Shown here one piece after another: positions 1 through 31,452 of a DNA stretch of 31,452 nt. The number at the start of each line of letters is the position of its first letter. Positions within the stretch are counted from its first letter, which is position 1. Position numbers and translations under genes: made by a program. Origin of the DNA: Dehalococcoidia bacterium (GTDB lineage: Bacteria; Chloroflexota; Dehalococcoidia; DSTF01; JALHUB01); NCBI GenBank assembly GCA_035527215.1, contig DATLAX010000002.1, positions 1 through 31,452 on the forward strand, given 5' to 3'. Under the pieces are notes generated by a model. The model was not told the origin of the DNA, ran no database searches, and worked only from the letters and a program-made list of their open reading frames with translations.

Positions 1-1
1 C

Positions 2-889
2 CTGCTTGTGCTCGTGGCCCTGGCGCTAGTCGGCGTGGCCGCTTCCTGCGGCGCAAGCAGCAACGGAAGCGACGGCGGTGAGGTGCGCGTTGTGACCAGC
101 CTGCGGCTCTTCGCCGATTTCATTCAGCACGTCGGCGGCGACCGCGTGCAGGTCACAGCACTGGTGCCGGCGGACGCCGACCCCCATACTTACGAGCCGG
201 TGCCCTCGCAGGTGGCAAAGGTGGCCGATGCCGACCTGGTCGTCGTCAACGGACTTGGGCTGGAGCAGACGCTGCATGACCTCATCTACAACAACGTGGG
301 AGGCGACGTGCCGGTCGTCCAGATGTCTGATGGCCTTTCCACTCTGGCAGGGAACGCGCAGGAGGGCGAAACGGTCAACCCCCATGTGTGGCTGAACGTC
401 CAGAACGCAATGCACTACGTGGAAAGCGTGAGAGACGGCCTCATAGCAGTTGACCCGGCAGGCGCCGGCGTCTACCGCTCGAACGCTGCCTCCTACCTGG
501 CGGAACTGGACGCGCTCGACAAGGAGACCGCCGCCGCTATTCAAACGATACCGCCGGAGCGCCGCAAGCTGGTCACCTTCCATGACGCCTACTCCTACCT
601 GGGGCAGCGCTACGGGCTGGAGATCGTCGGTTTCGTGCTGGAATCGGAAGGGAGAGAGGCGAGCGCGAAGGACCTGGCCAACCTGGCCGACGAGATACGC
701 GCCCAGCACGTTCCAGCCGTGTTCGGCGAGCCGGAGTTCAACCCCCGGCTCTTGGAGACGGTCGCGGAGGAAGCGGGGGTCCAGGTGAGACAACTGCTCA
801 GCGATGCCTATACCGAGAACGTCCACTCCTATGTCGATCTCATGCGCTTCAACGCGCAGCAACTGGTGAAAGGGCTTGGTTTGCCATGA
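2..889 (+). CDS. Zn/Mn ABC transporter substrate-binding lipoprotein (cluster A-I, TroA/ZnuA-like), 5'-truncated by window edge
   Basis: Frame is open to the window start. Hydrophobic signal ends in lipobox VAASC. Motifs ADPHTYEP, VVVNGLGLE, NPHVWL, TFHDAYSYL and LLSDAY give a His/His/His/Asp metal site. The stop overlaps the next ATG (ATGA). Confidence 0.93.
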   Translation: MLVLVALALVGVAASCGASSNGSDGGEVRVVTSLRLFADFIQHVGGDRVQVTALVPADADPHTYEPVPSQVAKVADADLVVVNGLGLEQTLHDLIYNNVGGDVPVVQMSDGLSTLAGNAQEGETVNPHVWLNVQNAMHYVESVRDGLIAVDPAGAGVYRSNAASYLAELDALDKETAAAIQTIPPERRKLVTFHDAYSYLGQRYGLEIVGFVLESEGREASAKDLANLADEIRAQHVPAVFGEPEFNPRLLETVAEEAGVQVRQLLSDAYTENVHSYVDLMRFNAQQLVKGLGLP

Positions 890-1692
890 GGGTCTTTGGA
901 CAAAGGCGCGAGGAAAACGCTCCCCCGAACGGCGCCGCCGTCGTTGTGGAGGGCTTGTGGGCCGGCTACGGCGAGCGAGGAGCGCTCCAGGGCATGGACT
1001 TCGAGGCGTCGCCGGCGAGCATGGTAGCGCTGGTCGGTCCCAACGGCTCCGGCAAGTCGACGCTGATCAAGGTGATCCTCGGCACCCACGCGGCATGGCG
1101 TGGTCGGGTGCGCATCTTCGGCAAGGAGCCCGGGCGCGTGCGCCACCTCATCGGCTACACGCCGCAGACAGAGATGGTCGACTGGGACTTCCCGGTCACC
1201 GTGCGCGAGGTAGTCACGATGGGGCGATTCGGACGCCTTGGCCCACTGCGCTGGCCCGGGGCGGCCGACCGGCGCATCGTCGATAAGTGCCTGGAGCGGA
1301 TGCGCCTCGCCGACCTGGCGAAGCGACAGATCGGCGAGCTCTCCGGCGGACAGCAGCGACGAGTCCTCATCGCTCGGGCGCTGGCGCAGGAGCCGCAGCT
1401 GCTACTCCTCGACGAGCCCATGGCCGGCCTGGACGCGACGATCCAGCACGAGCTGCTGTCGCTGTTCGAGGAACTGCGCGACGAGGGCAAGACGCTGGTA
1501 ATGGCCACACATGACCTCTCCTGCGTGAACTGCTGCTTCGACCGCGTCCTATTGATGAACCGTCGCAAGATCGCCTACGGCGAGCCGGAGAAAGTGTTCA
1601 CCAAGGAACTGCTCGATCAGGTCTTCGAGAGCCACCTGATAACGTTGCCGGTCGAGGGGGCGTTCTATCTGGATCATCACGGCCATGAGTGA
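886..1692 (+). CDS. Zn/Mn ABC transporter ATP-binding subunit (ZnuC/TroB-like)
   Basis: Walker A GPNGSGKST, signature LSGGQQRRV, Walker B LLLLDEP, H-loop ATHD; family motif IGYTPQ...DWDFPVTVREVV; His-rich C-terminus DHHGHE. Confidence 0.95.
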   Translation: MRVFGQRREENAPPNGAAVVVEGLWAGYGERGALQGMDFEASPASMVALVGPNGSGKSTLIKVILGTHAAWRGRVRIFGKEPGRVRHLIGYTPQTEMVDWDFPVTVREVVTMGRFGRLGPLRWPGAADRRIVDKCLERMRLADLAKRQIGELSGGQQRRVLIARALAQEPQLLLLDEPMAGLDATIQHELLSLFEELRDEGKTLVMATHDLSCVNCCFDRVLLMNRRKIAYGEPEKVFTKELLDQVFESHLITLPVEGAFYLDHHGHE

Positions 1693-2590
1693 CATCTGGA
1701 CCTGGCTGTCGGAACCGTTCCAGTACGCCTTCATGCAGCGGGCGCTGCTCGCCGTGGCGATGGTGAGCGTCGTTAGCGCCGTCATCGGCGCGTTCATCGT
1801 TCTCAAGGGGATGGCGTTCATCGGCGACGCCCTGGCCCACGCGTCCTTCGCCGGCGTGGCGATTGCCTTTGTGCTCGGCGGCAGCATCTACCTCGGCGCC
1901 GTGATTGCGGCTATTGCGACGGCGATGGCCATCGGCTACGTGGGTCGCCGGGCGCGCCTGAGCCTGGACACGGCGATCGGCATCCTCTTCGTCGGCGCGT
2001 TCGCGCTGGGCATCGTCATCATCAGCCGGCAGAGCAACTACACTGTGGACCTGTTCAGCTTTGTCTTTGGAAACGTGCTCGGCGTGGGCCGGCGCGATCT
2101 GCTTATCATCGGAGCGATGTCCGCCACGGTCATCGCCGTCGTGGCGGCATTCTACAAGGAGTTGCTCTTCTTCTCCTACGACCCGGAGATGGCGGCGGCG
2201 TCCGGGATACCGGTGCGCCTGCTTCACTACGGACTCCTGACGTTGATAGCTGTTTCGGCGGTGGTAGCCCTCAAGGCGGTCGGTATCGTGCTTGTCGTGG
2301 CGATGCTCGTGACGCCTGCCGCGACGGCTGCCCTGCTGGTGCGACGCCTTCACCTGATAATGATCGGTGGCGCCTTGTGTGGCCTCGCGTCGTCGGTCAT
2401 CGGGCTGTATGTCTCCTATTACGCATCCGTTGCCACGGGCGCAGCGATAGTGCTGGTGGCGACTTCCCTCTTCATGCTGGCGCTCATCTTCTCGCCGCAA
2501 CGCGGCCTCCTGGCAGCCATGCGTCGCCCGGCCGAGTTCTACGAGATGGAAAGGCGGCCGGCGCCCTCTACGCCGCCGGACATCGTCTGA
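1685..2590 (+). CDS. Zn/Mn ABC transporter permease (ZnuB/ABC-3 family)
   Basis: FQYAFMQRALL, GMAFIGDALAHASFAG, LFSFVFGNVLG, SYDPEMAAASG, AVGIVLVVAMLVTPAATA; many TM helices; overlaps the ATPase gene by 8 nt. Confidence 0.95.
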   Translation: MSDIWTWLSEPFQYAFMQRALLAVAMVSVVSAVIGAFIVLKGMAFIGDALAHASFAGVAIAFVLGGSIYLGAVIAAIATAMAIGYVGRRARLSLDTAIGILFVGAFALGIVIISRQSNYTVDLFSFVFGNVLGVGRRDLLIIGAMSATVIAVVAAFYKELLFFSYDPEMAAASGIPVRLLHYGLLTLIAVSAVVALKAVGIVLVVAMLVTPAATAALLVRRLHLIMIGGALCGLASSVIGLYVSYYASVATGAAIVLVATSLFMLALIFSPQRGLLAAMRRPAEFYEMERRPAPSTPPDIV

Positions 2591-2630
2591 GCGGCGTCGC
2601 TCCCGCGCATTTCTACCATCCGCTTCACGA

Positions 2631-2639
2631 TGTTATACT
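2631..2639 (+). promoter_or_regulatory. Putative extended -10 promoter for the hydrolase-dsbA-VKOR genes
   Basis: TG-T-TATACT (TGn plus near-consensus -10) in the intergenic region; weak -35 (TTCTAC) at 17-nt spacing. Confidence 0.5.
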
Positions 2640-2704
2640 GAGACCCGTTCACGAACCCCGGCGACCTGCGCTGGGGAATCGTGTTCAAAGGGGGGCAATC
2701 GAGC

Positions 2705-3652
2705 GTGCCGTCGCGGAAGCGTCTTTTTCTCTTTGCCGCCGTTGGACTCGGCACCGTCTGGAGCTACTCCAAGCGGGCCGTGCGTCGCTGGGAGGACATC
2801 GATCTGGCGGCAACGACGAAGCTGGGCCGCGTCGTCGAAGTTGACGGCGTCCAGATCCACTATGTCGAGGCAGGGGAGGGTCCTCCGCTAGTCCTGTTGC
2901 ACGGCCTTAACGGCTCCACCTTCAGCTTTCGTCTTCTGATGCCCTATCTGGCCCCGCATTTTCGCACGATCGCCCTCGATCTTATGGGTTTCGGCTATTC
3001 CGGCAGACCGCAAGAACGCGACTACTCGCTGGGGGCGCAGGCCCGCCTCGTCGCCGGCTTTCTCGACGCCCTGGACATAGAGAAAGCGTCCGTCCTCGGT
3101 CACTCGCTGGGCGGCGCCGTGGCGATGCACCTGGCGCTGGAGTCGCCTGAGCGCGTTGAGCGGCTCATTCTCGTATCGAGCGCCAGCGACAGCGAGACGC
3201 GACGCGGACTGCGCAGCTCTCGACTCGTGCGGCCGCTGCTGCCTGTCGTCGCCGCGTTCACCGTGCAGAACCAGCGTTTCCGTCGCATGTCGTTGCGGAG
3301 CGCCTGCTACGACCCGTCATTCGTCACCGCTGACATGCTGGAGGGATACATGGCGCCGACGCGTGTCAGGGGACATCTGCGCGCCCTCGGTTCCCTGATG
3401 GTCGACCGCCGGAAGGACGTGCCGCTCGACCCGTCGGCGATTCGTCAGCCGGCGCTCATCCTCTGGGGCGACGCCGACCGCTGGCTGCCGGCGTCGCACG
3501 GTGAGAGGCTGCGCGCGCTGGTGCCCAATTCACGGATGGCTGTAATCGAAAACGCGGGACACCTGGTGTTGGAGGAGCGACCGGAAGACGCCGCGCGCGC
3601 CGTGACCGCCTTCCTCCAGGAAGAGAACGTCGATGGGCAGCCGGTGGCTTGA
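2705..3652 (+). CDS. Alpha/beta-fold hydrolase with N-terminal membrane anchor
   Basis: LVLLHG oxyanion motif, DLMGFGYS, nucleophile GHSLGG, acid WGDAD, His AGHLV. GTG at 2705 follows AAGGGGGG; GTG at 2681 is an alternative start. Substrate not assignable. Confidence 0.9.
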   Translation: MPSRKRLFLFAAVGLGTVWSYSKRAVRRWEDIDLAATTKLGRVVEVDGVQIHYVEAGEGPPLVLLHGLNGSTFSFRLLMPYLAPHFRTIALDLMGFGYSGRPQERDYSLGAQARLVAGFLDALDIEKASVLGHSLGGAVAMHLALESPERVERLILVSSASDSETRRGLRSSRLVRPLLPVVAAFTVQNQRFRRMSLRSACYDPSFVTADMLEGYMAPTRVRGHLRALGSLMVDRRKDVPLDPSAIRQPALILWGDADRWLPASHGERLRALVPNSRMAVIENAGHLVLEERPEDAARAVTAFLQEENVDGQPVA

Positions 3653-3697
3653 TCGTGTGATGGGCGGGCTGCACACTAGTTAGCCGGGAGACAGCGA

Positions 3698-4429
3698 ATG
3701 CAACCACGGAAGTCGAGAAAGAGGCGGACGTCGGCGCGTGGACCGCGACCGTGGCTCCCTGTGGCCATCGTTGGAACGGCTGCGATCCTCGCCGTCGTTC
3801 TGATCGTCGTCTTCAGCAATGTAGGCGGCTCGTCGAGTCCGGGGCCCAAGGCCACGCCCGGCCCGACGGTCGCGGCGCCGCAGCACGGCGTCTCCCTGGG
3901 GCAGGACGATGCCCCCCTCACCATGGCCGAGTACTTCAGCTTTCAGTGTTCTCACTGCGGTGACTTCGCTCTGCAAACGGCGCCACAGATCGAAAGGGAC
4001 TTCGTCGACACGGGCAAGCTCAGGATTGAGTTCCATGCGCTCGGCAACGAAGGGGACCTGCTGCTGGCGTCCGAGGCTGCCGCCTGCGCCGGAGAGCAGA
4101 ACCGCTACGTCGAGTACTACAGATACGTGTTCGCCAATCGCGAGCGCGGCTTCGGGAAGGGCACGTTTCAGGAGTATGCGCGTGACCTGAAGCTCGACGC
4201 CACGGCATTCAACGCCTGCCTGGACTCCAACGAATACGGCGCAGAGATAGTGAATGAAACCAACCGGGCGATCCAGTTGAACCTGGGTACCCCATCCTTC
4301 TTCCTGGGCAAGACAGCGTCAATGCAGAGCAAGAGCCTTCCCTACAGCGGCGAGACCGCGATAATGGGAGCGGAGCCGTACGACGCCTTCAAGAAAGCCA
4401 TTGAGGACGCGCTCACAGAGGTGCAATGA
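3698..4429 (+). CDS. dsbA: Membrane-anchored DsbA-family thiol-disulfide oxidoreductase
   Basis: Basic N-terminus plus TM helix; LGQDDAPLTMAEYFSFQCSHC (CxxC); cis-Pro loop GTPSF; overlaps the VKOR gene (ATGA). Confidence 0.9.
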   Translation: MQPRKSRKRRTSARGPRPWLPVAIVGTAAILAVVLIVVFSNVGGSSSPGPKATPGPTVAAPQHGVSLGQDDAPLTMAEYFSFQCSHCGDFALQTAPQIERDFVDTGKLRIEFHALGNEGDLLLASEAAACAGEQNRYVEYYRYVFANRERGFGKGTFQEYARDLKLDATAFNACLDSNEYGAEIVNETNRAIQLNLGTPSFFLGKTASMQSKSLPYSGETAIMGAEPYDAFKKAIEDALTEVQ

Positions 4430-4935
4430 GAGAGCCTGAAGCGGAGGCGGACGAAGACGCCGGCGTGTACCCCGAACGTTCCTCGCGCTTCGTGGCCGTC
4501 CTCGTGGGCGTCCTGTCGCTGGCAGGCGCCGGCGTGGCGGGCTATCTCACCTACGTTCACTGGTTCGACAAGTCGATTGTCTGCGCCGGCTTCGATAGCT
4601 GCGCCGAGGTGGCACAGAGCGACTACGCGTGGATGTTGGGTGTGCCGGTGGCCTTCCTCGGGCTGCTGGGGTACGTCGCGCTGGCCGCTGTCGCCGCCTT
4701 CTGGCTCCGCGTCGGCGACCGCTTCGACGTCTGGCCGCTGCTGGCGATCTGGGGGATGAGCGTCGCCGGTGTTGCCTACTCCGCCTACCTGACTTACGTG
4801 GAGTTGCACGTGATCGACGCCGTCTGCCTCTGGTGCATGACGTCCGCCGCCATAATGACGGCCGTCTTCCTGGTAGCGACGGCCGGACTGCTCACACTGG
4901 GACGGGACGCGGGGCTCTTCGCGGACGAGGCGTAG
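4426..4935 (+). CDS. Vitamin K epoxide reductase (VKOR) family protein, DsbA re-oxidant
   Basis: Loop cysteines CAGFDSCAEVAQSDYA, GVPVAFLG and active-site CLWC; several TM helices; coupled to dsbA. Confidence 0.93.
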   Translation: MREPEAEADEDAGVYPERSSRFVAVLVGVLSLAGAGVAGYLTYVHWFDKSIVCAGFDSCAEVAQSDYAWMLGVPVAFLGLLGYVALAAVAAFWLRVGDRFDVWPLLAIWGMSVAGVAYSAYLTYVELHVIDAVCLWCMTSAAIMTAVFLVATAGLLTLGRDAGLFADEA

Positions 4936-5499
4936 TCAGGCCGTCCCGCGCAGCCCCAGCTCGTCGGCGATCCCCTTCAGCGCCTGCGTCACCTGCGCTA
5001 TGTGCTCGTTGAGGTCGACGCCCATCCCTTCCGCGCCCTTGACGATGTCCTCGCGGTTCACGGCGCGGGCGAACGCCTTGTCCTTCATCTTCTTGCGCAC
5101 AGACGACGCCTCCACGTCGAGGATGCTCTTGCTCGGCCGCACCAGCGCCACGGCGATGACGAAGCCGGAGAGCTCGTCGACGGCGTAGAGAGTCTTCTCC
5201 ATCATCGAGTCGCGTGACAGGTTCAGGTGCTCGGCGTGGCTGAGCGCCGCGCGGATGATCTCCTCCGGCACGCCGCGCTCACGGAGTATCTTCGCGCCTT
5301 CCTGAGGATGCTTGTCGAGCGTGGGGTGTATCTCGTAGTCGAAGTCGTGCAGCAGGCCGACGACGGCCCACTTCTCCTCGTCCTCGCCGAACTTGCGGGC
5401 GTAGTGCCGCATCGCCGCCTCGACGGCAAGGCCGTGCTTGCGCAGGCTATCGCTCTTCGTGTACTCGCACAGCAGTTCCCAGGCTTCGTCTCGATTCAT
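4936..5499 (-). CDS. HDIG/HD-domain metal-dependent phosphohydrolase
   Basis: Start MNRDEAWELL at 5499 after SD GGAGAGG; KHGLAVEAAM, GLLHDFDYE, KTLYAVDELSGF, KKMKDKAFA motifs. Confidence 0.9.
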   Translation of the reverse strand: MNRDEAWELLCEYTKSDSLRKHGLAVEAAMRHYARKFGEDEEKWAVVGLLHDFDYEIHPTLDKHPQEGAKILRERGVPEEIIRAALSHAEHLNLSRDSMMEKTLYAVDELSGFVIAVALVRPSKSILDVEASSVRKKMKDKAFARAVNREDIVKGAEGMGVDLNEHIAQVTQALKGIADELGLRGTA

Positions 5500-5572
5500 G
5501 TTCCTCTCCCGGCTGCAAAATCGATATCTCTCCGCACTTCCTCGCGGTGATGAGACACCCAGGATCGGCAAC

Positions 5573-5647
5573 GTAGCGGAGGGCTTTAGCCCTCCACGTC
5601 CGCGTACCGGCAAGACATCGACGCGGAAGGCTAAAGCCTTCCTCTAC
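5573..5647. repeat. REPIN: inverted pair of GTAG-type REP palindromes
   Basis: GTAG-C-GGAGGGC-TTTA-GCCCTCC (5573-5595, +) faces GTAG-A-GGAAGGC-TTTA-GCCTTCC (5625-5647, -). The two stems differ by a compensated base pair. Confidence 0.8.
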
Positions 5648-5668
5648 ATTGTCGAAAAAGCGCCCTGC

Positions 5669-6169
5669 CTATCCCCGAAGCGCCTGGGCGATGTCCATCA
5701 TGTGCTGCGCCTCGTGGTCCCCGCACGAACCCCCGATCATCTCCAGCGCCGAAGACATCCCGCCCTCGAAGGGGTTCGGCATCTTCTTCGTCAGCACCTC
5801 GTCCGGCGTCGAGGCGATAAGCTCGACGCCCTGCTCGTGCCCCTTGCGGAACTCCGCCAGCAGGTCGAATATCGCCTTCTCTTTCCGTATCTCCACCTGC
5901 TGATTGTTGAAGGCGTCGACGTCGAACCCCGCGGGCATCCCACCGCCACCGCCGCTGCTCGACATCGCGCGCTGCGCCATGCCGATGAAGAACGCTGGCG
6001 AAGCGCCCATCGACGCCAGGTGCGCGAAGATGTCCTTGACCGTCCACTCGGGCCCTTCTGCCGAGTAAACCGGTTTCGCCAGGTCGGCGTCGGTCAGGCC
6101 GGCCGCCATCTTCTCGGCGCGCTGCACGTTCAGCATCAAGGACTCCGACACGTCTTGTTTGCTTACCAT
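5669..6169 (-). CDS. DinB/YfiT-like (MDMPI N-terminal-type) four-helix metalloprotein
   Basis: Start MVSKQDV at 6169 after SD GGAGG; WTVKDIFAHLA, DVDAFNNQQV and DHEAQH give the His pattern of the DinB superfamily. Confidence 0.75.
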   Translation of the reverse strand: MVSKQDVSESLMLNVQRAEKMAAGLTDADLAKPVYSAEGPEWTVKDIFAHLASMGASPAFFIGMAQRAMSSSGGGGGMPAGFDVDAFNNQQVEIRKEKAIFDLLAEFRKGHEQGVELIASTPDEVLTKKMPNPFEGGMSSALEMIGGSCGDHEAQHMMDIAQALRG

Positions 6170-6334
6170 GGTCAACCCCCTCCGCGGGAAAGCGATTACT
6201 CTCCGAACCGGTGTCACCCCGCTCCAAGTTGTGCGGCGGCGGAAGCGCGCTCCCCAGCTATGCGCCGGGGGCAATAGGAGGATAGCGGACGCCGTCGGCA
6301 GACGCAAACCGGAGGCAAGATGTGACCGGCAGAG

Positions 6335-6363
6335 TTGCATTTCGTGTACATTATCGCTATTAT
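6335..6363 (+). promoter_or_regulatory. Putative sigma70-type promoter for the secreted hydrolase gene
   Basis: TTGCAT-N17-TATTAT in an AT-richer patch about 165 nt upstream of the ATG at 6527. Confidence 0.55.
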
Positions 6364-6526
6364 CCGCCTAAATAGTGTGCATCTCTCCGTTGGGTTGAGG
6401 CGGTGGTGACGCGGTGACACACGGGAACGCCCGGCGCAGCGAAAGGAGGTGACACCGGAACAGCCTGGAACACGAGGAAACGTGACCAGAACCGGAAGGT
6501 CCTCATAGCACTCACATGGAGGTGAA

Positions 6527-7906
6527 ATGCGAAAGGGCATACTGGGGCTAATAGGTCTCGCAGTTCTCATAGGCACCCTGGCCTTCCTTCCCGGGAATAC
6601 CGCCAGTGCCGCATCCAGCGGTTTGTTGAACCCCAGCGCGAACGCCGCTGATACCGGCGGCGACAACAACGGCTTCGAAGTCAGTCCCACAGACGCCTAC
6701 GCCGACGCCGGCAGCTACGCGCAGAATGTCGACGGCGCTGCCGACCGCCACCGCTACTACAACTACGGCATCTCCATTCCCGGCGACGCCACTGTCACCG
6801 GCATCGAGGTGCGCCTCGACTGGTGGCTCGACTCAACGGCCGGCATGAGCAGCATGGATGTCGAACTGTCTTGGGACGGCGGAACAAGCTGGACGTCCTA
6901 CAAGAGTGATACCCAGGAGGGGAAGAAAGAGCACTCAGCGACGTTGGGAAGCTCCACGGACACATGGGGTCATGCCTGGACCGTCGGTCAACTGAGCGAT
7001 GCCAACTTCCGCGTCCGGCTGACGTGCAACTCCGACTCTTCCAGCCGGGACTTCCGTCTGGACTGGGTCCCCGTGAACGTGTACTACACAACAGGAGAGC
7101 CGGAGCCCACACCAACCCCGACACAGGGGTCAGTCGAAGACACGTACACGGCCCAGGGCCCGTGGGCGGTCAGCACGGGAACCGCCAACGACGGGCTGGG
7201 GAATGACTTCCACCTGTGGTACCCGACGAACCTCGGCGCCGGGGATTACCTGCATCCGATCCTCACCTGGGGCAACGGCACCAACGCCACACCCTCGCAA
7301 TACGCCGACACATTGGACCAGCTCGCGTCGTGGGGGTTCGTCGTCATAGCCTCGGACAGCGGGTCGGTCGGTGAGGGCTACGAGATGCTCGCGGGCGCGC
7401 AATACATGGTGGCCAAGGACAGCGACTCCGGAAGCATCTTCTACAACAAGCTTGCCACCGACAAAATCGGTGCGTTCGGTCATTCTCAGGGCGCCGGCGG
7501 TACTCTCAACGCCGTCCTCTTGTCCACGAGCCTGTTCAAGAGCGCCATCACGAACGCGCTGCCCAATCCCCTCTGGTGGTCCACGCCGGTTCCCGATATG
7601 ACCACCTGGCCGACGTCGGTACCGATCTGGTTCACCAGGGGTTCCAAGGACAGATTCATCGCAACTGAGTCCGCGGCAGTGACCTGGTACAACGCGGTGC
7701 CCGGCCCGGCGGCGAAGGCAACGCTGATAGGAGCCGACCACAACACGATCCAGACCGCCAACAACGGCTACCAGGGCTACTACGTCGCCTGGTTCAAATA
7801 CACTCTGGAGGGCGACAGCTTCGCGCGGGGCGCATTCGTGGGAAGCCCGCCCGAGCTCAACGCGAATAACGCGTGGGACAACCAGGCTGAGAAGAACCTG
7901 CCCTAG
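6527..7906 (+). CDS. Secreted modular alpha/beta hydrolase: signal peptide, uncharacterised beta-rich module, PT linker, P. mendocina cutinase/lipase-like catalytic domain
   Basis: Sec signal MRKGILGLIGLAVLIGTLAFLPGNTASA; linker EPEPTPTPT; HPILTWGNGT, LASWGFVVIA, GHSQG (S320), GSKD (D375), ADH (H405); SD GGAGGTGA. Confidence 0.88.
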   Translation: MRKGILGLIGLAVLIGTLAFLPGNTASAASSGLLNPSANAADTGGDNNGFEVSPTDAYADAGSYAQNVDGAADRHRYYNYGISIPGDATVTGIEVRLDWWLDSTAGMSSMDVELSWDGGTSWTSYKSDTQEGKKEHSATLGSSTDTWGHAWTVGQLSDANFRVRLTCNSDSSSRDFRLDWVPVNVYYTTGEPEPTPTPTQGSVEDTYTAQGPWAVSTGTANDGLGNDFHLWYPTNLGAGDYLHPILTWGNGTNATPSQYADTLDQLASWGFVVIASDSGSVGEGYEMLAGAQYMVAKDSDSGSIFYNKLATDKIGAFGHSQGAGGTLNAVLLSTSLFKSAITNALPNPLWWSTPVPDMTTWPTSVPIWFTRGSKDRFIATESAAVTWYNAVPGPAAKATLIGADHNTIQTANNGYQGYYVAWFKYTLEGDSFARGAFVGSPPELNANNAWDNQAEKNLP

Positions 7907-7951
7907 TTAGCTTGCACCAGACACCAATTACGGGTGCCGTTCTACCATGGC

Positions 7952-7982
7952 GAGGGCGTCGGGCAAAAAGCCCGGCGCCCTC
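7952..7982. terminator. Stem-loop between convergent genes (probable bidirectional terminator)
   Basis: GAGGGCGTCGGGC-AAAAA-GCCCGGCGCCCTC, a 13-bp stem with one G-U pair; only a short U-rich tail. Confidence 0.6.
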
Positions 7983-8012
7983 CGTTTGTGGCGTCGGCGT
8001 GATATCGAATGA

Positions 8013-9851
<1,839 letters not shown>

Positions 9852-9911
9852 CTTCCTCCTCATCCGTCGAAGACTGGTTCCGGCTTACAGCGATCGTAAT
9901 CGTGCGAAGAG

Positions 9912-9939
9912 CTTATAAGAGGATATCTAATCGCTTCAA
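9912..9939 (-). promoter_or_regulatory. Putative sigma70-type promoter of yitJ
   Basis: Minus strand TTGAAG-N16-TATAAG about 60 nt upstream of the start codon. Confidence 0.45.
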
Positions 9940-9960
9940 GACACGCAATTAGGGATGCGC

Positions 9961-10428
9961 CTAGCGTCGTCTGAGGAGCAGGAGGAGGCCGATGACGATG
10001 ATGATGAGGGGCCAGAGCCGCGACCAGTGCAACCATCCCAGGAGGTTGAGGTTGGTCAGGAGGAACAGGACGCCGATGAGCACGAGGATCAGGCCCGCGA
10101 GCGCGGCCGGCTCGATCCGGTGCGTGCGTTCTCCCGGGGAACGGCGTAGCGTCGCCTGGACCTCGTTCCCGATCTCGCGCGCTGAGTGCGCCATTTCATC
10201 GACATTCTCGCGCATGGACTCGCGGACGCTCTTTCCCACCGACGCGTCGCTGGGGACGATCAACCAGAGGACAACGTAGAGCGCCACGCCGAGGAGGACG
10301 CCGGTCGCGACCGTGACGAGAACGTAGACGATGCGCACGAGCGTCGGGTCGATGTTGAAGTACTCGCCGAGGCCGCCGCAGATGCCCGCAAGCATTCTCT
10401 GTGTCGAACTCCGGTACAAGCGTTCCAT
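9961..10428 (-). CDS. PspC-domain membrane protein with C-terminal LiaF/DUF5668-like TM hairpin
   Basis: MERLYRSSTQRMLAGICGGLGEYFNIDPTLVRIVYV...YVVLWLIVP (PspC); C-terminal GLILVLIGVLFLL...LWPLIIIVIGLLLL; SD GGAGG. Confidence 0.9.
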   Translation of the reverse strand: MERLYRSSTQRMLAGICGGLGEYFNIDPTLVRIVYVLVTVATGVLLGVALYVVLWLIVPSDASVGKSVRESMRENVDEMAHSAREIGNEVQATLRRSPGERTHRIEPAALAGLILVLIGVLFLLTNLNLLGWLHWSRLWPLIIIVIGLLLLLRRR

Positions 10429-10447
10429 CCGAATAACCTCCAACTTC

Positions 10448-10456
10448 ATTATAACA
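10448..10456 (-). promoter_or_regulatory. Extended -10 promoter of the PspC-domain gene
   Basis: Minus strand TG-T-TATAAT, a perfect consensus, 7 nt upstream of the SD. Confidence 0.65.
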
Positions 10457-10518
10457 GCAGGCAAGGGCGCGTTTCGGCTCGGCGCGGATCGGAGGTCGAC
10501 AGGTCGAGCGGGGATTCG

Positions 10519-11379
10519 TCAGGGTGCCAGCTTGGCCGTTGGCTTCCCCTGCAAGCGGCGGATACGCGATCGCACGGCCAGGTAGCCGCGCACGAGCATG
10601 CCGCGGGCCACTGGAGCGCCGGCTGACGTCGCTCCGTCGATCATGAAGGCCGTGCCGGAGATGAAGGATGCTTCATCGCTGGCCAGGAAGGCGACGGAAT
10701 TGGCCACGTCCTCCGGCGTCGCGAACCGGCCTAATGGCGACGACTGACGGAGGATCGAGCGGCCCGGGCCTCCGAAGGCGTCCCAGAGCGGCTCCAGGAA
10801 AGGCGTGTCGACCCAGCCCGGGCAGATGGCGATGGACCGGATGCCGTCCGGCCCGTAGACGTGCGCTACATGCCGCATCAGCATGATGACGCCCGTTTTC
10901 GAGACGTTGTACTCGATCCCCGCCGGGCTGGAGGTGAGGCCGGCCATGCTCGCTGTTGCCAGGATCACGCCCTTCTTCTGCTTTCGCATTATGGGCAGCG
11001 CAGCTTTCACGCAGAGGAAGACACCTGTCAGGTTCACGTCGAGGACGCGCCGCCACGACTCCTCAGGGCAGTCGCCGACGGGTACGAGGCATGGAGTGAT
11101 ACCCGCGTTGGCGTGCATGATGTCCAGACGCCCATAGGCCCGCACCGTCTCGTCGACAGCAGCCTGCACCTGGTCGCACTGCGTCACGTCCGCGACGAGC
11201 GGAATCGCCTCGCCGCCGGCGTCGGTGATGCGCGCGGCCACGCGCTCGGCGTCTTTGCCGTTGATGTCCACCACGGCGACCTTCGCGCCCTCGGCCGCCA
11301 GTCGTTGCGCGCAGGCGGCGCCGATCCCTGAGCCTGCTCCGGTGACGAGGGCTGTCCTGCCGACGAGTCTGGGTTCCAT
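10519..11379 (-). CDS. Classical short-chain dehydrogenase/reductase (SDR)
   Basis: VTGAGSGIG, NAG, TASMAG, YNVSK (YxxxK), ICPGWVDT, PLGRFATPEDVA; ATG at 11379 after AGGAGGG. Confidence 0.93.
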   Translation of the reverse strand: MEPRLVGRTALVTGAGSGIGAACAQRLAAEGAKVAVVDINGKDAERVAARITDAGGEAIPLVADVTQCDQVQAAVDETVRAYGRLDIMHANAGITPCLVPVGDCPEESWRRVLDVNLTGVFLCVKAALPIMRKQKKGVILATASMAGLTSSPAGIEYNVSKTGVIMLMRHVAHVYGPDGIRSIAICPGWVDTPFLEPLWDAFGGPGRSILRQSSPLGRFATPEDVANSVAFLASDEASFISGTAFMIDGATSAGAPVARGMLVRGYLAVRSRIRRLQGKPTAKLAP

Positions 11380-11472
11380 GGTCGTTTCCCTCCTGCGCGG
11401 GGTCCGCTGGTGGTAGGCAATCATTCTACTTCGTCTTGACGGCCAATGTGCAATGGGCGGTGGGAAGAAGCT

Positions 11473-11496
11473 GGGGCCGGCGTGCGCCGGCCCCAC
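11473..11496 (-). terminator. 9-bp GC hairpin downstream of the DoxX gene (terminator or GTGG-type REP)
   Basis: GGGGCCGGC-GTGC-GCCGGCCCC on +. On - it reads GTGG-GGCCGGC-GCAC-GCCGGCC, which is REP-like. Confidence 0.45.
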
Positions 11497-11516
11497 GAAA
11501 TCGACGTCGACGCTAT

Positions 11517-12098
11517 CTACCCGAGCAAGAGCGCCACGAGACGGTTGCGCTTCACCCAGGGCATGCGCTCCACCCAGGCATCGAGCCCCAGTATCCGTCC
11601 CGCTCCCAGGGCTCCCAGCACGCCGAACAGCAATACGTAGACCAGGTGCTCGTCCATGAAGGGATTATTGGCCGGCGGGAACTGCGCCAGGTAGAACAAC
11701 ATCATCATGGCGGCCGCCCAGAACAGGCCGGCGCGTGTGAACAGGCCCAGCACAAGCGTCGCGCCGATCAGTATCTGCCCCCAGATGACCAACGGGTTGA
11801 TGATGTCCAAGGCCGCCTGGTTCGCCCCCAGGTCCTGAAACCAGCCGCCGAGAGGGCCCTGCGTAGCGTTGGCCAGGAACCCGGACGCACTGAAATTCGT
11901 GACGAGCTTGTCGATGCCGGACCAGAGGAATATCCAGCCCATAGTCAGGCGGAGCAGCAGCGTAAACGGCCCCATCACGGACTGTGCAAGGCTCTCAGGC
12001 AGGGCATCGAGCCAGACTCTGTCAACATGTGTCCTCCTGACCCAGGCCGGCCAGCCTGTCAGCTCTTTGTGGGGAATTGGGCGGGCTCTTGTAGCCAT
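11517..12098 (-). CDS. DoxX/DoxD-family membrane protein
   Basis: LLRLTMGWIFLWSGIDK, WGQILIGATLVLGLFTR, HLVY, GRILGLD; ATG at 12098 after GGAGG. Confidence 0.88.
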   Translation of the reverse strand: MATRARPIPHKELTGWPAWVRRTHVDRVWLDALPESLAQSVMGPFTLLLRLTMGWIFLWSGIDKLVTNFSASGFLANATQGPLGGWFQDLGANQAALDIINPLVIWGQILIGATLVLGLFTRAGLFWAAAMMMLFYLAQFPPANNPFMDEHLVYVLLFGVLGALGAGRILGLDAWVERMPWVKRNRLVALLLG

Positions 12099-12281
12099 TT
12101 CGCACCTCCAAGACGCGCTTTGTTTCCTTGCTTTACTGCATTGTAGGCACGCAAAGTGTGCAAAAACAAGAGAAAGTACGCCGGAAAGCGTGACAAGATC
12201 GTGAAAGGTATGCGCCATTGACTGTCGGCGGCGCGTGCGGTCTAATCAATAGCCGCTACGACCTGTGGAAGGAGACCCAGC

Positions 12282-13223
12282 ATGCGTTTCGTGACACTCC
12301 AGGAAGACGGCGTCGCCCGTCCGGGCATCGTGGCCGGCGACTACGTGATCGACATACCGGGGACTTCGGGCGCAATGAATGTGCCGCAGCTCTCGGAATG
12401 CCCGGACATCCTGACGCTGATTCGGCTCGGCGAACCCGCCGTCGAACAGGCGCGACAACTCCGCGCGGCGGTGGAGCGGGATATCGCCGGCGGCAGAGCG
12501 AAGGATCTGATGGCGCGAGGGCTCCTCCGTCCGCTGGAGGGGCTGAAGCTGATGGCGCCGGTGCCGGACCCTTCGAAGGTCGTCGCCATCGGCCTGAACT
12601 ACCGCGACCACGCTCGTGAGCAGGGCACGCCGATTCCGGACCAGCCGATCATCTTCGCCAAGTTTCCCACGTCCGTCATCGGCCCCGGCGATACGATTAC
12701 GTGGGACCCGGCGCTTACGCAGCAGGTCGATTATGAGGCGGAGCTGGCAGTGGTGATTGGAGAGACGGCCCGCAACGTCAAGGAAGAGGATGCCTACTCG
12801 GTCGTCGCCGGCTACACCTGCGGCAACGACGTGAGCGCCCGCGACCTCCAGTTCGGCGACCGTCAGTGGGTGCGCGGCAAGAGCCTCGACACGTTCTGCC
12901 CGCTGGGGCCGGTTCTCGTGACACCCGATGAGGTCCCCGACCCGCAGAGCCTGGCGATTCGCGCCGTGCTCAACGGCGAGGTGATGCAGGACTCGCGCAC
13001 GAGCGAGATGATCTTCGGCGTGCGGGAACTCATCGCCTTCGCCAGCCGCGCCTTCACGCTTCTGCCCGGCGACGTCATTCTCACGGGCACGCCGCACGGC
13101 GTCGGCGTTTTCCGCCAGCCGCCCGTCTTCTTGAAGGACGGCGACCGGATTGAGATCGAAATCGAGAACATCGGCCGCCTCGAGAACGTTTGCCGGACAA
13201 CGAAGGCGGCCGGCGGTCTGTAG
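12282..13223 (+). CDS. Fumarylacetoacetate hydrolase family protein
   Basis: IGLNYRDHARE, IFAKFPTS, DYEAELAVVIG, GNDVSARDLQ, GKSLDTFCPLGP, PGDVILTGTP; SD GAAGGAG. Confidence 0.95.
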   Translation: MRFVTLQEDGVARPGIVAGDYVIDIPGTSGAMNVPQLSECPDILTLIRLGEPAVEQARQLRAAVERDIAGGRAKDLMARGLLRPLEGLKLMAPVPDPSKVVAIGLNYRDHAREQGTPIPDQPIIFAKFPTSVIGPGDTITWDPALTQQVDYEAELAVVIGETARNVKEEDAYSVVAGYTCGNDVSARDLQFGDRQWVRGKSLDTFCPLGPVLVTPDEVPDPQSLAIRAVLNGEVMQDSRTSEMIFGVRELIAFASRAFTLLPGDVILTGTPHGVGVFRQPPVFLKDGDRIEIEIENIGRLENVCRTTKAAGGL

Positions 13224-13243
13224 GGGCGCACAGCCGTGCGCCC
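13220..13243 (+). repeat. Single GTAG-type REP palindrome overlapping the FAA hydrolase stop codon
   Basis: GTAG-GGGCGCAC-AGCC-GTGCGCCC; the TAG of GTAG is the gene's stop codon. Confidence 0.7.
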
Positions 13244-13264
13244 GCCCGAAGAGATGCGCCCCTG

Positions 13265-13906
13265 CTAGCGTAGCGGCGAGTAGGGCAGCGTGAACACGGG
13301 CACCATTCGCTCGACGGGCGCGTTCTCCCGCACCGCGCGGAAGAATCGGTTCGTCCGTTCGTCCGACGGCTGATAGCCGGAGAGGCGCATCGACCCTTTC
13401 CAGATGTCCGTCACCTCGTTCTGATTGCCGGTGATCGTCCGCCAGCTCGCGACCACCGGCAGACCGGCTGCCACGCCCTCCATCGCCGCGACGAAGAAGG
13501 GCATCCTTCCCGGCGCTATCTCCATCTTTGCCAGCATGTACGTTCCCAGCGGCTTCTCCGCCGTCTCCTTCCATGCGTCGTGCAGCTTCCCGGCCAGCAG
13601 CGGGGTCAGCGGCTCCAGGAGGCGTGTCCGGCGCTTCGGCGCCAGCTCCTCCAGCCGTGCCTGGTACTCCAGCCAGGGCTCGGCGTGCTGCGCCTGGTCG
13701 CGGAACTCCTCGAACGCCGCCATGTTGTCGAACTCGAGCACCTGGATGACCTGACAGAACGACTCGATGTCGTTGTACCAGGCGGCGGCCAGACGGAAGC
13801 CCATGCGCTCCAGGGGCAACAGTTTCTCCTGCGCGAAGGCGACGAAGTTGTCGAGCGTCTCCGGGCTCGGCGGCTCAAGCGTCAGGGTCTCTTCGAGATA
13901 GATCAT
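13265..13906 (-). CDS. Tandem NIPSNAP-like dimeric alpha/beta barrel protein
   Basis: Two roughly 100-aa halves (GFRLAAAWY...QVIQVLEFDNMAAFEEFR; VVASWRTITGNQNEVTDIW) ending in PYSPLR; SD AGGAGGAG overlaps the yjbQ stop. Confidence 0.7.
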   Translation of the reverse strand: MIYLEETLTLEPPSPETLDNFVAFAQEKLLPLERMGFRLAAAWYNDIESFCQVIQVLEFDNMAAFEEFRDQAQHAEPWLEYQARLEELAPKRRTRLLEPLTPLLAGKLHDAWKETAEKPLGTYMLAKMEIAPGRMPFFVAAMEGVAAGLPVVASWRTITGNQNEVTDIWKGSMRLSGYQPSDERTNRFFRAVRENAPVERMVPVFTLPYSPLR

Positions 13907-13916
13907 CAGTCTCCTC

Positions 13917-14330
13917 CTACTCGCCGATTATCTTCACGATGACGCGTTTGCGTCGCTGACCGTCGAACTCGGTGTAGAACACCTGCTCCCACGGTCCCAG
14001 GTCCAGGCGGCCCGACGTTACCGGCAGCACCGCCTGCTGATGCACCAGCGTGCGCTTGAGGTGGGCGTCGCCGTTGTCCTCGCCGGTCTGGTGGTGACGG
14101 TAGTCGGGACGCGTCGGGGCCAGCCGCTCGACCCACTCCCAGAAGTCCTGCCACAGTCCGGGCTCGTTGTCGTTCACCCAGATCGCGGCCGTGATGTGCA
14201 TGGCGCCGACCAGGCAGAGACCCTCCTGGACGCCGGACTCGCGCACCGCCGCCTCGACGTCGTCAGTGATGTTGATGAGGTCTCGCCGCGACCTTGTGTT
14301 GAACCAGAGGTAGTGAGTGAAGCTTTTCAT
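13917..14330 (-). CDS. yjbQ: YjbQ/UPF0047 family protein
   Basis: [46 protein letters not shown]; ATG at 14330 after GGGAGG. Confidence 0.93.
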
Positions 14331-14388
14331 CCGTCCTCCCTGACGCGCGTTCGCCACGCTTCCTGCGACAACCTGACGACAGCCACTA

Positions 14389-14417
14389 ATTATCAGGGCG
14401 GGGTCGGGAAAGGACAA
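14389..14417 (-). promoter_or_regulatory. Putative promoter of yjbQ-NIPSNAP
   Basis: Minus strand TTGTCC-N17-GATAAT. Confidence 0.45.
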
Positions 14418-14481
14418 GTCATACTTCCGCCGGTTGAGGAGAGGTCGGAGTCAAAGTGGAGGCGGAGGCCGGTCAGCCCGG

Positions 14482-16026
14482 TTAAGGATAGCGGTTGACG
14501 AAGTACCGCCATACCATGCGAGAGACGGTCTGCCCGATGGGTATGTCGGCGTATTCGGCGCCGATGTCCTGGATGTAGAGAGAGATGGCGTAGGCGCGCT
14601 GGCCGCCTCTGCTGTCGAAGGTGACAATGCCGATGTCGTTGTCGACCCAGCCGCCGGAAATCCAGCTATAGCCGTTCTTGTGCGATACTGTGCCCTTCCC
14701 GACGCCTGCCGGCAGGAGGTACTGGAGGCCCGGCTTGACGTGCGTCATCTTCTCCATCAGATAGTCGCGCCATTGCCAGTTGACGACGCCGCCGTGGTAG
14801 AACTGGGCGAGGGCGCGGTTCGCGTCGTTGGGGGTGATGAGGTTGGGCCAGCCGCGCAGCGAGAATTCCTCCTGGTAGGCGGGAGGATGGTCGAAGACCG
14901 AGTTGCGCATCTCGAGCCTGGCCATGAGATCGCCGACTTTGTACACGCCGTCGGGCACGTTGCCTCCGGTCCTGATCAGGAGTTGGTGCGCCGTTATCGG
15001 ATTGCTGCCCCATATCGTCTGGGCGATCAAGTCGCCCACGTAGCTCTCTGGGTAGAGTCCGTTTTGCAGGTCGATGACGTTCGATAGCATCACGAACCAG
15101 TTGGTGGTGCAGGCCGCGTGCCTCGGATCGTCACCCTTGACGTCTATCGACTCGCCCGTCTGGAGATCGGTGACCGCGACGGCCACGTTGAAGCCGGACT
15201 TGGCTATCGCGGCGGCGAGCTGATCGCGCAGTTGCAGGAAGCCGGGACTTGGGGCCATCCCGAACGGCGCCATGGCGCCGCAACCCAGGGTGCCGAACGA
15301 CCAGGTGGGACTGTCATGCCAGCCGCCCGCGGCTTTCGTGTTGACGCGCCAGTAGTAGACAGAGCCGGGCGCCAGGCTATCCCAGGTGAACGTTGACCGG
15401 CTCGGCGGCAGAGGCCCCGAGCCGACGAACGCGCTGGGGGCAAAGCCGGTGTCATACAAGCTGAGGTCAAGCCACTGCTCGCCGCCGTCCAGCAGGCTGG
15501 GAGACCACGAGAAAGTGACTGCCACCATTCCCGGGAAGTCGCCGCTGCACTGTTGTGCAATGGACTGAACGGGTGGCTGGCCGCACTGGCCGGAGACGAA
15601 GCTGCCGACTTTGAGCGCGTGCCAGCCGTCTGCGTAGAGGGCGTGAACGCGGTAGTGGTACGCCGTGCTGGGAGCGATGCCGGCCCACGTGTAGGAGCCC
15701 TCGTCCGGCCCGAAGGGCCCGACGCCGGCGAACGCGCCCGCATCGAATCCCGTTTCGTAGAGGGAGAGGTCGAGCCATACTTCGCTGGCGCCGGGCGCTG
15801 CGGGCCAATTGAACGTTACTTCCGCAGTCCCCGGTGCCACGGCGCTGCACGCCTGTTCGATGGGGGTGTGCCCGCTGCTTTGGGAGCCCGGCACGGGCAC
15901 GGTCACTGCCCAGGCAACGATGAGAAGGCTGAAGAACCCGTTTCGCACAACGATCCTTCGCTCGTCTGCCGCCCAGTCCGCCGTCTCGACTTCACGCGAG
16001 ACTGGCGCCCCTGATGGCGGCGCCAC
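14482..16026 (-). CDS. Exported protein: two tandem FN3-like repeats plus class A beta-lactamase-fold domain with non-canonical active-site motifs
   Basis: Hydrophobic segment FFSLLIVAWAVTV; repeat pair at aa 57-250; C-terminal domain with VAVAVTDLQTGE, AACTTN (SxxK position), SNP (SDN position), NLITP, HKNG (KTG position), NDIGIV. Exact start uncertain (GTG 16026 or a later GTG). Confidence 0.82.
   Translation of the reverse strand: MAPPSGAPVSREVETADWAADERRIVVRNGFFSLLIVAWAVTVPVPGSQSSGHTPIEQACSAVAPGTAEVTFNWPAAPGASEVWLDLSLYETGFDAGAFAGVGPFGPDEGSYTWAGIAPSTAYHYRVHALYADGWHALKVGSFVSGQCGQPPVQSIAQQCSGDFPGMVAVTFSWSPSLLDGGEQWLDLSLYDTGFAPSAFVGSGPLPPSRSTFTWDSLAPGSVYYWRVNTKAAGGWHDSPTWSFGTLGCGAMAPFGMAPSPGFLQLRDQLAAAIAKSGFNVAVAVTDLQTGESIDVKGDDPRHAACTTNWFVMLSNVIDLQNGLYPESYVGDLIAQTIWGSNPITAHQLLIRTGGNVPDGVYKVGDLMARLEMRNSVFDHPPAYQEEFSLRGWPNLITPNDANRALAQFYHGGVVNWQWRDYLMEKMTHVKPGLQYLLPAGVGKGTVSHKNGYSWISGGWVDNDIGIVTFDSRGGQRAYAISLYIQDIGAEYADIPIGQTVSRMVWRYFVNRYP
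15277..15858 (-). repeat. Intragenic tandem duplication of a ~100-aa Cys-bounded beta-sandwich module
   Basis: EQAC...VTFNW...WLDLSLYETGF...YTWAGIAPSTAYHYRVHAL..DGWH...QCG versus QQC...VTFSW...WLDLSLYDTGF...FTWDSLAPGSVYYWRVNT..GGWH...GCG. Confidence 0.85.
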
Positions 16027-16029
16027 TCA

Positions 16030-17016
16030 CTATTGTCCACATCCTCCGGGATCCAGAATATCGGGGTTCCTCCCAACTTCCTCTTGGGACTTCCCCCATC
16101 TGCCCCGTCCAAACGAAGCGAGCGACTCATCCATGAGCGAGAGCAGGTGCTCCTTCTCGTCCGGCAGGCGATACCCCTCCCAGTCCTGCCGGAAAATCGG
16201 CGCATTCATGAAGTGGTCAAAGCAGATGTTGCCGCTGATCTCCAGCGCTTCGACCATCCGCCGCAACTCGTCGAGCATCTCGACCGGGTTCATCGGGAAG
16301 AACGCGTCGCGGCTGTACTCGTCGTACAGAGGCGTGCCGGGCGTGACCGTGAGCGGCCGCACGCGGACGTAGCTGGGGTTGGTGGCGTTCAAGACGGCAG
16401 CCGTGTTCCGCGCATGCTGCTCAGTCATCTCCCAGCCGCCGAGGCCCGGCATCACGTACTCAGAGAGCTCGAAGCCCGCGGCCATCGCCTTCCGGCCGGC
16501 ATCGATCATCTCCCGCGACGTCGCGCCCTTCTTGACACGTGTCAGGACCTCGTCGTCGCCGCTCTCAAGCCCCATATGCAGGCGGCTGAGCCCCGCCCCG
16601 TGAAGCTTTCGCAGGTCGGCGAGGTCCTTCTTCAGCACGGTCTTCGCCCGCGCATAAGAAGTGATGCGTTCGATGGACGGGAACGACTCGCGCAAATAAA
16701 GGATGATTTCGACCAGGTCGTCGGTCTTGACGATGATGGCATTGGAGTCGGCCAGGAAAGCCGTGCGCGGCTCGACCGCCCGTCCGAGACTGCGCATCTC
16801 GTCGGCGGCCGCGCGCAGTGCGTCGATGTCGCCCTTCACCTCGTCCACCGATCGCAGCATGCCTTTTCGGGGCAGGTCCTTGTAGACGGCGCAGAAGGTG
16901 CAGTAGTTCCACGGGCACCCCCGCATGACGCGAATCAGCAACGAGCGCGCCTCGCTGGGGGGGCGTATTGGCGGCAGCTCATATGTGAAGGCTTGTCCGT
17001 AGCTGGGTTCAGTCAT
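16030..17016 (-). CDS. Radical SAM protein (stand-alone core, no B12 or SPASM domain)
   Basis: IRPPSEARS, GCPWNYCTFCAVYK (CxxxCxxC), AFLADSN, MGLESGDD, VMPGLGG; no C-terminal Cys cluster. Confidence 0.93.
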   Translation of the reverse strand: MTEPSYGQAFTYELPPIRPPSEARSLLIRVMRGCPWNYCTFCAVYKDLPRKGMLRSVDEVKGDIDALRAAADEMRSLGRAVEPRTAFLADSNAIIVKTDDLVEIILYLRESFPSIERITSYARAKTVLKKDLADLRKLHGAGLSRLHMGLESGDDEVLTRVKKGATSREMIDAGRKAMAAGFELSEYVMPGLGGWEMTEQHARNTAAVLNATNPSYVRVRPLTVTPGTPLYDEYSRDAFFPMNPVEMLDELRRMVEALEISGNICFDHFMNAPIFRQDWEGYRLPDEKEHLLSLMDESLASFGRGRWGKSQEEVGRNPDILDPGGCGQ

Positions 17017-17244
17017 TTCGGTCGTGTCCTATACCAATTATCACTCAGTCAAAGGCAATTCGCCAGTGCTTTTGACTGCGCGGCAAGTGGAACGGGCCGG
17101 GGGCCATCGGGGGCGACGGACGCGGACGTGAGGTGCGGCGTTGCAGCGACGTGATGCGCGGAGCGCATCGCGTAACCCGGAGCGCGGTCGTCGGACGCCG
17201 GTCGCAGCTCGCGGAGGGCGATGTAGGTGGGTATTTCGCACTCC

Positions 17245-17273
17245 TTGACCCCTAATGGGGCAAGCACTATCTT
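17245..17273 (+). promoter_or_regulatory. Putative sigma70-type promoter heading the 17.4-24.8 kb plus-strand run
   Basis: TTGACC-N17-TATCTT about 100 nt upstream of the ATG at 17372. Confidence 0.6.
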
Positions 17274-17371
17274 TTGCCCACCGGAAGAGGCGCGAGCCCC
17301 CGGGTAACCGGTCGCCGCCGGGTGATTCCGGCCGGCTTCGCCGTCATGGTCTGCAAAAGGAGAAGATGGAT

Positions 17372-18814
17372 ATGGCAATCCGCACACCGGACGAATACAG
17401 ACAGAGTCTCAGGGACGGCCGCAGCGTCTACATGTTCGGCGAGAAGGTGGAGGACGTAACGACTCACCCCATACTCAAGATCGGCACGGAGACGGCCGCG
17501 GGCGACTTCGTCCTCACGGAATCGAAGGACCCTGCGGTACGCGACCTCTTTGTCGCGGCGCACCCGGAGACCGGCGAGCCGATAAGCCGCTACTTCACCA
17601 CGCCGAAGACGCCGCAGGACATCGACATGCGCATGCAAATGATACAGCAGTCGATCCGGCTCACCGGCGGTCTCCCCTTCGGCAAGGACATCGGCACCGA
17701 CTGTTTGAACGCCATGATGGCCACCGCCGAGCAGATGGGGAAGCCGGAGTACAAGGAGCGCGCCCGCGCCTACCTGGAGCACCTGCGCGCCAACGACCTC
17801 ATGCTCTGCGGCGCTGTCACCGACGTCAAGGGCGATAGGAGCAAAGTGCCCTCCGCCCAGATCCACCCGGACTACTACGTCCACGTCGTCGACGAGACGA
17901 AGGAAGGTATCATCGTTAAGGGCGCCAAGATCCACATCACCGGCGCTCCGGCGGCCAACGAGCTCCTCGTCGTGCCGACGCGCCAGATGCGCGAGAACGA
18001 GGCCGACTACGCCGTCTCCTTCGCCATCCCCGTTGCGACCAAGGGCGTCCACCTCGTCTGCCGCCCGGGGCACGGCGAGCGCTCACCGGCCGAGTTCCCG
18101 TCCAACCGGCCAAACCGCGGTCTCGTCGAGGCGATGATCATCTTCGACAACGTGCTCGTCCCCTGGGACCGCGTCTTCCTCTGCCGCGAATGGCAATACT
18201 CCATGCTCCTCGCCTATACCTTCGCTACCTACCACCGCTTCACCGCGGTCTCCTACAAGATACCCATCGTGGAGATCATGGCCGGCATCGCGCTGGCGAT
18301 GGCGGAGGTCAACGGGATCGAAAGAATCGGCCACATCCGCGGCAAGCTGTCGGAGGTCATAGCCTACGTCGAGACTCTCAAGGCGCTGGGCACCGCTGCC
18401 ATCAAGTCGCCCGTCTACTACGGCGAGATCTGCGTGCCGAGCCCGCTGATCACCAACATGGCGAAGCTGCACTTCGCGAAGAACTACCACGAGATCATCA
18501 AGACGATCCAGGACATCGCCGGCGGCATCATCACCACCATGCCGACCTACCTCGACTGGCAGAACCCGGACATTCACGATTACCTCGACCACTACCTGGG
18601 CGGCTCGGCGAAGTACACGAGCGAGGAGCGAATGCGCGTCATCCAAATGACGCGCAACATGGTAGCATCCGCCGATAGCGCCTCCATGGAGGTGACCACC
18701 GTCCACGCCGAAGGCTCCATGGAAGCGCAACGCATGATGATCCTTATCGAATCGCCGCTGAAGCAGTACCGCGACCTGGCGCTGATGGCGTCGGGCGTTC
18801 AGCCAAAGGACTGA
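17372..18814 (+). CDS. 4-hydroxybutyryl-CoA dehydratase (AbfD) / 4-hydroxyphenylacetate 3-hydroxylase (HpaB) family flavoprotein lacking the AbfD Fe-S cysteines
   Basis: VYMFGEKVED, GAVTDVKGDRS, KGAKIHITG, DYAVSFA, FDNVLVPWDRVFLC, YHR, QDIAGG, EERMRV, HAEGS..AQR; ATG at 17372 after AAGGAG. Confidence 0.9.
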   Translation: MAIRTPDEYRQSLRDGRSVYMFGEKVEDVTTHPILKIGTETAAGDFVLTESKDPAVRDLFVAAHPETGEPISRYFTTPKTPQDIDMRMQMIQQSIRLTGGLPFGKDIGTDCLNAMMATAEQMGKPEYKERARAYLEHLRANDLMLCGAVTDVKGDRSKVPSAQIHPDYYVHVVDETKEGIIVKGAKIHITGAPAANELLVVPTRQMRENEADYAVSFAIPVATKGVHLVCRPGHGERSPAEFPSNRPNRGLVEAMIIFDNVLVPWDRVFLCREWQYSMLLAYTFATYHRFTAVSYKIPIVEIMAGIALAMAEVNGIERIGHIRGKLSEVIAYVETLKALGTAAIKSPVYYGEICVPSPLITNMAKLHFAKNYHEIIKTIQDIAGGIITTMPTYLDWQNPDIHDYLDHYLGGSAKYTSEERMRVIQMTRNMVASADSASMEVTTVHAEGSMEAQRMMILIESPLKQYRDLALMASGVQPKD

Positions 18815-18833
18815 AGCGGGGTCAAAAAACAGC

Positions 18834-18857
18834 GTAGCCGAGACTTTCCAGTCTCGG
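18834..18857 (+). repeat. Single GTAG-type REP palindrome (third sequence class)
   Basis: GTAG-CCGAGACT-TTCC-AGTCTCGG: perfect 8-bp stem directly after GTAG, intergenic. Confidence 0.7.
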
Positions 18858-18901
18858 CGGCACCCGACCCGCTCTGGGTACCTGATCGAGGGAGGAGTGC
18901 G

Positions 18902-20341
18902 ATGGCGTCGCCAAACAAGAAGAGCAGGCTATTCGGCGAGAAGATGTCGCGGCGGAGACTGTTGGAGACGGGCGCGGTCGCGGCCATAGGTGTCGCCGGT
19001 GCCGGCCTCGCCGCAGCGTGTACGGAAGAAGACGGGGACAAAAGCATCACTCCTGCCGCCAGCGTGCCCGCCGCCGCCGCGACCGCCTTCCGCAGCCCGA
19101 CCGGGTCGCCGACGCCGGGCTCGAGCTCCATCATCAGCCTCGGCGGCAATCCGGAGGGCATTGCGGAGGTAGCCCCCGGCACCATCTTCTTCCCCTACTT
19201 CGGCAACGTCATCGCCCTCCAGACGGATGACGGCATCGTCATCGTCGACACGTCTCTCCAGGGAAACGGCCCGCCCATCGTCGAGGAGCTGCGAAAACGG
19301 ACTGATCTGCCCGTCAAGACGATCATTTACACTCATGGCCACGTCGATCACGTCGGCGGCACGGATGCCTTCCTCAAGGACGCCGACGAACGCGGCCACG
19401 AACGCCCCACCGTTATCGGCCACGAGGGCGTCATCCCGCGGTTCCAGCGCTATGAGCGCATGGCTGGCTGGATTCGCTTTCTAAATGCCCAGCAATGGGG
19501 CGTCGCTCCGCCGGACCCGTCCCGTCCCGCCCCCGTCCCGGTCTTCGTCTACCCTGACACTACCTACCACGACCGCACCTCAGTCGAAGTCGGGGGTGAG
19601 ACTTTCGAGCTGATCTACGGCATGGGCGAGACCGACGACCACACCTGGGTCTGGGCGCCGGAACGGAAGATCGCGGTTGCCGGGGACTTCTTCACCTGGG
19701 CCTGCCCGAACGTCGGCAATCCCTGGAAGGTCCAGCGCTATACCCGGGGTTGGGCGGAGGGCCTGGAAGCCATCGCCGACAAACGACCCTCTATCCTGCT
19801 GCCCGGCCACGGCCCGCCCATCGAAGGCGAGGACAACGTGCAGACTGCCTGCTTCGACGTCGCCGCCTATCTGCGTTCCATCGATGATCAGGTCGTCGAG
19901 CGCATGAACAAGGGACAGTGGCTGGAGCAGATACTGCGCGAGGTAGAGCCCCCCGCCGATCTCGCCGCCAAGCCCTATCTCCAGCCCATATACGGCCACC
20001 CGAAGTTCATCGTGCAGGCCGTCTGGCGGCAATACGGCGGCTGGTATGACGGCAACCCCGCCGACTTCTTCGCTGCCGCAACGGCTGACCAGGCCACCGA
20101 GATCGTCAAGCTCGTGGGCGTGAGTGCGCTTCTCTCCCGTGCCCGCGACCTCCACACAACCGGCGATCTGCCGCTGGCCTGCCATCTGGTCGACTGGGTA
20201 TGCAAGGTCGAGCCCGAGAACGCCGAGGCGCGGGCTCTGCAACGTGACCTCTTCCAGGCGCGCAGCGAGGTCGAAGCGAACATGATGGCGCGCAACGTGT
20301 TCAAGGGAGCCGCCGCGGAGGCGGAGAAGCACCTGACCTGA
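18902..20341 (+). CDS. Tat-exported lipoprotein, metallo-beta-lactamase-fold alkyl/aryl-sulfatase family (SdsA/BDS1-like, with dimerisation domain)
   Basis: SRRRLL Tat motif and LAAAC lipobox; THGHVDH (HxHxDH); GETDDHTWVW, GDFF...PNVGNP, LLPGHG, PIYGHP, YGGWYDGNPA. Confidence 0.88.
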   Translation: MASPNKKSRLFGEKMSRRRLLETGAVAAIGVAGAGLAAACTEEDGDKSITPAASVPAAAATAFRSPTGSPTPGSSSIISLGGNPEGIAEVAPGTIFFPYFGNVIALQTDDGIVIVDTSLQGNGPPIVEELRKRTDLPVKTIIYTHGHVDHVGGTDAFLKDADERGHERPTVIGHEGVIPRFQRYERMAGWIRFLNAQQWGVAPPDPSRPAPVPVFVYPDTTYHDRTSVEVGGETFELIYGMGETDDHTWVWAPERKIAVAGDFFTWACPNVGNPWKVQRYTRGWAEGLEAIADKRPSILLPGHGPPIEGEDNVQTACFDVAAYLRSIDDQVVERMNKGQWLEQILREVEPPADLAAKPYLQPIYGHPKFIVQAVWRQYGGWYDGNPADFFAAATADQATEIVKLVGVSALLSRARDLHTTGDLPLACHLVDWVCKVEPENAEARALQRDLFQARSEVEANMMARNVFKGAAAEAEKHLT

Positions 20342-20361
20342 GTCGACGGGAGCCCGGAACT

Positions 20362-21501
20362 ATGGAGCGCGCCGAGCGCGAAGCAGGTGTCCTCGGAAGG
20401 CCGCTATCGCGGCGGCGTCTCCTTCAGGCCGCTGCAGCATCCGCCATGATGGCCGCAGGCCTCGCCCCGACGGCATGCGACGACGAGGGCCGAGAAAGGG
20501 AGTCCAACATGGCTGAGGCGCCAACGGTCGAAAAGACAGCGGCCGGCGGGTCGGTGGTTGAGACGATGACCGGCCCTGTCGCCACCTCCGACCTCGGTTT
20601 CACGCTCATGCACGAGCACATCATTGTCCAGGCAGAAGGCGTCGTCCGCAACTTCCCCAGCGTCTGGGATGAGCAGGCGGAACTGGACAAGGCCGTCGAG
20701 ACGCTCACGACCCTCAAGGCAAGGGGCGTCGACACCATCGTCGATCCAACGGTACTCGGCATCGGCCGCGATGTCCCTCGCCTGCTGCCGGTCGTCGAGA
20801 AGGCGGGGATTCAGGTGGTGGTTGCCACCGGCCTCTACACTTTCAACGAGCTGCCGTCCTACTTCCTGAGCCGGGAGATTGACGAGATGGCCGGTCTCTT
20901 CGTCGCCGACATCACCGACGGCATCCAGGGGACGAACGTGAAAGCCGCGATCCTGAAGTGCGCCACCGACGCGCCCGGCGTCACCCCGGGCGTGGAGAAG
21001 GTGTTGCGGGCGGTCGCGCGCGCCCACCTGCGCACGGGCGCTCCCATCACGACCCACACGCATGCCGCCACGCAACGCGGTTTGGATCAGCAGCGGGTCT
21101 TCGCCGAGGAGGGCGTCGACCTGACTCGCGTCATCATCGGCCACAGCGGCGACAGCGAAGACCTCGACTACCTCACGAAGCTGCTCGACGCCGGCTCCTA
21201 CATCGGCATGGACCGCTTCGGCCTCGACATCTTCCTGCCTGAGGAGAAGCGCATCGCCACCGTCGCCGCGCTCTGCCGGATGGGCCACACGGAGCGCATG
21301 GTCCTCTCCCACGACGCCATGGTCTACTTCGACATGTACAAGCCGGAGGTGGTCAAGGGATTTGCGCCCAATTGGAGCCACTACCGCATCGTCGATCACA
21401 TCATCCCGGCGCTGCTGGAGGCCGGCGTCAGTCAGGCGCAAATCGATGCGATGACGCGAAAGAACCCGCGTCGCATCTTCGAGAACGTGAGAACTTACTA
21501 G
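20362..21501 (+). CDS. Tat-signal lipoprotein, phosphotriesterase family (PTE/PHP/PLL amidohydrolase)
   Basis: SRRRLL and APTAC; GFTLMHEH, ILKCATD (carboxylated Lys), TTHTH, IGHSGD, GMDRFG, LSHDA; second SD-preceded ATG at 20509. Confidence 0.92.
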   Translation: MERAEREAGVLGRPLSRRRLLQAAAASAMMAAGLAPTACDDEGRERESNMAEAPTVEKTAAGGSVVETMTGPVATSDLGFTLMHEHIIVQAEGVVRNFPSVWDEQAELDKAVETLTTLKARGVDTIVDPTVLGIGRDVPRLLPVVEKAGIQVVVATGLYTFNELPSYFLSREIDEMAGLFVADITDGIQGTNVKAAILKCATDAPGVTPGVEKVLRAVARAHLRTGAPITTHTHAATQRGLDQQRVFAEEGVDLTRVIIGHSGDSEDLDYLTKLLDAGSYIGMDRFGLDIFLPEEKRIATVAALCRMGHTERMVLSHDAMVYFDMYKPEVVKGFAPNWSHYRIVDHIIPALLEAGVSQAQIDAMTRKNPRRIFENVRTY

Positions 21502-21590
21502 AATCCCTCGTGGGACGGCGCTGTCTCTTTCGTCCGTGCCCGTGCTAGACTTGGTGTCGGCAATGCCGTGTCCAAGCGAGGAGCAGCAAG

Positions 21591-21860
21591 ATGACCGAAG
21601 AAACAACGGAGCGGAAGTACGAGTACTACGAAAATGAACTCGTGGGCGTGCTCGAGGAGGCCCTCCGGCGGGAGCATGAGGCGCGCGCCTTCTACCTGGC
21701 CTCCGCTGAACAGCGACCCTGGAAGCCGGAGAGCAAAGAGATGCTCGGCTGGCTCGCCGGAGAAGAGGCCAAGCACGCCGAGCTAATTACCGCGCATCTC
21801 GACGACTTGAAGAAGCGGTTAGCCTGGATTCAATACAAGCCCGGCCCCAAGGAGCACTAG
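21591..21860 (+). CDS. Small ferritin-like (half-rubrerythrin) protein, 89 aa
   Basis: EEALRREHEARAFY and LAGEEAKH form one E...ExxH half of a diiron site; SD GAGGAG; upstream TG-C-TAGACT (21543-21551) is a possible extended -10. Confidence 0.78.
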   Translation: MTEETTERKYEYYENELVGVLEEALRREHEARAFYLASAEQRPWKPESKEMLGWLAGEEAKHAELITAHLDDLKKRLAWIQYKPGPKEH

Positions 21861-21905
21861 ACGACGCCAGCCGTCCCGAACCTGCAAAGTAGGGGGAGAC
21901 CTGCA

Positions 21906-22976
21906 ATGACCACATCCGACGCCTTCGAATCGCTGACTGGCAAGCTTGGCTTCCCCGGATCCTCCCTGCTGCGTTCCGTCCTCGAAGCGATGATGACAGA
22001 GGATGAAGCCAAGCTCGTCGATGCTCTGCCCGGCTCCATTAGCGAGGTTGCCGAAAAGACCGGCGTGCCGGAACAGGAGGTGCGAAAGAGCCTGGATGCG
22101 CTGTTCTACAAAGGCGTCATCTTTCCCAAGGGCGATTTCGCTCACCGCGACTACTACCGTTTCGCCAGGCACATAATGCAGCTGCATGACGCCGCTCAGG
22201 CCAGCAGCAGCCTGGACGTTGTGAGAGACCGTGACTTCTTTCAGAAGTGGCACGACTTCTGCAAGGAAGAGATGTACCCGCGCTTCGGCGCAATGTTCAA
22301 AGGCGCCACCGCCCGCATCAGCCGCGTCATTCCCGCCTACAAAGCGATCGAAGGGTTGCCGGACATACTGCCCTGCGAGAACTACCACGAGATCCTCAAG
22401 GCGCAGGACGTGATCGCCGTCGTGCCCTGCTCTTGCCGCATTCGCACGACCGCCGTCGGCGAGCAGTGCGCCCATGCCGCCGAGGCGGAGACCTGGCACT
22501 GTCTCCAGTTCGGGCGCGGCGCCGAATACGTCATCGACCGCGGTTCCGGCAGGCGGCTGACCGTCGACCAGGCTATCGCGCTCTGCGATGAGATCGAGGA
22601 GGACGGCCTCATCCACCGCTGGGCGAACAACGCCAACATGACCGGCATCAACACCAGCTGCAACTGCTGTCGCGACTGCTGCGAGGAGTACGTGTCGCTG
22701 GACATGGCCGGTATACCGGTGGCGGATTGGTGGGAGAAGAGCCGCTACGAGGCTTTCGTCGATGACCTCGAGTCCTGCAGCGGTTGCCAGGACTGCATCG
22801 AGCGCTGTCAGTTCGACGCCATCAGTATGTATCGAAACAAGGACGACGATCTCAAGGCTGCGGTCGACGCTGGGAAGTGCTTCGGTTGCGGCACCTGCAT
22901 CGTCGGCTGCCCATACGGCTCGCTGAAGATGCGCACTGCGAGGTCGCCGGAATCGATACCGGGCGCCGTTGCCTGA
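21906..22976 (+). CDS. 4Fe-4S dicluster protein with N-terminal HTH-like region and central Cys-rich domain
   Basis: C-terminal CSGCQDCIERCQF and CFGCGTCIVGCP; central PCSCR, HCLQFG, SCNCCRDCC; N-terminal ISEVAEKTGVPEQEVRKSLDALFYKG. Confidence 0.88.
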   Translation: MTTSDAFESLTGKLGFPGSSLLRSVLEAMMTEDEAKLVDALPGSISEVAEKTGVPEQEVRKSLDALFYKGVIFPKGDFAHRDYYRFARHIMQLHDAAQASSSLDVVRDRDFFQKWHDFCKEEMYPRFGAMFKGATARISRVIPAYKAIEGLPDILPCENYHEILKAQDVIAVVPCSCRIRTTAVGEQCAHAAEAETWHCLQFGRGAEYVIDRGSGRRLTVDQAIALCDEIEEDGLIHRWANNANMTGINTSCNCCRDCCEEYVSLDMAGIPVADWWEKSRYEAFVDDLESCSGCQDCIERCQFDAISMYRNKDDDLKAAVDAGKCFGCGTCIVGCPYGSLKMRTARSPESIPGAVA

Positions 22977-23020
22977 AGTCCGGATCGGTCCTAGCGCCGG
23001 CAGAAGCTAAGGAGGAGAAC

Positions 23021-23566
23021 ATGGCCCGCGTGAGTTATGCAACAACCTCCCAGGCGACAGGGGACGCCCACGACGTCCTCGCTCAGATGGACCAGCGTGG
23101 CCGCGAAGTCCTCAACCTTCATCGCGCCATCGCCAGGAGTCCAAACCCTCTGCGCAACTTCCTCCGCCTGGGGAACTCGCTCCTCCTCTACGGCCAGCTT
23201 GCGCCCAATCTGCGCGAACTCGCTATCCTTCGCATTGCCCAGATTACAGGCGCTGACTATGAATGGGCGCATCACGCACCCATAGCCAAGCAGGCGGGTG
23301 TAAGCGACGCGCAGGTGCAGGCGCTTGCCGACTGGCGCACTGCCCCCGAGTTCAATGCGACCGATCGCGCTGTCCTCGCCTACGTGGAGGCGGCGACTGC
23401 CTGCAATGTTCCAGATGACGTGTTCGAATCAGTGCGCAGCCATCTCAGTGAGGAAGAGGTCGTCGAGCTGACACTCGTGTGTGGCTACTGGGGCATGGTT
23501 GCCTGTGTCCTCACGTCCCTGAAAATCGACGTGGAGCCCTCTTCTCAGAAGTACCTCCCTGCTTGA
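23021..23566 (+). CDS. Carboxymuconolactone decarboxylase / AhpD-like family protein
   Basis: LNLHRAIARSP, LRELAILRIA, YEWAHH, ELTLVCGYW; no CxxC; SD AAGGAGG. Confidence 0.88.
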   Translation: MARVSYATTSQATGDAHDVLAQMDQRGREVLNLHRAIARSPNPLRNFLRLGNSLLLYGQLAPNLRELAILRIAQITGADYEWAHHAPIAKQAGVSDAQVQALADWRTAPEFNATDRAVLAYVEAATACNVPDDVFESVRSHLSEEEVVELTLVCGYWGMVACVLTSLKIDVEPSSQKYLPA

Positions 23567-23764
23567 TTCGGACGGCCGTAGAGCGCCGTTCTCGCCTCGC
23601 CATTTCTGTTTGCTGATTCTTAGGTCAGATCCAGTTCAGCGCCGCGCATGACACGCGGACAACATTCACAAAACGAGCCTTCGCGACGGTCTTCGTGCGC
23701 CCGCATCCGGTACAATACCAATCGGCCGCCGCGACAAGGCGAGTCGATAGCTCAGGAGGGAAGG

Positions 23765-24760
23765 ATGCAGACGCGCCGATTGGGGAATCAGGGCCTTATC
23801 GTTTCCGCTCAGGGACTGGGCTGCATGGGGATGTCCGAGTTCTACGGGCCGACGGACGACGCCGAGTCGCTCGCGACAATCCACCGCGCCCTCGAGCTCG
23901 GCGTCAACTTCATCGATACAGCGGACATGTACGGGCCCTACACGAACGAGGAGCTCGTCGGCCGCGCCATAGCCGGTCGCCGCCGGGAGGTCGTCCTGGC
24001 GACGAAGTTTGGCATCGTGCGCACCGACGACCTGTCCTACCGCGGCCTGCGCGGCGATCCCGCCTACGTGCGTGAAGCCTGCGAAGGCTCCCTCCGACGC
24101 CTCGGCACCGACTACATCGATCTCTACTACCTGCACCGCGCCGATCCTACGGTGCCGATCGAAGACACCGTAGGCGCCATGGCCGAGCTTGTGGCCGCCG
24201 GCAAAGTGCGTTTTCTTGGCCTGTCGGAGGTGGCGCCGGAAACGCTGCGTCGCGCCCAGGCGACGGCGCCGATCAGCGCCCTCCAGAACGAGTGGTCGCT
24301 CTGGAGCCGCGATCTCGAAGACGGGGTGGTTCCGACGGCGCGCGAGTTGGGCATCGGCATCGTGCCCTACAGCCCGCTCGGTCGGGGCTTCCTCACCGGC
24401 GAGATCACGCGCATCGAAGACCTCGCGTCCGACGACTTCCGTCGCAATTCGCCGCGTCTTCAGGGCGATAACTTCCAGCGCAACCTGGAACTCGTGACGC
24501 GCGTGAGGGAGCTTGCCGCCGACAAGGGTGTGACGCCGGCCCAACTGGCGCTCGCCTGGGTCCACGCCCGAGGCGACGACGTGGTGCCGATTCCCGGCAC
24601 GAAGCATCGCCGCTATCTGGAGGAGAACGTGGCCGCGCTCGACATAAGGCTGGACGAGTCAGACCTGCGGCACATCGAAGAGGTAGCGCCGAAGGGCGCC
24701 TTCTCCGGCGACCGTTACCCCAACATGGCGTACGTCCGGGGGATCACGCCGCCGCGATAA
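23765..24760 (+). CDS. Aldo/keto reductase
   Basis: [60 protein letters not shown]; ATG at 23765 after GGAGGG. Confidence 0.96.
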
Positions 24761-24775
24761 GTCGCTGCCGCCGCC

Positions 24776-27442
24776 TCAGTCCTTGAGCCTCGCGTGGAAC
24801 AGCAGGCTGACGCTCTCGTTGCGTTTCGCGCTCACGGGCACCCAGCCGTCTTCCACCGGGGCCTCTCCGAGCGACTCCTCGTTCAGGTTGACAATCTCCA
24901 CCCGTCCGCAAGGCTCCGTCAATCGCACTCTGCCCCGGACTGCCCTGTCGGAGACGTTGTAGAGGCGCACGACGAGGCCTCTGCCGTCCTCCTCCGCCTT
25001 GATCGCGGAAACGACGAGTCGCGATGGCCTGACTTCGACGAGGGCGGCCGACGGCGGCAGTGCCCCAGCGCCCGACGCCGGCGCCGTGCGCATTGGCCGC
25101 GCGAAGCGATGAGCCTCGACGAACGCGTTCTGCCAGCCGCCTTCGTGCGGCACGAGTGCATACTCGAAAACGTGGCACCCCGGGCACTGAGCGCCCGGCG
25201 TCTCGACTGTGGGACCGGCGGGCCCCTTCCGCACCGACAGGTCGGGGCGCGAAAGCCAGCCGACGCAACGCAGAAGCGTCAGGGCGAGGGTTACTCCCTC
25301 TGGACCGGGCAGCGCCTCGTACTCCGGCAGGCCGCGATTCGCCAGCAGCAGCCCCTGCCGGCCGTCGCTGACGTCGACGAATGCCTTCTGCGGATGGGTG
25401 CCGGCCGGCTGCTCCATCCACGTTTCGTCTGCCTGCGGGATCGCCATGGGCCGGCTGATGACGCCGAAGTGCTGCTCGGCGTGCGTAACGTCGCTGTGGA
25501 CGCCGGTCGGGAAGTGGGCGCGCAGGCGGTGGTCCCGCGCCTGGTTGTCGACCTCAGTCCGGAAGTCGACCCGTCGCACCCCCGCGTACAGGTGCACCAG
25601 GCAGCGGACGCTGCACTTAACCGTCTTCCGCGACCTCACCTTCCTGTCGGCGCTCAGCCCCGCGGGCAGGACGTAAGTCATCTCGATCTCAAGCGTCGAA
25701 CGGGCGGGCCCGCGCTCGGTGATGGTGATTTTCGGGGCGCTGGATGGCCGGCCGATGACGGTGTCCGTGGACGGCGGCTCGTAGTTGTACTCGTCGCCGC
25801 GGTCGCCGCCGTCGACGAGACGGTTGAGGCCGCGCAGCACGCGCCCGGTCGCCTTATCGCGAACGGTGACGCTGCCGTCGCCCGGATCGGCGGACACTTC
25901 GAAGAACTCGTTTTCGATGGAACCGGCGCCGCTCGCTTCGGACGTCCCTGGAGGCGGGCCGCAGACGGCGCGGAAGGCCTTGTAGCCGTGTGCGGGAATG
26001 CCTCTCGCCAGGAAGCCTACCTTTGCCGTCCGTGGCGGCGCGAAGGGCAGCGCGGGCGGCGGTCCGGCAGTGACGGTCTGACAGGCGTGCCGGCGCCCTG
26101 CGGAGTCGACCAGCGCCAGCGGCGCCTGCCCGTCGTCGGAGACGGGCCAGTCGAACGTCACGAAGTCCGTGCGCGGGCCGCCGAGCGGGTTGAAGACGAC
26201 GACGCTGGGCGCGCCGCCGTTGTCGACCTGGGCCGCGATGTCCGCGAGCATGCGGCGGACAAGGTTCTCGCCTATCTGCTCGCAGGCGTCGAAACGTTCT
26301 GTAACGTCAACGTACACTTCGTCAACGCCGCAGCCGTAGATGGGGTCGTGGGACTGGTTCAGCAGCAGGTGCCTCCATGCCTCGCGCACGAGCCCGGATA
26401 TCGAGGACCAGGCCGCCGGGTAGCCGGTGAAGGGCCCCCAGGGAAGCGGGGGTTCTCGCCAGGCGCGACCGAGACGCTTGCGAAGGAGACCGCACCACGC
26501 CGTCGCCGGCTCCAGCCAGCCAACAAGGAGGTCCTCGCATTGCTGGTTGCGCTGCTTCACCCACATCCGTGCCGAGATCGCGCCGGGAAGGAGGTGTGCC
26601 CTCTGGCCGCTGCGCATCTCGCCTCGAAAGCGCGGCAGGACCGCCCGTCTTTTTCGGAGTTGCTCCTCGATCGCCCCCATGAGTTGCGGCAGGTTGCTGT
26701 GGAACATCCGGCCGTCCGGCAGGAGGGAGTTGGCCGCCTCCAGCGTCGTGGGCAGCTCGGGCTGCGGTGGCGCATGGTCATTTCCGTTCATGACGGCGAG
26801 ATAGCGGGTCGTGGCGTGCGGCGCCAGCTCCCGCTTTATCCGCGAGAGCTTGTCGACCAGCTTCTTCGGATCAGTTGACAGCGGCCAGGCAGAGGCGTAT
26901 CCCAGCCGCAGGTGGAGCGTGAGGACGCGGCTGCCGTCGGGCGATTCCCAGATGAACTCCGTCTTGCCGATGCGGTCGTCGAGGCCGCGCCAGACAACGG
27001 CGCAGTCGAAGCCGAAGCCGCGCAGGATAGCCGGAAGATGCGCGATGTGGCCGAAGGCATCGGGCGAGTAGCCGATACGCATGGCCTCGCCGAACTCTCG
27101 CGAAAGCCGCGTGCCGCGCTGCAGGTTGCGTATGAGCGATTCGCCGCCGGGAAGGAACTCGTCCGGCGCGACGTACCACGGGCCGATGAGCAGGCGGCCT
27201 TGCCGCACCAGACGGGCGATGAGCCGCCGCCGCTCAGGCCGGACAGCGAGGTAGTCTTCGAGGAGCGCGGTCTGGCCGTCCGTCATGAAGTGCTTGTACT
27301 CGGGGTTGCCTGCCAGGAGCTCCAGCACGCGGTCCATGAGCCCCACGAGACGGATGCGATACGTCTGGAACGGGACGTACCACTCCCTGTCCCAGTGGCT
27401 GTGGGATATGACCACAAACTGCCATCCGCTGTCGTCTTCCAT
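24776..27442 (-). CDS. Glycoside hydrolase family 38 alpha-mannosidase (MngB-like)
   Basis: SHSHWDREWY, FMTDGQT, GPWYVAPDEFLPGGES, YSPDAFGH, NQSHD, DRGDEYN, DHRLRAHF, LLRCVGWLSR. Confidence 0.93.
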   Translation of the reverse strand: MEDDSGWQFVVISHSHWDREWYVPFQTYRIRLVGLMDRVLELLAGNPEYKHFMTDGQTALLEDYLAVRPERRRLIARLVRQGRLLIGPWYVAPDEFLPGGESLIRNLQRGTRLSREFGEAMRIGYSPDAFGHIAHLPAILRGFGFDCAVVWRGLDDRIGKTEFIWESPDGSRVLTLHLRLGYASAWPLSTDPKKLVDKLSRIKRELAPHATTRYLAVMNGNDHAPPQPELPTTLEAANSLLPDGRMFHSNLPQLMGAIEEQLRKRRAVLPRFRGEMRSGQRAHLLPGAISARMWVKQRNQQCEDLLVGWLEPATAWCGLLRKRLGRAWREPPLPWGPFTGYPAAWSSISGLVREAWRHLLLNQSHDPIYGCGVDEVYVDVTERFDACEQIGENLVRRMLADIAAQVDNGGAPSVVVFNPLGGPRTDFVTFDWPVSDDGQAPLALVDSAGRRHACQTVTAGPPPALPFAPPRTAKVGFLARGIPAHGYKAFRAVCGPPPGTSEASGAGSIENEFFEVSADPGDGSVTVRDKATGRVLRGLNRLVDGGDRGDEYNYEPPSTDTVIGRPSSAPKITITERGPARSTLEIEMTYVLPAGLSADRKVRSRKTVKCSVRCLVHLYAGVRRVDFRTEVDNQARDHRLRAHFPTGVHSDVTHAEQHFGVISRPMAIPQADETWMEQPAGTHPQKAFVDVSDGRQGLLLANRGLPEYEALPGPEGVTLALTLLRCVGWLSRPDLSVRKGPAGPTVETPGAQCPGCHVFEYALVPHEGGWQNAFVEAHRFARPMRTAPASGAGALPPSAALVEVRPSRLVVSAIKAEEDGRGLVVRLYNVSDRAVRGRVRLTEPCGRVEIVNLNEESLGEAPVEDGWVPVSAKRNESVSLLFHARLKD

Positions 27443-27478
27443 GGCTCGCGTTTCCCTCGCGACAGGCCGGTTCGGCTA

Positions 27479-27508
27479 AGTCTAGATTCAGCGGCGAAGA
27501 GGGGTCAA
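27479..27508 (-). promoter_or_regulatory. Putative promoter of the GH38 gene
   Basis: Minus strand TTGACC-N18-TAGACT. Confidence 0.5.
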
Positions 27509-27536
27509 TACTCGGACTGATCCGCGGCCGCCGGTG

Positions 27537-28634
27537 CTAGGGTACCGCCCGCGACGCCGAGGCGATGCTCTCGATGATCTTCGCCGCCTCGTTCGGCGAT
27601 GACAACGCGGGCTGGTAGCCCTCGCCGGTGTGGACCGGCACGAGCTCGGCGCCGACAAGCCGCTTCCCCTGGAACGTCGCTATCAGTAGCATGCTCTGCT
27701 GCGTCTCCGCGGACCAGTCCTGGTCGAAAAGAAAGTTGCCGAGGGAATAGGCGACAAAGGCCCCGCCGAGGTCTTCCGTCGCCTGTACCCAGTGCGGATG
27801 GTTACCCACTACGAGCGTCGCGCCGGCGTCGATGGCCGCCCGCGTCAGGTCGCGCTGTCGCTGCGTTGGCACGGCGGTGTACTCGACGCCCCAGTGAGGC
27901 AGCACGACGACGACGTCGGCTTCCTGCCGGGCGCGCCGCACCCCCTCGACGAGATAAGCATTGTCGAGGGGAACCGTCCCCGGCGTGCTCTCGCCGGCAT
28001 TGTAGTAGGACGCGATGTCATCGTATCCCAGGAAGGCGAAGCGGGTGCCCTTGACCGCGACGATGGCCGGATTCCTTGCCTCCACCATGTTGGCCCCCGC
28101 GCCGGTGCTGGCGATGCCCGCGGCCCGGAGATTGGCGATCGTGTCGAGGAGAGCCTCGTCGCAGGCGGTCGTGCCCTGGCCGCCGCAGTCCTTCGCGTGG
28201 TTGGTGGCGACGGTCAGCACGTCGAAGCCGGCGTACACGAGCCCATCCACGCTCTGCGGTGGCGCCAGCAGATTGAAGGTGGGCGTGCAACCGATTGGCC
28301 GCCCCGCATCCGATATCGATGCGTCTAGGCTGCCGACGGTCAGGTCCGGCGCGCTCAGGAAGGGCGTCACCTTGCGGAAGGCGTATGTGAAGTCGCCCTC
28401 GGCGAGCTGGCGGGCGTACACGCACCGAGCGGGGATGACGTCGCCGGTGAAGATGATGCGAACCGTCGCTCCGGCAGTCGGCGTCGCGGCATCCGGCCCG
28501 GCGGTAAGTTCGCCACCGGAGGCCGTGCTCGCGCTAGAACGCGGTGTCTCAGCCTGCTGTCCGCATCCAACCATCGCAACGGCCATTGCCAGGGACAGCA
28601 CCAGGCCGAATGCTCGAAACAAGTCGTTGCTCAT
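27537..28634 (-). CDS. CapA/PGA_cap family metallophosphoesterase-fold lipoprotein
   Basis: Lipobox MVGC; FTGDV, ATNHAKDCG, LPHWGVEY, GNHPHWVQ, YSLGNFLFDQ; SD GGAGG. Confidence 0.92.
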   Translation of the reverse strand: MSNDLFRAFGLVLSLAMAVAMVGCGQQAETPRSSASTASGGELTAGPDAATPTAGATVRIIFTGDVIPARCVYARQLAEGDFTYAFRKVTPFLSAPDLTVGSLDASISDAGRPIGCTPTFNLLAPPQSVDGLVYAGFDVLTVATNHAKDCGGQGTTACDEALLDTIANLRAAGIASTGAGANMVEARNPAIVAVKGTRFAFLGYDDIASYYNAGESTPGTVPLDNAYLVEGVRRARQEADVVVVLPHWGVEYTAVPTQRQRDLTRAAIDAGATLVVGNHPHWVQATEDLGGAFVAYSLGNFLFDQDWSAETQQSMLLIATFQGKRLVGAELVPVHTGEGYQPALSSPNEAAKIIESIASASRAVP

Positions 28635-28730
28635 CGCTCCTCCGCTCGCGGCCCGGGCGTCGACGAAACCTTCCCGCGGCCTATTCTACCGCTCTTCCAG
28701 TCGAAAACGCCTACGTTCGCGGCAAAAGGA

Positions 28731-28766
28731 TAGCCGGCGGTCCGCCAGAGGTGGACCACCGGCTAC
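28731..28766 (-). terminator. Intrinsic terminator-like hairpin after acyl-CoA dehydrogenase (GTAG-headed, REP-like)
   Basis: Minus strand G-TAGCCGGTGGTCC-N9-GGACCGCCGGCTA followed by TCCTTTTG; 13-bp stem with one G-U pair. Confidence 0.55.
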
Positions 28767-28789
28767 ACGTTCGTCTGACTGTTGTCGGC

Positions 28790-30055
28790 CTAGAATGCCG
28801 TGTCGCCGCGGAGGAGCTGGCGGAAGATCGTCCGCCGCTGTATCTCCGAAGTCCCATCCGGGATGCGCGCCGTGCGGGCGATGCGGAAGCCCTCTTCGAG
28901 CGCGAGCTCGCTGGAGAGGCCCATCCCGCCGTGGATCTGGATCGCCCTGTCGTAGGCCCGCTGGCACATCTCGATCGACAGCGCCTTCGACATGCAAATC
29001 TCCTTGACCGGTATCTCGCCGGCGTCGAGCATCTTCGCCGTCTGGATGATCGCGTACTTAGTGGCGAAGATCTCCATCGCCATGTCCGCCATCATGAACT
29101 GGAGCGCCTCGTGCTCTGCCAGAGGGACACCGAAGGTCTTGCGTTCCTTGGAGTACTCCAGCGATCGGTCGAGCGCCCACTGCGCGAGTCCCAGGCAGGC
29201 GCCGGCCATGCCCATGCGGCCCTCGGAGATGCCGAACATAGCGATCTGGAAAGCGCCGCCCAGGCTACCGATCATGTAGTCGTTCCTGACGCGCACGTCG
29301 TCCATCGTGAAGCCGCCGCAGTCGCTGGACAGGTGGCCGATAATGCGCTCCGGCCTGTCCTTGGTGAACCCTGGCGCCTTCGCGTCGAGCAGGAAGCAGG
29401 TCAGTCCGCCCTTGTGCGCCGCGAACGCCTCTTCATCGGTGATGGCGAAGACAGCTGCGTGGTCGCAATAAGGCGCGTTGGTGATCCACTGCTTCGAGCC
29501 GTTGACTATCCACTCGTCGCCGTCGCGCTTCGCCTTCGTCTTCAGGCCCCAGAGGTCGGAACCTGCGCCCGGCTCGGTGACAGCGAAGCAGACCGTCTTC
29601 TTGCCCTCCAGCACGCCCGGCAACACCTCATCGCGGATAGCCGGGCCGGCCTGCAGGAACAGGTGCGACGGGCCATCGACGAAGCTGGCGAGCAGCGGCG
29701 TGCTCAGGAAGGCGGCCGCCCAACTGATGAAAATGCGACCGGGGCCGTACTTGCGGTTCAGCGCCTCCAGCAGGAACGGGCCTACCGCCCATGGCAGGCC
29801 GCCGCCGCCGACGCTCTCCGGCGCCATCATGGCGTAGAAACCGGCCTGCGCCGACTTCTGGCGGATGCCGTCGCGCGCTTCGCGGATCTCCGGCACCAGC
29901 AGACCATCTTCGCCGAACAGCTTCCGCTCATCGTGGAGAATCTCCTTGTACTTCTCTTCGAGCGGTACGACGTCGCTATCGACGAATCCCGTTAACCCGC
30001 TGATCGCCCCCTTTATGATGTCTCTCAGCTCTTCGGGTATTCCTACGTCGCTCAT
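28790..30055 (-). CDS. Acyl-CoA dehydrogenase
   Basis: CFAVTEPGAGSD, NGSKQWITNA, ERKTFG, IQIHGGMG, RIPDGTSEIQR; substrate not assignable. Confidence 0.95.
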   Translation of the reverse strand: MSDVGIPEELRDIIKGAISGLTGFVDSDVVPLEEKYKEILHDERKLFGEDGLLVPEIREARDGIRQKSAQAGFYAMMAPESVGGGGLPWAVGPFLLEALNRKYGPGRIFISWAAAFLSTPLLASFVDGPSHLFLQAGPAIRDEVLPGVLEGKKTVCFAVTEPGAGSDLWGLKTKAKRDGDEWIVNGSKQWITNAPYCDHAAVFAITDEEAFAAHKGGLTCFLLDAKAPGFTKDRPERIIGHLSSDCGGFTMDDVRVRNDYMIGSLGGAFQIAMFGISEGRMGMAGACLGLAQWALDRSLEYSKERKTFGVPLAEHEALQFMMADMAMEIFATKYAIIQTAKMLDAGEIPVKEICMSKALSIEMCQRAYDRAIQIHGGMGLSSELALEEGFRIARTARIPDGTSEIQRRTIFRQLLRGDTAF

Positions 30056-30080
30056 ACTAGATCCCCCTCTCTGCTAGTAT

Positions 30081-30096
30081 CGTGAACGCTGTCACA
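30081..30096. promoter_or_regulatory. CRP/FNR-like palindromic site upstream of the acyl-CoA dehydrogenase
   Basis: CGTGA-ACGCTG-TCACA, one mismatch to TGTGA-N6-TCACA, 25 nt upstream of the start codon. Confidence 0.35.
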
Positions 30097-30297
30097 GCGC
30101 TCCGGACAAGTGACTACAGTTTAGCCATCATGGTTATAAGCGCATCTCCCCCAAGAAAGCAACGTGCCGTGTTGGGGCGGGCCTGCCTCCTTGCTTGACA
30201 GCGCCCGTATACTGCCTGAAGATGCCACGGAGAGCAAATGACTTGCTGGGCTCGCGGCCGCTGAGCCGTTACCAGGCATCTAGATTGGAGACCACCG

Positions 30298-30837
30298 GTG
30301 AATTGCCCGAAACGCCACGAGGCCCTCGAAAGCGTCGACGTGGGAGGCATTCGAATCGACCGCTGCCCCCGCTGCGAAGGCATGTGGTTCGACAAAAATG
30401 AGCTGCGCGTGCTGAGGGAGAAGGAGGCCGGCGACGACTACCACTGGTTGCACATCGACCTCTGGAAGGACATCGATAAGTTCCGCGCCCGACGGCAGCA
30501 GCGCTATTCCTGTCCGAGAGACAGCCGGCCCCTGACGACCGTCCATTACGGCGAGTCGGACATAGCCGTCGACATCTGCTCGACGTGTCAGGGCATTTGG
30601 CTGGACAAGGAAGAATATCGGGAGATCATCAAGTACCTGGAAAAGACCGTGGACGCCGGCTCCGCAGAGGACTACCTCAAGGACGTTCGCAACGAGCTGG
30701 TCGAAGTGTTCCAGGGACGCGAGAGCCCGCTGGGCGCCCTGAAGGACATTGGCAAGATCCTGTATCTCATTGAGCTGCGTTTCACCGTCGAGCACCCGGC
30801 GCTGGCGGACGTAGCTGTGGCCTTTCCCCGTTTCTAG
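30298..30837 (+). CDS. Double zf-TFIIB-type zinc-ribbon protein with helical C-terminal tail
   Basis: CPKRH...RCPRCEGMWFDKNEL and CPRD...DICSTCQGIWLDKEE; GTG start after GGAG. Confidence 0.85.
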   Translation: MNCPKRHEALESVDVGGIRIDRCPRCEGMWFDKNELRVLREKEAGDDYHWLHIDLWKDIDKFRARRQQRYSCPRDSRPLTTVHYGESDIAVDICSTCQGIWLDKEEYREIIKYLEKTVDAGSAEDYLKDVRNELVEVFQGRESPLGALKDIGKILYLIELRFTVEHPALADVAVAFPRF

Positions 30838-30846
30838 ACCGCGGCC

Positions 30847-31452
30847 TCACCGTTCGGCGGGCGTTATCCGGTATACATTCACGTCAAAAGGCGAGAATTC
30901 GTCGACCACAGCGAAGCCGGAATAGGAAACGGGCGCCCGGTCCTCGAACATCACCTCCGCCTCCTTCACCAGGAACGGGAAGACGAACTTGGCGCTCAGG
31001 GCGACATGGTCGATGTTCACCGTGAGCAGGTAGTACACGCCTTCGTAGTACTTCAAGATGGCCCTGACGGGCGCCCCCGACTGGGCGGCCTGGTCGACGT
31101 AGACGAAGTAGGGCTGACTCGACGTCGGCGACAGGATGACCGGCTTCAGCGCTTCGATCTCCTTGTTTATGCCGTTCTTGGAAGCATCGAGGGAGTCCCA
31201 GAGTCTAGCGGCCTGGTTCCTGTCTTCCTCGCTGATGACGGTGCCGCCGGGGCAGTCGGGAATCGCGGACTGGATGTCAGGGCGAATACCGGCGTAGACA
31301 TTTCCGTCCCAGGCGCGAAGCGCGCAACTATCCCAGGCGAAGTGCAGCAGACCGGTGGCGCCGTGGATGATCGCCGTGTAGACCTGCGCCCGCTCCTCCG
31401 ACGGCGCCGGATAGACCCAGCCGCCGGTGCCCATCCAGGCCTGGGGCACGAA
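30847..31452 (-). CDS. C-terminal part of a hypothetical protein (possibly glycoside-hydrolase-like TIM barrel plus beta-sandwich); start lies outside the window
   Basis: Frame open to the window end; PSEERAQVYTAIIHGATGLLHFAW followed by a beta-rich tail YYLLTVN...AEVMFEDR...DEFSPFDVNVY. Confidence 0.7.
   Translation of the reverse strand, partial: FVPQAWMGTGGWVYPAPSEERAQVYTAIIHGATGLLHFAWDSCALRAWDGNVYAGIRPDIQSAIPDCPGGTVISEEDRNQAARLWDSLDASKNGINKEIEALKPVILSPTSSQPYFVYVDQAAQSGAPVRAILKYYEGVYYLLTVNIDHVALSAKFVFPFLVKEAEVMFEDRAPVSYSGFAVVDEFSPFDVNVYRITPAER

Follow-up and report, generated by a model that had tools for sequence, protein, structure and literature searches.

The DNA analysed here (31,452 nucleotides, hereafter the window) comes from a soil Dehalococcoidia bacterium known from a soil metagenome and encodes a protein with the class A beta-lactamase/PBP-A fold, in which a cysteine occupies the site of the catalytic serine and an asparagine that of the catalytic lysine. 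The Cys-type family to which it belongs is large, uncharacterised and found in Chloroflexota, and we favour, at about an even chance, its being a cell-envelope enzyme that transfers acyl groups through a thiol nucleophile and would operate without a base of the Lys73/Glu166 type. The beta-lactamase/PBP superfamily is made up of textbook Ser-Lys acyl-transferases and is the target of the most-used antibiotics. Only Ser-Lys and Ser-Tyr dyads feature in a 2025 survey of the catalytic cores in this superfamily (PMC12073871), and we found no paper on a natural Cys form of the fold in the literature searched, subscription journals being outside its coverage.

Gene, domain layout and fold

The longest open reading frame (14482-16026, reverse strand) is uninterrupted over 514 codons from a GTG at 16026, and residues of this 514-residue translation are numbered throughout. 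The most likely true start, as judged from the sequence, is the GTG at 15948, residue 27 of the long frame, since it is preceded by an AAGGA box 5 nt upstream and since a database entry 100% identical to the window protein (P0002) has 488 residues. Cys306 would be Cys280 in this shorter protein. A hydrophobic stretch is found within the first 90 residues in 96 of the 121 family members, some of which carry a lipobox (LMTAC). Behind it, two repeats that are 45% identical to each other (E 3e-24) are modelled by AF2 as all-beta (pLDDT 88.9) and matched by Foldseek to tandem FNIII pairs with a probability of 1.0; what the initial annotation took for a repeat stalk is a pair of ordinary FN3 domains. 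Cys306 is the sole unpaired cysteine of the protein, the other four bracketing the FN3 domains, in which they probably form a Cys60-Cys148 disulphide (domain 1) and a Cys160-Cys249 disulphide (domain 2). The coordinates are collected in Table 1.

Table 1. Position of the gene, its domains and its active-site motifs in the window (residues counted from GTG 16026)
Feature	Coordinates	Strand	Basis
Likeliest gene, 488 aa + stop	14482..15948	(-)	start GTG 15948
Signal peptide or N-terminal anchor, M-R-N-G then hydrophobic FFSLLIVAWAVTVPVP	15889..15948	(-)	hydrophobicity scan
FN3 domain 1, ~residues 60-157	15556..15849	(-)	repeat identity, AF2, Foldseek
FN3 domain 2, ~residues 160-249	15280..15549	(-)	fn3 profile E 1.5e-4 (below cut-off), repeat, AF2, Foldseek
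Class A beta-lactamase/PBP-A-fold domain, residues 255-514, shortened alpha domain	14485..15264	(-)	PF13354, AF2, Foldseek, VIA
C306-T-T-N309, SxxK position; Asn replaces Lys73	15100..15111	(-)	HMMER, AF2, homologue alignment
S341-N342-P343, SDN loop; Ser130 equivalent retained, Asn132 equivalent gone	14998..15006	(-)	HMMER, hhalign
D379-H380-P381-P382, omega-loop region	14881..14892	(-)	alignments, AF2 bridge
N395-L-I-T-P; Asn395 aligns with Asp179, other side of omega-loop neck	14830..14844	(-)	alignments
H449-K450-N451-G452, KTG strand; Lys234 and Gly236 retained, Thr/Ser235 replaced by Asn	14671..14682	(-)	HMMER, AF2
D462-N-D-I-G466, invariant, strand after KTG	14629..14643	(-)	alignments

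The C-terminal domain was matched by PF13354 (Beta-lactamase2, beta-lactamase/transpeptidase-like clan) over residues 331-481 with 39.8 bits (E 4.1e-10; gathering cut-off 22 bits), and precomputed matches to this profile are present in all homologues. Its AF2 model (pLDDT 96.8) gave Foldseek TM values of 0.76-0.81, the best match being PBP-A (Tll2115 of Thermosynechococcus elongatus, PDB 2j7v; PMC11189452), which was also joint-best in the VIA comparison (Z 30.1, rmsd 2.3) with 9bzn (Z 30.4), at rmsd 2.0-2.3 over 236 residues for the two. Overall, class A enzymes and PBP-A were matched at Z of about 30 with rmsd 2.0-2.5 over 236-242 residues. The domain shows the features of this structural family, namely the alpha/beta and all-alpha domains, a helix 2 with the nucleophile at its N-terminus and a KTG strand at the sheet edge. 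In domain numbering, C306 is residue 52 and lies at the start of helix 51-67, that is helix 2 and the Ser70 site, S341 and N342 fall in the loop joining helices 77-86 and 89-100, and strand 192-202 contains K450. The spacing from Cys306 to Ser341 (nucleophile to Ser130) is 35 residues versus about 60 in class A. In the whole family, the stretch linking helix 2 to the SDN loop is shorter by about 26 alpha-domain residues, and the class A cleft wall carrying residues 104-105 falls in this deletion.

Active-site motifs and the Cys-type family

Reading of the frame gives TGC at 15109-15111 for C306 and places N309 at 15100-15102, within AACTTN from residue 304. In the HMMER alignment with TLA-1, C306 and N309 pair with Ser and Lys of STYK, S341 pairs with the Ser of SDN and HKNG pairs with HKTG; the site of the missing Asn132 falls on P343 in the HMMER alignment and on I344 in that of hhalign. 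The flanking motifs VAVTDLQTGE (residue 283), NLITP (395) and NDIGIV (463) are all present. The initial annotation had thus read correctly a Cys at the SxxK site, S341-N-P and K450-N-G in an uninterrupted frame with intact flanks, and the AF2 model places Cys306 at the N-terminus of helix 2, where that annotation had expected it.

These substitutions exclude the protein from the established classes. It scored 35.8 bits against NCBIfam NF033103 (bla_class_A), whose equivalog cut-off is 200. The Ambler class A Ser70-x-x-Lys73 is replaced by Cys306-T-T-Asn309; from Ser130-Asp-Asn132 the serine is retained as Ser341, with Asn at position 131 and Pro343/Ile344 at that of Asn132; Lys234-Thr/Ser-Gly reads Lys450-Asn451-Gly452, the Asn being present throughout the KNG clade; and the Glu166/Asn170 deacylation base is absent from the sequence alignment, with Pro381 at 166, although the register here is uncertain. 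No conserved Glu was found in the omega loop across the homologue alignment. The motifs that, together with DD-peptidase activity on (amidated) muropeptides, define the PBP-A family (Ser61-Lys64, Ser122-Asn124, Lys219-Thr-Gly; PMC11189452) are likewise absent, and the window protein has no match to PF03734 (YkuD, L,D-transpeptidase). By these membership tests, the protein would not be classified as a beta-lactamase, and annotators should be cautious with such genes, for which the labels 'class A beta-lactamase' and 'serine hydrolase' are wrong in detail. We propose instead a new family, the Cys-type class-A-like proteins of Chloroflexota, whose signature (G-C-x-x-N, S-[NDS]-[PA], D-H-P-P, H-K-N-G-[FYW] and D-N-D-x-G, a 35-residue Cys-Ser spacing and a signal peptide or lipobox) is found in the window protein and in the KNG clade of 46 representatives.

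All 120 close homologues (49-100% identity) retain the C..N pair and HKNG. In the alignment of 121 sequences, where mean column identity is 65%, position 306 is Cys, position 309 is Asn and HKNG is present in every sequence, and C306, N309, S341, K450, N451 and G452 are invariant; the SDN site follows the pattern S-N/D-P/A. The codons of the conserved residues vary synonymously (TGC/TGT, AAC/AAT), S341 being encoded by both AGY and TCN. We conclude from these alignments that the motif changes were selected and are not products of decay, the pattern lying far beyond chance. This bears out the initial suggestion of coordinated, selected changes, and a conserved clade is marked out by the combination of C..N, S-N/D-P/A and HKNG.

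A wider search of 1.84 billion representatives returned more than 100 clusters, and the best 150 of about 1000 relatives were analysed. Among the matches listed, which are nearly all from Chloroflexota, four groups can be distinguished (CxxN/KNG, CxxN/K[IV]G, CxxK and SxxK relatives), the CxxN pattern holds in 63 representatives at 50% clustering, and the nucleophile position is solely Cys or Ser over more than 100 clusters. The ESM Atlas yielded generic 'Beta-lactamase2' clusters only. The tree requires four Ser/Cys changes, and uniting all Cys rows costs 54 lnL (AU p 0.025, post hoc). On this phylogenetic evidence, Ser and Cys have been interchanged at the nucleophile site within the wider family.

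Among known systems, subclass A2 enzymes (TLA-1, PER, CME) and the precursor-like LRA-5 gave the best sequence matches (TLA-1 profile E 2.6e-12). These enzymes share H-K-x-G, N-D-I-G-I and Asn at 179 with the window protein, at fold Z scores of 29-30, N-D-x-G being common to it and to subclass A2, and LRA-5 also lacks Glu166. Unlike class A, the window protein lacks Ser70, Lys73, Asn132, Glu166 and Thr/Ser235, and its alpha domain is shortened. PBP-A resembles it in having an exported domain behind an N-terminal extension, in keeping Ser130 and Lys234, in having a hydrophobic residue at the Glu166 site (Leu158 in PBP-A, Pro381 here) and in a host with peptidoglycan. However, PBP-A has Ser61-x-x-Lys64, Ser122-x-Asn124 and Lys219-Thr-Gly (PMC11189452) in place of the Cys-x-x-Asn, Ser-Asn-Pro and Lys-Asn-Gly seen here. 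From nucleophile to SDN, PBP-A counts 61 residues and the window protein 35 (the deletion of about 26 residues), and identity between the two is about 21%.

Proposed mechanism and alternative readings

In the reading that we favour, the exported protein would display its catalytic domain on the two FN3 domains and Cys306 would replace Ser70 as the acyl-accepting thiol nucleophile. Its thiolate, at the N-terminus of helix 2, might owe its stability to the dipole of the helix, the oxyanion hole of the backbone and the carboxamide of Asn309, so that the general-base network of Lys73 and Glu166 would become dispensable, in line with the change of Lys73 to Asn, of Asn132 to Pro/Ala and of the Glu166 position to Pro. 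The retained Ser341-Lys450 pair (Ser130-Lys234) may protonate the leaving group. Because a Glu166-like base is absent, slow hydrolysis or an amine acceptor would resolve the thioester in a PBP-like and not a beta-lactamase-like manner. A probable substrate is a peptide or amide belonging to peptidoglycan or to some other envelope polymer, one that would differ from the classical acyl-D-Ala-D-Ala since the Asn132 and Thr235 contacts are altered and the residues walling the cleft are deleted.

This thiol nucleophile was one of the options raised by the initial annotation, and we prefer it because Ser and Cys interchange within the family and because Cys306 alone among the cysteines of this exported protein is unpaired. 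To our knowledge, Lys73 is essential in all characterised SxxK acyl-transferases, and it argues against the preferred reading that no substitute for this base was identified, His380 aligning with Arg164 and not with Glu166. Engineered serine beta-lactamases carrying S70C stay active and form thioesters; in TEM, KPC-2 and OXA-48, which have the same fold, the thioester acyl-enzyme forms and turns over (PMC6391942). These laboratory mutants keep Lys73 and the serine machinery, whereas the family of the window protein is ancient and occurs in nature, with CxxN clades that have also replaced Lys73, Asn132 and Thr235. PBP-A, the nearest characterised relative of the fold, is a DD-carboxy/endopeptidase without Glu166 (PMC11189452). 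L,D-transpeptidases (YkuD fold), NlpC/P60 enzymes and sortases are exported peptidoglycan enzymes whose unpaired catalytic cysteine passes through a thioester, and offer a functional analogy only to a possible Cys-PBP, as they have unrelated folds and established Cys-His pairs.

Such a pair was also considered for the window protein. His380, in the invariant DHPP, would, in the manner of Glu166, extend from the omega loop into the active site and form a thiolate-imidazolium pair with Cys306 that Asn309 would orient, so that a beta-lactamase scaffold would carry a triad like that of papain. Indeed, the second catalytic residue of class A is located on the omega loop, D-H-P resembles the class A x-E166-P167, and Asn309 stands at the site of Lys73, which contacts residue 166 in class A. 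Moreover, among the matches listed, 79 of 84 Cys rows but 10 of 17 Ser rows have His380, and Pro382 occurs in 100% versus 29%, which represent only 3-4 independent contrasts, and P0196, which alone among the SxxK sequences falls within the CxxK clade, has Gly at the His380 position. However, HMMER (TLA-1) and hhalign (TEM-1; probability 24%, register uncertain) both put His380 at 164 and Asn395 at 179, the salt-bridge pair of the neck, and Pro381 at 166; the reference used was a natural TEM-1 record, two TEM plasmid records with a broken bla gene having been left out. In the AF2 model, a beta-bridge from residue 377 to 396-397 sets 379-380 beside Asn395. His380 therefore probably sits at the omega-loop neck, and its occurrence in an outgroup SxxK clade also speaks against a catalytic role. 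The Cys-His dyad was downgraded as the main model on the alignments and the AF2 bridges, and we regard it as unlikely.

The loss of the canonical base Lys73, of Asn132 and Thr235 and of any Glu166 equivalent might also indicate a pseudoenzyme, a lectin-like or regulatory module that would bind a ligand of the cell wall or another kind with no turnover and with Cys306 serving for binding only, and display on FN3 domains would fit a binding module. Nevertheless, a dead site should drift, yet over more than 100 clusters among the matches listed the position holds Cys or Ser alone, Ser341, Lys450 and Gly452 are still invariant, and an unpaired extracytoplasmic cysteine would be costly if unused. 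The protein also lacks a signalling output domain, whether transmembrane or cytoplasmic, and carries just a signal peptide or lipobox, which also counts against the sensor suggested initially. We hold a non-catalytic role to be improbable.

The class A fold, the weak matches to subclass A2 ESBL models and the soil metagenome origin would be consistent with a natural thiol beta-lactamase, or a beta-lactam trap, that shields the wall machinery from soil beta-lactams; the carriers have PBPs in need of protection, and S70C enzymes made by engineering can hydrolyse penicillins or fragment them (PMC6391942). This is quite improbable in view of the bla_class_A score far under its cut-off, the missing Glu166/Asn170 deacylation machinery, the altered carboxylate and acylamide contacts (Thr235, Asn132) and the deleted cleft wall; the gene is moreover chromosomal and single-copy, with lineage synteny instead of signs of mobility. 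A redox or metal site at Cys306 (sulfenylation sensing or a Cys/His/Asp metal centre) in place of an acyl nucleophile is very improbable: a lone reactive cysteine at a helix N-terminus and possible ligands (invariant His380, His449, Asp379, Asp462 and Asp464) would allow it, but the domain has no second cysteine as resolving partner, which equally disfavours the redox-switchable enzyme of the initial annotation, His449 and N-D-x-G come down from metal-free enzymes of the subclass A2 type, and Ser/Cys interchange suits a nucleophile more than a metal ligand.

Genome context and significance

The family follows lineages that have peptidoglycan: among 201 sampled Dehalococcoidia genomes, all 27 carriers of the family have PBP transpeptidases and none of the 112 PBP-negative genomes carries it, figures to which the small genomes of wall-less lineages may contribute and in which related genomes are not independent. 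The source genome encodes PBPs, YkuD and SEDS proteins, the YkuD genes lying on other contigs. One SxxK relative is fused to NlpC/P60, and LysM/transglycosylase genes adjoin one homologue. Only relatives with 68-70% identity preserve the order radical-SAM, Cys-type gene, YjbQ, NIPSNAP, and the neighbours of more distant homologues are unrelated to those in the window. Crude clustering of the neighbours of 80 loci gave lineage-specific synteny only, with dUTPase, acyl-CoA dehydrogenase and CoA-transferase genes. A functional operon was therefore rejected, the shared neighbours reflecting lineage synteny without a conserved partner that would indicate the substrate. Replacement of S11 DD-carboxypeptidases was rejected as well, since PF00768 co-occurs in most carriers. 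Among the public runs listed as carrying the sequence none is of RNA, and those of DNA are soil metagenomes, one of which may have yielded the DNA analysed here.

Taken further, and at slightly below an even chance, we tentatively suggest that the family is the first natural Cys-nucleophile lineage of the Ser-Lys fold (MEROPS clan SE type). These 'thio-PBPs' would have arisen by a Ser-to-Cys switch (CxxK), would then have discarded the network of Lys73, Asn132 and Glu166 (CxxN), and might remodel or cross-link the Chloroflexota wall via a thioester, with a response to beta-lactams intrinsically unlike that of serine PBPs. The question of why DD-transpeptidases use Ser and LD-transpeptidases Cys has so far been addressed via engineered mutants only (PMC6391942). 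The natural series from SxxK through CxxK to CxxN offers a test, on a single scaffold, of the co-evolution of nucleophile identity and the general-base network, and the family may bring to light new chemistry of the cell wall in Chloroflexota, which have received little study.

Gene, architecture and predicted fold

The protein under study is encoded on the minus strand of the window (G+C content 65%) in a 514-codon open reading frame, and residues are numbered here from its first GTG codon, at 16026. Translation probably starts at GTG 15948 rather than there, since an AAGGA box lies just before it and a database entry of 488 aa (P0002), identical to the window protein, begins at this codon. 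The initial annotation had reported a cysteine at the SxxK position of a beta-lactamase-fold domain (A-A-C306-T-T-N309, TGC codon at 15109-15111), together with S341-N-P, H449-K450-N-G, VAVTDLQTGE, NLITP and NDIGIV, and all of these motifs were found where it had placed them.

Most homologues carry a signal peptide or anchor, some with a lipobox. The two repeats were modelled as all-beta domains (pLDDT 88.9) matching tandem fibronectin type III pairs, and members of the family (the Cys-type class-A-like proteins of Chloroflexota with their CxxK and SxxK relatives) have zero, one or two such modules. The AF2 model of the last domain (pLDDT 96.8) can be overlaid on class A beta-lactamases as well as on PBP-A, a cyanobacterial DD-carboxy/endopeptidase of Thermosynechococcus elongatus (PDB 2j7v); Z is ~30 and the rmsd 2.0-2.5 Å across 236-242 residues. 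The window protein belongs to Pfam PF13354 and, by structure, to the class A/PBP-A family. As had been anticipated from the sequence, the model places Cys306 as the first residue of helix 2, at the Ser70 site, with Ser341/Asn342 in the inter-helix SDN loop and Lys450 on the KTG strand. Because the domain has no other cysteine, Cys306 is an unpaired thiol of an exported protein.

Features of the gene, the encoded protein and the neighbouring genes
Feature	Position	Strand	Remarks
Open reading frame	14482-16026	-	514 codons
AAGGA box	5 nt upstream of GTG 15948	-	
Signal peptide or anchor	residues 27-50		
Two repeats	residues 56-254		45% mutual identity
Cysteine pairs bracketing repeats	C60/C148 and C160/C249		one pair per repeat
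Beta-lactamase-fold domain	residues 255-514		Pfam Beta-lactamase2 (PF13354) match
Radical SAM protein	16030-17016	-	PF04055, CxxxCxxC motif
YjbQ/UPF0047	13917-14417	-	downstream, same strand
NIPSNAP-like protein	13265-13906	-	downstream, same strand
HpaB-type flavin monooxygenase, metallo-beta-lactamase/alkyl-sulfatase-like and phosphotriesterase-family cluster	17255-21501	+	divergent

Active-site substitutions and nucleophile exchange

Residue equivalences come from aligning the protein with TLA-1, a subclass A2 beta-lactamase, by HMMER and with TEM-1 by hhalign. As a side observation, two plasmids of E. coli, L095 (NZ_CP096180.1) and L096 (NZ_CP138406.1), each have blaTEM broken at the same point into two open frames. 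The Ser130/Lys234/Gly236 set is retained in the window protein (Ser341, Lys450, Gly452); Ser70 becomes Cys306, Lys73 Asn309, Asp131 Asn342, Arg164 His380, Glu166 Pro381, Asp179 Asn395 and Thr/Ser235 Asn451, and Asn132 is lost (Pro343 or Ile344). These alignments support the view that the whole Lys73 hydrogen-bond network (Lys73, Asn132, Glu166) was removed in a coordinated way. The nucleophile and the Ser130 equivalent are 35 residues apart, versus ~61-63 in PBP-A and TLA-1, so that ~26 alpha-domain residues are missing; this stretch is the helix 3/4 region, which in class A enzymes bears the 104-105 wall of the cleft, and its deletion is common to the whole family, SxxK members included. The window protein fails every test for the class A catalytic motifs, its NCBIfam class A score (35.8 bits) lies below the cut-off of 200, and it likewise departs from the PBP-A motif definition.

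Of 261 relatives retrieved by a word-indexed search, the top 120 (49-100% identity) were aligned. Cysteine at 306, asparagine at 309 and H-K-N-G occur in all of these 120 and S-N at 341-342 in nearly all, and 44 positions of the domain show little or no variation. The codons of conserved residues vary synonymously over 80 genome loci: cysteine is encoded by TGC (71) or TGT (9), Asn309 by AAC (70) or AAT (9), and for Ser341 codons of the AGY as well as the TCN family are in use. The retention of the motifs and this synonymous variation bear out the earlier proposal that the changes were selected and are not the product of decay.

When 1.84 billion representatives were searched exhaustively with a profile, 116 matched at E ≤ 1e-30; relaxing the threshold to E ≤ 1e-3 raised the number to 996. 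Motifs extracted from the best 150 of the 996 form a graded series of four types: the window's own (G-C-x-x-N / S-[NDS]-[PA] / D-H-P-P / H-K-N-G), a second (T-G-C-T-I-N / G-x-S-x-P-P / D-H-V-P / H-K-[IV]-G), a third with cysteine and the lysine kept (A-A-C-T-I-K / G-P-S-N-T / T-H-P-P-G / Y-H-K-[IV]-G), and canonical A-A-S-T-I-K forms. Across more than 100 clusters the nucleophile position holds Ser or Cys only, the pattern classically left by a working nucleophile. On a tree computed with the motif columns left out, the CxxN clade with H-K-N-G is coherent (SH-aLRT 90) and the remaining Cys and Ser forms are interleaved, requiring at least 4 Ser/Cys changes; a single clade of all Cys rows was rejected (AU p = 0.025, an indicative value since the group was chosen after the tree had been seen). 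A Nitrolancea sp. sequence (P0196 / P0275) with canonical S-T-I-K and S-D-N, lacking the omega-loop His, falls inside the CxxK clade (support 97-98); it has either reverted to serine at several sites or been misplaced by the tree. Among three other relatives (P0229, P0165, P0184), one SxxK protein carries a fused NlpC/P60 domain (a peptidoglycan endopeptidase) and Cys forms are joined to beta-propellers of the NHL/YVTN or PD40 kind (756-794 aa). The family gene of a same-order genome (G016:C3:781835-782606) lies in two adjacent pieces in separate open frames (profile positions 3-70 and 68-260), which may be a frameshift or a pseudogene.

Proposed chemistry and its alternatives

From the folded active-site scaffold, the invariant unpaired cysteine, the retained Ser130/Lys234/Gly236 set and the removal of the Lys73 network, we infer a thiolate that needs no general base. 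In this scheme the helix dipole, Asn309 and the oxyanion hole would stabilise the nucleophilic thiolate of Cys306, the leaving group would be protonated via a Ser341-Lys450 relay, and the thioester would be turned over in a PBP-like manner, with either water or an amine as acceptor. That a thioester intermediate can be accommodated by this scaffold is shown by engineered S70C beta-lactamases (PMC6391942). A papain-like triad of Cys306, His380 and Asn309 is an attractive alternative, its one argument being the enrichment of His380 and Pro382 in the Cys forms. However, two independent sequence alignments set His380 at the Arg164 position, opposite Asn395/Asp179 in the omega-loop neck, a placement with which the modelled beta-bridge of residue 377 with residues 396-397 agrees, and an SxxK outgroup clade has His380 too. 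A pseudoenzyme, a beta-lactam trap or a redox/metal site is less likely. The likeliest reading is a thiol acyl-enzyme with the cell envelope as its target; as a predicted function we would give it roughly an even chance, and it becomes fairly probable when the Cys-His variant is counted in. The fold of L,D-transpeptidases and other Cys-based wall enzymes is unrelated, although they might work in a similar way.

Distribution and relation to the cell wall

Judged by organism names, the 80 loci come almost entirely from MAGs of Dehalococcoidia or other Chloroflexota, with one Woykebacteria and one Acidobacteria bin among them; CxxK forms were seen in Herpetosiphonaceae, and Nitrolancea has an SxxK relative. 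Neighbourhood conservation is limited to close relatives. The radical SAM gene, which ends 4 nt before the long reading frame and ~80 nt before the likely start, is paired with the gene in relatives at 68-70% identity but not in more distant ones, the synteny with YjbQ/UPF0047 and the NIPSNAP-like gene is confined to close relatives, and the divergent cluster also adjoins the gene in two other loci (L001, L002). A LysM/transglycosylase neighbour of one homologue and the NlpC/P60-fused SxxK relative hint weakly at wall biology.

The window's genome (1.87 Mb, 91% complete) has a single copy of the gene, and its three PBP transpeptidase, two YkuD and two SEDS genes indicate that peptidoglycan is made. 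Of 201 evenly sampled Dehalococcoidia genomes with a completeness of 80% or more, 27 had the family and 89 had PF00905; all 27 carriers, across ~12 families, were among these 89, and the family was found in 0 of the 112 PBP-negative genomes. That 112 of the 201 have no PF00905 transpeptidase match fits wall-less lineages in the class. S11 carboxypeptidases co-occur with the family, so its role as their replacement was rejected and an extra wall-associated function is suggested.

Existing annotations are all generic ('serine hydrolase', 'beta-lactamase class A' or hypothetical). Our searches of the open literature turned up no account of this fold with a natural Cys nucleophile, and a 2025 survey of the superfamily has Ser-Lys and Ser-Tyr dyads only (PMC12073871). 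To conclude, the window protein represents a genuine and strongly conserved variant of a very well-known enzyme fold, apparently not described before, for which a function is predicted here.

Follow-up and report, generated by a model that had tools for sequence, protein, structure and literature searches.

The window analyzed here, a 31,452-nucleotide stretch of contig DATLAX010000002.1 from a Dehalococcoidia bacterium, carries at positions 17372..18814 of the plus strand a gene for a Cys-less flavoprotein of the AbfD/HpaB superfamily, to which AbfD (4-hydroxybutyryl-CoA dehydratase, 4HBD) belongs. The open reading frame put forward in a preliminary description of this DNA is real: it encodes 480 amino acids starting with MAIRTPDEY, contains both HpaB domains (HpaB_N, PF11794, E-value 1.8e-80; HpaB C-terminal, PF03241, E-value 1.7e-52), and is preceded by a ribosome-binding site, GGAGA (17359..17363, plus strand), with GGAG lying 9 nt 5' of the ATG at 17372. 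The position of this site and the 480-residue length of the homologues favor ATG 17372 over the ATG at 17366. Orthologues are 476-483 amino acids long with 99-100% coverage, and the AF2 model of the 480-residue protein has a pLDDT of 96.4. A Pfam search of the C-terminal half at E-values up to 10 retrieved PF03241 alone, and an ESM Atlas feature search of the protein gave the same Pfam families and nothing more. Upstream, the spacer shared with a divergent radical SAM gene (PF04055; 16030..17016, minus strand) contains a sigma-70-like promoter match, TTGACC-17-TATCTT (17245..17273, plus strand), which comes from a consensus scan that gave one match against 0.5 expected and is no evidence of function. 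An Rfam scan found no riboswitch match in the leader of approximately 100 nt or elsewhere in the window. Downstream on the plus strand (18902..21501), Pfam matches identify a metallo-beta-lactamase/alkylsulfatase-type (MBL) gene and a phosphotriesterase-family (PTE) gene, which we report, like the radical SAM gene, as context only.

A conserved operon across the orthologous clade was considered and rejected, and the radical SAM/beta-lactamase-like/MBL/PTE arrangement is confined to close Dehalococcoidia. The radical SAM gene accompanies the flavoprotein gene only in Dehalococcoidia relatives of at least 85% identity, with no functional link shown, and the MBL gene adjoins only in relatives of at least 81% identity. 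The PTE gene lies nearby at 74-75% identity too, in other arrangements (loci L021 and L004); its product at the present locus has a Tat-type export leader and therefore probably works outside the cell. The link with the Fe-S protein at 21906 that had been suggested could not be upheld, the association being seen only in close relatives and in one Thermodesulfobacteriota locus. Even the commonest neighbor families each occur at only 4-8 of 38 loci, partly within single lineages. In distant clade members, a fatty-acid-CoA ligase gene precedes the flavoprotein gene by approximately 40 nt in the same orientation at three loci (L029, L032, and L055) and lies one gene downstream, across a gap of 264 nt, at a fourth (L057). 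The neighbors in the Desulfatitalea group include acetoacetate-CoA ligase, 4HBT thioesterase, and 3-hydroxyacyl-CoA dehydrogenase genes, and those at L004 an acyl-CoA dehydrogenase (ACAD) and a family III CoA-transferase gene. Acyl-CoA metabolism is also prominent in the organism itself, since its genome encodes EtfAB and 13 ACAD paralogs.

The three segments in which the protein had been described as departing from AbfD were all covered and reproduced by a phmmer alignment with AbfD 1u8v (E-value 1.5e-74). The AbfD segment TASCFQRCVGMD reads TGGLPFGKDIGTD, so that P102 replaces C99 and D106 replaces C103 (P102-F103-G104-K105-D106 against AbfD C99-F-Q-R-C103; codons at 17675..17689, plus strand). 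YHRQSYGGCK reads YHRFTAVSYK, with H292 kept as H288, Y296 changed to A292, and C299 to Y295; in the corresponding stretch H288-R289-F-T-A292-V-S-Y295-K296 (AbfD H292-R-Q-S-Y296-G-G-C299-K300; 18233..18259, plus strand), the His, Arg, and Lys are retained and all five named residues are invariant (52/52). RTESMHG reads VTTVHAE, with T442 in place of E455. The Y296/E455 pair, reportedly found by Zhang and colleagues in 2015 to be required for radical formation in AbfD, is thus replaced. Of the 4HBD cluster ligands C99, C103, C299, and H292 (bioRxiv 10.1101/2020.02.05.935528), which here read P102, D106, Y295, and H288, the His alone remains, and P102, D106, H288, A292, and Y295 are each found in 52/52 orthologues, every one from a different species. 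Two further AbfD catalytic residues are kept, namely T190 (17939..17941, plus strand; 52/52), which is among the residues important for 4HBD activity (bioRxiv 10.1101/2020.02.05.935528), and E257, here E253 (18128..18130, plus strand; 51/52). Conservation extends to R289, K296, and a TDxKGDR motif that is common to AbfD but not to HpaB. As to the remaining cysteines, C146 and C271 are invariant across the clade, C230 occurs in 49/52 sequences, and C111 in 44/52; C271 has a counterpart in AbfD that does not ligate the cluster. Conservation of these four does not extend to the wider Cys-less group, and an alternative cluster built from them was rejected as unlikely.

The segment T442...H445-A-E447 (18695..18712, plus strand; located by model range mapping) places a glutamate, E447, at the position of AbfD A460. 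In structural superpositions, E447 falls on the catalytic base of seven ACAD structures (MCAD E376, SCAD E368, and BCD E367), an equivalence read from the ends of aligned ranges rather than residue by residue. For this mapping the model was truncated at S449 and the partner residue opposite the final residue was taken; S449 aligns with residue 462 of 1u8v, 378 of 3mdd and 1udy, 403 of 8sgp, 370 of 1jqi, 369 of 1buc, and 394 of 2vig, and the full model gives E447 by the same arithmetic. Glutamate occupies this column in 50/52 clade members, 17/26 other Cys-less rows, and 36/45 of all Cys-less rows, against 0/47 rows of the AbfD clade, so that the glutamate and the Cys ligands are mutually exclusive; some basal HpaB-like proteins keep the glutamate too. 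The local motif HAEGSMEAQR is similar to the ACAD motif IFEGANEIQR. Profile comparisons with the ACADs of the same genome were set aside in favor of the structural range mapping: a global hhalign run reached a probability of 97.9% but placed the ACAD C-terminus away from E447, at query positions 400-434, without reliable confidence, and a local run with the last 106 residues returned nothing (probability 0.2). Searches for the ACAD Pfam families PF02771, PF02770, and PF00441 gave no match at E <=0.001 for the protein, and none at E-values up to 10 for its C-terminal part. Precomputed annotations of some orthologues bear faint PF02770 marks.

The protein is a member of a tight clade and not a decayed AbfD. 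Its relatives share 60-94% identity and come from approximately 52 species of Dehalococcoidia, Syntrophales, and Desulfobacterales, with one Asgard archaeon; the clade lies mainly in lineages known as anaerobes (Syntrophales, Smithellaceae, Desulfatitalea, Dehalococcoidia, and one Promethearchaeota). One of the orthologues is carried by the cultured Desulfatitalea alkaliphila M08but (L045:6001-7434). The cytochrome oxidase gene marker COX1 was absent from 4/6 genomes checked, and one complete carrier genome has neither COX1 nor the flavin reductase family PF01613. In a maximum-likelihood tree (LG+G4, quick search, so that deep branches with support below 95 need care), the protein falls within a Cys-less group of 45 rows (SH-aLRT 88), which is sister to the 47-row AbfD clade (99) that holds the CxxxC/H..C sequences; a split supported at 99 separates both from the HpaB-like rows. 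Cysteine occupies the C103 column in 37/47 AbfD-clade rows and 0/45 Cys-less rows. The statement that the protein has lost all three [4Fe-4S] cysteines stands as to their absence, with P102, D106, and Y295 invariant in their places, but not as to loss: given the sister-group placement of the Cys-less rows and a glutamate that the protein shares with some basal HpaB-like rows but with 0/47 AbfD-clade rows, it is more economical to suppose that the cluster was never present in this lineage. All six carrier genomes examined (6/6) also encode a canonical Cys3His AbfD paralog, and the protein is therefore not the 4HBD of these cells. An EtfA::AbfD-like fusion (P0207), considered as an informant on the clade, is of the Cys-containing type and so tells nothing direct about it. 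A literature search for a characterized Cys-less member, in the clade or the wider Cys-less group, found nothing.

Based on these results, we consider it fairly probable that the protein is a cluster-free, ACAD-type acyl-CoA enzyme using FAD, either an isomerase/lyase or a dehydrogenase, and as such probably represents a third type of enzyme within the superfamily. The earlier view that neither standard annotation fits is borne out, as the AbfD reading fails on the cluster ligands and the Y296/E455 pair and the HpaB reading on the catalytic triad and the equivalog scores. Of the functions then offered, an isomerase or dehydrogenase acting on acyl-CoA is preferable to an FADH2 monooxygenase. 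The enzyme is predicted to act on an acyl thioester, with a short acyl-CoA bearing a polar substituent as the most likely substrate; E447 would abstract its C2 proton, and a flavin whose N5 is flanked by T190 and E253 would then participate. The invariant polar residues K105, D106, H288, R289, Y295, and K296 would line the space taken up by the [4Fe-4S] cluster in AbfD and may hold the substrate at its distal end. The outcome could be a non-redox 1,3-proton shift or elimination, as in a vinylacetyl-CoA isomerase, or hydride transfer by a dehydrogenase or enoyl-CoA reductase working with the ETF of the cell; we prefer the isomerase-like option because the gene usually stands alone.

The fold and Pfam domains shared with HpaB (TtHpaB Z approximately 41) raise the alternative of an oxygenase of a two-component FADH2/O2 monooxygenase of the HpaB/TcpA type, supplied by a generic flavin reductase or by one encoded far away. 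The preliminary description was right that no reductase partner lies nearby, there being no PF01613 or nitroreductase gene among the open reading frames of the window, but this is weak evidence either way. A reductase partner is usual for HpaB-type enzymes without being a strict hallmark of them; HpaB/TcpA-type oxygenases can use free reduced flavin, and a missing reductase neighbor is therefore not decisive. The genome has a cytochrome bd oxidase and one PF01613 gene, and at 4/38 other loci the adjoining genes include one of the nitroreductase family, which may be a flavin reductase. However, the single PF01613 gene sits on a different contig beside three ACAD-fold genes, PF01613 is missing from the 25 commonest families among 137 neighbors at the 38 loci, and the complete carrier genome mentioned above lacks both PF01613 and COX1. 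The HpaB triad R100/Y104/H142 reads F103/I107/G147 here, the scores against the HpaB equivalogs TIGR02309 and TIGR02310 (206.3 and 145.8 bits) are far under their cut-offs (480.2 and 885.2), the protein is on the AbfD side of the tree split supported at 99, and its clade occurs mostly in lineages of anaerobes. Together these points make a monooxygenase unlikely. Also on the improbable side, though with a somewhat better claim to attention, is a gamma-eliminating enzyme, that is, a 4-hydroxyacyl-CoA dehydratase or a lyase acting on a better leaving group, in which D106-H288-Y295 would stand in for the cluster, acting either as general acid or as mononuclear metal site. These residues are invariant (52/52) at the positions of C103, H292, and C299. 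Many PTE-family enzymes are lactonases that yield hydroxy-acids, and the Dehalococcoidia PTE gene stays close despite rearrangements. BbuA provides a precedent for flavin-only C4 elimination (bioRxiv 10.1101/2021.01.25.428109). The absence of the Y296/E455 pair, the lack of conservation of D106 in the wider Cys-less group, the probably extracellular location of the PTE, and the canonical AbfD already present in every genome checked all argue against this reading.

Dehydrogenation of an acyl or aminoacyl group tethered to a carrier protein, instead of a CoA ester, seems very unlikely to us. The best ACAD-fold matches are indeed the carrier-protein-dependent enzymes FkbI (Z 23.1), AnaB (22.7), and ColB1 (22.4), and HpaB-family SgcC, by the title of entry 4oo2, works on a substrate bound to a PCP. 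However, SCAD scores 22.8 and Z differences below 1 make these matches ties, the commonest neighbor families include none for carrier proteins, NRPS, or PKS, and the genomes are small with no evident biosynthetic cluster around the gene. Least credible of all is a pseudoenzyme, a remnant of AbfD without catalytic function. Three AbfD ligands and two catalytic residues are indeed gone, but full length is retained at 60-94% identity across phyla, the polar residues of the active site are invariant, a glutamate is conserved at the position of the ACAD base, and the model is confident (pLDDT 96). We thus retain the cluster-free, ACAD-type acyl-CoA enzyme as the preferred assignment. A wider proposal, which we offer tentatively and regard as doubtful, is that the Cys-less 'HxEGS' group forms a third functional class of the HpaB/AbfD superfamily, ancient and found mostly in anaerobes. 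Its members would have kept the ancestral ACAD glutamate, never acquired the cluster, and used flavin and a His-Asp-Tyr-Lys-Arg pocket for cluster-independent isomerization or C4 elimination of functionalized short acyl-CoAs, and AbfD would be the derived form in which the glutamate was traded for the cluster.

Members of the clade are named 4-hydroxybutyryl-CoA dehydratase in databases (JGI names), and the corresponding KEGG orthologue K14534 serves as a marker of 4-hydroxybutyrate CO2-fixation cycles in metagenome surveys (e.g., PMC10645885). The name is thus a probable source of wrong pathway calls. Lacking the cluster and the Y296/E455 pair, the protein should not count as a 4-hydroxybutyryl-CoA dehydratase; the two can be told apart by a simple rule, cysteine in the C103 and C299 columns for the dehydratase and glutamate in the A460 column for the present type. 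The nearly universal length and the strong conservation in syntrophs, sulfate reducers, and Dehalococcoidia of soils and sediments suggest that the gene probably serves a common, unrecognized step in the way anaerobes handle acyl-CoAs. Should the ACAD-type glutamate act as the base, a single scaffold would accommodate three catalytic solutions (a Glu base, an Fe-S cluster with radical chemistry, and a flavin hydroperoxide), and how the radical dehydratase arose would become a testable question.

Among known systems, AbfD provides the nearest solved relatives, 1u8v (phmmer E-value 1.5e-74; Z 44.8, rmsd 2.2 over 472 residues) and 6vjr (2.2e-68; Z 44.2), at approximately 30% identity over the full length. 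The PF11794 and PF03241 pair, T190, E257, H292, R293, K300, and the TDxKGDR motif are shared, whereas C99, C103, and C299 are missing, Y296 and E455 are Ala and Thr, A460 is Glu, and the protein belongs to a separate sister clade whose genomes also carry canonical AbfD. The HpaB enzymes of Thermus thermophilus (2YYG-2YYJ) and Escherichia coli (6QYI) have the same Pfam domains and fold (Z approximately 40-41). In contrast, the TtHpaB catalytic triad Arg100-Tyr104-His142 (PMC10537072) is substituted in the protein, as aligned by phmmer with 2yyg, and HpaB lies across the best-supported split of the tree from a clade living mostly in anaerobe lineages. ACADs, represented by pig and human MCAD (3MDD, 1UDY, and 8SGP), rat SCAD (1JQI), and Megasphaera BCD (1BUC), share the three-domain fold (Z approximately 21-23 over approximately 310-330 residues), the base position to which E447 maps, and the absence of a metal cluster. 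They differ in showing only 13-18% identity with the protein, which has no significant ACAD Pfam match, approximately 45 additional residues separating the long helix that ends at GG385 from the one preceding E447, an N-terminal extension, and a C-terminal helix of the kind typical of HpaB/AbfD. Finally, the flavin-only, ACAD-like BbuA is reported to eliminate trimethylamine from C4 of gamma-butyrobetainyl-CoA to form crotonyl-CoA, and 4HBD, with which it shares approximately 10% identity, has been named as its mechanistic analogue (bioRxiv 10.1101/2021.01.25.428109). BbuA belongs, by the description in its paper, to another branch of the ACAD superfamily, and it serves as a mechanistic analogue only, a flavoenzyme whose description mentions no iron-sulfur cluster and which sets a precedent for elimination at C4 of an acyl-CoA.

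The gene for the Cys-less AbfD-like flavoprotein (17372-18814, + strand) encodes 480 amino acids. We favored the start codon ATG 17372 over ATG 17366, because a GGAGA sequence precedes it by 9 nt and because the orthologs are 476-483 aa long and cover 99-100% of the protein. The product comprises the Pfam domains HpaB_N and HpaB C-terminal, and its top solved relative by sequence is AbfD (4-hydroxybutyryl-CoA dehydratase; 1u8v, E = 1.5e-74), with the Nitrosopumilus dehydratase (6vjr, E = 2.2e-68) and Thermus HpaB (E = 2e-52) also matched. A preprint on the archaeal enzyme (10.1101/2020.02.05.935528) names C99, C103, C299, and H292 as ligands of the [4Fe-4S] cluster and adds T190, E257, Y296, and E455 as being important for activity. 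The sequence alignment to 1u8v places P102, D106, and Y295 at the three cysteines and H288 at H292; T190 and E257 are retained as T190 and E253, Y296 and E455 are replaced by A292 and T442, and R293, K300, H458, and A460 correspond to R289, K296, H445, and E447. The three motif changes relative to AbfD that were claimed in the preliminary description are borne out by this alignment, and Y296 is missing as well. About 20 nt past the stop codon lies a strong hairpin, GCCGAGACT / AGTCTCGGC (18836-18860; folding energy of approximately -17.6 kcal/mol for 18831-18865), which has no T-run and is headed by GTAG, as are the REP elements of the preliminary description.

A maximum-likelihood tree of 102 sequences (LG+G4, quick search) contained three groups, namely the HpaB-like rows, an AbfD clade of 47 rows with CxxxC / H...C sequences (SH-aLRT 99), and a Cys-less group of 45 rows (SH-aLRT 88), inside which the protein and its close orthologs form a clade of 19 rows (support 100). 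The AbfD clade and the Cys-less group are jointly split from the HpaB-like rows (support 99). Cysteine occupies the C103 column in 37 and the C299 column in 40 of the 47 AbfD-clade rows, whereas neither column has a cysteine in any of the 45 Cys-less rows. The protein had been described as having lost its cluster cysteines; with the HpaB-like rows taken as outgroup of this unrooted tree, the simplest history would instead be that its lineage never had the cluster. It belongs to a family and is not a decayed AbfD copy. Three family members are encoded in the window's genome (1.87 Mb, 90.6% complete), this protein included. The canonical paralog (L090:874-2322, - strand, contig C179; CCFQRC, YHRQSYGGCK, VESIHGAG) has all four cluster ligands, Y296, and E455. 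The other paralog (L092:820-2631, - strand, contig C174; HRLTAATYK, IHAEGS) is Cys-less and 38% identical to our protein; its ORF has a long N-terminal extension, the true start being likely at MIRTPEQY. Each of five other carrier genomes has one to three Cys3His-type paralogs, and therefore our protein is not the cell's 4-hydroxybutyryl-CoA dehydratase in a degraded state. The representative library also holds a natural fusion of EtfA (PF01012 + PF00766) with an AbfD-family domain (P0207, 825 aa), the latter of the Cys-containing type but without H292.

By word-indexed search, we obtained more than 120 clusters that are 64-92% identical to the protein; almost all are 476-483 aa long, and JGI gives many of them the name 4-hydroxybutyryl-CoA dehydratase. 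The exhaustive 50%-representative library contains the whole clade as one representative (65% identity), the next relative being 45% identical. In species-representative genomes, the clade was found at 60-94% identity in approximately 52 species, about 20 of them Dehalococcoidia/Chloroflexota MAGs, and the others Syntrophales, Smithellaceae, Desulfatitalea and other Desulfobacterales, and Desulfomonilia, plus two Acidimicrobiia, one Acidobacteriota, and one Promethearchaeota; Desulfatitalea alkaliphila M08but is the sole cultured strain. Residues P102, D106, D110, T190, H288, R289, A292, Y295, and K296 are conserved in 52/52 sequences, E253 in 51, and E447 in 50; of the cysteines, only C146 and C271 are invariant. 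In a single metagenome contig, the clade member is succeeded after 0.8 kb by another gene of the HpaB/AbfD family (L007:10278-11732, + strand) and then by a small AF_0334-family gene. The literature search found no characterized Cys-less member, and the sequence search of solved structures found none for this group.

An AlphaFold2 model built from the 102-row alignment (pLDDT 96.4) matched 1u8v, 6vjr, and TtHpaB with VIA-align Z scores of 44.8, 44.2, and ~41, and many acyl-CoA dehydrogenases (ACADs) at Z ~22; the latter align as far as their C-terminus, which lies opposite residues 463-467 of the model. To fix the register of E447, the protein was refolded with its end after S449 (pLDDT 95.7) and the comparison was repeated. 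Residue 449 then lay opposite AbfD 462 (1u8v), MCAD 378 (3mdd and 1udy) or 403 in precursor numbering (8sgp), SCAD 370 (rat, 1jqi) and 394 (human, 2vig), and BCD 369 (1buc). With the catalytic bases taken to be E376 in MCAD, E368 in SCAD, and E367 in BCD, modeled E447 coincides with the catalytic base in every ACAD compared, and with A460 of AbfD. A global hhalign placed the ACAD C-terminus in another register, and we judged the structural mapping to be the better evidence. The surrounding HAEGSMEAQR resembles IFEGANEIQR, which occurs in one of the genome's own ACADs. This column holds glutamate in all 19 clade rows sampled, in 17 of the 26 other Cys-less rows, in none of the 47 AbfD-clade rows, and in 2 of 10 HpaB-like rows; by these counts, glutamate and the cluster ligands are mutually exclusive. 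The deep-branching HpaB-like representatives P0208, P0245, and P0259, the last of them outside the tree, have FSEGS, FAEGP, and FAEGS here, which suggests that the glutamate is ancestral in the superfamily.

The evidence is against an HpaB-type monooxygenase. The protein scores far under both curated HpaB equivalog cut-offs, and F103, I107, and G147 align to the HpaB catalytic triad Arg100-Tyr104-His142 (PMC10537072). Pfam analysis of the window's ORFs found no nitroreductase and, as the preliminary description had stated, no flavin reductase. The genome encodes cytochrome bd, and no heme-copper oxidase was matched in it; COX1 is missing from three of five other carrier genomes, and one complete carrier chromosome lacks both COX1 and the flavin reductase family PF01613. 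The hosts of the clade belong for the most part to lineages known as anaerobes. The genome's sole PF01613 gene adjoins three ACAD-fold genes on the same strand within 6 kb (contig C45:321-6255; L001, L099, L100, L105); together they may form a two-component monooxygenase set of the ACAD fold.

In the window, beta-lactamase-like and radical SAM genes lie upstream, and metallo-beta-lactamase/alkylsulfatase-type and phosphotriesterase-family genes downstream, an arrangement common only to Dehalococcoidia at ≥81% identity; at 74-75%, the phosphotriesterase alone is still nearby in other arrangements. Of the 137 genes scanned at 38 other loci, all within two genes of the target, the most frequent families were PHP (8, one lineage) and HDOD (5, same lineage), followed by AMP-binding, 3-hydroxyacyl-CoA dehydrogenase, nitroreductase, and branched-chain-type ABC permease (4 each) and 4HBT thioesterase (2). 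At three Syntrophales/Deltaproteobacteria loci, a fatty-acid-CoA ligase (the AMP-binding gene) precedes the target by ~40 nt on the same strand, and at a fourth locus it is found one gene downstream. An acetoacetate-CoA ligase is near the target in the Desulfatitalea group, and in one locus (L004) the genes downstream include an ACAD and a CoA-transferase of family III. This modest, partly lineage-bound signal points to CoA-ester metabolism, and the frequent lack of any partner gene fits a self-contained, non-redox reaction. Elsewhere in the window, a 356-aa protein (21906-22976, + strand) joins a ~280-aa N-terminal part without a Pfam family to a C-terminal 2x[4Fe-4S] ferredoxin domain, with homologs near the target in L014, L018, L020, and the Thermodesulfobacteriota locus L050. 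A 442-aa ORF (12246-13574, - strand) has no Pfam family at E ≤0.001, and a single 616-aa protein (8013-9863, - strand) combines homocysteine S-methyltransferase and methylenetetrahydrofolate reductase domains.

The analysis establishes the fold, the missing ligands, the missing Y296/E455 pair, the glutamate at the ACAD base position, and the retained T190/E253. The protein is a real, uncharacterized variant within a known superfamily, and we favor, with moderate confidence, an ACAD-type acyl-CoA flavoenzyme. E447 would take the C2 proton from an acyl-CoA with participation of the flavin N5 region, leading preferably to a 1,3-proton shift or elimination, or else to transfer of a hydride to ETF; the genome encodes EtfAB. 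Where AbfD has its cluster, the invariant residues K105, D106, H288, R289, Y295, and K296 may bind a polar group at the distal end of the substrate. In practice, these results can serve to correct K14534-type annotations. Zhang et al. are said to have attributed, in 2015, the generation of the flavin semiquinone in AbfD to Y296 and E455, and the absence of both argues against radical dehydration. The new result is that, in the model, the protein keeps the ACAD catalytic glutamate. By analogy, a lyase reading is kept viable by BbuA, an ACAD-like flavoenzyme that can eliminate a leaving group at C4 of an acyl-CoA (bioRxiv 10.1101/2021.01.25.428109).
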